From assembly GCA_964537685.1 (NCBI GenBank), contig CAZICM010000013.1, positions 64,132-105,199 on the forward strand: 41,068 nucleotides of DNA, written 5' to 3'. The position numbers and the translations under genes are program-made. This document shows positions 1 to 41,068 of this stretch, in pieces. Below the pieces are notes generated by a model that was not told the DNA's origin, searched no databases, and worked only from the letters and a program-made list of their open reading frames with translations. The DNA comes from an uncultured Polyangiaceae bacterium (GTDB lineage Bacteria; Myxococcota_A; Polyangia; Polyangiales; Polyangiaceae). Within the stretch, counting starts at the first letter, position 1. Every line of letters starts with the position of its first letter.

Positions 1-8770: not shown

Positions 8771-9583
8771 TTGCAGACCATGAGCGTACACGACGATGTA
8801 TTTGAAATAGTCGCCTATATCCTCAACGAAGAGGGCCCCTCCAACGACGAAAAACTCTACGATACCCTTCGGCTGCTCTCGAAGTACCGATCGCAGCTTC
8901 TCGCCAATACGCTGGTTCAGCAAGGCGGCACCGCGGTGCGCTCTGGACCTTTTGCCGGTTTGCTGATGCCTGGGCACGCCGCCGAGGGCTGTTATATCCC
9001 CAAGCTATTGGGCACCTATGAAGCCGAATTGCATCCCATTCTCGAGACCTTGCCCGCCCGGAGCTACGAATCCATTATCAATATCGGCTGCGCGGAAGGT
9101 TACTATGCCGTCGGCCTGGCGCGCCTCGCTCCTCAATCGGAAATTCACGCTTACGATACCGATCCGGATGCCCGCCGTATTTGCGCCGAACTCGCCGAAA
9201 AGAACGGCGTCCGCGATCGGATAACCATCGGCCAGACCTTTTCCCACGCCGACTTTGAACGCTATGCCGGCAAGCATACCCTTGTGATTTGCGATATCGA
9301 AGGCCATGAGGCCGAATTGCTCGATCCGGCACAAGCCCCTGCCCTGCGCCATTTGGATCTCTTGGTCGAGGTGCACGACTGTTTTGTGAAAGACTGCTCG
9401 GCTCTTTTAACCGAGCGTTTTCAAGGCTCGCATCATATTCAGCATCTGGCCTTCGGCGATCGGAAAAGCCGCCCGCTTGCCGATGAAATAAAGCCTTTCG
9501 AGGATTTGGATAGGCTGCTCTGCGCCTGGGAATGGCGTCTTGCGGGGAATGATTGGCTGTGGATGATCCCCCAAAACCGCTAG
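8771..9583 (+). CDS. Class I SAM-dependent methyltransferase.
   Basis: Motif I-like INIGCAEGYYAVGLA is present. The acidic motif II is AYDTDPDA and motif IV-like is LVICDIEGHE. The gene is divergent from the FAD monooxygenase and overlaps the 3' end of the convergent GT4 gene by 4 nt. Confidence 0.6.
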   Translation: MQTMSVHDDVFEIVAYILNEEGPSNDEKLYDTLRLLSKYRSQLLANTLVQQGGTAVRSGPFAGLLMPGHAAEGCYIPKLLGTYEAELHPILETLPARSYESIINIGCAEGYYAVGLARLAPQSEIHAYDTDPDARRICAELAEKNGVRDRITIGQTFSHADFERYAGKHTLVICDIEGHEAELLDPAQAPALRHLDLLVEVHDCFVKDCSALLTERFQGSHHIQHLAFGDRKSRPLADEIKPFEDLDRLLCAWEWRLAGNDWLWMIPQNR

Positions 9584-11256
9584 GCTAGGGGCTCGGCGTA
9601 ACCATACTTCACCAAGAACATCGCGTGTCTTACGATAAAATCGTGCACCAGCGCATCCCCGCTCTTCTTCGACATCACCGCGACAATACGGCCAAGGGAA
9701 AGACGCTCGCCCGTCTCATCCGAGCGGATCAGACCGCCCACAATCCGCTTGACAACGTTTAAATCCAAATACTGCCATTGTTCGATATAGTGCGTCGGCA
9801 TGCTGACTTCGCCCCGGCACAGCGAGCGGCCAAGCGGGGTGAGGCGAAGCTGGGTATCGTCGTCCAATATCTTTGTCGCGAAATGCGCAAATGCCCGGCC
9901 ATAATCGGGTCTCGCATAGCGGGCTCCATCGCGCTGAGGCGCGGGATTGAGGGACGCTTCCTCGGAAAGTTCGGCCCACAAAGCCTCGTGCCGCGCCACC
10001 ACCTTCGGCCACGAATACAGCTCGACCGCCCGCTCCCGCGACCGCTTGCCCATGGTCTCCAATAAAGCCGGCTCTGAAAGCAATCGCTTCACCGCTTCGA
10101 CAAAGGCGCGCATATCGACGGCCACCGATTGCGCTAGCGCCAGGTGATCGAAGGGAGAACTGGTCAATAGCGAGCCCGCATCCATTTCGCCCTGACAGCG
10201 CGCCCAATAGGTGGGCAGAAGAAAGCCCGTTTCACCGTGAACCACCGTATCCCGGTAGCCATTCCAATCGGATACAATCTGAGGAATTCCCGCCGCCATC
10301 GCCTCCACGGGCGTAATCCCAAAGGTCTCCTGAATATTATCGATAGGCGAGATAAAAACATCCGCCGCCGCATAGAGATATTGTTTCTGCGGCATAAAGC
10401 TTGCGCCTTCCGTCATCACGCGCACATCGTGGCCGAGCTTTAGATGCTGGGCAAAATCGCCGATCGCCTGGCCAAAGCGCTCCCCCGGCCGCTCGGTGCC
10501 CGCGCATATCAGCATCAGGCGTTTTCCGGGATGCGAAGCGCGAAGTTCGGCAAAGGCATGCAGCACCGGCAAGAGATCGGCCTTATCGAGAATGCTCAGC
10601 CGCCCCACCCACAGCATCACAAATGCGCTGGGATCGATATGAAAACGCTCTCTTGCAGTAGCCCGATCGAGGGGCTGATAGCGTTCGGTGTCGACCGCGA
10701 GAGGAATGACGTCATAGCGGCCTGGATAGGAAAGGCGCACACCATGCTCGGCCTCGAAGCCATCGGCCACATGCGCCACCAATTCTTCAAGCGTGCGGCG
10801 AGCGGCGGTGGATGTACAGATCACCGCATCGTAGGGATGAGCCTTGGCGAGAAGCAGCCTCAGCACGGCATCGTGAAGCAGTTCTTTATAGCTCAGCGTA
10901 TGATGGCCGAGCGTAATGGGAAAAGGCATTTTTGCCCGGGCGCGCAAGGCAAAAGGCGTATAGGTATCGAAGTCGGTATCGTGCCAGGCGCGGATGCCCA
11001 GCTCATCGATACGCAAGAGTTCACGCTTATCGCGCACGGCGGCGGCGAGCTTATGGGGCGCCAGCGCGGCCTGCGCCTGAGCGCGTTCGCGCGTATCGCA
11101 AAAGAGGGCAAAGCGATGGTGCGCGGCATGTTTTCCCAGCGCTTCGATGGTCTCGCCGATGGCGACTTTACGGCCGACCACAACGCCATGCTGCTCAGGC
11201 AGACGATGAAAGAGTCCAACGGTAGGAAGGTTCGATGAAGGTTCGTTCGCATCCAT
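9580..11256 (-). CDS. Glycosyltransferase family 4 (GT-B fold) with an additional roughly 150-aa C-terminal region.
   Basis: The GT4 C-terminal-domain signature is DVFISPIDNIQETFGITPVEAMAAGIPQIVSDWNGYRDTVVHGETGFLLP (E-x7-E motif). The N-terminal Rossmann-like half carries HH/G-rich motifs. The protein is 558 aa. Confidence 0.85.
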   Translation of the reverse strand: MDANEPSSNLPTVGLFHRLPEQHGVVVGRKVAIGETIEALGKHAAHHRFALFCDTRERAQAQAALAPHKLAAAVRDKRELLRIDELGIRAWHDTDFDTYTPFALRARAKMPFPITLGHHTLSYKELLHDAVLRLLLAKAHPYDAVICTSTAARRTLEELVAHVADGFEAEHGVRLSYPGRYDVIPLAVDTERYQPLDRATARERFHIDPSAFVMLWVGRLSILDKADLLPVLHAFAELRASHPGKRLMLICAGTERPGERFGQAIGDFAQHLKLGHDVRVMTEGASFMPQKQYLYAAADVFISPIDNIQETFGITPVEAMAAGIPQIVSDWNGYRDTVVHGETGFLLPTYWARCQGEMDAGSLLTSSPFDHLALAQSVAVDMRAFVEAVKRLLSEPALLETMGKRSRERAVELYSWPKVVARHEALWAELSEEASLNPAPQRDGARYARPDYGRAFAHFATKILDDDTQLRLTPLGRSLCRGEVSMPTHYIEQWQYLDLNVVKRIVGGLIRSDETGERLSLGRIVAVMSKKSGDALVHDFIVRHAMFLVKYGYAEPLA

Positions 11257-11325
11257 GGGGCGCGCACTCTACAGCATCGCGGCCCGCGTTGGGAATAGCC
11301 ATATAGCTATCCCGCTTCAAACGAT

Positions 11326-12534
11326 CTATGGGCCGGGGTGCGCCCCCTTTTTCATATTTTGACAATCTTTGAGATCGCTCTGCCTTGCCCACAGCGGCGA
11401 TGTCCGCTCCAAAGGATACACATGAGGCACTCTCACCCATACCCGGGAGAGTCCATGCACCTGTTCAATCACCTCAATTTCTGTGTTGGGCTCCACGGCC
11501 CCGACCACGGCCTTTATCTTTTCGGCTTCTGCGATCAGAGGAATTTCTTTGTCGCACACCAGCCTTGCAACAAGCGGCCACTGAGGCACCCGAGGCATTT
11601 GACGTCCATGGCCCGTCCCATAACCCTCTCCAGGCTTGCTTGGCTCCAAATCGTCGGTTTTCACCCATCCAAAGGCCACAAGCGATTCCAAGGGCCAAAC
11701 AATACGGGCAAACCCGGGCTTTAATTCAAGCACATCCACATAACGCAAATCATTTCGCGCGCTCAATTCGGCCACCGGCGAAGCCTGGGACTTAGGTTCG
11801 GTCCACAAAGAAATAGATCGCCCCATTTTCAGCATCATGACTTTAAGAGGCTTGCCCGGCTTGCGTCCCGGCACCGCATCGAGAGCCTCGAAAGCCGCGC
11901 CCATGGGCAGGGGCCGCACGATCAAATCCTCGCAATTTCTGGACGCCTTCAGCACACCGCCCGCCGTCAGCTTCAACCCGGAAGGCATGGCAAGCGTCGG
12001 CGTAATTTCCCCAGCCGCGGCATCCAGCCATTCCAGCTTGGCATGATACTTAGGAATCACAAAATCATTCATCACAAAGGGTTTTGCGGGATAGAGCCGG
12101 ATCACCGAAGGCTCGATATAGCCACCCAGCTTTATACCTTTTTCGAATTTATGCGCGACCACCCAAGAAGGAGCGCCCACGGGAATCGTCACCGACGCCT
12201 CGCCTCCCTCCGCCCGAAGATAGGGCGCCGCGTGAGGCCGAAGATGAAACACCGTAAAATCCTGCTCGGTTTTAAACTCATTGGTGCGAAAGGCACAGCC
12301 AATGGGAGCATTGAACGAAAGCTCGGGAGGCAGCTCATCCGAGGATGGGGGTGAGGGAGCTTCGGAAAGGGGAGCGGACGACACGGCTTGGGGAGTTGAG
12401 CTCGAAGCGGCAGGAGGAGGAACTTGAAGAATCACCTGAGCAGGGTCGGCGCTTCCACCTGGAGAAGACGAAGCCCCGCACGCCAAAAGCCCCAAAACAA
12501 GCCCGCAAACAATAAAATCAACACGATGGTTCAT
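11326..12534 (-). CDS. Putative lipoprotein, hypothetical.
   Basis: The N-terminus MNHRVDFIVCGLVLGLLACGASSS has a signal peptide and an LLAC lipobox. It is followed by a Pro/Ser-rich linker and a 300-aa domain with no recognised family. Confidence 0.6.
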   Translation of the reverse strand: MNHRVDFIVCGLVLGLLACGASSSPGGSADPAQVILQVPPPAASSSTPQAVSSAPLSEAPSPPSSDELPPELSFNAPIGCAFRTNEFKTEQDFTVFHLRPHAAPYLRAEGGEASVTIPVGAPSWVVAHKFEKGIKLGGYIEPSVIRLYPAKPFVMNDFVIPKYHAKLEWLDAAAGEITPTLAMPSGLKLTAGGVLKASRNCEDLIVRPLPMGAAFEALDAVPGRKPGKPLKVMMLKMGRSISLWTEPKSQASPVAELSARNDLRYVDVLELKPGFARIVWPLESLVAFGWVKTDDLEPSKPGEGYGTGHGRQMPRVPQWPLVARLVCDKEIPLIAEAEKIKAVVGAVEPNTEIEVIEQVHGLSRVWVRVPHVYPLERTSPLWARQSDLKDCQNMKKGAHPGP

Positions 12535-12549
12535 GACAGCGCTTCCCGT

Positions 12550-13584
12550 TCACACTGGAGACTTCGACCAGCCAAAGGCCGAGACATCCCGGCCCGCAGG
12601 GAGTTTCATCATTTGAGACAGGGCCTCCTCTGGACTCAATCCCTCGTGCACGACCTTATACACCCGCTCGATTAACGGCGACTCCACCCCAAGCTCCACC
12701 GCAATTTCCTTCGCCACCACGCTTGTCGCCACACCTTCGGCCACCATCCCCAGCGTCGACAAAATCTCTGGAAGCTTCATCCCCCGTGCAAGCGCCGCTC
12801 CCACCCGATAATTGCGCGACTGGGTACTCGAACAGGTCGCCAGCAGATCGCCCATCCCCGCAAGCCCCGAAAAGGTCGAAGGCGCCGCTCCCAAACTCAC
12901 CGCAATTCGCGTAATCTCCGAAAGCCCCCGCGCAATCATCAGCGCCTTTGCATTTTCGCCCACCTTCATTTCAGCCGCCATACCGGCCGCAATCGCCACC
13001 ACATTTTTCAGCGCGCCCGCAAGCTCGACCCCCAGCACATCATCGCCGTGAAACACCATCATTTGCCTCGACGAAAGCGCCTTTTTTCCCAGCGCAAGCG
13101 CATTGGCGTAATGACTCGTCACCACCGTTCCCGCCACCAGCCCCGCCGCAATTTCACCCGCGATATTCGGCCCCGCAATCACACCGACTTGTTTCACCTG
13201 CGTCTCTTGGCGAATCAGCTCGCTCATCCTTAAACGGGTGCTCTTTTCAAGCCCTTTGGTCGCATGCAGCACGACTTGATGCGGCTTTAAATAATCCCCG
13301 GCCGTCTGCATCACCTGGCGAAACGCCTGCGACGGAATCACCGCCACCACCAATTCCGCGCCCGAAACAGCCTCTTCCATCTCGCAGGTCGCGCGCACAT
13401 GCGCATCCACACTCAAGCCTTTCACCGCTTTTTGATTGCTATGCCCGAGATTGATTTCATCGCGCTGCGCGGGATTTCTCGTCCACAGCGCCACATCATG
13501 ACCATTACGCCCGGCCAGATGAGCGATTACCGTACCCCAATTCCCTGCACCCAAGACAGCCATTTGCATAGGCTTCCTCGCCAT
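12550..13584 (-). CDS. gpsA: NAD(P)H-dependent glycerol-3-phosphate dehydrogenase.
   Basis: The sequence MAVLGAGNWGTVIAHLA (GxGxxG) and the overall colinear GpsA pattern (NL..N...V, GPNIAGEIA..., LKNVVAIAAGM) support this. A likelier start is the ATG at 13569 (MQMAVLG), which is preceded by GAGGAAG. Confidence 0.9.
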   Translation of the reverse strand: MARKPMQMAVLGAGNWGTVIAHLAGRNGHDVALWTRNPAQRDEINLGHSNQKAVKGLSVDAHVRATCEMEEAVSGAELVVAVIPSQAFRQVMQTAGDYLKPHQVVLHATKGLEKSTRLRMSELIRQETQVKQVGVIAGPNIAGEIAAGLVAGTVVTSHYANALALGKKALSSRQMMVFHGDDVLGVELAGALKNVVAIAAGMAAEMKVGENAKALMIARGLSEITRIAVSLGAAPSTFSGLAGMGDLLATCSSTQSRNYRVGAALARGMKLPEILSTLGMVAEGVATSVVAKEIAVELGVESPLIERVYKVVHEGLSPEEALSQMMKLPAGRDVSAFGWSKSPV

Positions 13585-13689
13585 TTCCTATTGGATTCGG
13601 CGCGACCATAACACAAAGCATTTCAATCCTTGCATGAAAAGTGCAGGGCCCTCTCGACAAGCGCGGGGATTTTGGGCACTCTAGCGGAT

Positions 13690-14658
13690 ATGCAGAAGCA
13701 TACGCGAAGCCGTTGGATGGCGGCGAGCCTTTTGGGTGCAGCATGGATTTTCATATCGGCAGTCAATTGCCGGGCTGCTCTCGATATCGACGACCTTCAA
13801 TTTACGGCGGACGATCCGGGCGCGAGCAGCGGAACCACGATGGCCGGCGGAGAAGACTGCGTAGATGGCATCGACAATGACGGCGATATGCTGGCCGATT
13901 GCGATGATTCCGACTGCACCCAAGCGGATTTTCAGTGTGTGGATACCTTTGGGGCCACGGCGGTCATTGGAACACTGGACGTAAAAACATGCGTCCCACC
14001 GCTCTTACCCACCGATCTGCGCACCTGCGAAAATGTGTGCACCTGCACGCCAAAGCCCGGAGGTTCAGCGTGCTCCATCAAAGTCACCCTATCGGATATG
14101 GCCGACTGTTCGGCATCGCTGGCCACCATCGATATCTCGGGCGACACCTGCAATACCGCCCCAAACAACACCATTGCAGGCCAATACACCCAAAATCCCA
14201 ACGGCCAGGGCACATGCACACCGATGAACGCGGCCGAGCCGCCCACCAACCTGCCTGGATGCCGCATTCCCCTTACAGGCCACTGCAAGGAAGGAGGCGT
14301 ATGCATTCCTCCAACCCAGACACCGGAATGTTTGCTCTTTGACGGGATAGTCACTTGCCCTGAAATCTATAAAGTCAGGACCGAAGTTACAGGAAACACA
14401 TCGGGGGGAAATTGCGAGTGCAACTGCGGAGCGGCCAATACCAATTGTGATACGGTATCCGTCGACCTATTCACCGATAACGGCTCATGCGCTGGAACGG
14501 TCGCCCCCATCCCCGTTCCAGCGAATACGTGTCAATCCGCAGGTGTATCTATTCAATCTTTTCGCGTAACGTTCAATTCCCAAGCAGGAACGGCCTGCAA
14601 TACCAATGGGACATGGGTGGGCGAGATGGCCCAGACGCTATGCTGCCGAAAAGACTAA
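13690..14658 (+). CDS. Secreted cysteine-rich protein with a MopE-type putative metal-binding motif (DCxDxxDCxDGxDNDGDxxxDCDDSDC).
   Basis: The ORF is 13630..14658. An internal ATG at 13690 gives the signal peptide MQKHTRSRWMAASLLGAAWIFISAVNCRA. The motif EDCVDGIDNDGDMLADCDDSDC matches the Cu-binding-like MopE motif that is abundant in Myxococcota. The rest is Cys/Thr/Asn-rich (about 40 Cys). Confidence 0.65.
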   Translation: MQKHTRSRWMAASLLGAAWIFISAVNCRAALDIDDLQFTADDPGASSGTTMAGGEDCVDGIDNDGDMLADCDDSDCTQADFQCVDTFGATAVIGTLDVKTCVPPLLPTDLRTCENVCTCTPKPGGSACSIKVTLSDMADCSASLATIDISGDTCNTAPNNTIAGQYTQNPNGQGTCTPMNAAEPPTNLPGCRIPLTGHCKEGGVCIPPTQTPECLLFDGIVTCPEIYKVRTEVTGNTSGGNCECNCGAANTNCDTVSVDLFTDNGSCAGTVAPIPVPANTCQSAGVSIQSFRVTFNSQAGTACNTNGTWVGEMAQTLCCRKD

Positions 14659-15546
14659 TCAGCCCTCCCAATCCGACACCCTCGCTTCAATTTCATCCGC
14701 CAGCTTCACCCGTTGCTCTGCATTCAAGATAGGCAGCGCCGTCTCCACGAAATGCAGCATCCGCCCTCCGCCATGATGCATCATCCCCTGCATCGGACCC
14801 TTAAAATCAAAGGCTTTCGCATCAAACGAATCCGAGGCAAAAGCCTCCGCAAAAGCCTTCATCTTCTCTCGCCCCTCCTCAAACTTCTCGCGCATCCCTT
14901 CCCGCCCCTCATGATGCTTCTCAAACGAAGCCTTCATCGCATCGCGAATCTGCTCCCGCTGCTCCTCCGTAATCCCAATCCGCTCGGCCATCTCCTTCAT
15001 CTTTCCAAAATGACCGCCCGGCCCCTTCATCTCGCCGGGACCATGATGCTTCCCATGATGTCCCCGATGCTCCTTCATTTTATCGAGCAACTCCTGACGC
15101 TGCTCTGGGCTTAACGTCGCATGCAGCTTATTGGCGGCCTCCTGCATCGCGGGCACCATCGTCTCCATCGCCTTCGCAATCGAATCCCGATGCGCCTCGA
15201 GCGCCGCCTTATCCACCTTCCCCGCGCGCACCTGCTTCGAAAGCTCCTTCGCCCCCTCCGCCCTCGCCTTCCGAATGGGCTCGGCCTTCTGCTCCAGCTC
15301 AGCGAACAGCGCATCCACCGTCTTCTGCTGATCGGCCCGAAGCTCCATCTCCGACAGCACCTTGGCGAAGCGCCCGAGCGGCCCCCTTACTTCCTTGTGC
15401 TCCGCGGCCTTCTCCTGCACCGCCTGCTCCGCCGCCTGAGGCTCCTCCGGCTCCCCCACCGCCGTACCGCATCCCGCGGCACCGAGCGCAGCCCCGAGCA
15501 CAAGAGCGATCGACAAAGACTTTAGGGTTTTCGAAATCGTCAACAT
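14659..15546 (-). CDS. Spy/CpxP/ZraP-family periplasmic protein (LTxxQ motif repeats) with His-rich segments; probable lipoprotein.
   Basis: There are three LTxxQ-like motifs (LSPEQRQELLDKMK, ITEEQREQIRDAMK, LNAEQRVKLADEIE) and a His-rich stretch HRGHHGKHHGPGEMKGPGGHFG. A signal peptide with AAGC lipobox is present. Its stop abuts the stop of the convergent MopE-like gene. Confidence 0.7.
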   Translation of the reverse strand: MLTISKTLKSLSIALVLGAALGAAGCGTAVGEPEEPQAAEQAVQEKAAEHKEVRGPLGRFAKVLSEMELRADQQKTVDALFAELEQKAEPIRKARAEGAKELSKQVRAGKVDKAALEAHRDSIAKAMETMVPAMQEAANKLHATLSPEQRQELLDKMKEHRGHHGKHHGPGEMKGPGGHFGKMKEMAERIGITEEQREQIRDAMKASFEKHHEGREGMREKFEEGREKMKAFAEAFASDSFDAKAFDFKGPMQGMMHHGGGRMLHFVETALPILNAEQRVKLADEIEARVSDWEG

Positions 15547-15744
15547 GAGCTTCTCCTTTATGCGTTCTTCCGAGCCGCCGTTTTGGCCTGCTCACTGGAT
15601 ATAACCCCTAGACGCGCGTTTTGCTCCAAAGAATCACGCCATTCACACTTCTTTACAATCCCTTCACACACCACCTAAACAAAGCGGCCGCAGCGCTTAA
15701 AATCCCCTACAAAACGCATAAAAACTCGATTACGGTCCAAGGCC

Positions 15745-16563
15745 ATGGCCATCCCGCTCAACACACTTCTTGACACGCTTGAACGCATCGCCCCTCAAAA
15801 CGAAGCCGAAGACTGGGATAACGTCGGCCTTCTCATCGAACCCATCCCGCGCGGCGAAGCTCAAACCATCCGGCGCATCCTGTGCACCATCGATTTTGGA
15901 GAGGACATCCTCGCCGAAGCCCAGCAAAAACAGGCCGATCTCGTTCTCAGCTACCATCCGCCCATCTTCAGCGGCATCAAACGCCTCACCCGAAAAAGCA
16001 CCACCGAACGGCTTATCATCGACACCCTGCGCGCATCGATCTTCGTCTACTCGCCGCACACAGCGCTCGACGCAGCTCCGGGCGGCGTCAACGACTGGCT
16101 CGCGCAGGCCATCGGCGAAGGCCAACGCCTTCCCATCCAACCCTCCAAACACCCTGAACGCCCTCAATTTGGACTAGGCCGCCGCATTCAGCTCAGCGAA
16201 CCCAGCCCCCTCCCCGTCTTCATCGACCGCATCAAAACCCATCTGGGCCTTCCCCATATCCGCGTCGCCGCATCGCCCGCCCACGCGCAGGGAGCCCTCA
16301 TTCACAGCGCCGCCGTTTGCGCCGGAGCGGGCGGCGCCCTCTTTGCAAAAATGAGCGGCACCGATCTTTATCTCACCGGAGAAATGCGGCACCACGATAT
16401 CCGCGAAAAAATAGCCGCCGGAGCATCGGTTATTTTATGCGATCACACCAATACCGAACGGGGATTTTTACCTGTATTGGCCAAACAACTGATTCAATTG
16501 ACCGAAGGCCAGGCCGAGATCATCGTATCCGAACTCGACCGCGATCCTCTAACGATTACCTAG
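15745..16563 (+). CDS. Nif3-family dinuclear metal center protein (YqfO/YbgI-like).
   Basis: Conserved Nif3 motifs are present: DNVGLL, LSYHPPIF, YSPHTALD, a C-terminal GEMRHHD and HTNTERGF. The protein is 272 aa. Confidence 0.85.
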   Translation: MAIPLNTLLDTLERIAPQNEAEDWDNVGLLIEPIPRGEAQTIRRILCTIDFGEDILAEAQQKQADLVLSYHPPIFSGIKRLTRKSTTERLIIDTLRASIFVYSPHTALDAAPGGVNDWLAQAIGEGQRLPIQPSKHPERPQFGLGRRIQLSEPSPLPVFIDRIKTHLGLPHIRVAASPAHAQGALIHSAAVCAGAGGALFAKMSGTDLYLTGEMRHHDIREKIAAGASVILCDHTNTERGFLPVLAKQLIQLTEGQAEIIVSELDRDPLTIT

Positions 16564-16571
16564 AAATGCCC

Positions 16572-17462
16572 TTAAGCCTGAGAAGACCGCTCTTCGGCCA
16601 CCCAGGTCTCCCGCTTCAGCAGCGCATCCAGCACACCCATCTTCGCCCCGAACTGCTTCACCACCAAAATAGGCACAGGCGTTTCCACAATCGTCTCGGC
16701 CGCCACACTCCCCAATAAAAGCGCCGCCGCCGGCGTCCTCCCCCGCGTCCCCATCACAATTAAATCCGCATTCAATTCCGCTCTTTTTCGCACAATCGCC
16801 TGAGCAGGCTTTGCACTCACTTCAAATGAAGAGCCTATCCGAACCCCATAGGAATCAATACGAAGCATAATTTCTGCCATTCTTTCGTTTTCAACATCAT
16901 GGGATTCTTTAGCATTTTCTTCATATTGAAAACCCGAGGCATCAAAATTCACATGAAACGCCGTTCCCTCGGCCTTCGCCGCCTTTGCGATCACCGCGGC
17001 ATGCTCCAAAGCCAGCCCCGAATGATTCGAAAAGTCCACGGGAACCAGCACATGATGAACACCAATCCCAGCTCCCTCGGGCACCATCCACACCGGACAA
17101 GGCGCAACCATCGACAAGCGGCTCGAAAGCGATCGCCTTCCCGTCCTACCCTTGCGGTGCCCCAGCAAAATCAGCTCGGTCTGATGATTCGCCGCATACT
17201 CCACAAGCTGATCCAGCACATTGCCCACGACAATGCGGTAGGTCACTTCCGGCCCATCGATTGGCCTTGTAAAGTGATATTCCACTTCATCCTGCATACG
17301 ATTCAGCATGAAGTCTTCAATCTTCCCCTCATCCGGCACGACATGCACAAATTCGATCAGAGAAGGAGAAAGCAGCTTTGAAACCATGGCCGCATACGCC
17401 AAGAGCCCCACATCCGGCTGCGTTCTTGACAGCGCCACAACGATGCGATTGATCTTTTTCAT
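16572..17462 (-). CDS. Universal stress protein with tandem UspA domains.
   Basis: There are two USP domains. The second has the classic ADLIVMGTRGRT....LLGSVAETIVETPVPILVV ATP-binding motif. The start is chosen at MKKINRIVVAL (ATG 17462), which is preceded by GGAGAG. The ORF caller's longer N-terminal extension from 17537 looks non-coding. Confidence 0.8.
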   Translation of the reverse strand: MKKINRIVVALSRTQPDVGLLAYAAMVSKLLSPSLIEFVHVVPDEGKIEDFMLNRMQDEVEYHFTRPIDGPEVTYRIVVGNVLDQLVEYAANHQTELILLGHRKGRTGRRSLSSRLSMVAPCPVWMVPEGAGIGVHHVLVPVDFSNHSGLALEHAAVIAKAAKAEGTAFHVNFDASGFQYEENAKESHDVENERMAEIMLRIDSYGVRIGSSFEVSAKPAQAIVRKRAELNADLIVMGTRGRTPAAALLLGSVAAETIVETPVPILVVKQFGAKMGVLDALLKRETWVAEERSSQA

Positions 17463-17567
17463 TGAAAATCTCTCCGCTGCACCGCTCCATTCAGGATGGG
17501 CCGCACAAACGCCAACGCATATCCCCGGCAGCCTCAAATGACAATCGAATTCATCGCGCGCATTTAT

Positions 17568-18686
17568 TTAGGGACAAGAACCCGCCCACGGCAATCTAGC
17601 CAGCAAACTCCGATAGTCGTCGTGGCGCACGCCGCCCTTTTCATCGCCCTCCAGCTTAAAATAAAACGAGCGCGCAGCCGCAATACCCACTGCCGAATAG
17701 GTATCCACATCGCTCGGCTTATTCCCAAACGCCAATTCAGGAACAATGCCTGTATTGGCCTTCAATCCGGAAAGCTCCGCCGATTTAAAAGCCGCGGCCT
17801 CTTCGCCTCCATAGCCCGCGGTGCTCAGCGACGTGTGCAAAATCCCAGGAGGAAAACCCCGCATCGAAAGCCATTTTCTCGTCCGGGGCACCAGCCAAAA
17901 TGGCCGCGCCGTTAAATAAAATATTAAATATCCCCGCTCCGCAAGCATTGTCAGCACATCCGCGGCCCCTGGATTCGCCGCCGCGTTATCGTCGGCCACC
18001 ACATCCTTCACAATGGCATTTTCGCTCTCCGTCAGCGTTCCATCCACATCTGAAACCACGATTTTCGCACCCGCTGGCAATATCTCGAGAATTAAATCCG
18101 TGCCCGATCCATCCCCGGCCACCCGCAAATGAACCCGGTGCCGTCCAACTCCAAGCGGACCGCCAGGCAATTTGACCGTATTTAAATCCACAAATACCTG
18201 CCCGCCCTTATCCTCGACACCCAGCACCGTGGGATACCGGCCAGAACCGGCACTCGTCGCAAAGGTTCCCACCGATTCCCAAGCGGCCGAACACCCGCGC
18301 GAAAGCCAGATATCCACATCTTCGTCCGACAAATCTTTATCGGCGGCTCCATAGGCAAACTTCGCCAGCACCCACGCCGGATCGCCCGGCTTTAAAAATA
18401 AATCGCGCCCTCGATGCCTCGGACTTCCCGCCTCCACAACCAAAGCCGTGCGCTTATGCCGGAAAGGTCTCTTCGTGAACCCTCCCGAAAAAGCCGCATC
18501 ACAGGCCGGCCTCAGCGGACAAGCCACATGCGCGGGAGCCGCGGACGACAGCGCAGAAATACACGGCGCAGGCGCGGCTGGACCAGCGCTTGAAAGCCCA
18601 GGACTCGGCCCGCCCGAAGACGAAGCCGTCCGGCACCCCACCGAAACGATCACAACACCCGCGGCAAGAACATAAAAGCTGCGCAC
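17568..18686 (-). CDS. HAD-superfamily phosphatase of the App1/LNS2 (lipin-like phosphatidate phosphatase) type; lipoprotein.
   Basis: HAD motif I is SDVDGTLT. Motif II is IFYLTARP. The LNS2-like motif III is FGNKPSDVDTYSAVGI. The N-terminal signal has a VSVGC lipobox. Confidence 0.6.
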   Translation of the reverse strand: MRSFYVLAAGVVIVSVGCRTASSSGGPSPGLSSAGPAAPAPCISALSSAAPAHVACPLRPACDAAFSGGFTKRPFRHKRTALVVEAGSPRHRGRDLFLKPGDPAWVLAKFAYGAADKDLSDEDVDIWLSRGCSAAWESVGTFATSAGSGRYPTVLGVEDKGGQVFVDLNTVKLPGGPLGVGRHRVHLRVAGDGSGTDLILEILPAGAKIVVSDVDGTLTESENAIVKDVVADDNAAANPGAADVLTMLAERGYLIFYLTARPFWLVPRTRKWLSMRGFPPGILHTSLSTAGYGGEEAAAFKSAELSGLKANTGIVPELAFGNKPSDVDTYSAVGIAAARSFYFKLEGDEKGGVRHDDYRSLLARLPWAGSCP

Positions 18687-18717
18687 CCGCCGAGCATGCC
18701 AGGAAACATTAAAAATA

Positions 18718-21069
18718 TCAACGGAATGGCTTCACATTCGCCCGTGCCCAAGCAAGCACACGGCGGCGCTCACGCCCTGACAACCCATACACATCGAAAA
18801 TCAGCGCATCCAAGGCATCCTGCTCGGACTCCAAAATGCCCAAATTCCTCTTCGACAGCGCCAAACAAAACATTTTACATTTCAATTGAATATGTTTTTC
18901 AATCGGCCTGGGCGCGGGAATAGAGCGCAGATGCCCAATCTTCACCTGAGGCATTCCCTGCCGCGCATCCCGGAACGCATGATAATGAAACCAGCGCAAC
19001 AAGCTTGAATTCAGCAGCGAAAGCAGCACATACCAAGGCCACGCCCGATGTTCAAAACACGCCAGAAGCGAATTGCGGAAGGCATGGCCATCGTTTTTCG
19101 CCGCAATGGGATAACGCGCCGTCTGGCGCACCACAATCGGCACATTCCTATATTCAGACGCCGGACGCATTTTCGTTCCCAGCGCCTTGCGGTTTACAAA
19201 TAACCTCGGTTTCCCCAGGAAAAACGCCGAAACATCGGCCCCTTCCCGGATAGGCGCGTGAAAAGGCGCACCCGCTTCATCCATTTCAATCAAATATTTT
19301 CTCAATTCAGGCGTCGTCTGAAACCCGCGCTCTCCAAAAATCTCCGCGGGCAGCGGACTCATCGCCGACAGCCGCTCGAGCAAGGCCAAATCTTCCGTCG
19401 ACACATCGTTGCGATCGAGCGGCCAAATATCGCCCGGCGTTCGCATAAAGCCTTTTGTTTTGCGGTCTTTGCGCGCCTGCTTTGGTTGAACGAAGAGCCC
19501 GCGGCGCACCGACACAAGCGCCATGCACGGCTGAAACACACCTTCAAAAGCACCGTCCCCAAAATCGGTCAAAGGCTCAACAATATCGCACAGCGCATCG
19601 TGAGCTCTTCTCACCGGCTCATAACCTTTTAAATCGGCGACCGACGTAGGCAGCACCAAACCCAGGCGCCCGCCCTCCACCAGAAGCGCCGCCGCCACAT
19701 ACACAAACGCTCCATGCGTCGTCCGATACCCTCCAAATGCCGGATTCTCCGCGCATAAAAAGGCATGCAGCGAAGACTCCATACGCTGAACAGCCCTGCC
19801 CGCATGCGCAATCCAGGGAGGATTGCCGATTACCACATCAAAACCATTTCGCTTATCCGAGAAAATGAGCGGAAATAAATCGCTCCATCCAAAAGGCTGC
19901 CCGGAAAAATCAATTGTTTTCTTTATCGTTTTCTTTATTGCTTTTTGCGGGCGGGCCGCTGCCCTCTTTGGGCTCCGCGCGGGAACTTTTCCAAGCAATG
20001 AGTTTGCCACACGAATGTGTTTGAATACCTTCGTATTGGGAAATCCCAAACGGACTGTTTCCATCCACAAAGCCATGCGGCAGAGCTCCACGGCCATTGG
20101 ATTGATATCCACACCGTAAATACAGCGGCCCGCGACATCCGAAAACGCTTGAGCCTTCATGGCGCGGGAAGGCTTCTTGGGCGCCGCCCTCGCGCCCGCG
20201 AGCTCCACAGCGATACGGCGGGCCGCCTCCGACAGAAAAAACCCGGATCCGCACGAAGGATCGCACACCCGCAATTGCAACAAAGCCCGCTCCGCACCGG
20301 GCGCTCGCATGGCCTTCTCAAGCTGCGGCGAAAGCGCCTCATCCAGCACCCGCGCAATCACCTCGGGCGGCGTGTAATAACTCCCCGTTCCCCTCCGCTC
20401 ATGCTCGCCCAAAGAGCGCACATCGAAGCGAAGATTCATTAAATCGTCGAGATCGATGGAAGGATGCAATTCGAGCAGGCATTCATAGGCTTCAGCCAGC
20501 TCATCCAAGCGGATATTTAAAATATTCAGATAGCGCGGCCCGGCTTTACCCTTCTCCCAAAACAAATACCGGAACACACAAAACAGCGTTTCATTCGGAA
20601 GCGAGCACGAAAACAAAAGCCTATCGTCGACGGCCTCTTCAAAAAGAGCACCCAGCGCGGCAATGCCCAATTTGTCCGACCCTTGCCGGCACAATTGCAT
20701 TGCATCACAAAAAGACTGCCAAATATTTTTTTGAGATTGAACCTTTATAATTCCGCCCAGCCGTATAAATCGAAAAATACCTTTATCTCTAGCGTAACGC
20801 GCGCGCAAAAGCCGGGGAGTGTCCGCATTGAACAGACCGCCGGAACACTCGATGATTGCCATGAAAACAATACGATAGACAAGACAGAGCAATTTCTTAT
20901 AAAAAGCCGGCCCGCTCAGCCGCCGGTATTTGAGCGCCCTGCGCAGCGCTTCATTGGATGGATGGCGCAGAAAGCCTCCCGCAAGCGCAAAGACCGACAT
21001 TTCAAGGCGCACGCGAAGCTCGGTGGACTGCTCGGCGAAGGCGGGAAGCGCGGCCGTTTTAGAGGGCAC
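18718..21069 (-). CDS. Gamma-class N6-adenine DNA methyltransferase with a roughly 230-aa N-terminal extra domain and a TaqI-like C-terminal target-recognition domain. This is a possible Type IIG (MmeI-like) RM enzyme or an orphan MTase.
   Basis: Motif I is VCDPSCGSGFFL. Motif IV is VVIGNPPW (NPPW). YGVDINPMAVELCRMAL lies between them. The single polypeptide is 783 aa and no separate REase gene is adjacent. An in-frame 12-bp tandem duplication (KKTIKKTI) occurs at about 19917-19941. Confidence 0.75.
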   Translation of the reverse strand: MPSKTAALPAFAEQSTELRVRLEMSVFALAGGFLRHPSNEALRRALKYRRLSGPAFYKKLLCLVYRIVFMAIIECSGGLFNADTPRLLRARYARDKGIFRFIRLGGIIKVQSQKNIWQSFCDAMQLCRQGSDKLGIAALGALFEEAVDDRLLFSCSLPNETLFCVFRYLFWEKGKAGPRYLNILNIRLDELAEAYECLLELHPSIDLDDLMNLRFDVRSLGEHERRGTGSYYTPPEVIARVLDEALSPQLEKAMRAPGAERALLQLRVCDPSCGSGFFLSEAARRIAVELAGARAAPKKPSRAMKAQAFSDVAGRCIYGVDINPMAVELCRMALWMETVRLGFPNTKVFKHIRVANSLLGKVPARSPKRAAARPQKAIKKTIKKTIDFSGQPFGWSDLFPLIFSDKRNGFDVVIGNPPWIAHAGRAVQRMESSLHAFLCAENPAFGGYRTTHGAFVYVAAALLVEGGRLGLVLPTSVADLKGYEPVRRAHDALCDIVEPLTDFGDGAFEGVFQPCMALVSVRRGLFVQPKQARKDRKTKGFMRTPGDIWPLDRNDVSTEDLALLERLSAMSPLPAEIFGERGFQTTPELRKYLIEMDEAGAPFHAPIREGADVSAFFLGKPRLFVNRKALGTKMRPASEYRNVPIVVRQTARYPIAAKNDGHAFRNSLLACFEHRAWPWYVLLSLLNSSLLRWFHYHAFRDARQGMPQVKIGHLRSIPAPRPIEKHIQLKCKMFCLALSKRNLGILESEQDALDALIFDVYGLSGRERRRVLAWARANVKPFR

Positions 21070-21128
21070 GCGGCCCTCGTAGCCGTGTTGATTGAAAGGC
21101 GCAAGAATGAAGTGAAATCGTTATCGCT

Positions 21129-21533
21129 TCAGGGAACGAGGCCGCCCATTCCTTCTTTTTCGAGCGAGTCGGAAAGCGCGCAGCCGCCCAATCCAGATTT
21201 CTTGGCTTCATCGCGGAGCGCAACCGCTTGTTCTTCCGCTGTTTTCACGGCCAATAGCGTCCTAAAATAAATGCCATCCGGATTATCAATGCGGCCGGAG
21301 AGCCAATCCGACCGTTTTTGCCCTGCATTCATTGGGTCTTCCCCGGCATCGATACTTCCGAGTTTATCCACATCGCACATGAGCGCGATGGCCTGGGCAT
21401 AACTCTGTTTGCCCTCGGCATTTTCAGGCGATTTGGCCTCGGGAGCGGAAGCCTGACATCCGGCCGCCGTTAAAGCGGCGAACCCCAGCATCAGCCCCAA
21501 TTTCAGTGCAGCTCGTTTTTTCATGGCGAACAA
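21129..21533 (-). CDS. Small lipoprotein, hypothetical.
   Basis: The sequence MKKRAALKLGLMLGFAALTAAGCQA has a signal peptide and lipobox. The ORF start given is a TTG, so the ATG at 21524 is more likely. It is about 130 aa. Confidence 0.55.
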   Translation of the reverse strand: MFAMKKRAALKLGLMLGFAALTAAGCQASAPEAKSPENAEGKQSYAQAIALMCDVDKLGSIDAGEDPMNAGQKRSDWLSGRIDNPDGIYFRTLLAVKTAEEQAVALRDEAKKSGLGGCALSDSLEKEGMGGLVP

Positions 21534-21603
21534 AACACACGGGCGGTGAAAGGCTTGGGTCAGGATGCTTGACCGCCAGAAAAGGCCGCGATAATCGGCG
21601 CCA

Positions 21604-23253
21604 ATGAGCGAATTTCAATTTCAGGACATGCTGCCCACCGGCAAGGACGAAACGCCTTACCGCAAACTCAGCTCGGACTATGTTTCAACCTTCGAAGCTG
21701 CGGGAAAAACATTTTTAAAGGTCGAGCCCGAAGCGCTGAGGCTTTTAACCCGCGAGGCCATGCGCGACATTGCGCATCTATTGAGGCCGGGACATCTGGC
21801 GCAGGTACGCGCTATTTTGGACGACAAAGAAGCCTCGCCCAACGATCGCTTTGTGGCGATGGAGCTTCTTAAAAACGCCTGCATTGCGGCGGGCTATGTA
21901 TTGCCCTCCTGCCAGGACACCGGAACCGCCATTATCGTGGGCAAAAAAGGGCAATATGTGTTTACGGGCGGAGGCGATGAAGAGGCCATCGCGCACGGTG
22001 TGTACGACACCTATGTGACGACGAATCTGCGCTATTCGCAGCTCGCGCCGCTCGATATGTACAAGGAAGTCAATACCAACAACAACCTGCCCGCGCAGAT
22101 TGAAATATACGCCACCGATGGGGATGCCTATAAATTCTTATTTATTGCAAAAGGAGGCGGCTCGGCCAATAAAAGCTATTTGTACCAAGAAACCAAAGCC
22201 CTTTTAAATCCAGCCAGTTTGCTCGCTTTTGCGGAGGCGAAAATCCGCACCCTGGGCACGGCCGCATGCCCGCCATATCACCTATCCGTTGTCATTGGCG
22301 GCACATCCGCTGAATACACGCTCAAAGTCGCCAAGCTGGCATCGGCGCGCTATTTGGACACCCTGCCCCAAAATGGAAATACCTTGGGAAGAGGCTTTCG
22401 CGATATAGAAATGGAGCAAAAAATACTAGAGATTGCCCAGCGGACAGGAATTGGCGCCCAATTCGGTGGTAAATATTTCTGTCACGATGTGCGGGTGATC
22501 CGCCTTCCCCGCCACGGTGCATCTTGTCCCGTTGGCATTGCGGTTTCCTGTTCGGCCGATCGCCAAGCGCTGGGCAAAATTACGGCCGATGGCGTGTTTT
22601 TGGAGCAGCTCGAAACCGATCCGGCCAAGTATTTACCCGAGCCCACGGAAGCCGATATTCCGGCCAGCCAAGCCGTGCATATCGATCTCAACCGGCCCAT
22701 GAGTGAAATTAGGGCTGAATTGTCTAAATATCCGATCAAAACAAGATTAAGCCTCAACGGCCCGATGGTTGTGGCGCGGGATATTGCGCACGCGAAAATC
22801 AAAGAATTGCTCGATCGGGGAGAAGCCATGCCTCAATACATGCGCGATCGCATGGTGTACTACGCGGGCCCCGCGAAAACCCCTGAAGGCTATGCATCGG
22901 GCTCGTTTGGGCCTACAACCGCCGGCCGCATGGATGCCTATGTCGATTTATTTCAATCGAAAGGAGGCAGCTATGTGATGCTGGCCAAAGGCAACCGATC
23001 CAAAGCCGTCACCGAAGCCTGCAAAAAGCACGGTGGATTTTATTTAGGCTCTATCGGCGGCCCCGCCGCGCGCCTCGCAAAGGATTGCATTACCAAGGTC
23101 GAAGTGCTCGAATACCCGGAATTGGGCATGGAAGCCATTTGGAAAATCGAAGTTGTTGACTTCCCCGCCTTTATTGTTGTCGATGATAAGGGCAACGATT
23201 TCTTTGCCGATATCGATAAGCCCACGGCCAAGCACCTCGACGTGCTCAAATAA
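21604..23253 (+). CDS. fumA: Class I (Fe-S) fumarate hydratase.
   Basis: There is near-colinear identity to E. coli FumA over the full length. Matching segments include [119 protein letters not shown] and [13 protein letters not shown]. Confidence 0.95.
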
Positions 23254-23319
23254 AATCAATCGTAGAAATACTCATTCCCGGTGACAGGCGCCCTCCGAAT
23301 CGCATAAGATGCCGGCCTT

Positions 23320-23325
23320 CAAGGA
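23320..23325 (+). promoter_or_regulatory. Shine-Dalgarno AAGGAG about 10 nt upstream of the ATG at 23336, which is the preferred start of the gasdermin-like gene.
   Basis: The sequence reads aaggagcgaggcaatATGggcatctgcacc. The alternative ATG at 23309 has no RBS. Confidence 0.55.
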
Positions 23326-23335
23326 GCGAGGCAAT

Positions 23336-24130
23336 ATGGGCATCTGCACCGACAAATCCACAACCTATCTCAAACAGCACGGCTACAACGTCGTCAGGCT
23401 TCCGCGCGAAGGCATCCGGCCTTTAGATTTAATCGGCCGCCAAAGGGATGCCGTGAATTATCTCGGGCGTCTCGACAAGCTTCTGACCCATCCCTCGCAC
23501 GCTCTGCCTTCGATTAAAAGCAACGCCGAGAGCGCCGAAATTCACGGTCAAACATCGAGCAAATTGCCTTTGGCCATCGGATTGAACGTATTGGACTCCA
23601 TTCTGTCCGCATTGGGAGCGGGCGCGGGCATAACAGCCAATTACAAAGGCGCGAAGACGCTTCAATTTGGATTTGGCAAGCCTTTGGTGGATACGGTGGC
23701 CCAACTCGATATTGGCCAATACTTAAAGAATGGCGAAATCGACGACGATAATTTAATCCTCAAAGAATACGTGCTCGGCAACGGCGATTTATTTATTATC
23801 ACCGAGACCATCAAGACCAATAAATTCACCGTTAGCGCCGAAGCATCGGGCGGAGGGGAATTTAAATTGGATGTGCCAGCCATTCAGCAATTGCTCAGCG
23901 CGGGCGTACAGGTGAGCGTGGACGCGAACAGCGCGGGCACCGTTAGCTATGAAGGGCCAAAGCTATTGGTCTTTGGATTTAAATGCGTTCAAATGGGCTG
24001 GACCGACGAAGGGATGCGCCTTGTCAATGTAAAGCCCGGGTCCGTTGCGATGGCGGCGGGCGATGAGGGCGCGCCGGAGATGCGGCCTTCTATCCTCGAT
24101 CCCAATGGATTGCTGGACATGGAGTTCTGA
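23336..24130 (+). CDS. Bacterial gasdermin-like pore-forming protein (bGSDM).
   Basis: The 264-aa protein starts MGICTDK, with Cys at position 4, which is the position of the palmitoylated N-terminal Cys in bGSDMs. An N-terminal HGYNVVRLPREGIRPLDLIG segment is present. Gly/Ala-rich amphipathic beta segments follow (LAIGLNVLDSILSALGAGAGITANYKGAKTLQFGFGKP; EGPKLLVFGFKCVQMGW). A short C-terminal tail is present. A caspase-like (CHAT) protease gene starts 5 nt after its stop. A local A/T-richer composition suggests horizontal acquisition. Confidence 0.75.
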   Translation: MGICTDKSTTYLKQHGYNVVRLPREGIRPLDLIGRQRDAVNYLGRLDKLLTHPSHALPSIKSNAESAEIHGQTSSKLPLAIGLNVLDSILSALGAGAGITANYKGAKTLQFGFGKPLVDTVAQLDIGQYLKNGEIDDDNLILKEYVLGNGDLFIITETIKTNKFTVSAEASGGGEFKLDVPAIQQLLSAGVQVSVDANSAGTVSYEGPKLLVFGFKCVQMGWTDEGMRLVNVKPGSVAMAAGDEGAPEMRPSILDPNGLLDMEF

Positions 24131-24135
24131 CCGTT

Positions 24136-26457
24136 ATGCTGCTCAATGCGGAGGAATTGGGCGAGCTCATGAGCCTGGCCGTCCAGAGCGGCCTGCTTTA
24201 CCATCGGGATTTGCTCCTTGAAGGCTTTCCAAAAATCATCCGGGATGAATTGCCCCTTAAAAAAGATCCTATTGAACAACTGCGAAGTGATCTGGAAATA
24301 TTAAATCGAATTCCAGCCACCGAACCGGAATTACCCGCCGCACCGCTTGAGATTTGGATAAGAAACGCTATCGGGTTTTTGCAGGGGGCGCCCGAGCAAG
24401 CGCTTCTCTACACATTGAGCCAACACCTTATTGAAAGGCGCCCGCATAAAACCAAATCGGCACCACCTCCGCCGGCCTACATGCCAACCAAAGGATTCTA
24501 TTTTTGGGGTGGCGACGATCGATTTTTAGATACATTCGAAAGAGTTCGCTCGCTTATCGATCCCGACCGGAGCGCGGGCGACGAACCGGAGACACCGCCG
24601 AGGCGCGATACAGGCGAAATCTCGGCTCCCCAAACGCCTGAACGCTTTGTGAATATCGGGCTTTCGGCCAAGGCGGAGCCCACGCAATTTTGCCCAAAAG
24701 ATCGCTGCCTGGACCCGGCTTCGGCCTACTATTGCTGGCTTGAAATAGGCGCTCTTCTCGAGCAGGGCGATACGCATGACAAGCCGGCCAAATTCCCCGC
24801 CGAGCTCCTGCCGGACGAGGCAATGCTTACCGTCGTATTGTTTACAAATCCCAATGGATTTGAATTAAATCCCGAGGCCGACCTGGGAAAACTCCTGCTG
24901 AACAAGGATGGCACGGTCACGGTTGCACGGCGCGCCTGCACGCCTGAGGGCATGAAAGAAAGCGATCCGCTCTTGGAGCGCAGATTATTCTTTCCCATTA
25001 AAACACCTGCGAAGGAGGGCGAATATTTTCTTCGCGTGAGCATTTATTATGAGAATGCGCTTGTGCAATCGCATCAGATGCGCATGAAAATCGGCGTTAA
25101 TACCTATACGCGGCAGGCCGTGTACACCGAGACGGATTACACGCTAAGCCGAAGCCTCCGAAAAAGCGCGATGGATTTTCTTCGCGGCCATCAGTTGAGC
25201 ATTTTTATGAATGAGAGCGAAGATGGCACGCATGGATTCCGATTCTTGGGAGGCGGCGATTATCACAAAAGCGTATTCCTCAATGACGGCGAAGTTACCA
25301 ATTTGATCCAAATGCTTCGCAATACCTTGAAGAAAGCTTGCTGGGACGAGGAAGCGGATTGGACGCCTCAGCAAGATCAATCCTACCGTTATGAAAACAG
25401 CGGCGATTTTGATTTATTGCAGCGAGACCTTGTCAATATGGCTATTGCGGGACACCGCGCCTACGATATGATCGCCGATCAGCTTGGAGCCGATTTCGAA
25501 GAAATTGACAAGCTCAAGGCTCAAATGCGGAGACCGGGCCAGCTCCAATTCGCGCTGAAGCAATCGGTACGCTTGTATTTGCCCATTGCGCTGTTTTACG
25601 ACCATGCGCTCGATAGCTGGCTCGATCCCAAAGAATTCTCTCTGTGCAATGCCTTTAAAGAGGCCGCGGCGCAGCATGATCATGGCCTCGAAGCGGCGGC
25701 CTGTTTTCAGGGCGACTGCCCCAATCGCGATAACGATCGAATTGTATGCCCAGGCGGATTCTGGGGCTTTCGGCATGCGCTTGGCCTGCCTCTCACCTTG
25801 GAAGGCGAAGAACAGCACTCGCTGGACCTGGAATACCCGCTTCCCGCCGACACCCCGCCTTCGATGACGGTTTCGGTCTGCGACACGCCCGATCTGGAGC
25901 ATGTTCAATCGCATATAGAAAAAATTCAATCGTTAATTCCGGCGGGGCAGCTTGGACTGGCGAAAACCCGCGATTCGACGATTGAATTATTAAAACAGCG
26001 CTCATCGCATTTGGTCTATTTCTATTGCCACGGCGGCGTAAGCGGCACCGTCCCCTTTTTGCAGATCGGCCCTTCCAAAAGCGATCGGATTGGCCGCGAC
26101 ACGCTCCGGGAAAAGCGTATCTCGTGGAAGAAGCCGCGCTCTTTGGTATTTATCAATGGCTGCCACACCACCGATTTAGAACCCGAGCGCGCCATCGATT
26201 TGGTATCCGGATTTGTGAGGACAGCCCAGGCATCCGGCGTTATTGGCACGGAAATCACCATTTTTGAACCATTGGCCGTCAGCTTTTCCCAATGGTTTTT
26301 TCAATTCTTTCTTAAAGAACAAAAATCCGTTGGTGAGTCCATCCGGCTCGCTAGGCTTCGCGTGCTGCAGCGAGAGCTCAATCCGCTTGGATTGGTCTAT
26401 ATTCCCTTCGCGGCCTCCACGCTTAAGATTTCATCGTCCGCTTCCGCTTCGCAATAA
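24136..26457 (+). CDS. CHAT-domain (caspase-like His-Cys) protease with a roughly 550-aa N-terminal region of unknown function. Predicted activating protease for the upstream gasdermin.
   Basis: The C-terminal 230 aa carry a caspase/CHAT catalytic dyad in beta-strand-turn context: His in SHLVYFYCHGGVSG (about aa 632) and Cys in SLVFINGCHTTD (about aa 676), separated by about 44 aa. The gene is translationally coupled to the gasdermin-like gene (TGA 24128-24130, ATG 24136). The N-terminal 100 aa are predicted helical (MLLNAEELGELMSLAVQSGLLYHRDLLLEGFPKIIRDELPLKKDPIEQLRSDLEILNRIP). Confidence 0.75.
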   Translation: MLLNAEELGELMSLAVQSGLLYHRDLLLEGFPKIIRDELPLKKDPIEQLRSDLEILNRIPATEPELPAAPLEIWIRNAIGFLQGAPEQALLYTLSQHLIERRPHKTKSAPPPPAYMPTKGFYFWGGDDRFLDTFERVRSLIDPDRSAGDEPETPPRRDTGEISAPQTPERFVNIGLSAKAEPTQFCPKDRCLDPASAYYCWLEIGALLEQGDTHDKPAKFPAELLPDEAMLTVVLFTNPNGFELNPEADLGKLLLNKDGTVTVARRACTPEGMKESDPLLERRLFFPIKTPAKEGEYFLRVSIYYENALVQSHQMRMKIGVNTYTRQAVYTETDYTLSRSLRKSAMDFLRGHQLSIFMNESEDGTHGFRFLGGGDYHKSVFLNDGEVTNLIQMLRNTLKKACWDEEADWTPQQDQSYRYENSGDFDLLQRDLVNMAIAGHRAYDMIADQLGADFEEIDKLKAQMRRPGQLQFALKQSVRLYLPIALFYDHALDSWLDPKEFSLCNAFKEAAAQHDHGLEAAACFQGDCPNRDNDRIVCPGGFWGFRHALGLPLTLEGEEQHSLDLEYPLPADTPPSMTVSVCDTPDLEHVQSHIEKIQSLIPAGQLGLAKTRDSTIELLKQRSSHLVYFYCHGGVSGTVPFLQIGPSKSDRIGRDTLREKRISWKKPRSLVFINGCHTTDLEPERAIDLVSGFVRTAQASGVIGTEITIFEPLAVSFSQWFFQFFLKEQKSVGESIRLARLRVLQRELNPLGLVYIPFAASTLKISSSASASQ

Positions 26458-28093
26458 GCGCCGTCAGCTCATCCCGCGTCACGCCCAGGCGCGCCGCCGT
26501 CTTATGCGCGAGCGAGGTTTTAGCTACGCCGCCGACAAAACCATAGGTTGGCCTCTCGCTTTTATCGAGTTCTACCTGAATAAATTCTAAATGCGGCACC
26601 GGCAATTCTTCCGAAAGGTGCGCCGCAAATTGAAGCAGGTGCGTGGACACAAAGGCTTGGGCTTCCATTTCGGGAAGCAATGAAATGACCAGCCTCGCAA
26701 TCTCTTCGCCCTCGGATGGATTTGTCCCGGAGCACAGCTCATCGAGAATGACAAGCGAACAGCGATCGAGATTTTCAAACATTCGCCGGATGCGCAAGAG
26801 CTCCATGCCCAATTGCCCCTCGGGCTGGTCGGCCCGCGCTTCGTCGAGCAGCGACACAAAAAGCCCTGAAAACCTAGGCAGCCGCGCCGATCGGGCAGGC
26901 ACGAAGAGACCCGCGCCCGCAAATAAATAGGCCAGCGCAAGCGATTGAAGCAGCCTGGTTTTTCCGCCTGAGTTTGGCCCCGTCACCAATACGACCGAAT
27001 CGGCATGCGCCGTGCGTAAATCACAAGGAACGGGGATCGTTTTGCCTTCCAATAAAAGCGGATTGAATAATCCCAATATTTCAATGCCGGGACATTCAGC
27101 AGCGTTTTGATTGCCAATCTCAATGAATTCGGGGAAGCAGACCGACAGCCCCTTGGCCAATACCCCGTCGCGAAAGCTGAGGGCAGCCAAGTAAAATTCC
27201 ATGTCGCCAAGCAATTGAAAGAGCGAGACCAAAACCGCTTCCATGCCTGTGAATACATCATCGAAGAGGCGTTCGACGACTTCGCCGCCATTCATGCGAT
27301 AACCGCGGAGCATCAGCCTCAGCTTGGCCAGCCATCGCCCCAGCGGAGATGCATGAAATGGGTTGTCTTGATTCTCCCGCACGGCAACAATTTGAAAGGT
27401 GCGCAGTTCTCCATCCGAGCCCAGGCGCACGCGCAGATCGACCGTGCCCAAATGAGCTTCATGATCGAGCAGGGCATCCAATCGCTTGTAGGATGGGCTT
27501 TCTAAAACAGCCTGCCCAAATGCCCGGATGCGCGATAGGCCCGATGTGGATTCATTGAATGAATTGGCCATCAATCCAATCAATGCATGAAGTGCCCTTA
27601 AAATATCGAGGCGCCGGATCTGCGCCGTAATAAAGCGTCCCGAGCATAAGAGCGCGCGAAAACGAACGATATCGGCATAAATGCTTTCAAATTGGCCACG
27701 AAGTATATCCGAGCCGGCCAGATCGCCTAAAATAGACCGCCTGAATTCCGTCTCGGCGAGATCGCTGGGCGGTTCGGAGAGGGCGCGCAGCAAATACCTC
27801 GCGCAGGGTTCGTACGCGCGGCCATTACATCGGATGGATAGAGAATTTTTTACAAGCTGATCCAAAAATAAATCGCGCTCGAAATAGGCGCGATCCCAAT
27901 CGGTTTTTGGAAGGCGGGCGCGGCCCATCGCTTGATCGAAATTCTCGACAGAACCGCTGGTTGCAAAGGCAAAAATTAAAATCTGCCGGAGTTCCTCGGC
28001 GTCGACGCGCACCAGAGGTTTTTCGCTTAGCAGATCGGGAAAGGGCAAGGGCGAAGGGGATGTGGCCATGAAGAATGCCGGATGGACAAGCAA
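26423..28093 (-). CDS. MutS-family ATPase paralog (MutS domain III core plus domain V ABC ATPase). It lacks mismatch-binding and Smr domains.
   Basis: The Walker A motif is LVTGPNSGGKTRLLQSLAL. The Walker B/D-loop is SLVILDELCSGTNPSEGEEIA. The His-loop is FVSTHLLQFA. The C-terminal helix PTYGFVGGVAKTSLAHKTAARLGV resembles MutS. The 556-aa protein's 3' end overlaps the CHAT protease gene by 35 nt in convergent orientation. Confidence 0.75.
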   Translation of the reverse strand: MLVHPAFFMATSPSPLPFPDLLSEKPLVRVDAEELRQILIFAFATSGSVENFDQAMGRARLPKTDWDRAYFERDLFLDQLVKNSLSIRCNGRAYEPCARYLLRALSEPPSDLAETEFRRSILGDLAGSDILRGQFESIYADIVRFRALLCSGRFITAQIRRLDILRALHALIGLMANSFNESTSGLSRIRAFGQAVLESPSYKRLDALLDHEAHLGTVDLRVRLGSDGELRTFQIVAVRENQDNPFHASPLGRWLAKLRLMLRGYRMNGGEVVERLFDDVFTGMEAVLVSLFQLLGDMEFYLAALSFRDGVLAKGLSVCFPEFIEIGNQNAAECPGIEILGLFNPLLLEGKTIPVPCDLRTAHADSVVLVTGPNSGGKTRLLQSLALAYLFAGAGLFVPARSARLPRFSGLFVSLLDEARADQPEGQLGMELLRIRRMFENLDRCSLVILDELCSGTNPSEGEEIARLVISLLPEMEAQAFVSTHLLQFAAHLSEELPVPHLEFIQVELDKSERPTYGFVGGVAKTSLAHKTAARLGVTRDELTALIAKRKRTMKS

Positions 28094-28132
28094 TACTGCA
28101 TTAGGTTTCAGCGCGGATCGAAGTTCTGCCGA

Positions 28133-28612
28133 TCAAGGGCAAAATACGGGTTTCGCGATTAAATAACGCTTGCGCGCCTTCTCCAGATCGGTGCCCTCGG
28201 GCACGGGAATGCCTTGCATGATCGGTTCGTCTTTTTTCTGCACGAACACGGGTAAATCGTTCTTTTCAATCACCGTTCCAATCACACAAACCCGCTTTCC
28301 CTTGTCGCCGCCTTCATAAAAGCCGGGCGGCCACGCATCCATGCCATCCATCCAAATGGATTGGTTGCCGTCGCCCAATAAAATGGCGCCCATCTTGGCA
28401 TCCGCGGCCGTGCCGGAAATACGCACTTGACGCCCAACATAAGAAGCCCAGTCCGCCGGCCAGGGCGACAATTCGCCGGATGCAGAAGAGGGCGAGCCGA
28501 TTGTTCCAGGAGGAGCCGTGGTCATCGCCCGATTTTCATTGCCTGCGCTGGTTCCGCAAGCGCAAACGACAATAAACACGGTGTTGAAGAGCATGCCGCA
28601 AAGCCGCCTCAT
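28133..28612 (-). CDS. Lipoprotein, hypothetical.
   Basis: The ORF runs from 28666. The internal ATG at 28612 (MRRLCGMLFNTVFIVVCACGTSAG) is preceded by GGGAG about 10 nt upstream and gives a lipoprotein signal. No family was recognised. Confidence 0.5.
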   Translation of the reverse strand: MRRLCGMLFNTVFIVVCACGTSAGNENRAMTTAPPGTIGSPSSASGELSPWPADWASYVGRQVRISGTAADAKMGAILLGDGNQSIWMDGMDAWPPGFYEGGDKGKRVCVIGTVIEKNDLPVFVQKKDEPIMQGIPVPEGTDLEKARKRYLIAKPVFCP

Positions 28613-28753
28613 GATCGCCAAACTCCCTTCAAACTGGGCGCTCTGCCCAGCCCGCGGATGTACCACAGCCCAATGCAGAAAGCGCTAAATTCACAAGGCC
28701 CTCACACAATCCTTCCCAATCGCAGCCATCCAGGATAGGCTCGCTCGAGCTCT

Positions 28754-29665
28754 ATGTTTCACCCTGGCATTGCGCGCTCGATCAGACACTTGGGCTTGGT
28801 GCTTTCATTGGCGGCGGCGCCCGCATCGGTGCTGCTTTTACCCCGCGCCGCATCGGCGGATGCCCTCGCCGACGGCGAGAAATTCATTCAAAGCTCCTAC
28901 GAGATTTCAAATATCAACGAATATTCAAAATATCTCTTTGTTGTTTTTCCGTATACCGCGTGTATGGGATGGGGCGACAAATTCTTTGAAATGAATCCCG
29001 ATCATGACGTAGCCGGTCCGAGCTATCATGTGATGGTGGCGGGCGAGCCGCTGGAGCAATACAAGCATTGCCATTTGGGCGCGCTCTATGCCTTTGAAAA
29101 TACGGGGTTTACGATTGAGAAAAAGAAGCTGGAGTCGAATCTCGATTTTTACCGGGGCCCGGGAAGAGAGCTTGTGCGCATTAAGGAATTCGAAGATCTA
29201 AAGGCGTCCGAGAAAATAAAATTCCTCGCATCGGATAAGCGAGTGAAAAAAGCGGTTTTTAAATTGAGCTTTCCCTTGACGATTTCAAGCGATCTTCCGG
29301 TGACGAAAACGCTTGATGTGCTGAGGGTCGCGGAGCTTTCGGAAACAGCCTTCCGGGTCGAGGGAGAGAAATTGGTTGCCACGCTGAACAATGGTTCAAC
29401 CAAATCGATGAATTATGAAGGCGGAAAGAGGCCGGATTTGATCCATCTGGTAACCGGCTCCAGTCCGCAGGTGAACAGCGCGCCAAGTCCGCAAGCCTCG
29501 GCTCAAAGCACCGATCCTAAAACGGCTTCTGGACAAGCCTCAAAGAGCTCCGACAATGCGATGGGCAGCTATATCGCGGGCGCGAGCGCGGCGGTGCTGG
29601 CGGGGCTGGTTATTTTGGCCGCAATGGCCAAAGGCGATAAAAAGAAGCGAAAACCCAAGGCTTGA
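28754..29665 (+). CDS. Secreted protein with a C-terminal transmembrane anchor and polybasic tail, hypothetical.
   Basis: The signal peptide is MFHPGIARSIRHLGLVLSLAAAPASVLLLPRAASA. A Ser/Gln/Pro-rich linker is present. The C-terminus GSYIAGASAAVLAGLVILAAMAKGDKKKRKPKA has a sorting-signal-like architecture. A DUF3750-like lipoprotein gene lies 6 nt downstream. Confidence 0.55.
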   Translation: MFHPGIARSIRHLGLVLSLAAAPASVLLLPRAASADALADGEKFIQSSYEISNINEYSKYLFVVFPYTACMGWGDKFFEMNPDHDVAGPSYHVMVAGEPLEQYKHCHLGALYAFENTGFTIEKKKLESNLDFYRGPGRELVRIKEFEDLKASEKIKFLASDKRVKKAVFKLSFPLTISSDLPVTKTLDVLRVAELSETAFRVEGEKLVATLNNGSTKSMNYEGGKRPDLIHLVTGSSPQVNSAPSPQASAQSTDPKTASGQASKSSDNAMGSYIAGASAAVLAGLVILAAMAKGDKKKRKPKA

Positions 29666-29671
29666 TGCCAT

Positions 29672-30391
29672 TTGAATCGGTTCTACATGATGACAATGAC
29701 CGATAGATTTCACAATCTGATGGTGCGCCATTTTATTGTATGGGCAGGTATTTTAGGGCTCACTTCGGGATGCGCTATTTATAGGCATCCTTTGGCGCTT
29801 CCCCCGAGGGAGCAGCCTTTTGTGGCGGTGCTGAGCGGTGAGATGCCGGAGCCTATCGATATGGTGTCACGGCACGCGTGGATTGTAGCCAATGCGGCCG
29901 ATCAAAAGCCGCTTCACCGCTATGAGCTTTTGGGTTCGGGTTTTAAGACGACGACAGACACGCCTTTTGATTATTTTGGCTCGGGCGATGTGGCCATCCA
30001 CGGCATTGTTATCACCGATAGCCGTGGTATTCAGCGCTTCTTGGCTTGCCTCGATAAAGAAACGCCTCAATACAATGAAGATCATCCTATATACTTTCCA
30101 ATGCCAGGCCCCAATAGCAATACCTTTGTCGATCGCCTTCTCAGGCGCTGCGACATTTCCGTCGAATTGCCATCTACCGCGATTGGAAAGGATTACCGGG
30201 GAATCATCGGGGCATCCATTACATCGGGTGGTACAGGAATTCAGTTGGAAACATGGCCTTTTGGAATAAAGATTGGCTTAAAAGAGGGCGTTGAGCTTCA
30301 TATTTTAGGGATGTCGATCGGGGTGGATTTTTGGCCTCCCGCGCTTATTGTGCCGGTGAATCCGGGGCGGCTGGGTTTTGATGATCGGTAG
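29672..30391 (+). CDS. DUF3750-like lipoprotein (conserved HAW motif).
   Basis: The lipobox is GLTSGC. The motif VSRHAWIVANAAD contains the HAW signature recalled for DUF3750. The protein is 239 aa. The family assignment comes from memory of the motif only. Confidence 0.45.
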   Translation: MNRFYMMTMTDRFHNLMVRHFIVWAGILGLTSGCAIYRHPLALPPREQPFVAVLSGEMPEPIDMVSRHAWIVANAADQKPLHRYELLGSGFKTTTDTPFDYFGSGDVAIHGIVITDSRGIQRFLACLDKETPQYNEDHPIYFPMPGPNSNTFVDRLLRRCDISVELPSTAIGKDYRGIIGASITSGGTGIQLETWPFGIKIGLKEGVELHILGMSIGVDFWPPALIVPVNPGRLGFDDR

Positions 30392-30439
30392 AACCCAGCT
30401 CATCAAGCTGCTGCGCTTTTTGAGATGGGTTCCACTCAC

Positions 30440-31225
30440 TTACACCACCTCATCCGGCCCCTTCCCCAAGTGCTCCCTTAACATCACCACAATCGCTCCC
30501 TGCATCCGCTCCGGCGCCGCATCATACAGCCGTCCGAATTCTATTGACTCCGGCGAAATTGTTTCCAACTGCCCGCCCAACAACTCCCGCGCGCTCATCT
30601 CAAATGCCTTCGCCATCGCACACATCGCCAAGATGCAAGGGTCGCGCTTCCCCCGTTCAACCGTTGCTACATAGTTATGCGATAACCCTGCGCGCATAGC
30701 GAATTCATCAATCGTCAAATTGTGTTCCCACCTCAAGCGCCGAAGCCGCGCGCCCAATTCTTCGCTTGTTTTCGGCTCTTCTTCGCCCTCGTTCGCCCCG
30801 CTCCTCAATCCGCCAAATACGCCGCCCCGCTCCCGCACAGCCCCGCCCCGATCTTCATGCCGCGCTTGCTTTTGAGCGGTTTCACGCATACGCGGATGCT
30901 CGCGCAACAATACAATCGAAGCCGCGCGCATCGCTTCCGTTGAAGCTTCAAACATGCGAACCGCCTCCGCCGCATTCGGCGAAATCCCAGGCGGCGGCCC
31001 GATTACGTCGCGAACAGGAACGCAAAAGGCATGCGCCAGCGTGCGAAGCGTCGAGAATGAAACATCCCGCTTTCCGTGCTCCACTGAACAGGCATAGGTC
31101 GGCGAAAGCCCGCACCCCGAGCACAATTCATCAATCGATAAGCCTCGCGCTCTTCGAAGCCTGCGAATCGTTTCGCCAAGCTGTTTCAGCGTTTCTTGGC
31201 TCTCGGGGGATAGGCGTTCATCCAT
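30440..31225 (-). CDS. Transcriptional regulator with two XRE-family (Cro/C1-type) HTH domains.
   Basis: There are two copies of the HTH_XRE pattern: ETIRRLRRARGLSIDELCSGCGLSPTYACSVEHGKRDVSFSTLRTLAHAF and ARLRRLRWEHNLTIDEFAMRAGLSHNYVATVERGKRDPCILAMCAMAKAF. Confidence 0.75.
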   Translation of the reverse strand: MDERLSPESQETLKQLGETIRRLRRARGLSIDELCSGCGLSPTYACSVEHGKRDVSFSTLRTLAHAFCVPVRDVIGPPPGISPNAAEAVRMFEASTEAMRAASIVLLREHPRMRETAQKQARHEDRGGAVRERGGVFGGLRSGANEGEEEPKTSEELGARLRRLRWEHNLTIDEFAMRAGLSHNYVATVERGKRDPCILAMCAMAKAFEMSARELLGGQLETISPESIEFGRLYDAAPERMQGAIVVMLREHLGKGPDEVV

Positions 31226-31710
31226 GGGGCTGCGCCGAACCCTGATTCCGCTTCAGGTGGGTTCCCTTCGATCCGGCGAGGCGTATCTTTGCCTTGCCCA
31301 CTCGCCCCCTTCAAGAGTTTTAACAGCGGTTCCGCTACCGTCGGCGGTGTTTCTCCTATAAGCCATGCCACCAGTTTTGCCGTCTCGCTGAGCCCTTTAT
31401 GACGGGTTCCCAGCAATTCGCCCATCGGTACGCCTAGACCCTTGCTAATGTGATAAACCGTGCTGACGCTGCAATTCTGCTTTCCAGCCTCGATTTGCTT
31501 TAAATAGTGGGGATTGATGCCCGAACGTGAGGCTAGCTCATCTATACTCCACCCTCGTTCCACGCGGCATCGGCGGACGTTTCGGCTGAAGGTGATGGGA
31601 AGCGGTGGGGGTTCGGTGAGTTGACCATCATAAGAGAGATCATTCTCATTTTCATTAACGATCGAATCTATTTTGGAACGTTTTTGGGAGCGTGTGGTGC
31701 TCATTGTCAA
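31186..31710 (-). CDS. XRE-family HTH transcriptional regulator.
   Basis: The HTH is NVRRCRVERGWSIDELASRSGINPHYLKQIEAGKQNCSVSTVYHISKGLG. The 3' end overlaps the downstream regulator gene by 40 nt. It is same-strand, so it is probably co-transcribed. Confidence 0.7.
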   Translation of the reverse strand: MTMSTTRSQKRSKIDSIVNENENDLSYDGQLTEPPPLPITFSRNVRRCRVERGWSIDELASRSGINPHYLKQIEAGKQNCSVSTVYHISKGLGVPMGELLGTRHKGLSETAKLVAWLIGETPPTVAEPLLKLLKGASGQGKDTPRRIEGNPPEAESGFGAAPWMNAYPPRAKKR

Positions 31711-31762
31711 AATTCTCCGCTGGCTTTAAGGTTTAGATATCTATGGATTCAAGGATAGCAAG

Positions 31763-32860
31763 TTAAGGTAGGCAAGGATTGCAGGGTCCGCCGCAATCGA
31801 TACCGCTTTCCATACCGTTTTGAACGGCATCGGTACATGAGGGGATTTGGCATTGGCCGGCTTTGCATACGCCGCTTACGCAATCCGCAGGAAGCTTGCA
31901 GCCTTCGCCGTCGGGGCATGGGGGACAGCTTGGCGCACCGCAATCGATGCCGCTTTCGCCGTCGTTCTTTACCCCGTCCATGCAACTTGGAAGTTGACAC
32001 ATGCCTCCTACACATACGCCGCTTAAGCAATCGATATCTAGGGTGCATGTAACACCTGCAGGGCATGGGGTGCATGGTCCGCCACATTGTCCGAGTTGAC
32101 ACTGTGCGAAATCGATGCACCACACTTTTTCACAAACGTAACCCGCCACACTGCAGGAGGCGTAGGGTAGAATGTCGATGCATTCTACACACTGACCTTC
32201 ATAGCAAAATCCATCCCCCGCTTCTGGACAGTTCAATCCATCCGGTAAGGGATCGTTAGCGACCACCTCGCCGAAGCAATAGTCATAGGTGCACTGATTT
32301 CCATCATTGTAAAAATCACCTACATCGATCACCTCGGATTTATTTCCGAAAACATCACACACAATTTGCTTGCAATCGCCATACAACTGTGAAGCGGCCG
32401 GGCCTGCCCAAATTTCGAGCACGCATTTGCTGTCCACGCACTTGGCTGCACCGCACGCTGGATCGGGAGGTCCGGCGCACTCGCTATCCATCGTGCATTC
32501 AGGCGGCGGTGTTGGGTCGCCTCCCGTGCCTCCTGTACCCGTTGCGCCTCCCGTGCCGCTTCCAGCGCCTCCGCTGCCTGTGGGGCCTGCATCGGGCGGC
32601 TGACACTCGGCCGCGGGCCTGCAGCGGTAATCGTTCGGCGGCTGCGCTTCGCAATTCTCGATGTCGCCGCCCGGACAACAATGCATGTAGCCCGGCTCAT
32701 CGCACACGCATTTGGACTCCACGCAACTGGAGCCCGGAATATTGTTGAAATCGCTGTGACAGTCCTCCGTGATGTTGCAATTTCCGCCTACTGTGACTTC
32801 ACGCGAGCACGAGGCACACGCAAGCCCGCTCAAAAAAATCCAAAGCCATTTCCATCGCAT
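31763..32860 (-). CDS. Secreted cysteine-rich protein (long paralog). It has an N-terminal CSREVTVGGxCNITEDCHSDFNNIP domain, a Gly/Thr-rich linker and C-terminal CxxPxCxDGxxNGxExGxDCGGxC repeats.
   Basis: A signal peptide is present. There are about 50 Cys. The C-terminal repeats are CQLPSCMDGVKNDGESGIDCGAPSCPPC and CQIPSCTDAVQNGMESGIDCGGPCNPC. The N-terminal domain is paralogous to the adjacent gene at 32879..33193, with high nucleotide identity between about 32735-32830 and about 33068-33165. Confidence 0.65.
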   Translation of the reverse strand: MRWKWLWIFLSGLACASCSREVTVGGNCNITEDCHSDFNNIPGSSCVESKCVCDEPGYMHCCPGGDIENCEAQPPNDYRCRPAAECQPPDAGPTGSGGAGSGTGGATGTGGTGGDPTPPPECTMDSECAGPPDPACGAAKCVDSKCVLEIWAGPAASQLYGDCKQIVCDVFGNKSEVIDVGDFYNDGNQCTYDYCFGEVVANDPLPDGLNCPEAGDGFCYEGQCVECIDILPYASCSVAGYVCEKVWCIDFAQCQLGQCGGPCTPCPAGVTCTLDIDCLSGVCVGGMCQLPSCMDGVKNDGESGIDCGAPSCPPCPDGEGCKLPADCVSGVCKAGQCQIPSCTDAVQNGMESGIDCGGPCNPCLP

Positions 32861-32878
32861 CGCATCTTCTCCTGTTGA

Positions 32879-33193
32879 CTATCCGCCGTCACTCGCATCC
32901 GCTCCCGCATCCGGGAAAATAAAGGGCGCCATCGGATCGCATTCCTCTTGCGGCCTGCATCGATAAGGATCTTCCTTCGAGCAATTCTCGATGTTGTCCC
33001 TGAAGCAACAATGGTCGTAGCCGGGCGTTGTGCATGTGCAGTAGCCATCGATGCAAACCGTGTCCGGGATGTTGTTGAAATCGCTGTGGCAGTCCTCGGT
33101 GATGTTGCATTTGCCGCCCACAGTGACTTCGCGCGAGCACGCAACGAACGCGCACGCACTAAACAAAAGAGCCGCGAAAATCCTGCGAATCAT
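32879..33193 (-). CDS. Secreted cysteine-rich protein (short paralog of the N-terminal domain of 31763..32860).
   Basis: It consists of the signal peptide MIRRIFAALLFSACAFVACS followed by CSREVTVGGKCNITEDCHSDFNNIPDTVCIDGYCTCTTPGYDHCCFRDNIENC...YRCRPQEEC. This is colinear with the paralog. An RBS (AGGAG) for the downstream paralog follows its stop. Confidence 0.6.
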   Translation of the reverse strand: MIRRIFAALLFSACAFVACSREVTVGGKCNITEDCHSDFNNIPDTVCIDGYCTCTTPGYDHCCFRDNIENCSKEDPYRCRPQEECDPMAPFIFPDAGADASDGG

Positions 33194-33238
33194 AAACCTG
33201 TCTCCAATTCCGCCAATGTGTTGAGCGCGTCCTACACG

Positions 33239-34582
33239 CTAATGCTGTTGACGGCCCATGTACATCGAACCCTTGGTTTCGCGCTTGGGATCAAAGCGAT
33301 CGAGAGGTGAAATCGCCTTGCGTGTGCGGTGTCTGGGGCGCGCGTGCGAAGGCGAAATCAGCGGCTCAACCTTTGTAACTTGTGAGTTGTGGGAAACGTC
33401 GCCGGCCGTGCTGGAGGGCGTGTTTTGCGCGGACGATTGCGCGCGAAGAAGCAGCGCCAAAGCCTTTGCATTTACGCTGTCTACGGCTTGTTTTGCGGGC
33501 GATCGAATCGAGCGCGATGCGATAAAAATGCCTGCCGACATGACAAGCGCGGCACCGATCGCGATGGCCGCAAAGCGCTTTGTTTGGACAGCATCACGCA
33601 ACAGCAAGAACGCGGGGGCTCGTGTATTCGGGCGCGTTTTCGGGAAATCGCCGGCCGTGCGAGGCGTGGGCGGAATGCTGGAAATCGGGGGTTTGGTAGG
33701 CGGTGCGGGAAGGGTGTCCGCATGTTCCACAGGCGGCGGCAGAAGCGCGCGGCGCCTTTGGGTCTCGGAGTTTGGGCGCGTCGGCGGCTCACTATCCTCG
33801 GCTGAAAGCAGCTCCGCCGTAGGATGCCGCGAACCCGTATCATTGAGCTCATAAAGAACGGACCCGAGGAGAATCAACGCACTGATCCACGTCTTTGGGC
33901 GTTCACTTTCGTCGTGCGATGTCCATTCAAAGATGAGGTTGGAAAGCTCCTCGTGCACATCCTCGCGAACGACTCTCAAGGCCGGGATTCGCTGCCTAAA
34001 ACGCTTCTCGCGATAAGGATCGCCACCGCTCAAAGCGCCGGGCTCATCGCCTGCAATCGCCTCCCATGCAATCACCGCGGCCGCATAAATATCGGTGCTT
34101 TCGCTTGCATGCCTTGGATTGTTCCATTGCTCGGGAGCGCGGCAAAAATGCGGTGAGGGAACGATGTCAAAGAGCTTTGAAATGCCAAAATCGAGCAAGC
34201 ATCGAAGTCTTTTATTTGCATTGAGATGAATCGAGGAAACATCGAGCATTCCGTGAACGCCCTGTAATCGCAGGGCTTTTAAGGTGCTTCCGATATCATG
34301 GAGCAAAAGCGCTGCTTGGGTGGGATCGAGCGGACCATGACCGCCGAGCTGATCGCGCAGGGAAATTCCCGGGACAGGAGCAAACGCCGCCCATTGCCAT
34401 CCATCGCGCGCATCTGCCTCAAGGAGCGTGGGAAGGGTGAAATGACGGATGCCCTGAAGCGCTTGGGCTCGTTCCTTGAACGCCTGATCGCGTTCAGGAT
34501 CGGCCGGTAATTGCCGAAGATCGAGGGCGTAGAGCCACACGGCTGAACCGTCTTCGGAGCGGCTTGCCCTATAGCATTTCAA
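33239..34582 (-). CDS. Ser/Thr protein kinase-like protein with a degenerate catalytic core (probable pseudokinase), a single TM segment and a Pro-rich linker.
   Basis: The DFG motif (LDFGISK) and an APE motif (RAPEQW...DIYAAAVIAWEAIAG) are retained. The Gly-rich loop and the VAIK lysine are not found. The catalytic loop reads VHGMLDVSSIHLN instead of HRDLKPxN. The TM segment is FAAIAIGAALVMSAGIFIAS. Confidence 0.6.
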   Translation of the reverse strand: MKCYRASRSEDGSAVWLYALDLRQLPADPERDQAFKERAQALQGIRHFTLPTLLEADARDGWQWAAFAPVPGISLRDQLGGHGPLDPTQAALLLHDIGSTLKALRLQGVHGMLDVSSIHLNANKRLRCLLDFGISKLFDIVPSPHFCRAPEQWNNPRHASESTDIYAAAVIAWEAIAGDEPGALSGGDPYREKRFRQRIPALRVVREDVHEELSNLIFEWTSHDESERPKTWISALILLGSVLYELNDTGSRHPTAELLSAEDSEPPTRPNSETQRRRALLPPPVEHADTLPAPPTKPPISSIPPTPRTAGDFPKTRPNTRAPAFLLLRDAVQTKRFAAIAIGAALVMSAGIFIASRSIRSPAKQAVDSVNAKALALLLRAQSSAQNTPSSTAGDVSHNSQVTKVEPLISPSHARPRHRTRKAISPLDRFDPKRETKGSMYMGRQQH

Positions 34583-35537
34583 ATCGGAAACAGCGTGGAA
34601 ACACTCCTATCAAGGTAATGGCGAGGCCGATTCCCGTGGTCACTCCGCTGAAGATGGCCAGATCCCTGAAGGATTCGCCGCGATTAATTTTGTCAAAAGC
34701 CTCGCTGCATTCGGGCTGCACATTGCATTCACATCCGCAGTCGTAACGCCGTTTGACACTCTCCTGGAGCTCATAGGCCGACCGGATATCCATCCAAGCG
34801 GAGAAGGACAAATGCGCTGTAGCTCCCGCTGCTAGAAGCGTTGTGATGAGGCTGACGCGAAAGGCTGTGGCGTCGGGCAAAGGGGATGATGTGGAAGCGG
34901 GCGAAGGCGCTGGGATACGCAATGCGGGCGCGGCGGGTGCGATAAAAGCAGGGGATTTTTCGCGTCTTAGGGTGGGAACAACAACGGTTTCGCTATGGCC
35001 GGGTGCGATGGTGATTTGCTTTGAGCCTTCGCCATAGAAGTCTTTGGCGTGAATTTGGATAGGCGTATTGGCTGGGACGAACACATCGCGATCGGCGGGC
35101 AAAAGGCCGAAATTGCGATGATTGACGGTAATGGTGGCGAGGCCGGACGAGAGAACGCGAAGGGTTGCGACGCGAGTGCGGGCGATAGCGAGTTTACTTG
35201 CATGGGTGAGGCGTTTTTGATGTTCATCGGGGTCGGTGGTGGGCTCGGTGGTGAGGCGAATACAATCCGTGAGGAATTCGGCGGCTTCTGGAAAGCGCTC
35301 GAGATGGGAAGCGAGGATGCCGGCATTGCAGAGCAGTTCGCGATCGGAGCGGATAGCGAGGGCGGCGGAAGCTGCGTTGAAAGCGAGTTCGAAGCGGTCG
35401 TGTTCGGTATGGGCGCGCATGGCTTCGATCAATTCGCGGCGGACGGCCTCGGGGTTGGGCGTTTGAGCGAGGGCGGGATGGGCGATGGTGATGAGGGCGG
35501 CGGCGAAGATGGTGGTGAGGCGGGGGACTAGGAGCAT
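34569..35537 (-). CDS. Secreted or membrane-anchored hypothetical protein (signal peptide plus C-terminal TM).
   Basis: The signal peptide is MLLVPRLTTIFAAALITIAHPALAQ. The C-terminal hydrophobic segment is IFSGVTTGIGLAITLIGVF. Its 3' end overlaps the kinase-like gene start by 14 nt on the same strand, so they are probably co-transcribed. Confidence 0.5.
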   Translation of the reverse strand: MLLVPRLTTIFAAALITIAHPALAQTPNPEAVRRELIEAMRAHTEHDRFELAFNAASAALAIRSDRELLCNAGILASHLERFPEAAEFLTDCIRLTTEPTTDPDEHQKRLTHASKLAIARTRVATLRVLSSGLATITVNHRNFGLLPADRDVFVPANTPIQIHAKDFYGEGSKQITIAPGHSETVVVPTLRREKSPAFIAPAAPALRIPAPSPASTSSPLPDATAFRVSLITTLLAAGATAHLSFSAWMDIRSAYELQESVKRRYDCGCECNVQPECSEAFDKINRGESFRDLAIFSGVTTGIGLAITLIGVFPRCFRFEML

Positions 35538-35802
35538 GTGAGAGGAATAGAATGGTTTCGAAAGAGGTGCAAGAGGGGGGATGGATAGCGGATGGGGAGA
35601 GAGGAATATTTGTTTGCCAGGACAAATTTGTATCGAGGAGGTTTCTTGTGTCGGATTCGAGCATGTAGCAGTATAAAGTATGTTGTTGAGGAATTCTCGT
35701 CAAAACTCGCATGACGCTGTCCTCAAAACACCTTAAAACAACGTGCTAAATGGGGGTGAGTGCGACGGGGGATAGCGGTGTTTGATGAGCTGGGTTCTGG
35801 CG

Positions 35803-36558
35803 CTATTGCCTTTGGAATTCGTTTTTGAATTCATTTGATATTTTATTGTAGATTACCGGCATTTGCCCCTTCCACCGGTTCCATGTGGAATCGTTGGTTA
35901 TCAATTCGGCCATAAAATGGCCAACGTTGATTCGGCTCACCTTTCCCGCATCGAAAAGAGCGCTTCTTGTCGGTGAGGGATGTAGCTCGTATTCCGTGAC
36001 GTTCTCTTCATCGATGAGCGTGTCGGGCCTCACGATAACCCATTCTATGGCCTTGTTGTCTTGGCCTATGTGAATTCGTAAATAATCCGCAGCCTGTTCA
36101 TTGTCCGCATGCGGGGGCACCATCCGGCGTATCACGCCCATTACCAATCTCTCCCCCATGGATAGAGGTTCGCTGAGATTGCGATTGCTGTTGCCTGCCG
36201 TATTCATAAGAACAAATCGGACCGGGTTTTCCGCTTGGTTCGCTAGGATGGCAGCGCATAGCCTTTTCGCCGCTTCGGTGACAAGCCGGCGCGGATGACC
36301 GAAAATACCCTTGAAGTTCAGGTTGTGGCCCAGGCATGACGCGACCGCTGTGCACCCTTTTGCCTGTTCGGCCATCTCGGCGTCACTTAGATCCAAGAGG
36401 CTGGCCGAAATCACCGTCAAGCGTTCGTTCTGCTTGAGCGCTTCGGGCAGGGCGCCGGGCGAGCGGACAATTATTTTCACGTTTTGGCCGCGTTCAAGCA
36501 GTTGTTGTACCAACAATCTCCCTGTTGCTCCGCTGGCACCGACGACAAGGACCGTCAT
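35803..36558 (-). CDS. NAD(P)-binding NmrA/atypical SDR-like oxidoreductase.
   Basis: The N-terminus MTVLVVGASGATGRLLVQQLLERGQNVKIIVRS has a Rossmann GxxGxxG. The start is chosen at ATG 36558, which is preceded by GGAG. The ORF caller's upstream TTG adds 4 aa. Confidence 0.7.
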   Translation of the reverse strand: MTVLVVGASGATGRLLVQQLLERGQNVKIIVRSPGALPEALKQNERLTVISASLLDLSDAEMAEQAKGCTAVASCLGHNLNFKGIFGHPRRLVTEAAKRLCAAILANQAENPVRFVLMNTAGNSNRNLSEPLSMGERLVMGVIRRMVPPHADNEQAADYLRIHIGQDNKAIEWVIVRPDTLIDEENVTEYELHPSPTRSALFDAGKVSRINVGHFMAELITNDSTWNRWKGQMPVIYNKISNEFKNEFQRQ

Positions 36559-36598
36559 TTTTATCTCCAATTCCTGAACTGAACACCCATCGAATATA

Positions 36599-37603
36599 TC
36601 AATCCGCCGTTTCTCCGCTTGGCTTTGGCGGCTCGGGGGCGAGCTTTGAAAGCCATCCGAGGAGCTGGGGAATCATGCTCTCGACCGCGCTCGAGCCATG
36701 GCCCGCATTGGCCGCGATGAGCTTCTGTTTGTTGCTGTTTTTCGCTAAGGAAAGCAGCTCGTCGTTGCCTTTTGGATCGACGAGTGCATCGAAAGCCCCC
36801 TGAACGAGCAAGATCGGCCGATCCACGGCGCCAATGTTTTCGTCACACGCATCCATGATCCCCCCCTGTGCCGACATATAACGCATGCTAAAATAGCGGA
36901 CTACCAGCGGATCTTTCTGCATTGCAATGCCCTCGGCGCGATCGTGTTCGTTCTTTACCGCCTCTGGGTTGCGGTTCATATCCACCGTAAGGGCGGATGA
37001 ACGAAAAATATAATTGGCCGCATAAACAAAATAGTCGCAAAAGGATGGCCCCATTCCATCGGCGTAGATCAATTTATAGGCGGGATTCACCAAGATTAGC
37101 CCGCTAAGGGCCTTCGGCGACGTTGCAGCGACGTGAAGGGCAAATGCGGCGCCGGCGCTATGCCCCAGAAAGAATAGTGGTTTTCCCGGGAAACGCTTGG
37201 TGAGCTGATGCAAAAACGCCTGATAATCACCGAGAAAGAGCGTGTAGTCTTCGATATCGCCGCGCAGGCCCGAGGAATAACCGCTTCCCCGGGGATGAAG
37301 AATAGCCGTTGCAAACCCTGCTTGATGCAATGCCTTCGTGAAATTTGGGTAAAGAGGCGCAGACGAGATCTCTGGGCCGAGGACATACCAGACGATTCCG
37401 CGCGGATTTTGATCGCCTTCGATGGATGTGTACAACTGTATATCGCCGACTCCCTGCATAAAGGTGGCCGAGGCAGGCGGCGCCACGGGTGGCTCGGTCA
37501 TGCGGGGATGTGAAGCACATCCAGCAGCAAATAATCCCAAAACCATAGATAGGAGTATGCCCTTTATCGAATGGTTATTGAGCATAATCGATTTCAATGC
37601 CAA
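36599..37603 (-). CDS. Alpha/beta-hydrolase-fold lipoprotein (lysophospholipase/monoacylglycerol-lipase-like).
   Basis: The nucleophile elbow is FFLGHSAGAAFALH (GxSxG). An N-terminal signal with FAAGC lipobox is present. The C-terminal QGAFDALVD and GHGSS fit the acid/His region of the family. Confidence 0.7.
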   Translation of the reverse strand: MALKSIMLNNHSIKGILLSMVLGLFAAGCASHPRMTEPPVAPPASATFMQGVGDIQLYTSIEGDQNPRGIVWYVLGPEISSAPLYPNFTKALHQAGFATAILHPRGSGYSSGLRGDIEDYTLFLGDYQAFLHQLTKRFPGKPLFFLGHSAGAAFALHVAATSPKALSGLILVNPAYKLIYADGMGPSFCDYFVYAANYIFRSSALTVDMNRNPEAVKNEHDRAEGIAMQKDPLVVRYFSMRYMSAQGGIMDACDENIGAVDRPILLVQGAFDALVDPKGNDELLSLAKNSNKQKLIAANAGHGSSAVESMIPQLLGWLSKLAPEPPKPSGETAD

Positions 37604-38324
37604 ATGAAAAGCCCAGCCATACCGTGTGCGCCTGTTCGCGGCGTTCGAGCCTTAAAAAATAGCCTCTGCCCATATTGGCACCGTATTTAGAAAATGTTTT
37701 TCCAAAGCGCGCGCCCAGCGCAAACAAGGTTTCGTCGGCGAAGGGAATCAAGGTTGAAGCATTTTGGCGGGGCTCTTCCAAGGGCGTCCATGCAATGGCC
37801 CAAAGCGCGCTGATTCGCGCTAAATGCGTGAGATCAAATTCAAAGCGCATTTCGGCCGGCATTGAAAAGGCAAATGGAATGCGGGCTGCTACACCGTTAA
37901 TTCCAATTCCAAAGAATGTGCCGAAATAACCGGTCGGCCCAAATGCAATGGCAAATCCTGCGGGATAAAAATCGACGCCTGCGCTAAATCCGGCCGAATG
38001 GCTTCCTCCAAGCTCAAAGCCCAGGCCCGTGCCGAATCCAAAGCGTTTGCCGTAAATCGCGCGTGTGGACAGCCCTCCCGTAAATAGGTCGGAGACGCCG
38101 CCCGAATACTTTTCATTGCGCGCGTGCGCATAGCGCAAATACATATGCGCCGTGCCCAGTCCAAATTGGCGCCCGCTGATATCTTCAAAATGCGGCTCGC
38201 TTTCATCGCTGTATTCAGACCCGGCGGCGATCATATCCGCATCCGCGCGCTTGCCCCAAATTCCAAGGGCCAACGCGATACATCCAGCCATCGCGCGGCG
38301 TTGCATCCGCATGCTCCAAGCCAT
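37575..38324 (-). CDS. Putative outer-membrane beta-barrel protein, hypothetical.
   Basis: The signal peptide is MAWSMRMQRRAMAGCIALALGIWG. The body is Gly/aromatic-rich with alternating strands (GFGTGLGFELGGSHSAGFSAGVDFYPAGFAIAFGPTGYFGTFFGIGING) and has an aromatic-rich C-terminus. Confidence 0.5.
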   Translation of the reverse strand: MAWSMRMQRRAMAGCIALALGIWGKRADADMIAAGSEYSDESEPHFEDISGRQFGLGTAHMYLRYAHARNEKYSGGVSDLFTGGLSTRAIYGKRFGFGTGLGFELGGSHSAGFSAGVDFYPAGFAIAFGPTGYFGTFFGIGINGVAARIPFAFSMPAEMRFEFDLTHLARISALWAIAWTPLEEPRQNASTLIPFADETLFALGARFGKTFSKYGANMGRGYFLRLERREQAHTVWLGFSFGIEIDYAQ

Positions 38325-38450
38325 GGCGCAGCATTATCAGACGATGGCTATTGAAGTCCAACACAACCGGCACTAAATACGGTACTCGGCGTCCGCCGGA
38401 ATTCACCGGCGCTGCTTTGGCCCTAGTTTTCCCATTCTGAGAGGGTTTTT

Positions 38451-39212
38451 GTGATCAACATCAACGCAGAAGCTCCTTTGTTTAGCCTGCCCGACCATTT
38501 AGGAAGGTTGGTTTCGCTCGAATCCTTCCGCAATAAAAGGCATGTGCTTCTTCTCTTTTATCCACTCGATTTCACACCGACGTGAAGCCGCGAAGTGCCG
38601 GCCGTGCAAGCCCATCTCGCGGGCTTTTCGGCTGCCCACACCCAGGTCTTGGGTGTCAGCGTGGATAGCGTTTTTAGTCATGCCAATTGGGCCGCGAAGG
38701 ATCTAGGCGGCGTTTCCTTTCCCTTGCTCGCCGATTTTCATCCCAAGGGGAAAGTCTCAAGCGCATTCGGCGCCTATTTGGAGCAGGCGGGTATTAGCGA
38801 TCGGGCAACGGTGATTATCGATGCCTCGGGCATTGTGCGTTATTCGGAAAGCGTAACGCCGGCCGGGGAACGCGATATCGCTGCGCTTGTTGCCCAAGCC
38901 GAGAAGGTCGATCGGGAATATGGGCAGCCGCTCCCCGGCGCTGCCAATCCAACAGGAATCGCTAACAATTCTATTTTATTTGTAAAGAGCCGCTGTGGAT
39001 TTTCAAAAGCGGTCTTGCTGGCCCGGGATAATTTGCATTTGGGCGATGCGCTGCCCGTGCGCAATGTGACGGAAGATCCTTCGGCGCTGGAGGATCTTAA
39101 AGCCTTGACGGGAAGGGAAACGGCGCCGTGCATGGTCGCCGATGGACGGCCTATGCATGAGTCGAAGGAGATTATTGCCTATCTCGCGGCGAATACGGCT
39201 CCCCTTATTTAA
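38451..39212 (+). CDS. Peroxiredoxin (AhpC/TSA-family) to CGFS-type glutaredoxin-like fusion. The predicted selenoprotein has an in-frame TGA (38583-38585) at the peroxidatic-Cys position.
   Basis: Reading from the GTG at 38451 (RBS-like GAGAGGG upstream) gives VININAEAPLFSLPDHLGRLVSLESFRNKRHVLLLFYPLDFTPT-[TGA]-SREVPAVQAHLAGFSAAHTQVLGVSVDSVFSHANW. This aligns residue-for-residue with the Prx core FYPLDFTFVCPTE...LGVSVDS.FSHKAW, with TGA replacing the Cp codon. The C-terminal 90 aa (ILFVKSRCGFSKAVLL...TAPCMVADGRPMHESKEIIAYL) has a glutaredoxin fold pattern with a CGFS motif. The ORF caller reports only 38595..39212. Confidence 0.7.
38583..38640 (+). other. Predicted selenocysteine (UGA) codon plus a downstream candidate SECIS-like stem-loop region.
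   Basis: TGA lies at 38583-38585 in the Prx frame. Immediately 3' is AGCCGCGAAGUGCCGGCCGUGCAAGCCCAUCUCGCGGGCU. Here AGCCGCGA can pair with UCGCGGGCU with one bulge, and AAGCCC/GGGCUU-type inner pairing is possible. The structure was not computationally folded. Confidence 0.35.
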
Positions 39213-40258
39213 TGCGGTGATTGAGGACATAACTCGGTCAATCCAAAACACGCTTGGACAGGCCCTTTGGGGCATGAAGCCTTTGGGGAATCGCCCTGAA
39301 TATTGCGCCTATACGCAAGGGCATCCGGGTAAAGGGGCGTGTTGACGAACAGCGAATATCCCTGCCGAGGGCACGCTTTATCTAAATCGGCGGCCCGCTC
39401 TATTTTAAAGCGAAAATGATTCAATCGATAAGCCTCGATGCGCCGGGCCCGCCCCAATGGCTTCCACAATTGTTTGGCCTCCTCCAGATCCATCACATAA
39501 AACAGCCCAGCCCCCTGCTCGCTGACGGATTCAATGCAGAGCTCTTGCGCGCCGTCGCCATTTAAATCCATCATGCGGTGCCGCCTATAGGAAAGCGTTG
39601 AAGCGCCATCCGACACATCCTCCGACCATTGCGTGAGTGTGTGTATGACGCGAATCCCTTCTTTGTGCGGGATCATGATTGCAATTTCATCATCAAGCCC
39701 ATACATCCCGTCGTGTTCATGGGAAGTGCGCACGGCTCCCAGCCAGAGGGTGATTTTCGACAATACGATGGTATTTGTATGGCGGTAGGCACAGCGGTGA
39801 ATGTCTTCGCCCGCAGGCTGTTTATCGGCTCTTCCCTCGCGCGGGCAAGGCAGCGCGCGGTTCCATTCGTCCTCTTGAATCAGGGCCAGGGCATGCTCTT
39901 CTTCGGAGGGATTGACAACATCGGGGCCTCCGGGAAGATCCAATTCGATTAAATTGGGCGCAGGTTCGGAGCGGGGCTCGATAGGGCCTTCCGCATAAGG
40001 CGATGGACGTTTTGGGGCGTCTGTAAATGCCGCTGCGATTTCCGGAGCCTGTGCGGGCGCAGGCGGACGCGAAGACGCTTGGGGTTGCGACGCTGAAAGA
40101 AGCACGGCGGGTGCTGCGGGACGATTGGGAGCAGAGGCTTTTTCTGCCGCTCCCGGGCATCCCAGGATCAGGAAAGCCGATGCCAAGAAAAACAAAATTG
40201 AAAAGCGGCGATCCAATTGTTTCGTATTGATGTGAAATTTTTTACAAATTGCAGACAT
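39209..40258 (-). CDS. Lipoprotein, hypothetical, with a Pro/Ala-rich linker.
   Basis: The ORF runs from 40336. The internal ATG at 40258 gives MSAICKKFHINTKQLDRRFSILFFLASAFLILGCPG (a basic n-region, an h-region and an LILGC lipobox). This start overlaps the upstream Cys-rich gene's stop by only 17 nt instead of 95 nt. Confidence 0.55.
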   Translation of the reverse strand: MSAICKKFHINTKQLDRRFSILFFLASAFLILGCPGAAEKASAPNRPAAPAVLLSASQPQASSRPPAPAQAPEIAAAFTDAPKRPSPYAEGPIEPRSEPAPNLIELDLPGGPDVVNPSEEEHALALIQEDEWNRALPCPREGRADKQPAGEDIHRCAYRHTNTIVLSKITLWLGAVRTSHEHDGMYGLDDEIAIMIPHKEGIRVIHTLTQWSEDVSDGASTLSYRRHRMMDLNGDGAQELCIESVSEQGAGLFYVMDLEEAKQLWKPLGRARRIEAYRLNHFRFKIERAADLDKACPRQGYSLFVNTPLYPDALAYRRNIQGDSPKASCPKGPVQACFGLTELCPQSPH

Positions 40259-41068
40259 TATAAACGGCGCAATCGGCGGAGCATTGCGCGCAGGTGCAGG
40301 CGTAGACGGGATCGTAGAGCGGCTTGGCGTTGGCATATTGCATATCGCACATATCGGCGCAGGCGGCGTCGCCGCAGGCTTGCACGCAGCTTAGCCATTG
40401 GCTGCACAAGGCATTGAATTGGCAAGTGCTCAAGGGCTGAATACAATTGGCCTGAGCACAGGTGGAGCAGTCCACAGGCGAGCTTCCCACTTTGCCGCAT
40501 GAATTAAAGTCGCTGCAGTCCGCCGTGCAAGCCGCGCAATTGCAGGTGTAAATCGCGTCGAATAGCGGCTTGGCGTTGGCATATTGCATATCGCATTGCA
40601 TGGAGCACGGTTCATCATTGCAGGATTGCATGCAGGTGAGCCACTGACCGCACAAGGCATCATTTTGGCAGGCCATTACGGCATTGGGACAATGCGCCGA
40701 TGTACAGGATTGGCAGCTCTGCCAGTTGGTGGTTTTGCAGGGATTGAACATCGCGCATTCGGTTGTGCAATTGTTGCAATTGCATGCATAAATTTGATCG
40801 TATTGTGGCTTTGCATTAGGATATTGCATATCGCACATATCGGTGCAGGCGCTGTCCGTACACATTTGAACGCATTGAAGCCATGGCTGGCATGTTGCAT
40901 TGAATTGACAGGCATTGATTTCGTTAATGCAGTTGGCGGTCGAGCAATTAAAGCAATCGGCGACGGTAGCTCCACCGCCTTGGCCCATTCCGCCTTGGTT
41001 CATGCCGCCTTGATTCATGCCGCCTTGATTCATGCCGCCTTGGTTCATGCCGCCTTGGTTCATGCCGC
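40242..41068 (-). CDS. Cysteine-rich protein with three tandem roughly 83-aa 10-Cys repeats and an N-proximal (MNQGG)n pentapeptide repeat. The 5' end runs off the window.
   Basis: The three repeats share C..C....C.....CQ.NA.C..WL.C.Q.C.D..C...CDMQYANAKP.YD..Y.C.C..C...C...N.C. Nucleotide-level periodicity of about 249 bp is visible (gcttggcgttggcatattgcatatcgca at 40322 and 40571; a variant at 40811). The reading frame is open to the window edge through the 15-bp repeats. Confidence 0.6.
   Translation of the reverse strand, partial: GMNQGGMNQGGMNQGGMNQGGMNQGGMGQGGGATVADCFNCSTANCINEINACQFNATCQPWLQCVQMCTDSACTDMCDMQYPNAKPQYDQIYACNCNNCTTECAMFNPCKTTNWQSCQSCTSAHCPNAVMACQNDALCGQWLTCMQSCNDEPCSMQCDMQYANAKPLFDAIYTCNCAACTADCSDFNSCGKVGSSPVDCSTCAQANCIQPLSTCQFNALCSQWLSCVQACGDAACADMCDMQYANAKPLYDPVYACTCAQCSADCAVYNVCNL
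40986..41068. repeat. 15-bp tandem repeat (catgccgccttgRtt), about 5.5 copies, encoding (MNQGG)n on the minus strand. The window end truncates it.
   Basis: Direct reading gives cattccgccttggtt, catgccgccttgatt x2, catgccgccttggtt x2, then catgccgc. Confidence 0.9.

Follow-up and report, generated by a model that had tools for sequence, protein, structure and literature searches.

The N-terminal 101 residues of the gasdermin-associated protease encoded in the window (the whole stretch of 41,068 nucleotides of Polyangiaceae DNA analysed here) are an EAD5 domain, i.e. a known small adaptor, for which structure modelling predicts a CARD-like fold, and no sensor gene is located beside the cassette. 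The best explanation, to which we assign a probability of roughly 60%, is that EAD5 serves as an input that recruits the CHAT protease to an EAD5-bearing partner, upon which the gasdermin would be activated.

The window harbors a gasdermin cassette of two co-oriented genes and 3.1 kb, in which 5 nt separate the gasdermin stop codon from the ATG of the protease gene (Table 1). The protease had already been described as gasdermin-associated in an earlier note on this DNA, and the upstream ORF indeed matches the profiles PADLOC bGSDM (3.8e-71) and NCBIfam prok_gasdermin (4.9e-59). MGIC is also the start of the gasdermin homologues in the loci L002, L003, L005 and L010, the gasdermin ATG (position 23336) is preceded by AAGGAG at a distance of 9 nt, and a promoter-like site is located ahead of the gene. 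The gasdermin carries a conserved Cys4; palmitoylation at Cys3/Cys4 has been reported for bacterial gasdermins (Johnson et al.; preprint 10.1101/2021.06.07.447441). Its C-terminus consists of a variable, Ala/Gly/Glu-rich AAGDEGAPEMRP linker, which is followed by a conserved PSILDPNGLLDMEF tail (P-S-I-L-D-P-x-G-L-L-D-x-E-F). The gasdermin is presumably the substrate of the adjoining protease. The pairing of a gasdermin with a subsequent protease recurs in L002-L005 and L010, and all six EAD5-CHAT genes are located directly 3' of a gasdermin gene with a spacing of 5-33 nt. Compared to the close relative L003, in which the fumarase (96%) and DUF3750 genes are syntenic, the protease is 55% and the gasdermin 69% identical, whereas the flanking genes reach 79-96%, which points to the fast evolution typical of conflict genes.

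Table 1 Features of the gasdermin cassette and adjoining elements in the window.
Feature	Position	Strand	Description
Promoter-like site	23281..23310		ahead of the gasdermin gene
Bacterial gasdermin	23336..24130	+	264 aa from likely true start (MGICTDKS...); PADLOC and NCBIfam matches
Protease ORF	24136..26457	+	773 aa
EAD5 module	24136..24438	+	aa 1-101; six-helix bundle, predicted CARD-like death fold; swappable N-terminal adaptor
Pro-rich disordered tether	24439..24636	+	aa 102-167; low pLDDT
Two tandem Ig-like beta-sandwich domains	24637..25284	+	aa 168-383 (about 171-265 and 283-383); first part of constant family core
Helical segment	25285..25539	+	aa 384-468; three long helices
Caspase-like fold, N-terminal part	25540..25803	+	aa 469-556; invariant Cys cluster and GFWGFRH
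Cys cluster	25645..25749	+	C504/C523/C528/C538; candidate metal site
H547	25774..25776	+	candidate metal site
CHAT protease (caspase-fold, clan CD), catalytic part	25804..26457	+	aa 557-773 and stop codon; His632/Cys676
His632	26029..26031	+	catalytic dyad; YFYCHGG
Cys676	26161..26163	+	catalytic dyad; FINGCHT
MutS_V ATPase	26423..28093	-	conserved chromosomal flank

The protease is composed of five parts, namely EAD5, the tether, the Ig-like pair, a helical and Cys4-containing front half of the CHAT/separase type (aa 384-556) and the catalytic domain. The first 550 residues, which the earlier note had treated as a single unit with no assignable motifs, are thus divided into four parts by conservation and structure model, and they do contain recognizable motifs, i.e. 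Pfam EAD5 at aa 3-114 and four invariant Cys followed by GFWGFRH. AlphaFold models were obtained for the full-length protein (pLDDT 78.7) and for aa 1-470 (pLDDT 84.3); the tether falls below a pLDDT of 50 at aa 102-166 in the former and at aa 104-131 and 141-152 in the latter. It contains 11 Pro in 66 residues, is 26% identical to the closest homologue and differs in length among homologues. The helical segment is probably a part of the CHAT/separase-type body, and residues 469-556 represent the most conserved segment of the protease (73% identity to P0002). The four Cys as well as the FWG, R and H of the subsequent motif are invariant in sets of 17 and 46 sequences, and we infer from these residues a candidate metal site.

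The only Pfam protease match is CHAT (aa 560-746), which is marginal with an E-value of 1.7e-5 and 24.8 bits at a cut-off of 24; it opens at model position 92, corresponding to residue 560, with roughly 90 model positions lying upstream, and CHAT was matched in 12 of 17 and 28 of 46 relatives. Both residues of the catalytic dyad, His632 (HGG) and Cys676 (NGC), are invariant among the relatives, and the catalytic domain has the caspase-like alpha/beta fold of CHAT and clan CD. In agreement with the earlier note, no TPR, WD40, LRR or NACHT match was found in the protease with Pfam, PADLOC and NCBIfam profiles; its statement that gasdermin-associated proteases "usually" carry repeat sensors goes beyond the source, which says "some" (10.1101/2021.06.07.447441). 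Neither the full-length sequence nor the profiles of EAD5 and of the middle region retrieved a relevant match among PDB sequences.

The assignment of the N-terminal module is based on Pfam EAD5 (PF19957), which matches with an E-value of 1.3e-9 and 38.4 bits (cut-off 27), reaches up to 6e-20 in close homologues and is matched by all nine aligned modules (best E 3.8e-25). EAD5 is among the defined effector-associated domains (EADs), which are small, terminal, non-enzymatic and fused to effectors (Kaur, Iyer, Burroughs, Aravind; PMC7159879, PMC8195603), and the module fits this description as a non-enzymatic domain of ~100 aa at the extreme N-terminus, followed by tether and protease. The peptide quoted in the earlier note corresponds to aa 6-59 of the protease, and the all-helical character suggested there for the first ~100 residues was confirmed in the AlphaFold model, which places six helices within aa 5-100 (block-mean pLDDT 78-97). 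Leu11 in helix 1 is invariant. The modelled six-helix bundle of ~90 aa corresponds to that of death folds, and EAD5 is predicted to adopt a CARD-like death fold, in a model with a coverage of only about six sequences across EAD5. The proposed resemblance to CARDs is limited to this predicted bundle and does not extend to sequence or profile similarity to CARD families: Pfam CARD, Death and PYD gave no match even at E ≤ 10, the EAD5 profile retrieved nothing relevant in a PDB profile search, and hhalign of EAD5 with the verified caspase-9 CARD resulted in a probability of 0.17%. Foldseek against the PDB yielded no significant match, and CARD is absent among the best 50 matches listed. Kaur et al. 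(PMC7159879) predict EAD5 as mixed alpha+beta, in contrast to the six-helix CARD-like bundle modelled here. The EADs described as related to one another are EAD1, EAD6 and EAD7, with EAD5 not among them, and only bDLD1/EAD3 and bDLD2 were identified as Death-like homologues (PMC7159879, PMC8195603).

The same type of EAD5 was also found on other effectors, as the earlier note had proposed to search for. The unrelated locus L013 encodes EAD5-nSTAND1-WD40 (4e-98; 1e-81) and EAD5-PNP_UDP_1 in divergent genes, and L015 encodes EAD5-Trypsin_2. The two copies of L013 share 54% identity, and neither exceeds 45% with any other copy; these paired copies, as mutual closest relatives, are an indirect hint at homotypic EAD5 oligomerisation. 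EADs have been proposed to couple effectors to core NTPases via homotypic contacts, like death-fold domains (PMC7159879, PMC8195603); the fusions in L013 and L015 agree with this "EAD principle", and L013 reproduces the layout of EAD-coupled STAND/NTPase conflict systems for this EAD5 type. L014 was dropped as a potential stand-alone EAD5, since its open frame runs ~150 aa further upstream with hydrophobic segments. A search of a set of 5.8 billion proteins with the EAD5 profile yielded one extra partial protein only, because E-values at that scale defeat a domain of 100 aa. A scan of representatives of a genome collection, among which the window's own genome is missing, retrieved only L010, and a viral scan for a phage EAD5 decoy revealed none. 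The nine aligned EAD5 modules were too diverse for search patterns to be derived from them.

Residues downstream of the tether are shared by many other proteins. The middle-region profile finds at least 1,695 cluster representatives (clusters at 50% identity), and alignment occupancy exceeds 0.9 from about aa 170 on and is low before. Among 150 listed members, the full-length ones have N-terminal extensions from 0 to about 1,080 aa, and their middle-region match ends about 200-215 aa before the C-terminus. The N-terminal domains across the relatives include EAD5, EAD7, CARDB, HEAT, a kinase, a receiver and a Frankia_peptide-like domain. The part from the Ig-like pair through the catalytic domain forms a core that is invariant within a large protease family, in which EAD5 is one of many interchangeable input modules. 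The analysis thereby delineates an unnamed, large subfamily of CHAT proteases with a fixed Ig-Ig-helical-Cys4 front, comprising at least 1,695 clusters (50% identity). Relatives with differing input modules retain the Ig-like pair, which argues against a role as a specific sensor; a constant scaffold, or a platform for docking or autoinhibition, is its most likely role. The earlier note had raised the possibility of a novel phage-sensing or oligomerisation module. Read as one non-repetitive unit that spans aa 1-550 and is confined to this gasdermin protease, such a module is largely refuted by this family-wide conservation and highly improbable, given that the region is composite, that residues 168-556 are shared by the clusters mentioned above and that part of it appears to belong to the CHAT/separase body.

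The relatives lacking EAD5 that were examined are not located beside gasdermins and carry other N-terminal modules. Next to such relatives, a conserved small protein (about 130-144 aa) is encoded that contains several hydrophobic segments. It was rejected as a gasdermin relative (E > 0.3) and as a known PADLOC or NCBIfam family (no match). EACC1 has a single TM helix and an N-terminal caspase partner (Kaur 2020); the small protein was also rejected as EACC1, from which it differs in architecture, and it has no precomputed Pfam match. A doubtful possibility is that one protease core switches between two membrane-acting partners, i.e. a gasdermin or this small protein.

No partner or sensor gene could be identified near the cassette. 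A second EAD5 was found neither in the window, using a 5-sequence HMM and a nine-sequence HMM at maximum sensitivity, nor within about 4-10 kb of six gasdermin loci, using the latter; the window and each gasdermin locus contain exactly one EAD5, and the second EAD copy that is usually encoded in cis in EAD-coupled systems is missing from the window. A STAND/NLR gene was present neither in the window nor in the related loci. The MutS_V ATPase was rejected as NTPase of the system, since it lacks EAD5 and is 79% identical and syntenic in L003; it represents a conserved chromosomal flank, which is missing from the Polyangiaceae loci. Likewise, an AAA_21-like ATPase of 357 aa, encoded upstream in L002, L005 and L010, was rejected as a partner, since it lacks EAD5; in L002, a gene on the opposite strand stands between this ATPase and the gasdermin. 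In two lineages that differ in their flanks, namely fumarase and a MutS-like gene versus PmbA/TldD and an aminotransferase, the cassette is strictly limited to two genes. A sensor is usually part of the same operon in defence systems, and with neither a second EAD5 nor a STAND/NLR gene in cis, the proposed partner is hypothetical.

In the preferred reading, EAD5 would act as the input, and homotypic EAD5-EAD5 contacts would bring the protease to an oligomerising EAD5-bearing partner, most likely a STAND/NLR-like NTPase whose gene lies elsewhere in the genome, comparable to EAD5-nSTAND1-WD40 of L013; alternatively, the EAD5 modules could associate with themselves. Induced proximity, through which CARDs activate caspase-9 and caspase-1, would then switch on the caspase-like domain. 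The active protease would cut away the conserved inhibitory tail at the gasdermin C-terminus, and the freed gasdermin would make membrane pores, resulting in the killing of the infected cell.

A possible but doubtful alternative is a self-contained cassette, in which EAD5 or the Ig-like pair binds a phage or stress trigger directly, polymerises and activates the protease without any partner. The strict two-gene organisation despite different flanking genes and the lack of a second EAD5 in cis are consistent with this, as are the EAD7-bearing relatives, which likewise lack an adjacent EAD7 partner. Moreover, the CARD of caspase-11 binds LPS without an NLR. This direct sensing by caspase-11 is a precedent cited by Wein et al. 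(PMC10312443). However, the visible partner of this EAD5 type, in L013, is a STAND-WD40 sensor, effector copies of EADs are described as scattered in genomes that also encode the core copy (PMC7159879), no ligand-binding feature was identified in the protease, and the constancy of the Ig-like pair speaks against a sensor role. Somewhat less likely still, the cassette is a bacterial equivalent of the non-canonical inflammasome in a minimal form that lacks a sensor, with the EAD5-protease sensing the trigger itself or self-polymerising and activating the adjacent gasdermin without an NLR; if this were true, EAD5 would be a previously unrecognised bacterial death-fold family.

We consider it improbable that EAD5 is an autoinhibitory or decoy module rather than a recruitment domain, with the protease being off until EAD5 is displaced or cleaved at the tether. 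The long flexible tether would permit fold-back or removal by autoprocessing, which the CARD linkers of caspases undergo. Death-fold domains can be negative regulators, as illustrated by the Lysobacter NLR-like protein, whose system becomes toxic upon deletion of the C-terminal CARD-like domain, and by the inhibitory PYD of NLRP1 (Wein et al., PMC10312443). On the other hand, a 65-residue low-confidence linker separates EAD5 from the body in the full-length model, and the paired EAD5 genes of L013 point to intermolecular coupling.

Recruitment via EAD5, as preferred here, can be compared with known systems. In Lysobacter enzymogenes, experiments showed that gasdermin cleavage by the protease requires CARD-like domains, and the CARD-NLR system comprises a trypsin-like protease in a four-gene operon with an NLR-like STAND ATPase bearing its own CARD-like domain (PMC10312443). 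The window lacks this combination of a trypsin-like CARD protease and an NLR-like STAND ATPase in one operon; it encodes a CHAT caspase-fold protease in two genes with no STAND nearby, and its adaptor belongs to Pfam EAD5, for which no similarity to CARDs could be detected in sequence. The cassette resembles Runella zeae, in which a CHAT protease is likewise encoded directly after the gasdermin gene; among gasdermin-adjacent proteases, CHAT is the most frequent type (23 of 59), and in Runella this protease cleaves the gasdermin after L247, removing a short C-terminal inhibitory peptide (10.1101/2021.06.07.447441). The Runella protease carries Roc-COR, and others TPR, LRR, WD40 or NACHT, as built-in sensors or switches (10.1101/2021.06.07.447441), whereas the window protease has the EAD5 adaptor, tether and two Ig-like domains and no NTPase or repeat module. 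Gasdermin partners have no occurrence in the main text of the EAD studies (PMC7159879, PMC8195603). SAVED-CHAT (8tl0), type III-E CRISPR Csx29/TPR-CHAT, DdvA CHAT and separase are regulated by SAVED, TPR, a transmembrane anti-sigma region and ARM/HEAT repeats, respectively, lack EAD5 and tandem Ig-like domains and have substrates unrelated to gasdermin.

With its predicted CARD-like domain, caspase-like protease and gasdermin, the cassette resembles animal pyroptosis and follows the same linear logic as the mammalian CARD-caspases (caspase-1, -4, -5, -11) acting on gasdermin D. There, an N-terminal six-helix CARD is followed by a flexible linker and a caspase-fold His/Cys protease, and the gasdermin is freed of its C-terminal inhibitory part. 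In contrast to these, the catalytic domain in the window is of the CHAT/separase/gingipain type and not of family C14, the protease contains two intervening Ig-like domains as well as a Cys4 insert, and the putative inhibitory part of the gasdermin is a peptide of ~20-30 aa, not a domain. Since EAD5 has no sequence-detectable homology to animal CARDs, common descent is not shown.

The CARD-dependent bacterial gasdermin systems studied experimentally use trypsin-like proteases and an NLR-like ATPase. A CARD-like adaptor, as predicted here, on a caspase-fold protease beside a gasdermin, and with no sensor encoded alongside, would parallel animal CARD-caspase-gasdermin signalling more closely in its linear order than any system so far. 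If EAD5 is truly a death fold, a Pfam-defined bacterial family would join that superfamily, and the computational "EAD principle" would be tied to the experimental work on CARDs. With two genes and 3.1 kb, the cassette is small enough to ask directly if a lone CARD-type domain gates a gasdermin protease.

The open frame at 24136..26457 (+) encodes a protein of 773 aa, in which CHAT is the sole protease-family match (aa 560-746, 24.8 bits at a cut-off of 24). The earlier note had located this frame correctly (the peptide quoted in it corresponds to aa 6-59), and it was also right that repeat sensors are absent, as neither TPR, WD40, LRR nor NACHT was matched in the protease in the Pfam, PADLOC and NCBIfam searches. 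Its view that the N-terminal region contains no assignable motif did not hold, since Pfam effector-associated domain 5 (EAD5, PF19957) matches aa 3-114 (E 1.3e-9, 38.4 bits, cut-off 27), covering just model positions 2-109 of 135. Two AlphaFold models, one of the full-length protease (pLDDT 78.7, pTM 0.71) and a second one of aa 1-470 based on a deeper alignment (pLDDT 84.3), concur on the division of the protein into parts (see the table), including the predicted all-helical nature of the first ~100 aa. In an alignment of 17 close homologues, occupancy is poor up to about aa 170, after which it exceeds 90% all the way to the C-terminus.

Parts of the protease, and genes of the window and of loci elsewhere carrying protease relatives (L006-L009, L012, P0013 contig) or EAD5 (L013, L015).
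Feature	Location	Position	Strand	Observation
Six helices	protease	aa 5-100		block-mean pLDDT 78-97
Pro-rich disordered stretch	protease	aa 102-167		pLDDT mostly <50
Two beta-sandwiches, ~6 + ~7 strands	protease	aa 171-383		block-mean pLDDT mostly 91-98, falling after aa 330
Three long helices	protease	aa 384-465		block-mean pLDDT 81-96
Caspase-like alpha/beta fold	protease	aa 469 onward		confidence mixed, low at 558-567
Vault-protein-like ORF (putative), 836 aa	window	3114-5624	-	Major Vault Protein shoulder domain (2.2e-30), Vault repeat, SPFH/Band 7 match
Eco57I/N6 adenine methyltransferase, 783 aa	window	18718-21069	-	TaqI_C specificity domain; best PADLOC matches DrmMI, PglX, type IIG enzymes (6.9e-38)
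MutS-like protein, 556 aa	window	26423-28093	-	MutS domain V ATPase 1.5e-20, far under MutS1 and MutS2 cut-offs
Small hydrophobic protein	L006	4847-5251
Small hydrophobic protein	L007 (also L008)	2394-2816
Small hydrophobic protein	L009	6824-7213
Small hydrophobic protein	L012	9465-9899
TPR-CHAT	L006	9069-11651	-
CHAT-SIR2_2	L009	297-2750	+
CHAT protein, 1,057 aa	P0013 contig
EAD5 + PNP_UDP_1, nucleosidase-type candidate effector	L013	2352-4079	-	PNP_UDP_1 1.3e-16
EAD5 + nSTAND1 + WD40, NLR-like sensor	L013	4276 to beyond 7905	+	nSTAND1 4e-98, WD40 1e-81
EAD5 + Trypsin_2	L015	174-1313

The suggestion that the helical module is CARD-like was borne out in part, in that, of the six small helical domains among the top 60 structural matches, five are CARDs. 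Other approaches gave no such link: Foldseek returned nothing at E<=0.001, and the 50 matches listed comprised weak tandem beta-sandwiches only and no CARD; Pfam CARD, Death and PYD did not match the EAD5 module even at E<=10; a search of PDB sequences with the EAD5 profile was empty; and hhalign of EAD5 against a verified caspase-9 CARD gave a probability of 0.17%. Since a sequence-level link to CARDs is absent, the death-fold assignment of EAD5 is a structural one, drawn from models and backed by one method. An earlier prediction by Kaur et al. assigned this domain a mixed alpha+beta fold (PMC7159879, PMC8195603).

From aa 168 onward, the N-terminal region is shared by a large protein family. 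A profile of aa 168-560 found exclusively CHAT-type proteins in an indexed search, and 1,695 representatives of 50%-identity clusters in an exhaustive HMMER search, 567 of them at E<=1e-30. In the full-length members among the 150 matches listed, this core ends about 200-215 aa short of the C-terminus, and it is preceded by an extension of 0 to ~1,080 aa; across members the N-terminal modules are EAD5, EAD7, a protein kinase, a Frankia_peptide-like domain, HEAT, CARDB, a receiver domain, or none recognisable. From these varied N-termini on a shared core we conclude that a large CHAT subfamily, as yet unnamed, has aa 168-556 as its fixed front end, that this region is no sensor private to this gasdermin system, and that EAD5 is one among many alternative inputs. 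Thus, the novel 550-aa sensor of the earlier note breaks up into known or family-wide parts.

Structural matches of the protease include SAVED-CHAT 8tl0_A (score 16.9), the gingipains RgpB and Kgp (16.3 and 15.8), DdvA CHAT (15.6), separases (about 15) and Csx29 (14.8). For DdvA, the separases and Csx29, the aligned stretch covers 327-368 residues, and the Pfam CHAT match begins only at model position 92, which together suggests that approximately aa 384-556 belong to the modelled protease body. The catalytic dyad, H632 (YFYCHGG) and C676 (FINGCHT), is invariant in the 17 homologues as well as in 46 family members, and so are C504, C523, C528, C538 and the motif PxGFWGxRH (here GFWGFRH, H547), encoded at nt 25645-25776 and covered by no family model. 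The four cysteines suggest a candidate metal site; together with the motif, they could make up a structural one that is inserted into the CHAT fold's front half. The beta-sandwiches resemble Ig-like or MG-type domains, with matches to GH57 amylopullulanase (7.9), complement C4 (7.7), transglutaminase-2 (7.6), HAP2 (7.6), Pycsar AGS-C (7.2) and bacterial alpha-2-macroglobulin (6.9). Because this tandem pair is constant despite different inputs and two different upstream partners, we favour scaffolding, docking or autoinhibition as its role, rather than specific sensing.

All EAD5-CHAT genes found, i.e. those of the window (= L001), L002, L003/L004, L005 and L010, directly follow a gasdermin gene. 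The gene directly 5' of the protease in the window encodes a bacterial gasdermin (PADLOC bGSDM 3.8e-71; NCBIfam prok_gasdermin 4.9e-59), whose stop codon lies 5 nt from the protease ATG. The mechanically called gasdermin ORF begins at 23309, but translation most likely starts at the ATG of 23336: AAGGAG precedes this codon by 9 nt, and a promoter-like site occupies 23281-23310. The resulting product opens with MGIC, identical in four homologues; its fourth residue is therefore a conserved Cys, at the position that is palmitoylated in the Vitiosangium gasdermin (10.1101/2021.06.07.447441).

The EAD5-CHAT genes form two lineages with different flanks: the genes for fumarase and a MutS_V ATPase enclose the cassettes of the window and L003, and the Polyangiaceae loci are bordered by PmbA/TldD with a 357-aa ATPase and, at the opposite end, by an aminotransferase. 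In L003, a close relative, fumarase shares 96% and MutS_V 79% identity with its counterpart in the window, compared with 69% for the gasdermin and 55% for the protease (EAD5 45%, tether 26%, beta-sandwiches 53%, helical segment 56%, front part of CHAT 73%, catalytic part 66%). Low cassette identity next to high flank identity shows that the gasdermin-protease cassette (23336-26457) evolves much faster than its surroundings, like conflict genes, and its divergence in the same chromosomal slot would fit a conflict system under diversifying selection. The MutS-like gene, which is convergent with the protease gene (3' ends overlapping by 35 nt), was rejected as a cassette member, being a conserved flank in L003. 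Neither the 41-kb window nor any gasdermin locus contained a second EAD5 or a STAND or NLR gene, and the neighbourhood is largely housekeeping. The methyltransferase gene sits 2.3 kb 5' of the cassette; no obvious nuclease or DISARM/BREX partner was present among the neighbours examined.

Four EAD5-less protease relatives, with a kinase, EAD7 or no recognisable domain at the N-terminus, are encoded directly 3' of one conserved small hydrophobic protein instead of a gasdermin; the contig carrying relative P0013 is a probable fifth case, and locus L011 is without it. These proteins (129-144 aa) share a DWFLDGRRKK motif, after which the tail is variable, match one another at E 1e-50 to 1e-79 in pairwise and HMM comparisons, and show no similarity to gasdermins or to PADLOC and NCBIfam families. 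A hydrophobic ORF of 76-98 aa often lies 5' of the gene. As an alternative to gasdermin, the small protein may serve the protease family as a membrane-acting partner or substrate, a pairing akin in theme to the EACC1-caspase pairs of Kaur et al. but unlike them in architecture. A second, distinct CHAT protein near several of these relatives hints at multi-protease arrangements.

The same N-terminal domain was found on other effectors, as the earlier note had proposed to look for. Scanning metagenomes with the EAD5 alignment recovered three loci. In L013, two divergent genes each begin with EAD5, the copies being 54% identical to each other and <=45% to any other copy. This layout is a direct view of the 'EAD principle' of Kaur et al., by which a copy on a core NTPase and a copy on an effector are proposed to couple homotypically in death-fold fashion (PMC7159879, PMC8195603). 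L015 has the architecture type of the Lysobacter CARD protease; on the very short contig of L014, EAD5 is C-terminal in an open frame whose architecture is uncertain. CARD-like domains of the Lysobacter and Pedobacter proteases are required for defence, and those of Lysobacter for gasdermin cleavage too (PMC10312443).

The analysis shows the domain composition, the family structure, the link to gasdermin and the occurrence of EAD5 on a paired sensor and effector. We propose that EAD5 would act as the input module of the protease: EAD5-EAD5 contacts, be it between proteases or with a STAND-type sensor whose gene lies elsewhere, would gather protease molecules, induced proximity would switch on the His632/Cys676 site, and the active protease would cut off the conserved gasdermin tail (PSILDPNGLLDMEF), probably within the variable linker preceding it, so that the freed gasdermin could make pores. 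The main alternative is an autonomous cassette that senses its trigger directly, in the manner of the caspase-11 CARD, which binds LPS (PMC10312443); the strictly two-gene composition in both lineages speaks for it. A lesser alternative, that EAD5 holds the protease autoinhibited, has a precedent in the Lysobacter system (PMC10312443).

By family membership, the protein belongs with the EAD5 proteins as well as the CHAT proteases, and the locus with the two-gene gasdermin-protease systems. It falls outside the CARD-NLR systems of Wein et al. since it has neither a trypsin-like protease nor an NLR. By analogy, the protease may be functionally like a CARD-caspase, with no sequence-level link to animal CARDs. 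In the literature searched, which covered Wein et al. as the preprint, no paper was found that describes an EAD5-CHAT protease adjoining a gasdermin or EAD5 as a death fold. What emerges is a putative compact bacterial CARD-like-caspase-like-gasdermin module, which is sensor-less in cis and directly testable.

Follow-up and report, generated by a model that had tools for sequence, protein, structure and literature searches.

The in-frame TGA codon at 38583-38585 most probably specifies selenocysteine, placed in the active site of an enzyme of 253 residues that would destroy peroxides. We put the probability at roughly 0.85 that a single gene specifies this selenoprotein and that the product works as an AhpE-type selenocysteine (Sec) peroxiredoxin, recycled by its own fused glutaredoxin/GST-N-like domain. 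In the window, by which we mean the whole 41,068-nt stretch of DNA that was analysed, this TGA is the sole in-frame interruption between a GTG at 38451 and a TAA at 39210-39212, and the ORF lister reports the gene as two pieces, a 44-aa ORF (38451-38585) and a 205-aa ORF (38595-39212). All that the original prediction described was found at the positions it gave, and its reading is in essence right. In the alignment, the amino terminus, MI-x-(V/I), lines up with the starts of full-length relatives that carry cysteine at the site of the TGA. Residues 1-181 of the window protein contain no cysteine at all; the only two are C182 and C227. A scan of in-frame TGAs across the window for a second selenoprotein gene turned up no candidate: the frames belonged to ordinary neighbouring genes or were ORFs due to chance. 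The features of the gene are as follows.

38439..38453, plus strand: Shine-Dalgarno-like GAGAGGG (38439-38445), 5-nt spacer and GTG start codon (38451-38453), read from the sequence
38451..39212, plus strand: whole gene, 253 codons plus stop in a single frame, with UGA codon 45 as the predicted selenocysteine (translation; Pfam domain across the TGA; frame kept in 80 loci)
38460..38843, plus strand: AhpC/TSA (peroxiredoxin) domain, residues 4-131, AhpE-like and without a cysteine of its own (Pfam; match to AhpE; Foldseek through the model of a relative, P0015)
38562..38585, plus strand: active-site motif P38-L-D-F-T42-P-T-U45 (PxxxTxxU), with P38, T42 and the Sec position invariant in 81 of 81 family members
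38583..38585, plus strand: predicted UGA selenocysteine codon, residue 45, at the peroxidatic position (conserved TGA; TGC in Cys relatives; aligned with Cys45 of AhpE)
38595..38639, plus strand: candidate SECIS hairpin with stems 38595-97/38637-39, 38599-604/38629-34 and 38608-13/38621-26 (minimum free energy -21.6 kcal/mol; pair probabilities 0.72-0.91)
38802..38804, plus strand: Arg118, the conserved peroxiredoxin active-site arginine, invariant in 81 of 81 family members
38976..39197, plus strand: glutaredoxin/GST-N-like thioredoxin-fold domain, residues 176-249 (Pfam GST_N_2, GST_N_3 and Glutaredoxin; profile matches in the PDB)
38994..39005, plus strand: C182-G-F-S185 (CxxS) active-site motif (conservation in 81 family members)
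39126..39131, plus strand: Pro226, at the cis-Pro position of the thioredoxin fold (81 of 81), and Cys227 (68 of 81)
39159..39164, plus strand: Glu237-Ser238, a GST/Grx2-type 'ES' motif, matched by the profile search to the ES of GST delta

Conservation of the TGA codon among relatives

A scan of one genome per species (GTDB species representatives) identified 589 relatives, of which the best 80 were kept and read. Codon 45 is TGA in every one of these best 80 loci, and TAA or TAG in none, a uniformity that chance would not come near to producing. Among the relatives, CP070706.1, OY764265.1, OZ245006.1 and Polyangium aurulentum are complete. The loci come from metagenome-assembled genomes labelled Myxococcota/Polyangia, Acidobacteriota, Planctomycetota, Bdellovibrionota, Binatota and others, representing at least five phyla. 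The local sequence of the window gene, FYPLDFTPT-TGA-SREV, follows the pattern found across the 80 loci, [FYLS]YPLD[FWY]TPT before the codon and [ST]xE[VI]P after it. TGA was also found in loci L081-L088 and L091, and the Cys codon TGC occupies the same position in L089 and L090, which are uninterrupted. The original prediction had read this locus as a single gene with a Sec/Cys position at the TGA, one refuting case being orthologs with a real stop and a separate upstream gene; in the orthologs the codon is instead a TGA that is conserved or one that encodes Cys, and the Cys/Sec pair is seen directly when they are aligned.

The protein databases present the family differently. A protein search returned thousands of relatives. 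Of its top 120 hits, some 115 measure 181-208 aa and begin just past the TGA, in line with the original expectation that gene callers would annotate only the downstream fragment. Four of the 120 are full-length Cys forms of 247-258 aa with TPTCS at the site. One JGI entry among the 120, P0032, displays tryptophan there; its DNA (L091) reads TGA, and we rejected the tryptophan as an artefact of the translation table applied to that contig. A further search with the N-terminal 90 residues, aimed at U-annotated or Cys forms, brought up 10 distant hits, its reach being limited by the word prefilter. The exact 205-aa product of the window occurs on six Logan contigs, and the four that were shown are independent sequences from the window's own species, representing four different sequencing runs, each with the same TGA. 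The identical gene is carried by runs SRR10064596, SRR35428438, SRR35041409 and SRR33633067. Logan relatives that are 77% and 83% identical likewise have the codon, and on Logan contigs the gene has been called as two, of 44 and 205 aa.

The DNA on the 5' side of the TGA evolves as coding sequence. The 43 codons that precede it are free of stops in all 83 sequences, and diversity at the three codon positions is 0.28/0.23/0.56 upstream of the TGA versus 0.25/0.21/0.49 downstream, the same coding pattern. Among the other long ORFs in the window, 10 of 34 terminate in TGA, indicating that the organism uses the standard code and that UGA is a normal stop codon in it. Given the conserved TGA, the TGC relatives, the upstream coding pattern and the normal UGA stops, it is very unlikely that the locus is a pseudogene or a split gene, that the code has been reassigned or that the TGA is a sequencing error; nothing but a Sec/Cys pair at the catalytic residue accounts for the observations.

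Two of these alternatives merit closer attention. If the TGA were a true stop, the locus would be a pseudogene, or else two genes, one for a 44-aa peptide and the other for a 205-aa truncated redoxin translated from GTG 38595. Every gene caller treats the locus in this way, and the machinery for Sec insertion was not seen in the window. The negative searches carry little weight: ARAGORN found no tRNA gene in the 41 kb window, a length that says nothing either way, and no tRNA-Sec in loci L001-L060; Pfam searches of 30 long window ORFs found no SelA, SelB or SelD in a stretch too short to be informative in either direction; and tblastn of all related loci, with an E. coli SelD query, found no SelD-like sequence in their flanks. 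Against a true stop, the TGA stands alone in 80 of 80 loci across phyla, always in frame and without a spacer, the 43 upstream codons are under purifying selection, and the Cys-codon orthologs run through without interruption. A split at this point would remove the catalytic residue and halve the peroxiredoxin fold; moreover, 38451 has a Shine-Dalgarno-like sequence in front of it, and nothing of the kind is evident ahead of 38595. We regard a true stop as extremely improbable. That UGA is instead read as Trp, Cys or Gly, through an altered code or a suppressor tRNA, we consider very improbable. The tryptophan displayed in P0032 would favour such a reading were it not a product of the translation table, and TGA closes other long ORFs of the window as an ordinary stop. 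The host phyla use the standard genetic code, and a peroxiredoxin with Trp or Gly in place of its peroxidatic residue would be inactive.

The candidate hairpin downstream of the UGA

The RNA that follows the UGA is predicted to fold into a hairpin whose apical loop, AUCUCGC (38614-38620), starts 28 nt after the UGA. Its pair probabilities were computed in an 84-nt context, in which an alternative fold, with apical loop CGUGCAA and the UGA inside the stem, loses to the 38595-38639 hairpin and was rejected. The rules of bSECISearch place the apical loop about 16-37 nt after the UGA and call for a G in the first two loop positions; that G is absent from the loop of the window gene and present in 42 of the 81 family members. 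The same hairpin architecture was found in relatives L085 and L088. Within the clade of the window gene one pair, 18-51, which joins two third codon positions, changes: the window has G.U, L082 has A-U and L085 has C-G.

The family as a whole shows an excess of structure at this location. A main hairpin with its apical loop 18-30 nt after the UGA is present in all 81 sequences, and has at least 8 pairs in 74 of them. The 57 nt that follow the UGA have a mean folding energy of -23.8 kcal/mol versus -19.2 kcal/mol for synonymous-codon shuffles in which the amino acids were held fixed. The mean z for this segment is -1.25 to -1.29, compared to an average of -0.21 over five control regions taken from these genes (Wilcoxon p 3e-10, for sequences that are not independent of one another), and the control segments individually range from -0.70 to +0.35. 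In 48% of the genes, none of the other five segments tested is as structured as the one after the UGA. The hairpin of the window itself has a z of about -0.8 against codon shuffles.

At least two classes of hairpin can be distinguished, one with an upper stem at 24-30/40-46 (51 sequences) and one with a GGA-loop stem at 18-23/27-32 (21 sequences). The register of the stem shifts between sequences, and covariation is modest: in a fixed register the long hairpin does no better overall than shuffles, and modest signals come from the GGA-loop hairpin, which about a quarter of the members have, and from the lower stem. RNAalifold returned an empty consensus structure for all 81 post-UGA segments and only a 6-bp upper stem for a 40-sequence subset. 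Rfam searches, at the gathering threshold across the whole window and at E values up to 10 within 38400-38800, brought up no SECIS family; the only matches were chance ones to snoRNA and miRNA families. As a negative control for the hairpin, the two Cys forms for which DNA was obtained, L089 and L090, do not discriminate: both still fold into it, and part of the structure may therefore follow from the conserved peptide EA...RF. Because of the shifting register, the lack of a global consensus, the modest covariation, the folding of the Cys forms and the z of the window's own hairpin, we grade the hairpin as a candidate SECIS element that is compatible but not proven. The downstream hairpin that the original prediction called for is present in a general sense, at a compatible distance in the window and in the family, and no SECIS model of Rfam matches it.

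Domain composition and relation to known peroxiredoxins

For the Pfam search a Cys was written at the TGA. AhpC-TSA then matches residues 4-131, straight across the TGA, with 109.5 bits (cut-off 26) and an E value of 1.4e-31. The closest solved structure by sequence is AhpE of Mycobacterium tuberculosis (E 1.4e-30), followed by Prx1-type enzymes at about 1e-19 (best 2e-19), and the TGA codon aligns with the catalytic Cys45 of AhpE. A structure was modelled from a 119-sequence alignment for the Cys-form relative P0015, which is not the window protein (pLDDT 81.5, pTM 0.79). The best Foldseek match of this model is again AhpE, with a TM score of 0.86 on the target and 36% identity. By its best sequence match, by the best fold match of the P0015 model and by its lack of a resolving Cys, the peroxiredoxin domain appears to belong with the AhpE subfamily. 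The window protein and AhpE (1xxu) both have the catalytic residue at position 45, and neither has a resolving Cys in the peroxiredoxin domain. With the PxxxTxxU motif and R118 invariant in 81 sequences on an AhpC/TSA fold, the placing of a peroxiredoxin active site at the TGA in the original prediction is upheld.

Knowledge of peroxiredoxins with Sec in a TxxU motif goes back to 2001 and to PrxU from Eubacterium acidaminophilum. They rank among the commoner bacterial selenoprotein families: 12 genes were counted in 2006, the GOS metagenome yielded 253, and by 2016 the organisms numbered 78; three occur in the myxobacterium Anaeromyxobacter (PMC1794560, PMC2398784, PMC5029168, PMC13188914). 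By the rule of domain plus motif that is used in the field, the window gene falls in this class (PMC1794560, PMC5029168, PMC13188914). Like the other members (PF00578, TxxU; PrxU), it would have Sec in place of the peroxidatic Cys in the TxxU/PxxxTxxU motif of an AhpC/TSA fold. It differs in that it scores 84.3 bits against the cut-off of 270 for the NCBIfam PrxU equivalog (NF040737), in having an AhpE-like peroxiredoxin domain and in its C-terminal glutaredoxin/GST-N-like domain; no other NCBIfam model reaches its cut-off. Prx-PP2C is the only peroxiredoxin fusion that was found described (PMC2398784), in a literature that lists other selenoprotein fusions as well. A fusion of an AhpE-type Sec peroxiredoxin with a glutaredoxin-like domain was not found in open-access full text, selenoprotein tables or NCBIfam, and an earlier mention is possible.

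The C-terminal domain was identified at residues 176-249 by three Pfam models: GST_N_2 (35 bits, cut-off 25, E 2e-8), GST_N_3 (30.9 bits, cut-off 22, E 4e-7) and Glutaredoxin (26.5 bits, cut-off 22.9, E 7e-6). When 36 C-termini of the family were tested, Glutaredoxin matched all 36 and GST_N_2/3 matched 35. A profile of these 36 domains, searched against the PDB, had its matches in GST delta (6.7e-5), DHAR (2.8e-4) and class I glutaredoxins (4e-4 to 6e-4); against the class II CGFS proteins the same profile reached E values of 0.016 (Grx5) and 0.059 (YdhD). In the CxxS motif, C182 is conserved in 81 of 81 Sec forms and S185 in 80, compared with 64 for G183 and 49 for F184, and an exact CGFS is possible in at most 49 of the 81. 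The equivalent Cys of the P0015 model, residue 181, directly precedes a helix (182-193). The column at window residue 238 is Ser in 58 of 81 sequences and Ala in 18. In GSTs the ES motif contacts the gamma-glutamyl group of glutathione, and it presumably has a corresponding role here.

Class II glutaredoxins, in which the CGFS motif is a hallmark of iron-sulfur (Fe-S) binding, have an extended loop before the Cys and a GG-x-D motif. The window protein resembles Grx5 and Grx4/YdhD in carrying the CGFS tetrapeptide on a thioredoxin fold. It differs in that the loop before C182, as read from the sequence, is short (K-S-R-C), H-E-S replaces GG-x-D, and the C-terminal half is GST-N-like with its ES motif. 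Together with the weaker Grx5 and YdhD matches and the variable G and F of the tetrapeptide, these differences rule out identity with the class II CGFS glutaredoxins. Judged by sequence, the domain is a monothiol CxxS member of the glutaredoxin/GST-N superfamily, lying between the class I glutaredoxins and the N-terminal domains of GSTs. Of the monothiol CGFS glutaredoxin that had been proposed for the C-terminus, what stands is a thioredoxin-fold domain with CGFS at 182-185, and what needs refining is its class, since it does not go with the class II proteins.

The original prediction had also likened the protein to hybrid Prx5/PGdx, the Prx5-Grx fusion of Haemophilus influenzae being 1nm3. 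The glutaredoxin of PGdx is of the dithiol CPYC type and its peroxidase is a Prx5-type enzyme with Cys rather than Sec; the motif in the window is CGFS, not CxxC. Over the full length, 1nm3 and the P0015 model share 17% identity with TM scores of 0.45-0.47 and an rmsd of about 13-13.8 A (Foldseek). Given this low identity and poor full-length fit, and given a Prx5-type domain in one protein and an AhpE-like domain in the other, the fusion is independent of PGdx. The comparison therefore holds for the fusing of the two domains and fails for any kinship with hybrid Prx5. The order, peroxiredoxin then glutaredoxin, and what would be the fusion of a peroxidase to its own reductant, are common to both (PMC8113037).

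Proposed recycling of the selenocysteine and its implications

Translation would begin at GTG 38451, and SelB bound to the hairpin at 38595-38639 would allow selenocysteine to be inserted at UGA 38583 in place of termination. Residues 1-150 would then form an AhpE-type peroxiredoxin, without a cysteine of its own, whose active site comprises P38, T42, U45 and R118. With T42 and R118 to activate it, as happens in every peroxiredoxin, the selenolate of U45 would reduce peroxide and be converted to the selenenic acid, from which Cys182 of the CGFS motif, in the domain at residues 176-249, would regenerate the selenol. Two routes can be envisaged. By a monothiol route, glutathione or another small thiol would form a Se-S adduct that Cys182 removes; alternatively, Cys182 may form a selenenylsulfide directly, to be resolved by Cys227 or by a small thiol. 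A role for C182 in recycling is supported by its distribution, as it is present in 81 of 81 Sec forms and lost in two of the four Cys forms.

There is a precedent for such chemistry in AhpE: mycothiol, together with the glutaredoxin-like protein mycoredoxin-1, restores Cys45 from its sulfenic acid by a monothiol mechanism (PMC8113037). A fused glutaredoxin-like domain acting as reductant would parallel both the AhpE/mycoredoxin-1 pair and the H. influenzae hybrid Prx5. AhpE differs in having Cys rather than Sec, in depending on a separate protein as its reductant and in using mycothiol as the thiol. In the window family the glutaredoxin-like module is part of the same polypeptide, and the hosts belong to phyla other than the Actinobacteria.

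The protein could also be a selenoprotein in which the C-terminal domain is not the reductant, serving instead as a redox relay or sensor to other proteins, or holding an Fe-S cluster on its CGFS motif. The hallmark status of CGFS in class II glutaredoxins speaks for a cluster. The gene is monocistronic with no adjoining reductase gene, and relay action is known for peroxiredoxins (PMC8113037), both of which are in keeping with such a role. Against it, the domain profile matches GST delta, DHAR and class I glutaredoxins (E 7e-5 to 6e-4) better than it matches Grx5, the loop and GG-x-D characters of class II are replaced as described above, and within CGFS only the C and the S are called invariant. 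In addition, AhpE, the closest peroxiredoxin, depends on a glutaredoxin-like reductant (PMC8113037). We consider a relay, sensor or Fe-S function unlikely, and favour recycling of the selenocysteine by the fused domain.

What is new in these observations is an AhpE-like Sec peroxiredoxin with a fused glutaredoxin/GST-N-like domain. Sec peroxiredoxins and Prx-Grx fusions were already known, and no new principle is involved. The main worth of the finding is for annotation. In the protein databases the gene is represented as a fragment of 200-205 aa that lacks the catalytic residue, and in Polyangium aurulentum its RefSeq name is 'redoxin domain-containing protein'. NCBIfam has no model that would rescue the family; a dedicated one would mend the entries and flag the use of Sec in phyla that the selenoproteome reviews consulted leave undiscussed. 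A 1-Sec peroxiredoxin with a built-in monothiol reductant would also be a compact system for studying what selenium gives an enzyme, such as speed and resistance to over-oxidation, because natural Cys forms exist for comparison.

Relatives of the gene occur in many soil and sediment bacteria, and nearly all of them have been cut in two by gene callers. They may constitute a large unannotated family of self-recycling selenium peroxidases in the Myxococcota, Acidobacteriota, Planctomycetota and Bdellovibrionota, in which Sec is the only catalytic residue and the invariant Cys forms a selenenylsulfide with it; we offer this wider proposal tentatively, as a serious possibility at slightly less than even odds. 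If it is true, these phyla of soil and sediment, which are largely aerobic, would use selenium much more commonly than current annotation suggests, and Sec and its partner Cys would co-evolve, the partner Cys being lost in some of the Cys forms.

Cysteines in the Sec and Cys forms

The cysteine of the CxxS motif in the C-terminal glutaredoxin-like domain (C182 in the window protein) is invariant in all 81 Sec forms, whereas, of the four full-length Cys forms found by protein search, two have lost it (P0004 and P0014, which read WTGRS and GRGLS). Though four Cys forms are a very small sample, the sequence comparison hints that this partner cysteine is linked to the selenium chemistry. Two further cysteines are common in the family, one at the position of window A150 (38898-38900; 70 of 81 members) and one at that of S76 (38676-38678; 47 of 81). 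Because neither position is a cysteine in the window protein or in its near relatives, the core mechanism can do without these extra residues.

Sequence context of the UGA and of the Cys codon

In 79 of 81 sequences the UGA is followed directly by A. Of 72 serine codons at the next position (38586-38588 in the window, and its counterpart in the related loci L001-L080), 70 are spelled AGC or AGT and the remaining two TCG. The preference for AGC/AGT, together with the A directly after the UGA, may reflect a context constraint on recoding.

A stable hairpin 3' of the TGC codon is kept in both Cys-codon relatives (L089:3133-3192, -26.6 kcal/mol; L090:3133-3192, -22.4 kcal/mol). Either it is a fossil SECIS left by a change from Sec to Cys, or it follows from conservation of the EA..RF peptide.

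Other genes in the window

Genes encoded elsewhere in the window
3114-5624, minus strand: MVP-like protein, 836 aa; MVP_shoulder (major-vault-protein shoulder domain), 2e-30, and a Band_7/SPFH match
18718-21069, minus strand: Eco57I/MmeI-type N6-adenine methylase, 783 aa, with a TaqI-like specificity domain
24136-26457, plus strand: EAD5 + CHAT (caspase-like) protein
26423-28093, minus strand: protein with MutS domain V only
29672-30391, plus strand: DUF3750 protein
40242-41063, minus strand: Cys-rich ORF, 273 aa, read from the ORF list

Judged by its domain matches, the 836-aa protein is a bacterial MVP-like protein, and the 783-aa methylase probably represents a fused restriction-modification enzyme of type IIG/IIL. 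The EAD5 + CHAT protein adjoins the protein whose only domain is MutS domain V, with the DUF3750 protein close by; all three genes are also present upstream of the Prx-Grx gene in a TGA-containing relative (L085, 1-4918), and the neighbourhood is therefore conserved. The group resembles a conflict or defence-type module. The Cys-rich ORF begins with five copies of MNQGG; behind them come three Cys-rich modules, each about 70 aa long and similar to the others. Since only 5 bases separate its start codon from the window's end, the true start may be outside the window.

A probable selenocysteine codon entered as tryptophan

One relative, the JGI protein entry P0032, has tryptophan at the Sec position, but the codon in its DNA is TGA (L091:322-324), which means that the table used to translate this contig reads UGA as Trp. 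Sec codons can stay hidden in protein entries translated in this way.
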